Source: Mycobacterium leprae TN
Lineage (GTDB): Bacteria > Actinomycetota > Actinomycetes > Mycobacteriales > Mycobacteriaceae
Length of the DNA stretch: 32,000 nucleotides
Assembly: GCF_000195855.1 (NCBI RefSeq)
Contig: NC_002677.1
Coordinates: 2,910,001-2,942,000, forward strand
Reading direction: 5' to 3'
Positions 1 through 32,000 of this stretch are shown one piece after another. The position numbers were made by a program, and so were the translations under genes. Position 1 is the stretch's first letter; each line of letters starts with the position of its first letter. Below the pieces are notes generated by a model. That model worked only from the letters and a program-made list of their open reading frames with translations. It was not told where the DNA came from and did not search any database.

Positions 1-56
1 AACTCATTGGTGTCGGATGTCCGCCGCGATAAGCATCAACCACAAGCAGATGAACC

Positions 57-1028
57 GTGTTGCTACCAACGTCAAGCACGCCCAATCGCACAGAACACCA
101 ACCTAGCCGGGCAACGATGCTAGCGCTGCGCGACCCACTGAGGCGCCGCGGCAAAACAAACACCGACAAGCAGCGATGCGCGTCGGGTGTCTCCGTGTCA
201 AGCTGTCCAGAATCTGGGTCTACCTTTGAATACGTGGCAAACTCACACCTGGAACCGGTGCATCCAGGGGAAGAGGTCGACTTGGATTTCACCCGTGAGT
301 GGGTGGAGTTCTACGACCCGGACAATTCGGAGCAGCTAATCGCGGCCGATCTCACCTGGCTACTGTCACGGTGGACGTGCGTGTTCGGCACACCTGCGTG
401 CAGGGGCACCGTGGCCGGTCGACCAGATGATGGCTGCTGCTCGCACGGCGCATTCCTGTCGGACGACGCCGACCGAACGCGCTTGGACGACGCGGTAAAA
501 AAGCTCAGCCACGACGACTGGCAATTCCGCGAAAAAGGTTTGGGCCGTAAGGGTTATTTGGAACTCGACGAGCATGATGGCCAATCCCAATTCCGGACCC
601 GAAAACACAAGAACGCTTGCATTTTCCTAAACCGACCCGGGTTCCCTATCGGCGCTGGCTGCGCGCTGCATAGCAAAGCCCTCAAGCTAGGCGTACCGCC
701 GCGGACGATGAAACCCGATATTTGTTGGCAACTGCCGATCCGACACAGCCAGGAGTGGGTGACCAGGCCCGACGGCACCGAAATTCTCAAAACCACGGTC
801 ACCGAATATGACCGCCGCAGCTGGGGCTCCGGCGGCGCGGATTTACATTGGTATTGCACCGGCGATCCGGCCAGCCATGTCGACAGTAAGCAGCTGTGGG
901 AGAGCCTGGCCGACGAACTCACCGAACTACTTGGCGCGAAAGCCTACGCTAAGCTGGCGGCAATATGTAAGCGCCGCAACAGATTAGGTATCATCGCAGT
1001 GCACCCGGCGACGCAGGAGGCCAAATAG
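57..1028 (+). CDS. Conserved hypothetical protein (Rv0495c-like by position and sequence recollection); Cys-rich
   Basis: 972-nt ORF with protein-like composition and several Cys/His clusters. It converges on a GntR-like pseudogene, as Rv0495c does with Rv0494 in M. tuberculosis. The start is uncertain: GTG at 57 or ATG at 117. Confidence 0.7.
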
Positions 1029-1039
1029 CACCAGGTTGG

Positions 1040-1750
1040 CCAGCACCGACAACCTAGCCCAATCGCAGCGGTATGCCACCTTCTTGGTACGATTCGAGCA
1101 TGCGCAGCGCGCTGGCCTATAGGCATGACTCAACCGACGAAGCGGCCGTCGCCGCGTCGCGCGGCAGCACAGCCTCAGGTATGGCCTGCAAGTCAACGAC
1201 CACCGAGGCGGGGTCGGCATAGGCTACCGGTGAGCTCATATTCGCGTCCACCGAAAGTGTGCTCGACCCAAACGATACAACAGCCCCAACACACAGTTGC
1301 GAATGCTTTGGATGAGGACCGGAAGTAGGCTAGGTAGGCCACCTGACGCGCCAGGGCCGTCTCGGCCCCACACATTCCGGCCAGCGCGACGCACAATGCC
1401 TCGACATCATCGAATGTGCTCCGGTCGGAGACCAGGCAGCCGATCAGAGAACCTAAGGCAGCGCGAATTTCAAACAGCTCGATCAGGAACTCGGAACCCA
1501 ATTTCCGCACCAACACCTCGACGACCGCGGGATATTAGGGCCGTCAGATCGCATACCACGCTGCCGTTCCCATTTCCGGCCTCGCTAAGTACCCATCTAC
1601 TGCATCCGGGCACGAGTCCGCCGGCAAGAACATGCCGTTAACACTGAGCTTGTTCAGCTCACTCCCGCTCAGGCTGCAGGATCTAGCTCGGCGGGAAAGC
1701 GCCGTCGAGGATGGCATCGGCCAATCGACACAGAGATTTGCTTAGCCACA
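1040..1750 (-). pseudogene. GntR/FadR-family transcriptional regulator pseudogene (Rv0494-like)
   Basis: Minus-strand translation is split over more than two frames. The N-terminal wHTH-like stretch reads LADAILDGAFPPS*ILQPERE... and then ...LSVNGM.... An FCD-like stretch (ELFEIRAALGSLIG...DVEALCVALAGM) sits in ORF 1193..1516. In-frame stops and frameshifts are visible. Boundaries are approximate. Confidence 0.5.
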
Positions 1751-1821
1751 CGGTAACAATCAGACGGCTGAATCAGCCTTGATTGGTTCATTAACTCCAT
1801 CAATTAAAGTAAATAGACCTA

Positions 1822-2778
1822 ATGAGATCGCCAAAACACAACTGCACATCCAGGCGACACAACCCGCTGAGCGTAGCGTCCGCTCGGCGACTAGTCGACC
1901 AGAGGTGGAGTAGTGGACGACCACCTGAGATCCACCCGCAGCCCCAACACTGGCAGGGTCAAGCCGAGCGCCTAGAAGACCTGGTAGCCACCCTGTCGGA
2001 TTCGCTGACTTGCGGCCAGCTTGTGGACCCACTACGAGACTTTCGCAGCGCGGCACTGCTCGATCACGGCCCAGCTCCAACACGGGCCGAGCGGTTCGGC
2101 CCTGAAACCATCCAAACACCCGCTACCGGCATGACGTGGTTCGACGCGGCGAGCGTGCAGACGGCGCGGGATGTGTTGACCGAACACGCAATCACTCGTA
2201 TGGGGTCTGTCCTGGAAGAAACCCAGTTCGCTGACCGGTCGGCGACACCACCCACTGTGTCGACAGATGGGGCGGTAGCACCGTCTACGGCGATCACAAT
2301 CGCGTTAGCTCGCTTCCTGTATTGACGTATTAATAATTGCCCGGCAAGCCCTTTCTCGTAGCTTCGGATACGGACCACATTCGGTCTGCGACACTGACAC
2401 TGGTAACTGGACTACTGGAGGGAGGCATTGGCACCCGCGCGCCATGCTCATCCGTGTAGACCAGCCCACCGACCGAGGCCTGAGCCTGTGGGAGACACGG
2501 ATACGGACGAAGCCGCCGCGGTTTGCACTAACACCTAGCAGGCCGACAGCTACATAGAGATCGGAGAACGGCACTGTTCGGTAGCTGATTCATAACCGGG
2601 CATGCCGATGTCAGGCTATGCGACGTCAAGGCACCCTAGATCAACTAAAGGATCCCTTTCTCTTTGACCCGCCGCTGCTGCTTGCCGCAGAAATACTGAT
2701 CAAGCGCGAACTGCACACCGACCGTCGTGCTGGTCCGATACGGCGTGTAATGAAGTTGCAAAAGTTCCAGCTTTTCTG
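1822..2778 (+). pseudogene. Possible remnant of a conserved hypothetical gene (position of Rv0493c)
   Basis: There is a 167-aa ORF at 1822..2325 and a further ORF-like stretch ending at 2778 (...DPFLFDPPLLLAAEILIKRELH...). No recognisable domain. The call rests mostly on synteny, and the extent is a guess. Confidence 0.25.
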
Positions 2779-2925
2779 ACTCAATAGCTTGGCCCCCAGT
2801 AGGCAAACGGGGTTTTAGACGTCAAGACAAACAAAGCGGTATGGCCGCTGCACGGTAGCGGCTAAGTGCAGCTTTGCGACCTACCCGTTCTTCATCAACC
2901 TAAGACGACGGCTCGGGCGCAGGAA

Positions 2926-4470
2926 ATGAGTCATCTTGCTTATCGCGCTCAGGCCGCCTCGTTCGGCTCGTTCGGCGGCGCGCTGCTGCCCGAGGAGCGC
3001 GTTAGCCCGTCACGGGCCCGGCTCGTCACGCGCGTTGACCGTTACCTCACACAGCTAACTGCCCCGGCACGGGCGGGCGGTGCACACCGGGCTTCTCTAG
3101 CTGACCGCGACGAGCCACTTGACCACCGGCCGACCGCGGTAGCGACTTGACCCCGGCCAGCAAGATCAGGTTACTGCAGCGAGTCACCGCGCTGAACCCG
3201 GATGCCAGTGCGCCATCGAAGTGATGAAGGTGATCGTGTTGCTGGCCAACGACGCATACGCCTTGCGCAGGAATTTGTTCGCTCGCGCCCACGACACATG
3301 ACGCGGCTCGCACCGACACCGCCTTGACCGTCACCCAATCAAGTGACAGAGCTTCCGTCATTACCGCCGACTGGTGATCGTCGAGTACGGCGCCGGCGGC
3401 GCCATGATGGCTCACACCTTGGCGCAAGCCGGCTTAAGAACCGTTATCGTACTCGAAGAGGGTCGTCGCTGGGCGGTCGACGAGTTACGTACCAGCCACC
3501 TAATTGACCTTAAACCGGCCTATACCACCGCTCCCGGTGGGCCACCATCGCGATCGCGTTGGTACGACCGTCGTTGTTGATGGCGATCGGCCCACGTAGT
3601 CGGTGGCACTACTGTCACGAACTCCGGCTACCGGCCTTCCTGCCCACAGCCGGCTGTGCAACTACACTGGCGCTATGCATTCGGTCTTTGTCTGGCCGAT
3701 CCGGAGCAGCTGACCGAACACCTCCAAATCGTTGGATTAGCAAGCGATGCCCATTTTGTACAACGCATCCAGCTGTGCAGACAACTGCCAATGCACAATC
3801 GGATGCCCACGCAACGCTAAATTCGGTGTAAACCTCAATGCATTACCCCAGGCGTGTACGGCCGACGGACGGAGTGCAAACCCACCGACACGGCAGCACT
3901 GCGCCCGATTTGTTAGTGGAAACCGTCATCATCACCGCCGGCGCCATCGAAACACCCGGTGCTGTTGCGGAGCAGCAGTCATGGCGTGCACCCGCGGCTC
4001 GACCGAAAACTCGCGCTGCATCCGGCCACCATGCTGGTCGGGCGCTTCGACGGGGATGTTGTCGCGTGTCGCAGCGTGCTGCAAAGCGCCGACGTACACA
4101 AATTTCACGAGTCAGCTGGCGTGTTGATTGAAGCCATCGCTACGCCGCAGGGCATGGGGTTGATGGGTCTTCTCCGGCTACAGCACCAAACTGCTCAACT
4201 AGCTGGATCGGGCATCGCACGTCGCAACGTTTGGCGCGATGGTGACCGATCGCAGCGTTGGCTCGGTTCTGTCGGTGCATAGTGAAGCGATGGTGCACCA
4301 CCACCTTGCCCAAGCTGACAACACCAAGCTGCTCATCACAATAGCTGCTATCAACCGGCTGCGCAGCATCGAAGGTGTGGGTTGCTGACGTGGAGATTGA
4401 GCGCACCCGTGATGCCTAGAGGTGAACCGCAGCTATCGATCATGACGCTGGCTGTGGCTGACGAGGTGGT
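2926..4470 (+). pseudogene. GMC-family FAD oxidoreductase pseudogene (Rv0492c-like)
   Basis: The FAD-binding motif VIVEYGAGGAMMAHTLAQAGLRTVIVLEEG starts at 3374. Later fragments lie in other frames: CADNCQCTIGCPRNAKFGVN, VIITAGAIETPG and FGAMVTDRSVGSV. The reading frame is broken repeatedly, and the C-terminal third is missing before convergent regX3. The 5' boundary (2926) is uncertain. Confidence 0.55.
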
Positions 4471-4488
4471 CACAGTGCGGTGCACAGG

Positions 4489-5085
4489 CTAACTCTCCAG
4501 TTTGTAGCCCAGACCTCGCACTGTCACCAGATGTACCGGGTTAGCGGGATCGGCCTCGATCTTGGAGCGCAGCCGCTTGACGTGGACATCGAGGGTCTTG
4601 GTATCGCCGACGTAATCCACACCCCAGACCCGGTCAATCAGCTGCCCTCGGGTTAGCACCCGCCCGCTATTGCGCATCAGGTACTCCAGCAGATCGAATT
4701 CCTTAAGAGGCAGGGTGATGGCATAGCCGTTCACCGAGACCACATGCCGCTCAACATCCATCCGGAGCGGCCCGGACTCCAGCACACCATCGCTAATTTC
4801 GGAGTCGTCATCACCGCCACGCCGCAGCACCGCCCGGATCCGGGCGATCAATTCACGCGCCGAATAGGGTTTCGTAACATAGTCGTCGGCGCCCAGCTCG
4901 AGGCCGACCACTTTGTCAATCTCACTGTCTCGAGCAGTCACCATGATCACCGGCACACTGGAACGAACACGCAGCTGCTTATACACATCAGTGCCAGACA
5001 TCCCCGGCAGCATCAAGTCCAGCAGCACGATGTCCGCCCCGGAGCGATCGAACTCCGCTAGTGCCGCTGGCCCATCGGTCACCAC
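4489..5085 (-). CDS. regX3: OmpR/PhoB-family response regulator RegX3; the longest ORF starts at an internal GTG and lacks about 29 N-terminal residues
   Basis: The 198-aa ORF has the receiver phospho-acceptor context (IVLLDLMLPGMSG) and a winged-helix DNA-binding domain (...LVTVRGLGYKLES). It lies immediately downstream of senX3. See the 5' fragment feature and the related finding. Confidence 0.85.
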   Translation of the reverse strand: MVTDGPAALAEFDRSGADIVLLDLMLPGMSGTDVYKQLRVRSSVPVIMVTARDSEIDKVVGLELGADDYVTKPYSARELIARIRAVLRRGGDDDSEISDGVLESGPLRMDVERHVVSVNGYAITLPLKEFDLLEYLMRNSGRVLTRGQLIDRVWGVDYVGDTKTLDVHVKRLRSKIEADPANPVHLVTVRGLGYKLES

Positions 5086-5171
5086 CGTGGGCTCAAAACC
5101 TCCTTGCGGAGGAGAAACGCCAGTGGATCAGCCAGCGATTCCTCGTCCTCCACAATCAGGACACTTATCAT
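5079..5171 (-). other. regX3: Orphaned ancestral 5' end of regX3 (ATG 5171, frameshifted after codon 24)
   Basis: The minus strand reads ATG ATA AGT GTC CTG ATT GTG GAG GAC GAG..., giving [24 protein letters not shown] and then VLSPRW*. A GAGGGA Shine-Dalgarno sits 9 nt upstream. The frame is lost at AAGGAGGTTTTGAG, around 5097-5102. Confidence 0.75.
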
Positions 5172-6459
5172 TCACATTCCCTCTCGTCACTTCGCTCTGC
5201 ATCATCGCCTGCGCGGGTGTCATCGACTTAAACTCTTCTTCCTCTCGTTGCGGCCTATTGAGCCACATATCGCAGCCCCGGGGTTGCCCGGATTGCTCAT
5301 CGTTGTCCTGGTAAAGCGGCATGGCCGCCGGAATAGACAGGGTGAACGTAGATCCGGTTCCCGGCTTGCTCCACACACCGATACTGCCATTGTGGTTGGC
5401 GGCAACGTGTTTGACGATGGCCAGCCCCAGCCCGCTGCCACCGGTAGCCCGCGAGCGCGCCTTGTCTCCGCGGAAGAAGCGTTCGAAGACCCGCTCCTGA
5501 TCTTCAAGAGCGATGCCAATGCCGCGGTCGGTGACGGCGATCTCGATATTGTCGCCACGACGGCGACGGCTGATCGACACCAGCGAACCACCCGGCGAGT
5601 AGGCAATCGCGTTGGACACCAGATTGGCTAGCGCGGTAACCAGTAGAGTTTGGTCGCCCAATACCCGCAAACCGCTAGGCGGATCGGTGCGAACCTCGAT
5701 AGCAGCGGTGTCGGCGGCCACCTTATGGCGCGCAATCGCCTCGGACACGATGATATCGACGTCAATGTCCGTTACGTTAGGCAGCCGCTCGGCGCCCTGC
5801 AGCCGGGACAACTCTATGAGCTCAGCAACCATGTATCCTAATCGATTGGCCTCGATGAGCACCTTCTCGGCGAACCGGCTCACGGTTTCGGCGTCATCCG
5901 CCGATGCCAGCAGAGCCTCAGCTAGCAAGGCCATGGCGCCGACCGGGGTCTTGAGCTCGTGGCTAACATTGGCTACGAAGTCACGCCTAGCCGCCTCCAT
6001 GCGCACATAGTCGGACTGGTCGTGGACGAAGACCACGGCGAACCGGCGGTCTTTCTCACTTAGCAGTCGAGCGTGGCCGTGCACCGATAACCCAGACCGG
6101 CCCGCAGCCGGGCGTTTTCCGGGCAACAGGTCAAATTCGACATCGTCACCGCCCAGCGCCTGCTGTGCTGCCCGCCAGGCCTGGTCATCGAGCTGCCGGT
6201 CGCGCACGAGTCCTAGCTCCTTGGCCTGTTCGTTGAGGTAAACTACATCACGATAGGTATCAACCACCGCAGCACCTAGCGGCATCAACGCGATGATGCG
6301 TTGCAGCATCTGCAAAACAGTGATGCCCGCCCATTCGTTAGCCAGTCTTTGCCGGCGTTCGATTAGTCGCGGCGACAGCCGGATTCCTGCCACAATACCA
6401 ACAACAAACGCCAACCCGGACAATACCCCGGCCAACAACAGAGCCGAGAACACAGTCAC
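5128..6459 (-). CDS. senX3: Sensor histidine kinase SenX3 with a roughly 31-aa C-terminal extension
   Basis: 443-aa ORF. It has an N-terminal TM segment, an H-box ([13 protein letters not shown]), and N/G boxes ([28 protein letters not shown]). It is paired with regX3. Confidence 0.95.
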
Positions 6460-6542
6460 ATAAAAAATCTTACAAATCCTTCATTAACGCCGCCCCAGCG
6501 GTGCGAGACCAAAATCGGAAAAGTCACACTTTGCGTTACAGG

Positions 6543-6560
6543 TGTTCAGCTGTTGTTCAC
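6543..6560. promoter_or_regulatory. Candidate Pho-box-like direct repeat upstream of senX3 (TGTTCAG-ctgt-TGTTCAC)
   Basis: Two 7-nt direct repeats with 11-bp periodicity lie about 85-100 nt upstream of the senX3 start. This architecture is typical of OmpR/PhoB-family binding sites. No experimental motif was matched. Confidence 0.3.
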
Positions 6561-6615
6561 GGGATGTTTGACACATGGGATCTTGAAGCGTCAACAGGCA
6601 CTGCAACAAATGTTT

Positions 6616-7359
6616 TTACGGGCGCGCTTGACTGATTACCGCAGCGGCCGCCTCGGGGTCGAGGTAGGTACCACCGGGTACCACCGGACGCAGATCGGCA
6701 TCTAGATCATAGCGCAGCGGAATGCCAGTCGGAACGTTAAGCCCGACGACCTCGTCGTCGGACATCTCGTCTAGGTGTTTGACCAGCGCGCGCAGCGAGT
6801 TGCCGTGCGCCACAATGAGCACCGTTCTGCCGGTCCGCAGATCGGGGACTATCACGTCGGTGAAATACGGCAGGAAGCGGGTCACCACATCAGCCAGGCA
6901 TTCGGTCAGCGGCCCGCCGCCAATGTCGGTGTAGCGAGGGTCAGCATCCTGGCTGAACTCGCTACCCTTCTCGATCGGTGGTGGCGGAGTGTCGTAGCTG
7001 CGGCGCCAAGCCATGAATCGTTCTTCGCCGTAGCGGGCCTTGGTCACGGCCTTGTCCAGACCCTGAAGCGCGCCGTAGTGACGTTCATTGAGCCGCCAGC
7101 TGCGACGGACCGGAATCCATAGCCAGTCGGCGGTGTCTAACGCCAGATGCGCAGTGGTGATAGCGCGGCGCAACAGCGACGTGTACAACACGTCGGGCAA
7201 CAGATTGTGCTCGGCAAGCAACTCACCGCTGCGGACCGCCTCCGCTCGACCCTTGTCGGTTAGCCCGACGTCCACCCAACCGGTGAACAGATTCCGGGCA
7301 TTCCAGTCACTCTCGCCATGACGGAGTAGAATCAGCGTAGCAGTGTTACCCTGTTGCAT
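6616..7359 (-). CDS. gpmA: 2,3-bisphosphoglycerate-dependent phosphoglycerate mutase
   Basis: 247-aa ORF with the LRHGESDWN catalytic His motif and the C-terminal HGNSLRAL motif. Confidence 0.95.
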
Positions 7360-7371
7360 CGGCTTAGCATT

Positions 7372-7926
7372 TCACGGACGAGCGTAGATGGAAGCGTCGC
7401 CGTCACCTTCGTCGTCGATTAGGTGCGCGAAGGCCTGCAGATTGTTCAGCGACTCGCCGCGAGAGATTCGCCAGTCCCACTCCTTTTGGATCGACGAACG
7501 AAAACCCAATTCCAACAACGTATTAAAGTCCGATTCCACCGCCTCGAGTACCTGTCCGAGCACTCGATCGATCTCGTCGGTGTCGACCGACGCCAAGGAC
7601 ATCCGGCCCACCAGATAGATATCGCCCACGTTGTCCAGCGTGTAGGAAACGCAAAAGAGCCGACGGTTGCGCTTGAGCAAAAACCGGTAGACACCCTCGT
7701 GGTTCTCGTCAGGTTTGCGGCATACGAACGCCTCAACATGCACTGAATGCTCGCCGATACTCAGGATGGCGTTGGTCTTGAGCCTACGCTCACCAGGCAG
7801 TTCCACTACCAATCGCAACAATCCATCGGGCACCCCAGAAAATTCCGAGTAGGTGAGGTGGCTGGCTTGCAGCGCGTGCTCAATCACCGAACACGCGTGC
7901 CACACCGTATCCCAGGCTGTGCTCAT
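7372..7926 (-). CDS. Conserved hypothetical protein, YbjN-like (Rv0487-like)
   Basis: The ORF runs 7372..7947. The likely start is MSTAWDTVW at 7926, giving a length that matches homologues as I recall them. It is tightly packed between mshA and gpmA. Confidence 0.8.
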   Translation of the reverse strand: MSTAWDTVWHACSVIEHALQASHLTYSEFSGVPDGLLRLVVELPGERRLKTNAILSIGEHSVHVEAFVCRKPDENHEGVYRFLLKRNRRLFCVSYTLDNVGDIYLVGRMSLASVDTDEIDRVLGQVLEAVESDFNTLLELGFRSSIQKEWDWRISRGESLNNLQAFAHLIDDEGDGDASIYARP

Positions 7927-7999
7927 TGGCGCCCCGCTCCCCTGCAAGCAGGAGATGCCCCTGCCTCATGGCTTCGTTCTGCATCGTCGCCGGTACGGG

Positions 8000-9310
8000 T
8001 CATGCGCCCATCCCACGGCGTGAGATCCAACGACGGGGCTTGCGCGTTGCCACCAAGTCGCGGACCCGATGCTGACGCGTCGCGGTGAAATCACCGATCG
8101 CACGACGGTAGCTGGCTAGCAGCGCATCAGTGGTGTTGTCCCAGGAGAATTGGGCCGCATGCACGACAGCCGCGCGACTTATCGCCCTTGCCTGCGGCCC
8201 GGCACTGAGTCGTAACAGCTGATCGACGGCGTCCGCCCAATGACCGACATTATGTCCGAACACCAAAGTGCCGGTGACCCCGTCCCGCACCGCTACCGGC
8301 AAGCCGCCGACCGCCGCCGCTACCACCGGAGTGCCACAAGCCTGCGCCTCGACGGCGACCAGGCCAAACGACTCTGAATAACTCGGCACCGCAACTAGAT
8401 CGGCGGCTTGGAAGACTGTAGCCAAATTCGTACGGGATTGCGGCGGCAAGAACGTCACCCGGGCCGTGATACCAAGTTCGTCGGCCAACCTAACCAGCCC
8501 GTCCGGGGAGGCCAAACCACTGCCTGACGGTCCGCCAGCCACAACGATGCGCACCTGCGGCAGTTTCGCGGCGGCACGTAACACGATGTCAGGTGCCTTC
8601 AACGGCTGGATCCGTCCGACGAAGGCCACCACGTTGCCGTCGAGCGGCAGCCCCAGCGCAGCCCGAGCAGCCCGCCGGTCACCTGGACGGAACATGTCCA
8701 GATCAACACCAGGATGGGCCACGTCAATTTTCGCTGGATCGGCACGGTGAATCGAAATCAATTGCCTTGCTTCATCATCGGTGTTGACGATCATCCGATC
8801 GGCCTCGTCGACGACCTGCTGTTCGCCGACACTACGCAACGGCGGCTCAGCCGCGTCACCATCGGCCAGCGCCGCGTTCTTCACCGCGGCCAACGTGTGC
8901 GCGGTATGCACCAACGGCACCGCCCAGCGGTCCCGGGCCAGCCAGCCGACCTGCCCAGACAGCCAATAATGCGAGTGGACGATATCGTAGTAGCCCGGTT
9001 CGTGAGCCGCTTCTGCGCGCAGCACCCCGGCAGCAAACGCACACAGCTGGGTAGGTAAGTCGTATTTATCCAGGCCCTCGAACGGCCCTGCTACGACGTT
9101 GCGCACTAACACTCCGGGCGCTACCCACACGATGGGCGGATCGGCAGAGGCAGTGGCCCGGGTAAAGATCTCCACCTCAATGCCACGCCGAGCCAGGTGC
9201 AACGCGCTCTGCAGCACGTAAACATTCATGCCGCCTGCGTCGCCGATGCCCGGCTGAGCCAGCGGTGAGGTGTGCACCGCCAGCACCGCGACCCGATGGA
9301 GATCATTCAC
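8000..9310 (-). CDS. mshA: D-inositol-3-phosphate glycosyltransferase MshA (GT4 family, mycothiol biosynthesis)
   Basis: 436-aa ORF. The N-terminus is [26 protein letters not shown]. The GT-B C-terminal region reads [24 protein letters not shown]. Confidence 0.93.
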
Positions 9311-9329
9311 TGGCGGAAACGTTTCAATT

Positions 9330-10330
9330 CGATGGCCCGCACATTAGTCATCTTTACAGGACCGATCTGGAACCGCCCGAAACGGGAGTTAACAGCACGT
9401 CAAGACCCATCAAGCAGAAGACTCGTCTTGAGCAACCGGGAGTTCAGGACACCGGAACGGCGCATCGCTGCCCCGGCCTCTTGTACCCGGTTATCGAAGG
9501 CCGTCACCCGGATATCACGAGGCCGTAACAACAAACGTGCAGTGAATGCCACCAACCACCTAGGCCAGCGCCTCAGGGTATTCAGTGAACACCTGGCTAC
9601 CCGCCACCAGTTCGTCGGGATTGAGCAAGTCCCGCAGTAACGCAACCGGCCTAATAGAACATCTAGGTCTGCTCCGCCGGGGAGATCTTTAACTTACTGA
9701 TTGCCGACCCGGGCCATTCACAGGAGATCAGTAATAGCAGTAGCGACACCGCCCCCCGAGCAGGCGACGCCAGATAACATGCTGGGAATGCTCCTTGACC
9801 AGGCGGTCCAGCAGCCGAAACCACATCAACGCTGACGGTGGACTCCAACTTCCCAGTCCTGCCGAGCCCACGCTGTGCCTCCCGATTGCGTTCGAAGACC
9901 AGTCCCAGGCGTACACGTACAGAGTGGTCGAAGCGCGGGACACCATGGCCAGCGGCGCCGTCGACGGTACCACTGAGTCTAGCATGCTGAGCAACGCGGC
10001 GGCGGCGATGCCAGCGCCGCAAGCATCGAGAAGTGCTCTAGGCCAACGAAGTCAGGGTACGACTCGGCTCCTGGCACCCCACGGATGCTGGTGGTTCGCG
10101 CGCCTACATGGATGCCTATCGTCAGATAAGGTTCGTGGTTGATCCCGGACCGGGCACTCAAGGGCGCCCGATAGCCCCGGAGTCCACCGGGCCGGACTGC
10201 TCCCGCAGCACACTGGCCTCAAGCAGCGCGATGGCCTGACGGTTCACCGCCGCGATGGACAATGATGACAATGATATGGCCCCTACGATGACGTTACAAC
10301 CGACCGGGCCGCGCAACTACACGGCACGAA
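9330..10330 (-). pseudogene. ROK/NagC-family regulator pseudogene (Rv0485-like)
   Basis: Minus-strand fragments lie in different frames. They include an N-terminal HTH-like AVNRQAIALLEASVLREQSGP, ROK-core-like DGAAGHGVPRFD...RLGLVFERN, and C-terminal LLRDLLNPDELVAGSQV. No long ORF remains. Boundaries are approximate. Confidence 0.45.
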
Positions 10331-10625
10331 AAACGGCAGCCACCGCCAAGTCAGACAAGTTCAGCGACGGAGGCACAACCTGGCTATGTAACCGCAGCTA
10401 GCCGCGACATGTAAGTGAATGGCGGTTAACAACAGTAGTGCGTACGAACATCCGTAACCAAAGTTCCTATCTCCGGTCTTAGCCCCACTTATTGACTGGT
10501 GTGAAGTCCGACACGGCGATGAACACAGCAACAACACAGACAAGCCAAGAAGACACCTGCGGTCGTGGTGTTGGACAAAGCGGTGCGATGTACACCGAGA
10601 ATTTAGCACGTTTTTATTTTTTGGA

Positions 10626-11261
10626 ATGGTTCGGATAAGCGCAGTTCCGGTTGCGGATCAAGGGATCGCGGTGGTCACCTACGCCAATTTCGGCATCGAT
10701 GAGGCAGCCGCGAGAAACCCTGCACCCTTTGGGTTTCATGTGGTCGCCGTGGCGCGTCATGGGGACCGGAACACCGCGCTACTCGACGGGATCGGCAGAA
10801 CGGTGATCGTGATGAAAATCACAAATTATGGCGCGGTCGAGGCGTTGCTGCGCAGTTCGAACCGGGTTGATGTGCTGGTCAACAACCCCAGTGGCGCGTG
10901 GGGCTTGAAATTCGTCGCCAACGACGATTTATTGAAGCATTGACGCTGGATGTGGGCTACCAACATGGTGGATACGCTCCAGCTCAGCTGGGCACTGCTG
11001 CCCAAGCTGATCGACTCCGGCGACGTCCTGATCATCATGATCACCTCGATTGCGACGATGGGGATTTTACTGACGGCGACGCTGACTAAACGGCGGTCAG
11101 CAAGCCCAGAGCACCTGGCGCTGCACGCTACGCAGCGTAGAATAACTAGGGAAAGCCCGGTACGACTCACCGAGATCGCGCCAGGCGTGGTCAAAACAGA
11201 GTTCTCGATGTCCGCTTCGCTGGTGGCCAGCAGCGCGCGGACACCGCCTACGCCGGAATGA
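10626..11261 (+). pseudogene. Short-chain dehydrogenase/reductase pseudogene (Rv0484c-like)
   Basis: Two ORF pieces, 10626..10943 and 10950..11261, are separated by a stop. SDR landmarks survive: RVDVLVNNPSGA, ITSIA and PVRLTEIAPGVVKTEF. The glycine-rich NAD motif and the YxxxK catalytic motif are degraded. Confidence 0.65.
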
Positions 11262-11382
11262 CACTGCTGGCGTACACTGACGTCGCCTAAGTGATCAGAT
11301 TCGTGATGTTACAACCTTCCCATGATCAACGTGGACCAGACCATCTTCCGATCACATGATCAAGCGTCAACCACCCACCGCG

Positions 11383-12717
11383 CTAACCACCGGGTCTAGC
11401 CGTCCCTGAACCGCTCGTCGGAGTGCCCGACAAGATAGGAGCACCCGGCGGGGTGACCGGCGCGGTGACAGGAATCTGAGTGGCCGGCTGATGCACCGTC
11501 GGAAAAGATAGTAGCGCCGACATCCCCACCCAGGTGTCCCAGTCCACCGCCCAGTCCCAAATATCACCGTCGGAATAGGACAGCTGGATCGAGCTTCCGG
11601 TCACCTCAACCGGGTCACCATAGATCGCGCTGCGGTAGAACTGCTCGGCATCGCCCGTGGACAGATTGATACACCCGTTGGTAACATTAGTATTGCCCTG
11701 CGCTCCCACGCTTGCTGGGTTGGCGTGGATAAATTCACCATTATTGGAAATCCGTACTGCCCAGCGTTCATACACATTACTGTAGCCGGCAGCCGGGTTG
11801 GACATGTAGAAGTCGGAGTATTTCTCGGTGACCACATGGATGCCGTTGCGGGTCACGTTACGAGCCTGGTCGGCCTCGCCGTAGCTACACGGGAAGTCCA
11901 TGATGACGCCGGCATCGGTGACGACCTGAATGCGATGCGACGAGACTTCGGCCTTGACCACCTGGCGTCGACCGATCTGGATGTTCAACGACATGTCTTG
12001 CAGGCCGTATGCACCGTCGCCGAACGGCAGCCCGTAGAGCTTCGCGTCAACGTTCACGGTGGTGCCCGCCGGGTAGTACTCGCGCGGGCGATAGTGAATG
12101 CGGGCGCCTTTCGCCTCGTCAGGCAACCATGCCCAACTACCCTCAACGGGTGGGGTGGTAGTGACGGTCAACGCTTTTTCGACAGCGGATTTATCGCTGA
12201 TGGGCGCATCGAACTGGATGATGATCGGCGCCGCGACCCCTACCGTCTGGCCATCAGCGAGCTGGAATCCTCCATTGACCTTCTTTACGGGGGTCACAGT
12301 GCTAAACTTGCCCGTTACCGGAACAGCCTTGCCGTCGTGACCAACAGCCGAACCGTTCCAGGTATAGGTCGTGTCATAGCCCAGCGGCTCGGTAATCGTG
12401 TAGACGGTGCGATCTTGATTGAAAACACCAGCAACAACCTTGCCCACTGGGTTCGTCAATGTGACGCGCTGGAACCAGCCGTCGGCGATTTGGACACTGA
12501 TCGGCGCGACCGGGATCACGTCATCAGTCGCAGTCGCCGGCTGAAACGTCAAGTGCGGCGCTGGCGTCGTCTTCTTCTCGGATGGTTTGATCGCACTGCC
12601 CGCACAAGCGACAAATACACTCGGAGCAAACACACCTACCCCAAGAGCGGTCAAAGCCACGCGCCGATTAATCGACTCCCGGTTTTGACGCGGAGTGGAT
12701 GCGATCACGATACACAA
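11383..12717 (-). CDS. lprQ: Lipoprotein LprQ, an L,D-transpeptidase (YkuD domain)
   Basis: 444-aa ORF. It has a signal peptide with a lipobox (VFVACAGS), a YkuD catalytic motif ([23 protein letters not shown]), and a Pro-rich C-terminal tail. Confidence 0.9.
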
Positions 12718-12788
12718 AGATACCGGGCCAGGCGACTTTCCCCCTCCCTAAACACTTTCCGCAAAATACGGTAACCCGTATCCAATAG

Positions 12789-13892
12789 CTACAACACGCA
12801 CCCAACCAGTGCAGGCTCAGGTTCGAGTGTGATACCAAACACCTCTAGGACCCCATTACGAACGGTGCGGGCCAGAGTTACCACATCTTCGGCGGTGGCG
12901 GCACCGCGGTTGGTTAAGGCAAGCACATGTTTGGTGGAAAGCCGGCATGGAGCTGCACCATCAGGATAACCCTTACCGAAGCCGGCCCGTTCCACCAGCC
13001 AGCCAGCGGCCAGCTTGACGCCGTCCTGCGCCGGATAATGCGGCACCGGCCCGTCCACCATCTTGGCTAGCTGACGGTAAACGTCCGGCGCTACTACCGG
13101 ATTAGTAAAGAAAGATCCGACACTCCAGGTGTCATGGTCTGCCGCATCGAGCACCATACCCTTGCGAACACGCAGCGCCAGCACCGCCTCGCGCACCGCG
13201 TGTGGGTTGGCGCGCTGCCCACTAGTCGCGTCGAGTGTGGCCACCAGCTCACCATAGTGCAACGGTGCGCTCTGCCCCGATGCATCGAGCTTGAACTCGA
13301 CTTCCAGCACCACAGCAGGCGGTTGCGACCCTGACGGGTCGGCTTGCTTGAAAACGCTGGTACGATAACCAAAACGCAACTCGCAGGCGGAGACCCAACG
13401 AACCGAGCCGCTACTGCGCTCCAGCAGCCGGACCCGAGTGATTGTGTCAGACACTTCTGCGCCGTAGGCACCCACATTTTGCACCGGAGTGGCCCCAGCC
13501 GATCCGGGGATACCAGACAGGCATTCCAGCCCACCGAGCCCGTGCTCGATGGCCCTAACCACCACGTCGTCCCAGACCGCGCCAGCCTCGGCACGCACTA
13601 GGTTGCCGTCGATAGTGATGCCGGCATTGGCCAAGCGCACCGCAGTCAAGTCGGCCAGCGTGTCGGCAATCACCAGGTTGGAGCCGCCAGCAAATATCAG
13701 CAGCGGCCCAGCTCCCCTGCCGCCGGCTGGTGCGTCTAGCTGCCGTATAACGTCGACTACCTGTTCAGTGCTGGCGCACGTTATAACCCGCTGGGCGACC
13801 GGACCGACCCGCAACGTGGTCAACGGCGCAAGTGACACCGCCTCTGCGACATGCGCGCCGGCAAAGAACGAACCGACAGCGCTCCGTTTCAT
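12789..13892 (-). CDS. murB: UDP-N-acetylenolpyruvoylglucosamine reductase
   Basis: 367-aa ORF. The FAD-binding N-terminal region reads LTTLRVGP...[10 protein letters not shown]. The C-terminal MurB domain reads SVGSFFTNP and [15 protein letters not shown]-like. Confidence 0.93.
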
Positions 13893-14192
13893 GGCAGGTA
13901 ACGATAGACTGGCCTACTATGCCGCTATAATGCGACATGTCCGCCGACTACGAAGGCGGTGTCGAAAACATTTTTCAGACATTAAACGAGGCGGACTACT
14001 GACAGGCCCTAGTGGCTAAGTCTGGCTAAGTCGTCCGCGGTCGACGGGATGCGGCTGGAGTCGAGGCGGGTGGGGTGCGGAGTCAAGCAACGACGGGACT
14101 ACTTGAAGTGGTCATCGTGCAGGTGATGCGCAGTCACAGCCTACCGAACCTGGTCAGACAGGTGCACCGAGGCAGCCTAAATACATTAAGAC

Positions 14193-14432
14193 GTGAGAAG
14201 ACCCCGGAGTCCAATCACTGATACTGATGGCGTCGCGCTGGAGGTCCATTGTGGGATCGATCTTGAATGCTCCGACGAACTTTTCGGGCATTGCAATGCT
14301 GTCGCCAAATCGGCCGAGTCCAGCGGAGCCCGGCTGAAGCTTCAGGTCACCGTTCAGGTGCGAATCACCATTATTGGCGGCAACCTCGAGAAGATCACCG
14401 GCACCCAGTTGAGCCGCATCGGTGAGACTTGA
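14193..14432 (+). pseudogene. Possible remnant of a conserved hypothetical gene (position of Rv0481c)
   Basis: 79-aa ORF with mycobacterial-type codon usage (GGC AAC CTC GAG AAG ATC ACC...), bounded by stops. It is on the same strand as, and upstream of, the amidohydrolase gene. It is much shorter than the expected homologue. Confidence 0.3.
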
Positions 14433-14640
14433 ACAGCGCTTCACCACGATGTGTCGCGAAGAACGCCTGATTAACTGCCGGCGTAACCTACCGCTCTCCA
14501 CCGGTCCAACCTGAGACTGCCCGACCGAAGCAACCGCCGGACCCATCCAGAACAGCCTCGCTCTCCCTCGCAAGCGGGCAATACCCCTTACCCTCACACC
14601 GCAAGCGCCGCGCGGCGTAGCCAAGCTTAAGCTGGCACGC

Positions 14641-15456
14641 ATGCGAATCGCATTGGCGCAAATCCTCAGCGGCACCGATCCGGTAGCAAACCTGCGGCTG
14701 GTGCGAGAGTACACAGGCCAGGCCACCGACGCCGGCGCGACGTTAGTGGTCTTCCCGGAAGCGACCATGTGCCGATTCGGTGTTCCACTGGGGCCGGTCG
14801 CTGAGCCCATAGACGGCCCCTGGGCCAACGGTGTGCGACAAATCGCGACCGAGGCCGGCATCACCATAATCGCCGGAATATTCACCCCCGCTGACGACGG
14901 GCGGGTAATGAACACGCTGATCGCTGCCGGCCCCGGGACACCCAACCAGCCCGACACCCACTACCACAAAATCCATCTCTACGACGCGTTCGGCTTCACT
15001 GAGTCACGGACGGTCACAGCCGGGCACGAACCGGTGGTGATCACAGTAGACGACGTCCAGGTTGGTCTCACTATTTGCTACGATATCCGCTTTCCAGCGC
15101 TGTACACTGAGCTGGCCCGCCGCGGCGCGCAACTGATCGTGGTCTGCGCGTCATGGGGCTCCGGTGCTGGCAAACTCGAGCAGTGGACGTTGCTTGCCCG
15201 TGCCCGTGCCCTTGACTCGATGAGCTACGTCGCCGCAGTCGGTCAGGCTGACCCAGGAGGTGCCCTGACCGACTCGGGCCCCAGCTCAGCCGCACCGACC
15301 GGAGTAGGCGGCAGCCTGGTGGCCTCGCCGTTAGGCGAGGTGGTGGCGTCGGCTGGCACCGAATCAAAACTGGTCGTCGCCGACATCGACGTCGACAACG
15401 TGACTACAGCTCGCGAGAACATCGCTGTACTGCGTAACCGGTCACATTTTGCTTAG
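14641..15456 (+). CDS. Carbon-nitrogen hydrolase (nitrilase-superfamily amidohydrolase, Rv0480c-like)
   Basis: 271-aa ORF. The Glu-Lys-Cys triad contexts are present: VVFPEATM, HKIHLYD and LTICYDIRFPA. Confidence 0.9.
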   Translation: MRIALAQILSGTDPVANLRLVREYTGQATDAGATLVVFPEATMCRFGVPLGPVAEPIDGPWANGVRQIATEAGITIIAGIFTPADDGRVMNTLIAAGPGTPNQPDTHYHKIHLYDAFGFTESRTVTAGHEPVVITVDDVQVGLTICYDIRFPALYTELARRGAQLIVVCASWGSGAGKLEQWTLLARARALDSMSYVAAVGQADPGGALTDSGPSSAAPTGVGGSLVASPLGEVVASAGTESKLVVADIDVDNVTTARENIAVLRNRSHFA

Positions 15457-15479
15457 GTTGATAGAGCACAATCACGTGG

Positions 15480-16499
15480 GTGACCAATCAGCAAGGACCA
15501 CCGAATGAAGGCCCTTCGACGTGGGCGCATCCCAGCTACCGGGGCCTCCTCAACCATCCGCAAGCTCCAACTGAACGGATGAAGGCCGGTGAGCCTCCGA
15601 CTGCGCCCGGCCAGCTGACACAGCAGACCGAGCAGATCGGAGGGGCAAATATGGAGGCACAGGGGGCAGGGAACCCACTAACGCGCACCACACCCCCGAC
15701 CCCAGCAGATCAGCTGGCTGCGCCGAAAAAAGACCCAGAACCAGAGAAAATCCAACGATGCTTGCTTCGCGACCCACTCGCCATCGTCCTGATCTTGATC
15801 ATAGTGGTTGCGCTCGTCATCAGCGGGCTAATCGGAGCCGAACTTTTTGCCCGCCACACCGCAAACAGCAAAGTCGCTAGAGTGGTGACCTGCGAGATCA
15901 AAGATCAGGCCACCGCGAAGTTCGGTGTGACACCATTATTGCTCTGGCAGTTCGCTACCCAACATTTCACCAACATCTCCGTGGAGACCGCAGGTAACCA
16001 GATTCGTGATGCCAAAGGCATGAAGATCGCGATAGACATTCAGAATGTGCAGATCAGAGACACTCCGACTTCGAGGGGCACGATCGGCGTGTTGGATGCC
16101 ATCATCACCTGGTCTTCTGATGGCATCAGGCAATCGGTGCAGAACTCGATTCCGGTACTTGGCGGCGTTGTCACCACCAGTGTGACCACTCATCCCACCA
16201 ATGGCACCATCGAGCTGAAAGGAATGCTGAACGACATTGTGGCTAAGCCGGTGGTGTCCAACGGTGGCCTGCAGCTACAGATCGTCAGTTTTAATACACT
16301 GGGATTCTCGCTGCCGAAAGAGACCGTGCAATTCACCCTGGACGATTTCACCACCAACCTAACCAAGAACTACCCCCTGGGCATCCACGCGGACAACGTG
16401 GAGGTCACTTCGACCGGCGTGACAAGCCACTTCTCAGCCCGGAACACTAATATCCCCAACAGCACAGGCGGTCAGGACCCCTGTTTCGCTAACCTCTAA
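15480..16499 (+). CDS. Proline-rich membrane protein (Rv0479c-like; C-terminal domain resembles DUF2993/LmeA-type)
   Basis: 339-aa ORF with a GTG start. It has a Pro/Gln-rich N-terminus, one strong TM helix (LAIVLILIIVVALVISGLIGA) and a beta-rich C-terminal domain. Confidence 0.8.
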   Translation: MTNQQGPPNEGPSTWAHPSYRGLLNHPQAPTERMKAGEPPTAPGQLTQQTEQIGGANMEAQGAGNPLTRTTPPTPADQLAAPKKDPEPEKIQRCLLRDPLAIVLILIIVVALVISGLIGAELFARHTANSKVARVVTCEIKDQATAKFGVTPLLLWQFATQHFTNISVETAGNQIRDAKGMKIAIDIQNVQIRDTPTSRGTIGVLDAIITWSSDGIRQSVQNSIPVLGGVVTTSVTTHPTNGTIELKGMLNDIVAKPVVSNGGLQLQIVSFNTLGFSLPKETVQFTLDDFTTNLTKNYPLGIHADNVEVTSTGVTSHFSARNTNIPNSTGGQDPCFANL

Positions 16500-16555
16500 G
16501 GGCTTCGTGACGCCCGGCAGCCATCGCTCGACCTGCACAGGAAAACAAATAGAGT

Positions 16556-17236
16556 TTAGCTGAGCCCATCCAGCACTTCTCGAGTGGAAGACAGGCCCAG
16601 CCTCGTGGCACCAGCGTCCAGCAGTGCGATCGCGTCAACGGCGGTACGGATGCCGCCGCTGGCCTTGACCCCTAGCCGGCCCCCGACGGCCTCGGTCATC
16701 AGCGTGACAGCACGCACCGACGCTCCCCCAGCGGGATGAAACCCAGTCGAGGTCTTGACGAAGTCCGCGCCGGCGGCTTCCGCGACGTGACACACTTCAG
16801 CCAGCGTACGTTCGTTTGCCTGGCCCAACAGCACCGCCGACTCCACAATCACCTTGAGTACGACACCGGCTATAGCGGAGCGCACCATCTCGATATCGGA
16901 CCGCACCGCATCGAGGTCTCCAGCCAACGCAGCACCGACGGCGATGACCATGTCGATCTCAGTTGCACCGGATGCTACGGCCTGAACTGCCTCTTGCGCC
17001 TTGACAATGGACACATGCTCGCCCGACGGAAACCCGACCACCGTAGCAACCCGCAAACCACCCGCACCGGCTTCGACGGCGGCCGGCACCATCGACGGGG
17101 AGACACACACCGCGTAGACGCCCAGCTCAACAGCTTCGGCAACAAGAGCAGCCACATCAGCATGGGTCGCCTCGGACTTGAGCAGGGTATGGTCAACCAG
17201 CGCCGCCAACTGTTTCCGAGTAGGTTGGCCCTGCAC
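16556..17236 (-). CDS. deoC: Deoxyribose-phosphate aldolase
   Basis: The ORF is open to 17290, but a GTG at 17236 gives about 226 aa ([20 protein letters not shown]...). The active-site Lys contexts FVKTSTGF and GVKASGGIR are present. This GTG overlaps the upstream gene's stop (TAGTG). Confidence 0.92.
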
Positions 17237-17704
17237 TACCGCGGTCCCTCGTCGGCTTGCTGTATTCCTTCGGATATACCGGGATGGCAACCGGCAGCGA
17301 ATATCTCGGAGTCATCGACGACGGGACGCCATGGCTCGAGATTCGAGCTTGTATTGCTGGGTTGCACAAATTCGGCGAACTGCCCGTGACAGATGAACTG
17401 CGCGTGCATGTCGGCGGTGTCGGCGTCCGGAGACAGCGTGAGGACGTCACCCCACGCTTCGTCGCCGGCAGCCACGTCGGGCTGCATCGCAGAGGTACGC
17501 CCAAAGAGGTTCGAGTAGGCTTGCAAGCTGATAAGGCTTCGCCAACGTGTCCATTTGGTGTGGTCAACAAAAGGCAGGACATACAACGGGCTCAAGGGGC
17601 TAGACATGCCAGTGTCCGGATCGGCCAAAGCGTAAACTGCACGCTACTAGCGAGCCGAGTACGCCAACAAGTACCGCCGCCGACGCGGCCGAAAGAACAG
17701 TCAC
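17236..17704 (-). pseudogene. DUF2599-type secreted protein (Rv0477-like) with its signal peptide frameshifted away from the mature domain
   Basis: The mature-domain ORF 17236..17628 (QFICHGQFAEF...[15 protein letters not shown]) starts only at a TTG. A signal-peptide-like ORF (VTVLSAASAAVLVGVLGSLVACS..., GTG 17704 to stop 17600) is in another frame. The two frames meet at a TTT run near 17625-17630. Confidence 0.6.
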
Positions 17705-17709
17705 TCGGT

Positions 17710-17997
17710 TTAGCGCGATTTGCCCTGAATATCGAGCAGCTTGGGCCGTACGTCAACCAGATAGACCCCAGCGGCACAGGCGGCTATCACTATGCCAAGC
17801 ACACCGAAGACGAAGCCTAGGATAGAGGTCAGCGACACAGCCGCACCGAGGATCACTAACCATACCGGTTTTGTCAGCTTTTCAGCGGCGGTATAGGCGT
17901 CGGGTCGCTGCAGCGCTGCATGCACAAACGCGTACACCGCCGTCACCAGAACGGCGAGCTGCAAGACCAACATGACAGTACCCACGAGGTGGCTCAT
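17710..17997 (-). CDS. Small integral membrane protein (DUF2516, Rv0476-like)
   Basis: The ORF is open to 18057, and the likely start is [10 protein letters not shown] at 17997. It has three hydrophobic helices and lies 5 nt upstream of the next minus-strand start. Confidence 0.8.
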
Positions 17998-18116
17998 CTT
18001 GATAAGCGTATGCGGAGACCGTCCCAAACGTCGACTCCGAGTACGCCACCAGGACAACTCGGATCAAATGCGTTACCGGTCCGAGCCACCACACCAGGGT
18101 AATTCGGAACCTGAAC

Positions 18117-18683
18117 CTATTTCTGTGTGACCTTCTTGGCCGGAGCCTTCTTCGCAGGCGCCTTCTTGGCCGGAGCCTTCCTCGCAGGCGCCGCCGCCTT
18201 CTTGGGTAGCTCGATGCCGACCAGTTTGGCTGCACGCCCGCCAACCGCGCGGGTCTGCGACGCGACAGTACCCAGCGCCTCCTGAGTCAACTCGACAGCC
18301 TGGTCCACGTAACCCTCGGCACGTGCCGACGCATCTTCGAAAACCGGCCGGCTGCGTAACCGCTCCAGGGCGGCCTCGCCGCGCTCGACTAGCTCGTTGT
18401 ACCGGTTGGTCGCTGCCTCCAAATAGCCCTCAGCGGCCTTACGCAACTCGTCGGCGGTGAACTTCTCACGCAGCTCGCTAAGGTGTTCGGGCAGAACCTC
18501 CTGCAGTTTTGCCACGCGAGCGCGGCTCTCCTCAACACGGCTGCGGGTATCGATGCGGGTTTCTTCGGCACGTTCGCGCATGTTGCCGACCAGCTCATTA
18601 ACGGTGGTCAGGGCCAAGTCTGCCGCGCCCAGCGCTGCCAACAATGGCGCCCGCAGGTCGTCGACGTTAGGGTTTTCAGCCAT
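18117..18683 (-). CDS. hbhA: Heparin-binding hemagglutinin (adhesin) HbhA
   Basis: [25 protein letters not shown]... is followed by a coiled-coil region and a Lys/Ala/Pro-rich C-terminal tail ([28 protein letters not shown]). The ORF is open to 18698, but ATG at 18683 matches the known N-terminus as I recall it. Confidence 0.93.
18131..18190. repeat. Tandem 2 x 30-bp repeat (1 mismatch) encoding the KKAPA-type repeats of the HbhA tail
   Basis: ccttcttggccggagccttcttcgcaggcg occupies 18131-18160. It repeats at 18161-18190 with a single t-to-c change. A partial third copy begins at 18197. Confidence 0.9.
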
Positions 18684-18986
18684 GGTGTTTCCTTTCATGG
18701 ATTGTTGTCGTTATAGGCGTCAGTAGTATCTGGCCCGAGAGTTAGGCCAAGCGTCGGCTCCTCTGGGAGGAGTAGTCAAGACTCGCGGATTGACATTACT
18801 GTTTGGCCAACTAATCGGGTTGGATTCACCATGACCTGAACAAGGTCGCCCTTCTTCGGGTAACCCGGCAACCAGTGGGATATTCCCACAAGCCTCAGCC
18901 GATTCCGGACCAACCGGACTGATCAGTCGTGGGTACGGGCCTCGGTGGGACACGCCTCGAGGGTGGATTCGTTTTGATTAGGTGGA

Positions 18987-19368
18987 TTAAGCATAAATGT
19001 CAAGCAAAACCTGCTTCTGCCGCTCAGTGATCGCTGTATCGGTTATGATGACGTTACGCACTTGCCTGGTCTCACTGGCCTTAAGAATTCCGACTTGTAC
19101 ATAAAAGACCTCAGCGGAAACCCGTAGCACCTTTACGATTTTGGTTCAAGAGATCGGGGGACAGTTTGCGCGATCCGCTCTTCACCTGGCTCAAGTACAA
19201 ATTGCTGGCGCCGGACCGTTCAGCAAGCTACCGCATCGAGACTTGCGCCGTCTCACGCTGGGTTCTGATAAAACTACCCCTACCAGAGGCAGCGGTGAAC
19301 ACATTGGCAAAAAGTTTTCCATCTGAGACCACCGACGCACCTCCTTGCGTCCGATAGTCGGTGCTCAC
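18987..19368 (-). pseudogene. XRE-family HTH regulator pseudogene (Rv0474-like)
   Basis: The minus strand reads ...GKLFANVFTAASGRGSFIRTQRETAQVSMR*LAERSGASNLYLSQVKSGSRKLSPDLLNQ, with a TAG inside the HTH. After a 1-nt frameshift it continues IVKVLRVSAEVFYVQVGILKASETRQVRNVIITDTAITERQKQVLLDIYA*. An AAGGAGG-N7-GTG (19332) is an alternative start. Confidence 0.7.
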
Positions 19369-19375
19369 TGGCACT

Positions 19376-19423
19376 AGTATGCATAACAAATGCTTGCTTT
19401 CGCAAGCATTTGTTATGCATACT
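19376..19423. repeat. Perfect 22-bp inverted repeat with a 4-nt spacer (48 nt), AT-rich; candidate operator or RNA hairpin
   Basis: agtatgcataacaaatgcttgc-tttc-gcaagcatttgttatgcatact, checked base by base. It begins 1 nt after the stop of the DUF445 pseudogene and ends 8 nt before GTG 19368 of the XRE pseudogene. Confidence 0.9.
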
Positions 19424-20030
19424 TCAGAGCAAAATTTGCGCAACGGTGTACATTGTTAGCCCGGCCAGCGCACTCACCACGGTGCCATTGATCCGAATAA
19501 ACTGCAGGTAACGGCCGAGTGCAATTCGATGCGTCGGCTGGCTTACTCGCCGTCTCAGCACTCGATCGCCTCGGTGATGATCGCTATAATCTCTACGCCA
19601 TATTGCAAAACCAGATGCTGGGTCGCCCGCACCATCCAGCCCTCGACTTTGTCTCGCATGTAGGCGGCGTCACACACAGTGATTCCCCGATCCGAACCAC
19701 GGTGTGGGCTATGCGGGCGCACAACGTGCCGGACGAGTCGACCAACCCTTCTGGACCCTAAGAAACCAGCGCCTCAACGTCTGCCACGCCATTGCCGATC
19801 TCATCGCGCGCTATCAACTGCTCCTTGACAGCACAGGTGCGCGCAATAGTGGGCCGGTTCATGCTGCAGATCGTCAGCGAGTTCTAACAGAAATCGAGTC
19901 AACGAACGACGTAATTTGTGGTCGGGGTTGCGACGCACTTTGTCGGTGAAGTCCACCAAATCACAATCTATGCGGTTATCACAACAACGATGCGGCAACC
20001 TAACGAGATGATCGATGAAGCTCGGCGACC
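19424..20030 (-). pseudogene. Truncated DUF445-type membrane protein pseudogene (Rv0473-like)
   Basis: The minus-strand C-terminus reads RYLQFIRINGTVVSALAGLTMYTVAQILL*, with the stop at 19426..19424. An upstream piece, DLVDFTDKVRRNPDHKLRRSLTRFLLELADDLQHEP, lies in another frame. Only about 0.6 kb remains where about 1.4 kb is expected. Confidence 0.45.
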
Positions 20031-20177
20031 TACTTAGGTGAGTCGCACTCGACCACCCGCTAGAGCGGGAAACCAGTTACTGTAACCACACTTTTCCCCG
20101 AGGCCTTGTGCGCATGGAGCCCATGCCATCGACAGGCCATAATATCGAGTGCGTCTAGTGAATGGGAACCAGGGACA

Positions 20178-20879
20178 GTGGCAGAGCATATCCCGGCTGT
20201 GGCCGTCAAGACGGATGGCCGCAAGCGGCGGTGGCATCAACACAAGGTAGAGCGCCGCAACGAGCTGGTTGACGGCACGATCGATGCGATTCGCCGGCAG
20301 GGCCGCTTCCTGAGTATGGATGAAATCGCAGGGAAGATCGGGGTCTCCAAGACCGTGCTTTACCGCTATTTCATAGACAAAAACGACCTGACTACAGCGG
20401 TGATGATGCGCTTCGCGCAGACCACGTTGATTCCCAACATGGCCGCCGCGCTGTCAACGAATTTGGATGGCTTCGATCTTACTCGCGAAATCATCCGGGT
20501 ATATGTCAAAACCGTGGCGGCCGAACCCGAGCCATATCAGTTTGTGATGGCGAACAGCTCGGCCAGCAAAAGTAAAGTGATCGCCGACTCTGAGCGGATC
20601 ATTGCGCGCATGCTCGCAGTCATGATACGTCGCCGCATGCAAGAGGCCGGCATGGACGCCGGCGGTGTGGAGCCCTGGGCTTACTTGATCGTTGGCGGCG
20701 TGCAGCTTGCCACCCACTCGTGGATGTCGGACCCGCGGATGAGCGCCGACGAGCTGATCGACTACCTGACCATGCTCAGCTGGAACGCACTGTGCGGGAT
20801 CGTCGAGGTCGGCGGATCGCTGGAAAAGTTCCGTAAGCAGCCACATCCATCACCGATAATCCCACCACGAGGGCCCTAA
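20178..20879 (+). CDS. TetR-family transcriptional regulator (Rv0472c-like)
   Basis: The HTH region reads LSMDEIAGKIGVSKTVLYRYFIDKNDL. The ORF is open from 20106, but GTG at 20178 gives about 233 aa, matching the homologue length as I recall it. Confidence 0.85.
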   Translation: MAEHIPAVAVKTDGRKRRWHQHKVERRNELVDGTIDAIRRQGRFLSMDEIAGKIGVSKTVLYRYFIDKNDLTTAVMMRFAQTTLIPNMAAALSTNLDGFDLTREIIRVYVKTVAAEPEPYQFVMANSSASKSKVIADSERIIARMLAVMIRRRMQEAGMDAGGVEPWAYLIVGGVQLATHSWMSDPRMSADELIDYLTMLSWNALCGIVEVGGSLEKFRKQPHPSPIIPPRGP

Positions 20880-22061
20880 GCGGTTCCGCCGCGGGTTTAG
20901 GCTTAAGGAATGTCCTAGGAGAGCGTTGGCTCGCGGCTGAAGTCGTGGGCATACGTACTACCAATCCGCCACCCGACACGCCGATCGACCACGTCACGCG
21001 CTGGCTCGTCGTCACGCGTGCCGCGGTACTGCCGAATGTACCTTGTTCTCTTGCCTTGTCGCGGTATTGCTGGCGGCCAATGACCCTGGTCTCGATTGAC
21101 GCTGGCTGATCCTGACCGTGGTGGATATCACGGGCGCGCGCATGGCCAACAACCTGTCTAGTTCCTACGTCAGTACCGACAGTGCCTATTCTACCCGCGT
21201 GCCCGCGACGCTACGCTCCTCACCCAGTCCTGTCAGCTTCCGCACGCTGAGTCTGGCAATATCTGTTGATGAATTCCGTCTACCTGGCAATCCCGGCCAT
21301 GATCGAGGGACCCGTGGCGGTTCCTCGCATTCAGCGGCTTCGCTCTATACTTTAGCGTTGCTTACACAGAATCTAAGCTGCGGTTATATAGAGATGTGAC
21401 TTCCGGTGCATCCGACATTTTCGTCCTATGATGCCCGCTAATGGTGTGTGGAACGTACTACTCGGCGGTGGACACAGCCAGTTGAGGCATCGCGCTGGCC
21501 TTGTATCTCTAATGGTTTGTTGTGCACGACGGTGCTGATGGGCAAGCGTATCTCCAAGATCCCACTACGACCGAGTGCTCGGCATCGCGACGTTCCCGGG
21601 TCCTGCTTGGCAAAGCTCGCGCTAGCGTGGTAAAGCTGGCCCGATGGCCCAGTTCTACTGTACTGGTCACAGCCGTTGCCGGGGTGGGAACGATGCTTTA
21701 GTCCGCATTGTGTCGTGCTGATAGCGCTGCCTCGGCTGGGTGAATGATGTGACCATATTTCCGTCGGCAGAAACCCAACCAACCGCCGCCGGAGTTTCCG
21801 GTCTGACCACTGTAGTACGCTGGGTGAACGTAGGTGCACGTGCGTCCGGCCGGTGGACTGCTCGTCATGGACCTCAGGATTGACGCCGGGCTGCACACAT
21901 TGTCAATCGCATCGACGGTTGTGATGCATGCCGAGCGCAGCGTAGACGACTTGAGCCACTTGAACGGTTAGCATGCAGGGGATGCATCGGGGGGCCAAGC
22001 CAGGGTGTGTCTTTTTTCGCGCCATAAACGCCTCCGGGACACAGAAAGGCTCAATAACCGT

Positions 22062-22949
22062 ATGTCCGTGCAGCTGACGCCGCATTTTAGAAACGTACAA
22101 GCCCATTACGACCTATCTGACGACTTCTTCCGCCTGTTCCTCGACCCCACCCTGACCTACAGCTGCGCGTATTTCGAGCGTGACGACATGACGCTCGAGG
22201 AAGCGCAGCTCGCCAAGGTCGATCTAGCGTTGGGAAAGCTCAAGCTTGAGCCCGGGATGACGTTGCTGGACATCGGCTGTGGTTGGGGCGCCACCATGAA
22301 ACGCGCGATTGAAATATACGACGTCAACGTTATAGGCCTGACCCTGTCCGAGAATCAGGCCGCCCACGTTCAGAAGACATTCGACGAGTTAGACACCCCC
22401 CGAACCCGGCGGGTACTGCTGGAGGGCTGGGAGAAGTTCCACGAACCTGTCGACCGGATTGTCTCGATCGGTGCATTCGAGCACTTCGGCCGCCAACGCT
22501 ATGCACGCTTCTTCAAGATGGCCCACGAAGTCCTACCGGCCGACAGCGTGATGTTACTGCACACCATCGTCCGTCCCACCTTTAAAGATGCCAGAGCGCG
22601 GGGCATGACTTTAACCCACGAGATTGTTCACTTTACCCAATTCATTTTGGCTGAGATCTTCCCTGGTGGCTGGTTACCAACAGTACCGACGGTGGAAGAG
22701 CACGCCACCGCGGCCGGTTTCAAGTTCACACGGATCCAGTCGCTGCAGCTACACTACGCCAAAACCCTGGACTTGTGGGCCGCCAGACTGGAAGCCAACA
22801 AGAACAAGGCGATCGCCATCCAGTCTGAAGAGGTCTACGACCGCTACATGAAGTACCTAACTGGGTGCGCAAAGCTGTTCCGCGACGGGTACACTGATGT
22901 CGACCAGTTCACTTTGGAAAAGCAACCAGCCACCGCACGCCGGCATTGA
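22062..22949 (+). CDS. pcaA: Cyclopropane mycolic acid synthase (SAM-dependent methyltransferase), PcaA-like
   Basis: MSVQLTPHFRNVQAHYDLSDDFFRLFLDPT... from ATG 22062 (ORF open from 22005). It has the SAM-binding motif LLDIGCGWGATM and a conserved C-terminus (YMKYLTGCAKLFRDGYTDVDQFTLEK) followed by 8 extra residues. Confidence 0.93.
   Translation: MSVQLTPHFRNVQAHYDLSDDFFRLFLDPTLTYSCAYFERDDMTLEEAQLAKVDLALGKLKLEPGMTLLDIGCGWGATMKRAIEIYDVNVIGLTLSENQAAHVQKTFDELDTPRTRRVLLEGWEKFHEPVDRIVSIGAFEHFGRQRYARFFKMAHEVLPADSVMLLHTIVRPTFKDARARGMTLTHEIVHFTQFILAEIFPGGWLPTVPTVEEHATAAGFKFTRIQSLQLHYAKTLDLWAARLEANKNKAIAIQSEEVYDRYMKYLTGCAKLFRDGYTDVDQFTLEKQPATARRH
22164..22867. repeat. Left arm of a perfect 704-bp inverted repeat (pcaA codons Cys35 to Cys269)
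   Basis: This is the exact reverse complement of 23129-23832. I checked both ends base by base and several interior stretches. Translations of the two arms are identical in two different frames. Confidence 0.93.
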
Positions 22950-23013
22950 GTCGCCCGCTTAACCATCAGAAAACCGTCGCGGATTTACCCCCAGAACCAT
23001 CCCAAAACCACAA

Positions 23014-23041
23014 ACTCCAGAGCCGCGCGCAAGTCTGGAGT
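23014..23041. terminator. Candidate bidirectional stem-loop between the convergent pcaA and umaA-like genes
   Basis: actccaga (23014-23021) pairs with tctggagt (23034-23041), enclosing the 12-nt loop gccgcgcgcaag. There is no U-tract, so the evidence is weak. Confidence 0.25.
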
Positions 23042-23072
23042 CATCCCCATCGCTTGAGACATCGTCGCAAGC

Positions 23073-23933
23073 TTACTTGGTCAAGGTGAAACTCCCCACG
23101 TTGCGGATGCCTTTGTGGAAGAAATACCCACCCAGTTAGGTACTTCATGTAGCGGTCGTAGACCTCTTCAGACTGGATGGCGATCGCCTTGTTCTTGTTG
23201 GCTTCCAGTCTGGCGGCCCACAAGTCCAGGGTTTTGGCGTAGTGTAGCTGCAGCGACTGGATCCGTGTGAACTTGAAACCGGCCGCGGTGGCGTGCTCTT
23301 CCACCGTCGGTACTGTTGGTAACCAGCCACCAGGGAAGATCTCAGCCAAAATGAATTGGGTAAAGTGAACAATCTCGTGGGTTAAAGTCATGCCCCGCGC
23401 TCTGGCATCTTTAAAGGTGGGACGGACGATGGTGTGCAGTAACATCACGCTGTCGGCCGGTAGGACTTCGTGGGCCATCTTGAAGAAGCGTGCATAGCGT
23501 TGGCGGCCGAAGTGCTCGAATGCACCGATCGAGACAATCCGGTCGACAGGTTCGTGGAACTTCTCCCAGCCCTCCAGCAGTACCCGCCGGGTTCGGGGGG
23601 TGTCTAACTCGTCGAATGTCTTCTGAACGTGGGCGGCCTGATTCTCGGACAGGGTCAGGCCTATAACGTTGACGTCGTATATTTCAATCGCGCGTTTCAT
23701 GGTGGCGCCCCAACCACAGCCGATGTCCAGCAACGTCATCCCGGGCTCAAGCTTGAGCTTTCCCAACGCTAGATCGACCTTGGCGAGCTGCGCTTCCTCG
23801 AGCGTCATGTCGTCACGCTCGAAATACGCGCACGTAATAACCTATCGTTGGATCTAAAAAATAATGCGAAAAATTCATCCGAAACATTATAAATAGATCA
23901 GGACTCTTCATAAAAAGGCGCCAGCTCGGTCAT
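23073..23933 (-). pseudogene. umaA: UmaA-like mycolic acid methyltransferase pseudogene with its core replaced by pcaA sequence
   Basis: The minus strand from ATG 23933 reads MTELAPFYEES*SIYNVSDEFFALF..., with a TGA at codon 12 and indels. The core 23832-23129 is identical to pcaA. The native tail GYFFHKGIRNVGSFTLTK* (stop 23075..23073) is out of frame with the core. ORF 23041..23808 in the track is only the internal Met-to-stop piece. Confidence 0.8.
23129..23832. repeat. Right arm of the perfect 704-bp inverted repeat
   Basis: Reverse complement of 22164-22867. The flanking bases on both sides differ between the two copies. Confidence 0.93.
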
Positions 23934-24085
23934 GCTCGGCAAAAACCTCTCGTTCGTCGACCTGAGCAGTGGTACCTTATTCTTACAACAACTGTTGTAC
24001 CACTCGGCGCGCTTGCGGATGATCTCGACATCCTCTCGGCGCTAACGACCTTGGCAAGAACCGCGCGGGTGGACCATATGCTACT

Positions 24086-24949
24086 TCAGTACGTATAGAA
24101 ACCCTGACCCGATTTTTTACCTAGCAGGCCCGCCTCGACCATACGTAGCAACAGCGGCGGCGGACCGTAGTGCGGTTCTTTAAATTCTTCGAACATCTTG
24201 TCCGCGATTAGTTTTAGGGTGTCCAAGCCAACGAGATCGGAGAGCCGCAGCGGGCCCATCGGGTGCGACAGCCCGGCAAGGACAGCCTTGTCGACATCTT
24301 CGACGGTGGCAAACCCAGCTTCGACTATCCGGATCGCCGACAACAAATAAGGCACCAGTAGAGCATTGACCACAAAACCAGACCGGTCCGAGCAGCGCAC
24401 CACTTGCTTGCCAAGTACTCCGCTGGCAAACTCTTCGGCACGAGTGGCAGCGGCTTCATCGGTGACCAACGTGCTGACCAATTCGACCAAGGGTAGCACT
24501 GGTACTGGGTTGAAGAAGTGCAGGCCCAGGACTCGTTGTGGGTTCTTGGTGGCCGCAGCGATTTTCATGATCGGGATGCTGGAGGTGTTCGACGCAAGCA
24601 CCGCATCGGGATCGGTAATGACTCGGTCGAGTTCGGCGAAAACCTTCGTCTTGACAGCCTCGTCCTCGACAATGGCCTCAATCACCAATTGCCGGTCGGC
24701 CAAGTCATTCAGGTCTGTGGTGAAGACCAGATGGCCAAGGGCACTGTCGCGCTCGCGCTCTGTCACCTTGCCTGCGCTAACGCCACGCTCCAAGGACTTC
24801 ACAATGCGGTTGCGTCCTGCGGTGACTAACGTGTCAGTGGTTTCAAACACCGTCACGCCAACACCGGCACGAACAGCAACTTCAGCGATGCCCGACCCCA
24901 TCTGCCCCGCCCCAACAACCCCTACTCGCTGGATCGCTGCATCACTCAC
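24086..24949 (-). CDS. fadB2: 3-hydroxybutyryl-CoA dehydrogenase
   Basis: The NAD-binding motif is VGVVGAGQMGSGIAE. The C-terminal dimerisation domain ends ...GKKSGQGFYTY. The ORF is open to 24997, but GTG at 24949 (VSDAAIQRVGVVG) matches the expected N-terminus. Confidence 0.93.
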   Translation of the reverse strand: MSDAAIQRVGVVGAGQMGSGIAEVAVRAGVGVTVFETTDTLVTAGRNRIVKSLERGVSAGKVTERERDSALGHLVFTTDLNDLADRQLVIEAIVEDEAVKTKVFAELDRVITDPDAVLASNTSSIPIMKIAAATKNPQRVLGLHFFNPVPVLPLVELVSTLVTDEAAATRAEEFASGVLGKQVVRCSDRSGFVVNALLVPYLLSAIRIVEAGFATVEDVDKAVLAGLSHPMGPLRLSDLVGLDTLKLIADKMFEEFKEPHYGPPPLLLRMVEAGLLGKKSGQGFYTY

Positions 24950-25177
24950 TGTTGTCTCTCCAGAGTCGTATTGTCGTTCTACCGCAAGAGGCCCCACCTA
25001 GGTTTGCTGGGCAGGGCCTAAATTGTCAAACTCATCTCAGGCCTTCGAACATAAATCGCAGCGAAAAACCAGCAGAAGTATCGCATCAGCTCCACGCCTA
25101 GCATGACCCCAGTCATGCTTAGTGGACCTACTCAATCGGGTTCACCTCGTCTGCGCAGACTTACGCCCACTCAATCC

Positions 25178-26454
25178 TCAGTGAAGCTGGCCTTCTTCGG
25201 TAGAACCGGTCAAAGCAACCGTCGACGAATGCAGATCGGCCATGGTGGCGACGCGATCAAAAGAGCCGGCACCAATCTCGCACTGGTGCGTGGTAGCGGT
25301 GTAGCCGCGCACTTCAGCGGCAAACTAGCACTCCTACAACTCAACCTAGGCGGTCATCTGGTTACGAGCATAATCGTAGGCGAGATCGAACATGGAATAG
25401 TTCAGTGCATGGAAGCCGGCCAACGTAATAGAATGGAATTTGAATCCCATTGCAGAAAAATCCTTCTGGAACTTGGTGATATTGCTGTAGTCAAGGTGTT
25501 GCTTACAATTGCACGATAGCGAACTAATAGGCCAGTATCTGGTCCGGGTAGGAATCCTTGACCGACTCGGAGAATTTCTATGCAAGTTTGAGGTACGGTG
25601 GTGTCGGTCTCCATCCAGATTAAATCGACTAACGGCGCATAGATTTTTGCCCGAGCGATACAGAGCTCGATGCCGTTCTTGGCGAGGTAGAAACCGCCCT
25701 TAGTGCGCTCACCGGTGATTAACGGCCGGTCACGCTCGTCTACGTCGGAGGTTATCAGGGTGGCAACCTCGGCGTTGGGACGGGCAATCATGACAGTCAG
25801 CACGTCGAACACGAGCCGAGCAGACATCAAGTGCGGATGTGCTGCTGGGTAGGGGAATCAGCACCTTGCCGCCCAGGTGACCACATTTCTTCTCAGAGGC
25901 CAAGCTGATACTCCCCCAATGCTAACCAGCAACACCCATGGTGATCAAGGCCTTCTACAGTTCGAAAACGTTAAGCACACTACCGAAGCCAACCTCACCA
26001 TCAGCGACGATCTGCGCTAGCCAGTTCTCCACCGAGGTGTCGGCCTCAACCTTGGCGATCTGGTCGGCGCGCCGTTAATACGGCGGAGTACTTGCAGCAC
26101 CGAGTTGGCCGGGTACAGGCTTTAGCCGGGGTAGGTGTTGCCGGACAAGTTAGGCGTCACCGGCGATCTGCCAACACGACAGGTAGATAGCCTTCAGGCC
26201 GGCGCGCACCTGCTAGACAGCCATGTTGCCAATCAGGGCACGGATCTTGGCTTTGACTCATTTCCAGTCATGCAACTGTTCCCACAACCGCTCCGCGCCA
26301 CGGCGGGCTAGCGTGTGGTCCTCGACGACGCTGCCCTGCAGGGCTGCCACGTCCGCAGCGGTGTAGGTAACGAGTGGACGTCCTTCCAACGCGAATCTGT
26401 GTAGCCAGTCGTGCTGAATCCGCTCGGCGCTCTTGGGGTGCCGACGACAGACAG
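25178..26454 (-). pseudogene. icl: Isocitrate lyase pseudogene
   Basis: Minus-strand fragments in several frames include (L)SVVGTP..., [92 protein letters not shown] and [15 protein letters not shown]. There are many stops and frameshifts. CTG replaces the start codon at 26454, and the AAGGAG Shine-Dalgarno survives at 26463-26468. Confidence 0.85.
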
Positions 26455-26750
26455 TGGGCTTGCTCCTTTAACAGTGTTTCGTGGTCAGGTACTGCTGAAT
26501 TGGTGAAACCGAACCGCTACGAGACAGTGCTGGTAGCCCAACATCCACTGCTGTGCTAACTCGACTATGGCACAGCCTGCTCCCCAAAACTCACTTGTTT
26601 CACTTACAAATTTCGGTCATTACTTCAGGAGATTGCGCGAATTTTACGAAAGAGCAAAGGCGCTAAACCATTTCAGAAACTACCGTTCAGTAACCACAAA
26701 TCAGCAGGTCAACCAAGAATTTTCCGAGAGTTGCCCGGCTTACGATTTCG

Positions 26751-27545
26751 CTACAGCGCGAAGATCGCAGCGATGGCTTTAGTCTCGTCGCCAACCGTAT
26801 ATGTGAGCGTTATAACAGAGCGGTCAACCAAGCCAGGACCGAATTGATCAGTCGAGCCAGCAGGGTGAACGTGCAAAACGATCTCCAACTTGTCGCCCAG
26901 CGCAACGGGAGCCTCATGTTCGATGGTGGTGCGGAGCGGCCCTTTGAGTAGTTCGGAGTGAGACACCAAATAGTCCTCGATCACGCTCCAGTACACCGAA
27001 TTGTTCATGTGATCGAACAAGTCAATATCAGTTACCCGCACCGGGAACTCGTGGATTTCCGACGCATCGTCACGGCTACCCGGCTGCAAATAGCCCCTCC
27101 ACCGCAGCCTATCGACGGACGTGGTCCTGTGCAGGCCCGCCAGGAAGTCGTCCGCGATGCGGGCCGGCATCTGAGTTTCCCGGTTGATGTTGATCCAAAA
27201 CGCCTCGGACTCGATGAGGCCACCCTTGCGCCCATCGATACGGACACGCATTTCACACCACCGGTTCGAGGTACCCGAACACCACCGCCGCAGCCGCAAC
27301 ATTTCCTGGAACTCAACCGGACGGATCAAGTCAACCATGGTGCGGCGCACAATCCACAGCGGGTGGGTCTCCTCGAACCCCATCTCGCGCAGTTGATCCT
27401 GACCGATGTCTTGGATATGCCGGACACCTGCGTCTAATCGCAGCCGACCGGTGCGGTCGATGTCCCCTACGCGAAGCGGCCATTCACGATCAAACACATC
27501 GGGATGACCTTCGGGAACCGGCATCATTATCTTGTCTAGGCTCAC
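26751..27545 (-). CDS. Acyl-ACP thioesterase-like hotdog-fold protein (Rv0466-like)
   Basis: The ORF is open to 27581. GTG at 27545 (VSLDKIMMPVPEGHPDVFDREWPLRVGDID...) gives 264 aa. The frame is intact and the composition is protein-like throughout. Confidence 0.85.
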   Translation of the reverse strand: MSLDKIMMPVPEGHPDVFDREWPLRVGDIDRTGRLRLDAGVRHIQDIGQDQLREMGFEETHPLWIVRRTMVDLIRPVEFQEMLRLRRWCSGTSNRWCEMRVRIDGRKGGLIESEAFWININRETQMPARIADDFLAGLHRTTSVDRLRWRGYLQPGSRDDASEIHEFPVRVTDIDLFDHMNNSVYWSVIEDYLVSHSELLKGPLRTTIEHEAPVALGDKLEIVLHVHPAGSTDQFGPGLVDRSVITLTYTVGDETKAIAAIFAL

Positions 27546-27723
27546 GGCATCGGCCCCGTTTCCTACTCGTCCACACCCCAAGGTCTTAGCCCCGAACCGA
27601 ATTATGCCAAACGACGTCTGTCAAATACCAGTCGAACATGAAACGTGATCCCAGTGCGAACTCTGCGAATTGTGCCTCAACAACAAAAGTAAACTGAATT
27701 GGGTGTTCAAGAAGTTCGATTGT

Positions 27724-29180
27724 GTGTTCACGAAGTTCGTCAGCCCGGATGTGCGACAGTTGCGTAGTGAGTGCAGGTTCAGCCAAGATGAATTTGGCCC
27801 AGATACTGGAGATCTCGCCACCCTAACCTCAATCAGATCGAGCACGACGTTCGCCCGTTTAAAGTGGGTGCATTGCTGCGAATCACCTGAGGTGTTCGGG
27901 GTGGACGCGACCTTCCGCGGCCCTCACAACGACACCCGACTGACAACCGAGCTGCATGGGGTGACAATGGACCGCGATGCTGGATCTCGACATTGACCCG
28001 ACCGAAGTCGCCAAATGGGAAATGATCAGTGCCCATTCGGGCCTCACCCGAGCGGTGGTCAACCTGCACTGACGCTACCGACTCACCACTGCACAGCTAG
28101 ACGCCGCTACCAAGGAACGGTTCTTCGATGGTAACGGCAGCGAATCGATCACCACGTAGTACGAAGAAGCCCGCGACTACAAATATGCCAACGACCAACG
28201 CCAGAACTACCTACACGAACTGGCCACCGCAACCGAAAACATAAAGACCCAGACGCAGCCGCATCACGGCCACTTGGCCCGCGAGTTGACCCGGCCGGTT
28301 CACCGAGGTGCACAGCAACCGGTTAAGCGCTCTCGGTGATGAGTGTGCTGCACCGCTGCGACCCCACAACCAACACGCTCCAAATCAACAGCCACCTCAT
28401 CATTAGGTCAGCAGGTGTTCAAGATAGCCGCCGAATGTGGCGTATCTCGAAGTACGGTGATTTGATCAACCACCTTGTTGCAGAAGGCAAATTCACCAGC
28501 GACGAGTCGCACACCCTGGCCCGAGCTCGGGTTGGCCAATTACTTCCTTCACCGTAGCCGTGGTGCTTGCCCTACCGCCAGTTCCACGACGTGTCCGAGA
28601 ACTTTCGCTACGACGTAAAGCAGCTGTCAGCGTTCTACTCGGTGAGCTACGAGACTACAGCGCACCGGCTGTCAACGTTGCAGCGACCATGAATACGGGG
28701 TGTGCCCTTTTCGTTCGTCCGCGAACACCGAGCAATAAACATATCAAAAGACTACTATATCAACGGCTTTCACGCCTACTCCAGTGAAGGAACCTGATCA
28801 CTATGGAACGTTTACGAAAACGTTCGCCAACCCGGGTAAGATCTTTGGTGCAAATCGCCCAAATGCCCTACGGGCGTATCTAGAGATGTAGGTGGCCCGA
28901 ACCGTCGAGCGCCTAGCCACCCTGTATGATCAGTCTGGTAAAATCTTCACAATTGACTGAGCTGAGTTGCGAACTTCTTCAGGCACAACCGGCTCGTCAG
29001 GACTTGACTTGTCAGGAGATCCAGGGAAGCTTGAGAAATATCGCCACACTAATCGACGCGCGTAGTCGTGTCTGCGAACGTAACAACTGTCCTCTGCGGA
29101 CGTTCCCCGCTTTGAGTCGAGCACTCAAGCTCGACGAACACCGCAGCACAATCTCTCCGTACTTGGTGAAACACGCATGA
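27724..29180 (+). pseudogene. ramB: RamB-like regulator pseudogene (XRE HTH plus ImmA/IrrE-type domain; Rv0465c-like)
   Basis: Fragments across frames include VFTKFVSPDVRQLRSECRFSQ, EVFGVDATF...DTRLTTELHGVTMDRD, VLHRCDPTTNTLQINSHL, GKFTSDESHTLAR, LPYRQFHDVSENFRYDVKQLSAFYSVSYETTAHRLSTLQRP, SLWNVYEN and RVCERNNCPLRTFPALSRALKLDEHRSTISPYLVKHA*. It is split over at least four ORFs. Confidence 0.8.
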
Positions 29181-29743
29181 GCGGCGGTACTGGCACCGGA
29201 CCGGTCGGTCGCATCCCACCAGGCAGCCTGCGTCAGCTGGGACCGATCAACTGGGTGATCGCCAAGTTGGCCGCGAGCTTGCTTCGCACATCTGAGATGC
29301 ATCTATTCACCATTCTGGGACAGCGCCAACTGCTGTTCTGGGCGTGGCTGATTTATGGCGGCCGACTGCTGCGGGGCAAACTACCGCGCGTCGATACCGA
29401 GTTGGTAATCCTGCGGGTCGCACATCTACGCACTTGCGAATACGAGCTGCAACACCATCGCCGCATGGCACGTAAACGGGGTCTGGATACAAAAATACAG
29501 GCTATGATCTTCGCCTGGCCTGACGTTCCAACAGGAGCTGGGTTAAGCGTCCGGCAACAAGCCCTGTTGGCCGCAACGGACGAGTTCGTCAAAGACCGAA
29601 AGATAACTAGCAGTAGCTGGCAGCAGCTGGAAACTCACCTAGATCGACGTCGACTGATCGAATTCTGCATGCTCATAAGCCAATACGACGGACTCGCGGC
29701 GACGATATCGAGCCTCGACATCCCGTTGGACAACTCGTGCTAG
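29177..29743 (+). CDS. AhpD/carboxymuconolactone-decarboxylase-like protein (Rv0464c-like)
   Basis: 188-aa ORF with a CMD-type helix motif (LVILRVAHLRTCEYELQHH). Its ATG overlaps the stop of the upstream ramB pseudogene (ATGA). Confidence 0.85.
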   Translation: MSGGTGTGPVGRIPPGSLRQLGPINWVIAKLAASLLRTSEMHLFTILGQRQLLFWAWLIYGGRLLRGKLPRVDTELVILRVAHLRTCEYELQHHRRMARKRGLDTKIQAMIFAWPDVPTGAGLSVRQQALLAATDEFVKDRKITSSSWQQLETHLDRRRLIEFCMLISQYDGLAATISSLDIPLDNSC

Positions 29744-30009
29744 GTCCTTACAGGAATCCTTAATCTCGTGCGTTTGAAGTTCGTGTAATGCTCGTTGAAT
29801 TGTAATTTGTGTGCATGTTCTGTTGTGGGAGTGGAGCTTGCAATTTCGATTCTTGAATATTACCACTACTGTAGTTTTCTGAATATGTTCGTTTGCTGCT
29901 AAATATGGTCGATAAGATCCAAGCCATTATTCACATAGTAATACGTGTGCTCGCTGTTGGCAGTATCTCGTGGTAGTATGTCGACGACACCACCCAACTG
30001 TAGAGAACC

Positions 30010-30760
30010 CAGAAACAGCTGAGAAAAGCACAAACCACATGGCGATGTTAGTGGAAGATCGCGGTGCAGGCGTGGAAAAAGAAAAACTCGTGGAAGCCGA
30101 ATGCTGCCGGCCACGGGCTGAGCCAGCGCAGCCTGTAGAGTGATACCGACGACGAACAACAACACTCATAGCTCATGGCGGCCACCACGGCATTGTGCCG
30201 GATCGTGCCGGTTGTACCACACCGCCACCCAACCCAGGAGCCGGGTAGAGTGGCACTCTCATCCAGCCCCAGCGCGGTGCCGTCGGCCAACACATCTTCG
30301 GCAAAATGCCGTCCAGCTCGCCGCCCCATACGATCCACAGCACCACTCGCCCTGAGACTCAGGCGGCATGGTCAGTAGTGCGAAGGAAGGATAGCTACCG
30401 CAATTAACACGAAGATCATCGAATGATCCAGCACGCCTCAACTATTTCTGAGCGGTCGCGGGTTTCCAGTTGATGCGATGGTTAGGTGGTGCTGATACTG
30501 AACAGTGGCCGCAGTGTAGGCGAACGTAGCAAGCTGAGCGCGGTGGATGCCACCGCCTATTAGACAGCAACCAGTGACGCACCCGCAAGGGCAGCGATTA
30601 ACGCGGAATAAACGTGGATCCAGCCTTGAAACGAGGCTTGTGGCGAGGTGTGGTCAGGAAGCGGGCGACGCCTTTTACAACCTGAAAGTGGCATTAGCCG
30701 GCGCCGAGCCTGACGATTCAGTCTCCGCGTTGCTAACCGTGCCGACCTGACCGTTCATTT
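30010..30760 (-). pseudogene. Hemolysin-III-family membrane protein pseudogene (Rv1085c-like)
   Basis: Minus-strand fragments lie in different frames: KPRFKG/WIHVYSALIAALAGASLVAV*, WLSPWPAAFGFHEFFFFHACTAIFH* and NIAMWFVLF. It is divergent from the prenyl diphosphate synthase gene. Boundaries are approximate. Confidence 0.5.
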
Positions 30761-30897
30761 CCTCTGTCTGCCTCCCCCTCCGTTGAGTTGCCATTGGCCA
30801 ATGTGAATCCCAGTAACCTGGCACGTTTATCGCACAGACCCGACGTGATATAGCAGGAAATGCAGACCGGACTTTGTTGCTTGTCACAGTAGGGTAG

Positions 30898-31692
30898 ATG
30901 TTCGTGGAGATCATTCCGCCACGGCTCAAAGAGCCATTGTATGCGCTCTATGAGTTGCGGCTGCGACAGGGTCTGACAGCCTCGGAATCCCGACTTCCTC
31001 GCCACATCGCGGTCCTGTGTGACGGAAACCGGCGGTGGGCCCGCGACGCTGGATACGACGATGTCAGCTACGGCTACCGGATGGGCGCGGCCAAGATCGC
31101 TGAAATGCTGCGGTGGTGCCAAGAAGCCGGCATCGAAATGACCACGGTCTATCTGCTATCCACGGAAAACTTGCAACGCGATCCCGATGAGCTGGCCGCA
31201 CTAATCGAGATCATCACTGATGTGGTTGAGGAAATCTGCGCACCTGCCAATCGCTGGAGTGTGCGTACCGTCGGTGATTTGGAACTACTTGGCGAGGAAC
31301 CAGCCTGTCGACTGCGCGGCGCGGTGGAATCCACACCAGGTGTAGCGCCGTTCCATGTCAATGTCGCGGTGGGTTACGGAGGTCGCCGCGAGATAGTCGG
31401 CGCGGTACGTGCGTTGTTGGGCAAGGAACTCGCCAACGGGGCCACTGCCGAGGAGCTTGTCGAGGCGGTGACCGTTGAAGGCATTGCCAGGAACCTGTAT
31501 ACCTCTGGCCAACCTGACCCCGATCTGGTGATCCGCACCTCAGGGGAGCAACGCCTGTCCGGGTTTTTGCTGTGGCAGAGTGCGTATTCAGAGATGTGGT
31601 TCACCGAAACGCACTGGCCCGCATTCCGGCGGGTCGATTTCCTGCGCGCGCTGCGCGATTACAGCATGAGGCACCGTCGGTACGGCAAGTAG
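30898..31692 (+). CDS. Short-chain Z-prenyl diphosphate synthase (cis-prenyltransferase/UPPS family; Rv1086-like Z-farnesyl diphosphate synthase)
   Basis: 264-aa ORF. It carries the PRHIAVLCDGNRRWAR substrate-binding motif and the C-terminal IRTSGEQRLSGFLLWQSAYSE motif. An alternative start is GTG at 30904. Confidence 0.92.
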   Translation: MFVEIIPPRLKEPLYALYELRLRQGLTASESRLPRHIAVLCDGNRRWARDAGYDDVSYGYRMGAAKIAEMLRWCQEAGIEMTTVYLLSTENLQRDPDELAALIEIITDVVEEICAPANRWSVRTVGDLELLGEEPACRLRGAVESTPGVAPFHVNVAVGYGGRREIVGAVRALLGKELANGATAEELVEAVTVEGIARNLYTSGQPDPDLVIRTSGEQRLSGFLLWQSAYSEMWFTETHWPAFRRVDFLRALRDYSMRHRRYGK

Positions 31693-32000
31693 CGGCCGGC
31701 GGCGAAGGTCTTAGTCAGTGGGGGCACAAGTGACACAACCTATGCGTGATTGCGCTGTCAGTGGTTGTATTCACGCTCAGCGGGTGGCTAGGGTTTTGTA
31801 TCTGCTTGCTCGTTATCCGCCAACAAGCTGGTGCTCGCATTGAGGCGGCGATCGTACTGTGTGTTTTAGCGCTGTTAGTAGCGAGTAGCGTTCGACGTGG
31901 TGCGGACCGTCAGTGGTGCACGCACCCAGTTGCTTAGTCAGCTCGAGATCTACCTGGTTGTCCCCGGTCCCCGGGCTTGGCTTGGTTACGCAGTACTCGT

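Follow-up and report, generated by a model that had tools for sequence, protein, structure and literature searches.

How do two neighbouring paralogues, one of them a pseudogene, come to carry the same 704 nt without a single mismatch? In the M. leprae DNA analysed here (a stretch of 32 kb, called the window, whose coordinates are used throughout), a repeat search finds one inverted pair, 22164-22867 and 23129-23832, 704 nt long, 100% complementary and 261 nt apart; it is the sole repeat of at least 40 nt across the whole window. Direct string comparison of the two arms also gives reverse-complement identity, so that the perfect 704-bp inverted repeat with a 261-bp spacer reported from an earlier, sequence-only reading is borne out by both methods, with no mismatch in the arms. 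A chance origin for such a match is effectively impossible. The arms, the spacer and the two genes are arranged as follows:

22062..22949, + strand: pcaA (ML2459, annotated umaA2), by its sequence an intact gene for a 295-aa cyclopropane mycolic acid synthase
22164..22867, + strand: arm 1, functional pcaA from codon 35 through codon 268, with 2 nt of codon 269; perfect inverted repeat
22868..23128, no strand: spacer, 261 nt, unique
22868-22949: pcaA 3' end, in the spacer
22950-23072: inter-gene DNA, in the spacer
23073-23128: frameshifted umaA 3' remnant, in the spacer
23129..23832, - strand: arm 2, the same 704 nt in register within the umaA1 pseudogene, a converted tract by its mosaic pattern
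23073..23933, - strand: umaA1 pseudogene (ML2460c), from sequence reading and alignments to intact umaA genes
23933-23931, - strand: original ATG of umaA1
23900-23898, - strand: in-frame TGA of umaA1, codon 12
23075-23073, - strand: original TAA of umaA1

The locus names ML2459 and ML2460c are those of Table S4 of PMC9248898. The long ORFs (22005..22949, +, and 23041..23808, -) and the pair of 75-aa second-frame ORFs noted in the earlier reading are all present; the second-frame pair is a trivial consequence of the repeat. Its identical stretch of 234 aa holds for the arms, which encode 234 identical codons (Cys35-Gly268, followed by 2 nt of the Cys269 codon), but not for the listed ORFs, which have 226 identical residues in common because the minus-strand ORF begins only at Met43, an internal codon 24 nt in from the edge of the arm. 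The + strand of the spacer yielded no convincing intrinsic terminator, and a search of the locus for terminators and promoters did not exceed shuffled expectation.

The true pcaA start is likely the ATG at 22062, which would give a product of 295 aa; this matches the public M. leprae protein WP_010908913.1/CAC31976.1 exactly (record name of WP_010908913.1: 'cyclopropane mycolic acid synthase PcaA [Mycobacterium leprae]'). The product scores 511 bits against NF040660 (cut-off 390) and is 90% identical to M. kansasii PcaA, the top matches being named PcaA, with 85-91% identity. Arm 1 itself is 87-88% identical to the pcaA genes of M. uberis and of an ENA Mycobacterium, and the gene order TetR - pcaA - umaA - fadB2 - icl is found also in M. 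lepromatosis, in M. uberis and at one further locus (L089). HMM score, closest relatives and synteny thus all point to the arm 1 gene as the PcaA orthologue, a predicted member of the cyclopropane mycolic acid synthase family, whose expected activity would be proximal cyclopropanation of alpha-mycolates.

Elsewhere the two paralogues are far from identical. In 8 other mycobacterial loci with the fadB2-umaA/pcaA layout, PcaA and UmaA have 57-59% of their amino acids in common, and over the arm region the genes are 61-66% identical in nucleotides (in those of the 8 loci that were aligned). These outgroup loci were drawn from at least 80 loci matching FadB2 in a scan of genome contigs; no M. leprae, M. 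lepromatosis or M. tuberculosis locus was among the FadB2 matches listed, and the leprosy-bacillus loci were reached via exact-protein look-ups. Moderate identity is therefore the normal state of the pair, as the sequence-only reading had stated for M. tuberculosis, and ancient paralogy fails as an explanation.

Comparison with the outgroups shows which gene was copied into which. Although it lies in umaA1, arm 2 matches outgroup pcaA at 87-88% and outgroup umaA at no more than 54-65%. The reverse holds for the flanks on its 5' and 3' sides, which match outgroup umaA at 63-82% and outgroup pcaA at 47-59%. The tract is sharply bounded: at both of its edges, arm-to-arm identity falls from 100% to ~50%. 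This agrees with the direction proposed earlier, with pcaA as donor and the umaA pseudogene as recipient; and since a pcaA-like arm sits between umaA-like flanks, it argues for replacement in register, not for an inserted duplicate. The lesions of umaA1 lie around arm 2, with indels before the arm and a 2-nt deletion directly after it. A mobile-element origin was also considered and is out: the arms consist of coding sequence from two old paralogues, in register, in a window without other repeats.

All four arm/flank junctions were recovered in Logan short-read contigs from separate SRA runs, and both umaA-flank/arm 2 junctions came out with 100% identity when separate runs were assembled (L083, L084, L092-L095). 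One NCBI draft has a 1669-nt contig identical to 22164-23832. The contigs inspected break at the arm edges 22164, 22867, and 23832; the pcaA product is cut at the arm's last full codon on at least 24 contigs, and the four of these inspected stop at base 22867. Both ORFs were found by protein look-up on contigs >1 Mb, as pcaA-intact forms. The 90% protein cluster has, among its M. leprae members, no variant in the arm-encoded part, and the differences in L091, L085, and L086 fall outside the arms. Two protein variants (P0001 and P0130) were rejected as strain alleles, their tails (..EIGRAHV) reading like translated Illumina adapter. That the reference arm 2 is merely a misplaced copy of arm 1, through misassembly or collapse, can hardly be credited: short-read assemblers cannot phase across 704 nt, all four combinations of flanks occur among the Logan contigs (L081-L084 vs. 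L090-L095, with the spacer opposite, in a k=31 graph that cannot phase this length) and the M. lepromatosis FJ924 assembly was template-guided, but the reproduced junctions on both sides of arm 2, the invariant arm-encoded protein, the breaks at the arm edges, the contigs >1 Mb and the 1669-nt contig stand against it, and for M. leprae exclude the artefact that the sequence-only reading had listed.

M. lepromatosis FJ924 has a perfect inverted repeat of 705 nt at the homologous position (L088, 9977-10681 and 10933-11637), with a spacer of 251 nt vs. 261 nt in M. leprae; in the other mycobacteria compared, the paralogues are divergent. Within each species the arms are 100% identical, with the qualification that FJ924, which represents M. 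lepromatosis here, was assembled from reads of 75 bp, guided by the M. leprae genome, so that the identity of its arm interiors could partly reflect one collapsed repeat contig placed twice. An independent M. lepromatosis draft, Mx1-22A, has only 358 nt of arm 2, with Ns and one difference from arm 1. Between the species the arms are 93.0% identical with 0 gaps: 49 of 704 sites differ, and at every one of them the two arms of a species agree. Polarisation with the outgroups was possible for 45 of the 49, of which 26 fall on the branch leading to leprae and 19 on that leading to lepromatosis. Derived changes present in both arms on each branch mean that copying post-dates the species split in both lineages, and 49 such differences argue for recurrent conversion, not for one recent event.

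The recent copying event proposed earlier thus holds in the form of ongoing concerted evolution, but a single recent conversion in M. leprae does not suffice. One conversion or inverted duplication, confined to M. leprae and with no continuing process, would account for the perfect M. leprae identity taken alone; it is made highly improbable by M. lepromatosis, where the same palindrome recurs, its edges unchanged, and both arms carry at least 19 derived substitutions of that species' own, and for an inserted duplicate also by the umaA flanks, which are kept in register.

The rate at which the arms change is that of a working gene. Their between-species identity is close to that of the functional neighbours (fadB2, 92.8%; the TetR gene, 95.1%), while the umaA flanks are 72.7% and 78.0% identical, the icl pseudogene 84.8% with 186 gap columns, and the spacer 73-88% with indels. 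For the arm, dS = 0.29, dN = 0.018, and dN/dS = 0.06; arm 2, though in a pseudogene, evolves at a functional-gene rate. No GC-biased conversion is visible in the arms, with 36 S>W (GC>AT) vs. 6 W>S (AT>GC) substitutions, an excess that is the general AT drift of these genomes. The two species are reported to have split 13.9 Mya (PMC9248898; PMC12035532); the M. uberis split lies at ~28 Mya. From the measured rates and the 13.9-Mya split, arms left unconverted should differ at roughly 130 sites, and none is seen. One arm difference would be expected about every 0.1 My, so that the last homogenisation in each species would fall within ~0.3 My.

In M. uberis, taken as outgroup, umaA is decayed and unconverted except at the same 3' block, where 62 nt are identical; this patch carries a shared derived GAC>AAC change, and indicates that exchange between this pair is recurrent in the clade. 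It also bears on whether each species could have undergone its own one-off recent conversion, with neither an ancestral palindrome nor recurrent homogenisation. Each edge of the tract falls at the outer end of a block that is conserved from one paralogue to the other, and the independent M. uberis patch stops at that very 3' edge, so identical edges alone do not prove common ancestry; as proof of one ancestral event, the shared edges are weakened by this patch. Two one-off events are nonetheless quite unlikely: two rare exchanges between ~62%-identical sequences would have had to cover the same 704-705 nt, both within about the last 2-3% of a 13.9-My branch, for which our own estimate of the joint chance is ~1e-3. 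A single founding event is accordingly favoured, not proven, as the shared edges may be set by the conserved homology blocks.

Very probably, then, the arms have been homogenised by recurrent gene conversion following an in-register replacement, in M. leprae and in M. lepromatosis. The features of concerted evolution are present together: identity higher within a genome than between species, shared derived changes, a mosaic tract, and paralogues that are normally divergent. In the sequence of events that we propose, pcaA and umaA would be ancient convergent paralogues beside fadB2, of which umaA died in the leprosy-bacillus lineage. The core of umaA, which runs from one conserved block (CAYFERDD) to another (YMKYLTGC), would then have been overwritten in register by pcaA sequence. 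Most likely a break or gap in umaA was repaired through homology, with these two blocks as anchors, which left the 704-nt inverted repeat. This founding event would belong to the common ancestor, ~14-28 Mya. Identical arms would offer an efficient substrate for homologous recombination, presumably RecA-dependent, and non-crossover exchange (gene conversion) would have homogenised them ever since in both species. Selection would act only on the pcaA copy, with the pseudogene core carried along; together with homogenisation, this would make the arm pair evolve like a functional gene. Crossover would leave the 261-nt spacer inverted and pcaA with a nonsense 3' end, and selection would be expected to remove such products. 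A long perfect palindrome is also, by reasonable inference, a putative cruciform or hairpin substrate.

The palindrome might alternatively be kept because it is useful: the dead umaA core could serve, in the manner of a Y-chromosome palindrome, as a spare on-chromosome template with which an asexual, decaying genome repairs pcaA or purges its mutations; crossover between the arms could flip the spacer and so switch the 3' end of pcaA between intact and truncated forms within bacterial populations; or both. The structure has lasted ~14 My in two otherwise decaying genomes, conversion between its arms is demonstrably active, and the L090-L095 contigs have the spacer reversed relative to the flanks. 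Usefulness in either sense is doubtful, however: many other pseudogenes are equally long-lived, so persistence needs no selection (PMC9248898), and for the switch, flipped contigs are expected from k=31 de Bruijn graph ambiguity alone, while the public proteins on >1-Mb contigs are pcaA-intact and flipped forms occur only in Logan contigs. As short k-mer graphs cannot phase the arms, the flipped-spacer contigs were set aside as evidence of inversion. Known invertible switches such as fimS and hin likewise have a short segment between inverted repeats, and inversion here would alter a gene's 3' end; but they use short repeats and a dedicated site-specific recombinase. A Pfam search of eight ORFs of the window found TetR, 3HCDH, thioesterase, CMD, prenyltransferase, DeoC, and LmeA domains and one ORF without a match, with no recombinase among these eight.

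Recurrent gene conversion between paralogues has several precedents. The tufA and tufB genes of Salmonella and E. coli reportedly evolve in concert by this means; they too are inversely oriented bacterial paralogues kept near-identical by homologous, non-reciprocal exchange, with identity higher within a genome than between species. Both tuf copies are functional, however, and lie hundreds of kb apart, whereas umaA1 is a pseudogene, no more than 261 nt separate its arm from that of pcaA, and homogenisation is limited to an internal tract of 704 nt. Mammalian sex-chromosome palindromes offer another parallel: arm-to-arm conversion is said to occur in those of the Y chromosome, and is described also for those of the X (PMC8981503). 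Such palindromes have inverted arms with >99.9% identity around a short unique spacer, kept in sister species and co-evolving, in a non-recombining, decaying genomic setting. The leprosy bacilli likewise have near-perfect arms with short spacers across species (704/705 and 261/251 nt). The sex-chromosome palindromes run from kb to Mb vs. 0.7 kb here and usually have functional genes in both arms; GC-biased conversion is reported for them, of which the 36 to 6 excess noted above shows no sign.

Within the genus, patchy non-reciprocal exchange is reported among the esx and PE/PPE paralogues of M. tuberculosis (Uplekar et al., 2011, cited in PMC7308449); there the copies are dispersed or direct, the patches vary, with a link to antigenic variation, and the copies do not form a stable perfect palindrome common to two species. 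In barley chloroplasts, a working rpl23 gene exchanges with a dead copy, but it is mostly pseudogene variants that are seen to enter the gene of mutator lines (PMC6620283), while the umaA core is instead continuously overwritten and changes at a functional-gene rate.

The literature searched holds no description of conversion at the pcaA/umaA locus; the lepromatosis repeat is catalogued only as an unnamed 'other repeat_region' (Table S3 of PMC9248898). Concerted evolution by gene conversion is a known process, of which the palindrome is a new case. M. leprae, which cannot be cultured, is regarded as having an almost frozen, clonal genome full of decaying pseudogenes. Repeated copying in it, with the same pattern in M. 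lepromatosis, indicates that an eroding genome is still actively recombining: over ~14 My, homologous recombination has been active enough in both leprosy species to erase all differences between the 704-nt copies. For pseudogene dating, umaA1 gives a falsely young 'age', and in M. lepromatosis it is even annotated as a coding gene (MLPF_0400/UKN41657.1). Since pcaA and umaA1 reads are indistinguishable, variants of pcaA, a mycolic-acid cyclopropanation gene, may be mis-called or masked. Any SNP found in one arm across the hundreds of sequenced strains would be a direct measure of conversion rate in an unculturable organism, and the locus is a natural test of bacterial tolerance of a long perfect palindrome.

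A repeat search of 20000-26000 returned a single inverted pair, 22164-22867 and 23129-23832, with 704 nt per arm, 100% complementarity and 261 nt between; direct string comparison reproduced the arm identity, confirming the perfect repeat and spacer described in the sequence-only reading. No other repeat of 40 nt or more occurs anywhere in the 32-kb window. The open reading frames of that reading are also present, and the arms do hold 234 identical codons, but the residues shared by the two long frames number 226, not 234, because the minus-strand frame begins at an internal methionine (Met43). The gene order is:

20106-20879: TetR-family gene
22062-22949, plus strand: pcaA, containing arm 1 (22164-22867)
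22868-23128: spacer
Between pcaA and fadB2, minus strand: umaA1 pseudogene, containing arm 2 (23129-23832)
24086-24997, minus strand: fadB2
Beyond fadB2: icl pseudogene

The product of 22062-22949 (295 aa) is identical to WP_010908913.1/CAC31976.1, [quoted passage not shown] and scores 511 bits against the NCBIfam mycolic-acid methyltransferase model (cut-off 390); beyond the leprosy bacilli, the proteins closest to it are PcaA, with 85-91% identity. ML2459 is listed as umaA2, “mycolic acid synthase” (i.e., pcaA), and ML2461c as fadB2 (Table S4, PMC9248898).

The two M. leprae genes were aligned to the pcaA and umaA genes of M. lepromatosis, M. uberis and four further mycobacteria. The arm of the minus-strand gene is 87-88% identical to the closest outgroup pcaA sequences and 79-83% to more distant ones, against 54-65% to outgroup umaA, while its 5′ and 3′ flanks show 47-59% identity to outgroup pcaA and 63-82% to outgroup umaA. 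Read directly, the flanks retain the original umaA ATG at 23933, an in-frame TGA at codon 12 (23900-23898), indels preceding the arm, a 2-nt deletion directly after it, and the old TAA stop at 23075-23073. Together, these readings and identities show a dead umaA in which codons 35-269 have been swapped in register for pcaA sequence. Insertion of a duplicate is ruled out by the in-register umaA flanks around the pcaA-like arm, which indicate homologous replacement.

Logan contigs from different sequencing runs, retrieved by exact-protein look-up, span the junctions at 100% identity to the window: L081 (21459-23071) and L082 (21808-23127) cover unique flank, arm 1 and spacer; L083 (22872-23962) and L084 (23002-24062) cover spacer, arm 2 and the umaA/fadB2-side flank. 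An NCBI draft contig (LVXE01000105.1, 1669 nt; GCA_001648835.1, M. leprae 3125609) matches 22164-23832 base for base. Graph assemblers break contigs at perfect inverted repeats in a characteristic way: a pcaA product ending at residue 268, the last full arm codon, occurs on at least 24 contigs, and in each of the four contigs examined (L101-L104) the last base is 22867, where arm 1 meets the spacer. The assembly artefact raised in the sequence-only reading is ruled out by these independent-run junctions, the 1669-nt contig and the breaks at the arm edge. Two further contigs (L085 and L086, from SRR847060 and SRR6241771) differ from the window by one base outside the arms, at 25685 (icl pseudogene region), where the window has T and the contigs have G, and are therefore not copies of the window sequence; the difference is probably a strain SNP. 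Within an 11-member protein cluster (90% identity), the M. leprae members have no variant in the arm-encoded part. Two collection entries, P0001 and P0130, were rejected as alleles of the two frames: these Logan “variants,” ending ..QIGRAHV and ..EIGRAHV, look like translated Illumina adapter read-through. P0001 is the cluster representative despite its adapter-like tail.

All four flank combinations occur among the Logan contigs, L081-L084 having the reference configuration. Compared with 20738-24139, L090 and L091 carry a reversed spacer after the pcaA 5′ flank and arm, and in L092-L095 the umaA 5′ flank and arm run into the pcaA 3′ end. These six may be either real inversion isomers or products of de Bruijn-graph ambiguity; they were rejected as evidence of inversion, since a k=31 graph cannot phase 704 nt and ambiguity is expected. 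NCBI forms on contigs of more than 1 Mb are pcaA-intact, flipped forms being confined to Logan contigs. A flipped molecule would encode a PcaA with a nonsense tail (P0128), so selection should purge crossover products.

Among the matches listed, eight other mycobacterial loci have the fadB2-umaA/pcaA arrangement. Their PcaA and UmaA share 57-59% of amino acids, in line with the moderate identity given for M. tuberculosis in the sequence-only reading; for the loci aligned among these eight, nucleotide identity across the arm region is 61-66%, so that near-identity in DNA is not their normal state. The longest identical runs are 24-32 nt. In two other mycobacteria (L004 and L089) there are patches of raised identity between the paralogues (80-88% per 60-nt window), with identical 24-32-nt runs near both conserved blocks, and the umaA of L004 includes ANKEKA, a pcaA-like stretch; short pcaA/umaA conversions may thus be widespread.

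Paralogues that are identical within each genome, divergent between sister species, and share lineage-specific derived changes carry the signature of concerted evolution. The protein cluster includes a second M. lepromatosis methyltransferase, UKN41657.1, whose accession adjoins that of its PcaA, UKN41658.1. The M. lepromatosis FJ924 locus (CP083405.1; L088) has the M. leprae layout, with a perfect 705-nt inverted repeat (9977-10681 and 10933-11637) and a 251-nt spacer. In a four-way alignment the arms are identical inside each species and differ between species at 49 of 704 sites, every one (49/49) in both arms of its species. Outgroups assign 26 of these changes to the M. leprae branch and 19 to that of M. 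lepromatosis, leaving 4 unpolarised. Differing arm codons comprise 37 synonymous and 9 nonsynonymous (dS = 0.29, dN = 0.018, dN/dS = 0.06). GC-biased conversion is not visible in the arms (36 GC>AT against 6 AT>GC changes). The palindrome is thus undergoing ongoing concerted evolution in both leprosy bacilli, an option of the sequence-only reading that the 49 species-specific sites copied in both arms bear out.

The FJ924 assembly was built from 75-bp reads by repeated rounds of de novo assembly and mapping against an M. leprae template. Species-specific bases occur within one read of the flanks, so the junctions can be trusted, but a rare arm difference might go unseen behind the perfect interior identity. 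In an independent draft, Mx1-22A (JRPY01000106.1; L097), the contig takes in arm 1, which is identical to FJ924, and the spacer, and stops 358 nt into arm 2. Its arm 2 part has, in L097 11185-11314, 16 Ns and one real difference at 11314 (arm position 450), where arm 2 has the M. leprae-like base and arm 1 the FJ924 base; either the draft is wrong here or the arms have yet to be homogenised at this position. Conversion keeps the core of the M. lepromatosis umaA1 pseudogene intact, which is why this pseudogene carries an annotation as a coding “SAM-dependent methyltransferase” (MLPF_0400/UKN41657.1; L088 10001-10765; CP083405.1 407259-408023) and is listed as an “extra CDS” (Table S1B, PMC9248898).

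Identity between M. leprae and M. lepromatosis across the locus
TetR-family gene: 95.1%
Arm 1 and arm 2: 93.0%, no gaps
fadB2: 92.8%
icl pseudogene region: 84.8%, 186 gap columns
Spacer centre: 78.8%
umaA 5′ remnant: 78.0%
umaA 3′ remnant: 72.7%

Judged by these identities, the umaA1 core evolves like a selected gene, and its own flanks neutrally. The species split is dated to ~13.9 Mya (PMC9248898; PMC12035532). With dS ~0.29 taken as neutral divergence, the rate is estimated at ~1e-8 changes/site/year; unconverted arms would then be expected to hold roughly 130 differences per genome, and a new arm-to-arm difference would arise once per ~0.1 My. Zero arm differences would place the last homogenisation within roughly 0.3 My in each species (95% bound). 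Two unrelated one-off conversions, one per species, would both have to fall in the last 2-3% of their own branches, a joint chance of order 1e-3, which makes recurrent conversion by far the likelier account.

One paralogue-conserved block (CAYFERDDMTLEEAQ..LEPGMTLLDIGCGWG) and another (AIQSEEVYDRYMKYLTGC) bound the tract, which extends to the outer end of each. In other species, paralogue identity at these blocks is 73-88% and 65-97%, and only 45-60% over the intervening ~500 nt. In the founding event, a broken or gapped umaA may have been repaired on a pcaA template, the two conserved blocks anchoring the ends. M. uberis, which split ~28 Mya (PMC9248898), keeps umaA as an unconverted, heavily decayed remnant with 54-55% identity to pcaA across the arm region. 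A 62-nt perfect inverted run at the 3′ block (L087 10747-10808 and 10978-11039) joins its pcaA and umaA remnant; both copies have a derived GAC>AAC found in no other aligned sequence, and one edge coincides with the 3′ edge of the leprosy-bacillus tract. This run is a miniature conversion tract; short exchanges therefore occur in M. uberis too, which supports recurrent pcaA/umaA exchange across the clade. Since it ends at the 3′ edge, the identical M. leprae and M. lepromatosis edges alone do not prove one ancestral event; on parsimony, a single founding event ~28-14 Mya seems fairly probable.

The process itself is well known, and the pcaA/umaA1 palindrome adds a new instance. Gene conversion occurs between the inverted tuf genes of enterobacteria. 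Arm-to-arm conversion is described for palindromes on mammalian sex chromosomes (PMC8981503), gene/pseudogene exchange for chloroplasts (PMC6620283), and conversion between esx paralogues for M. tuberculosis (a reference cited in PMC7308449). Unlike these systems, the palindrome has one pseudogene partner, arms only 261 nt apart, perfect identity, and a structure shared by two species. No description of conversion at this locus was found in the literature searched, whose incomplete coverage makes an earlier mention possible; PMC9248898 catalogues the pair of 705-nt segments (407235-407939 and 408191-408895) under the label “other repeat_region” alone, with pcaA, umaA and inverted repeats unmentioned. 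In a genome known for decay and stasis, the locus is a clean example that can be dated, and it matters in practice for how genes are annotated, variants called and pseudogenes dated. There is a small chance that the palindrome is functional, as a spare template or switch.

Two other features were observed. The pcaA stop, TAA or TAG in the other mycobacteria aligned, is CAA in both leprosy bacilli (window 22923-22949), giving an 8-residue C-terminal extension (QPATARRH in M. leprae, QPAAARRH in M. lepromatosis). At 19376-19423, a perfect hairpin palindrome (AGTATGCATAACAAATGCTTGC tttc GCAAGCATTTGTTATGCATACT), its two 22-nt halves separated by a 4-nt loop, may be an operator or terminator; it lies ~700 nt upstream of the TetR-family gene.
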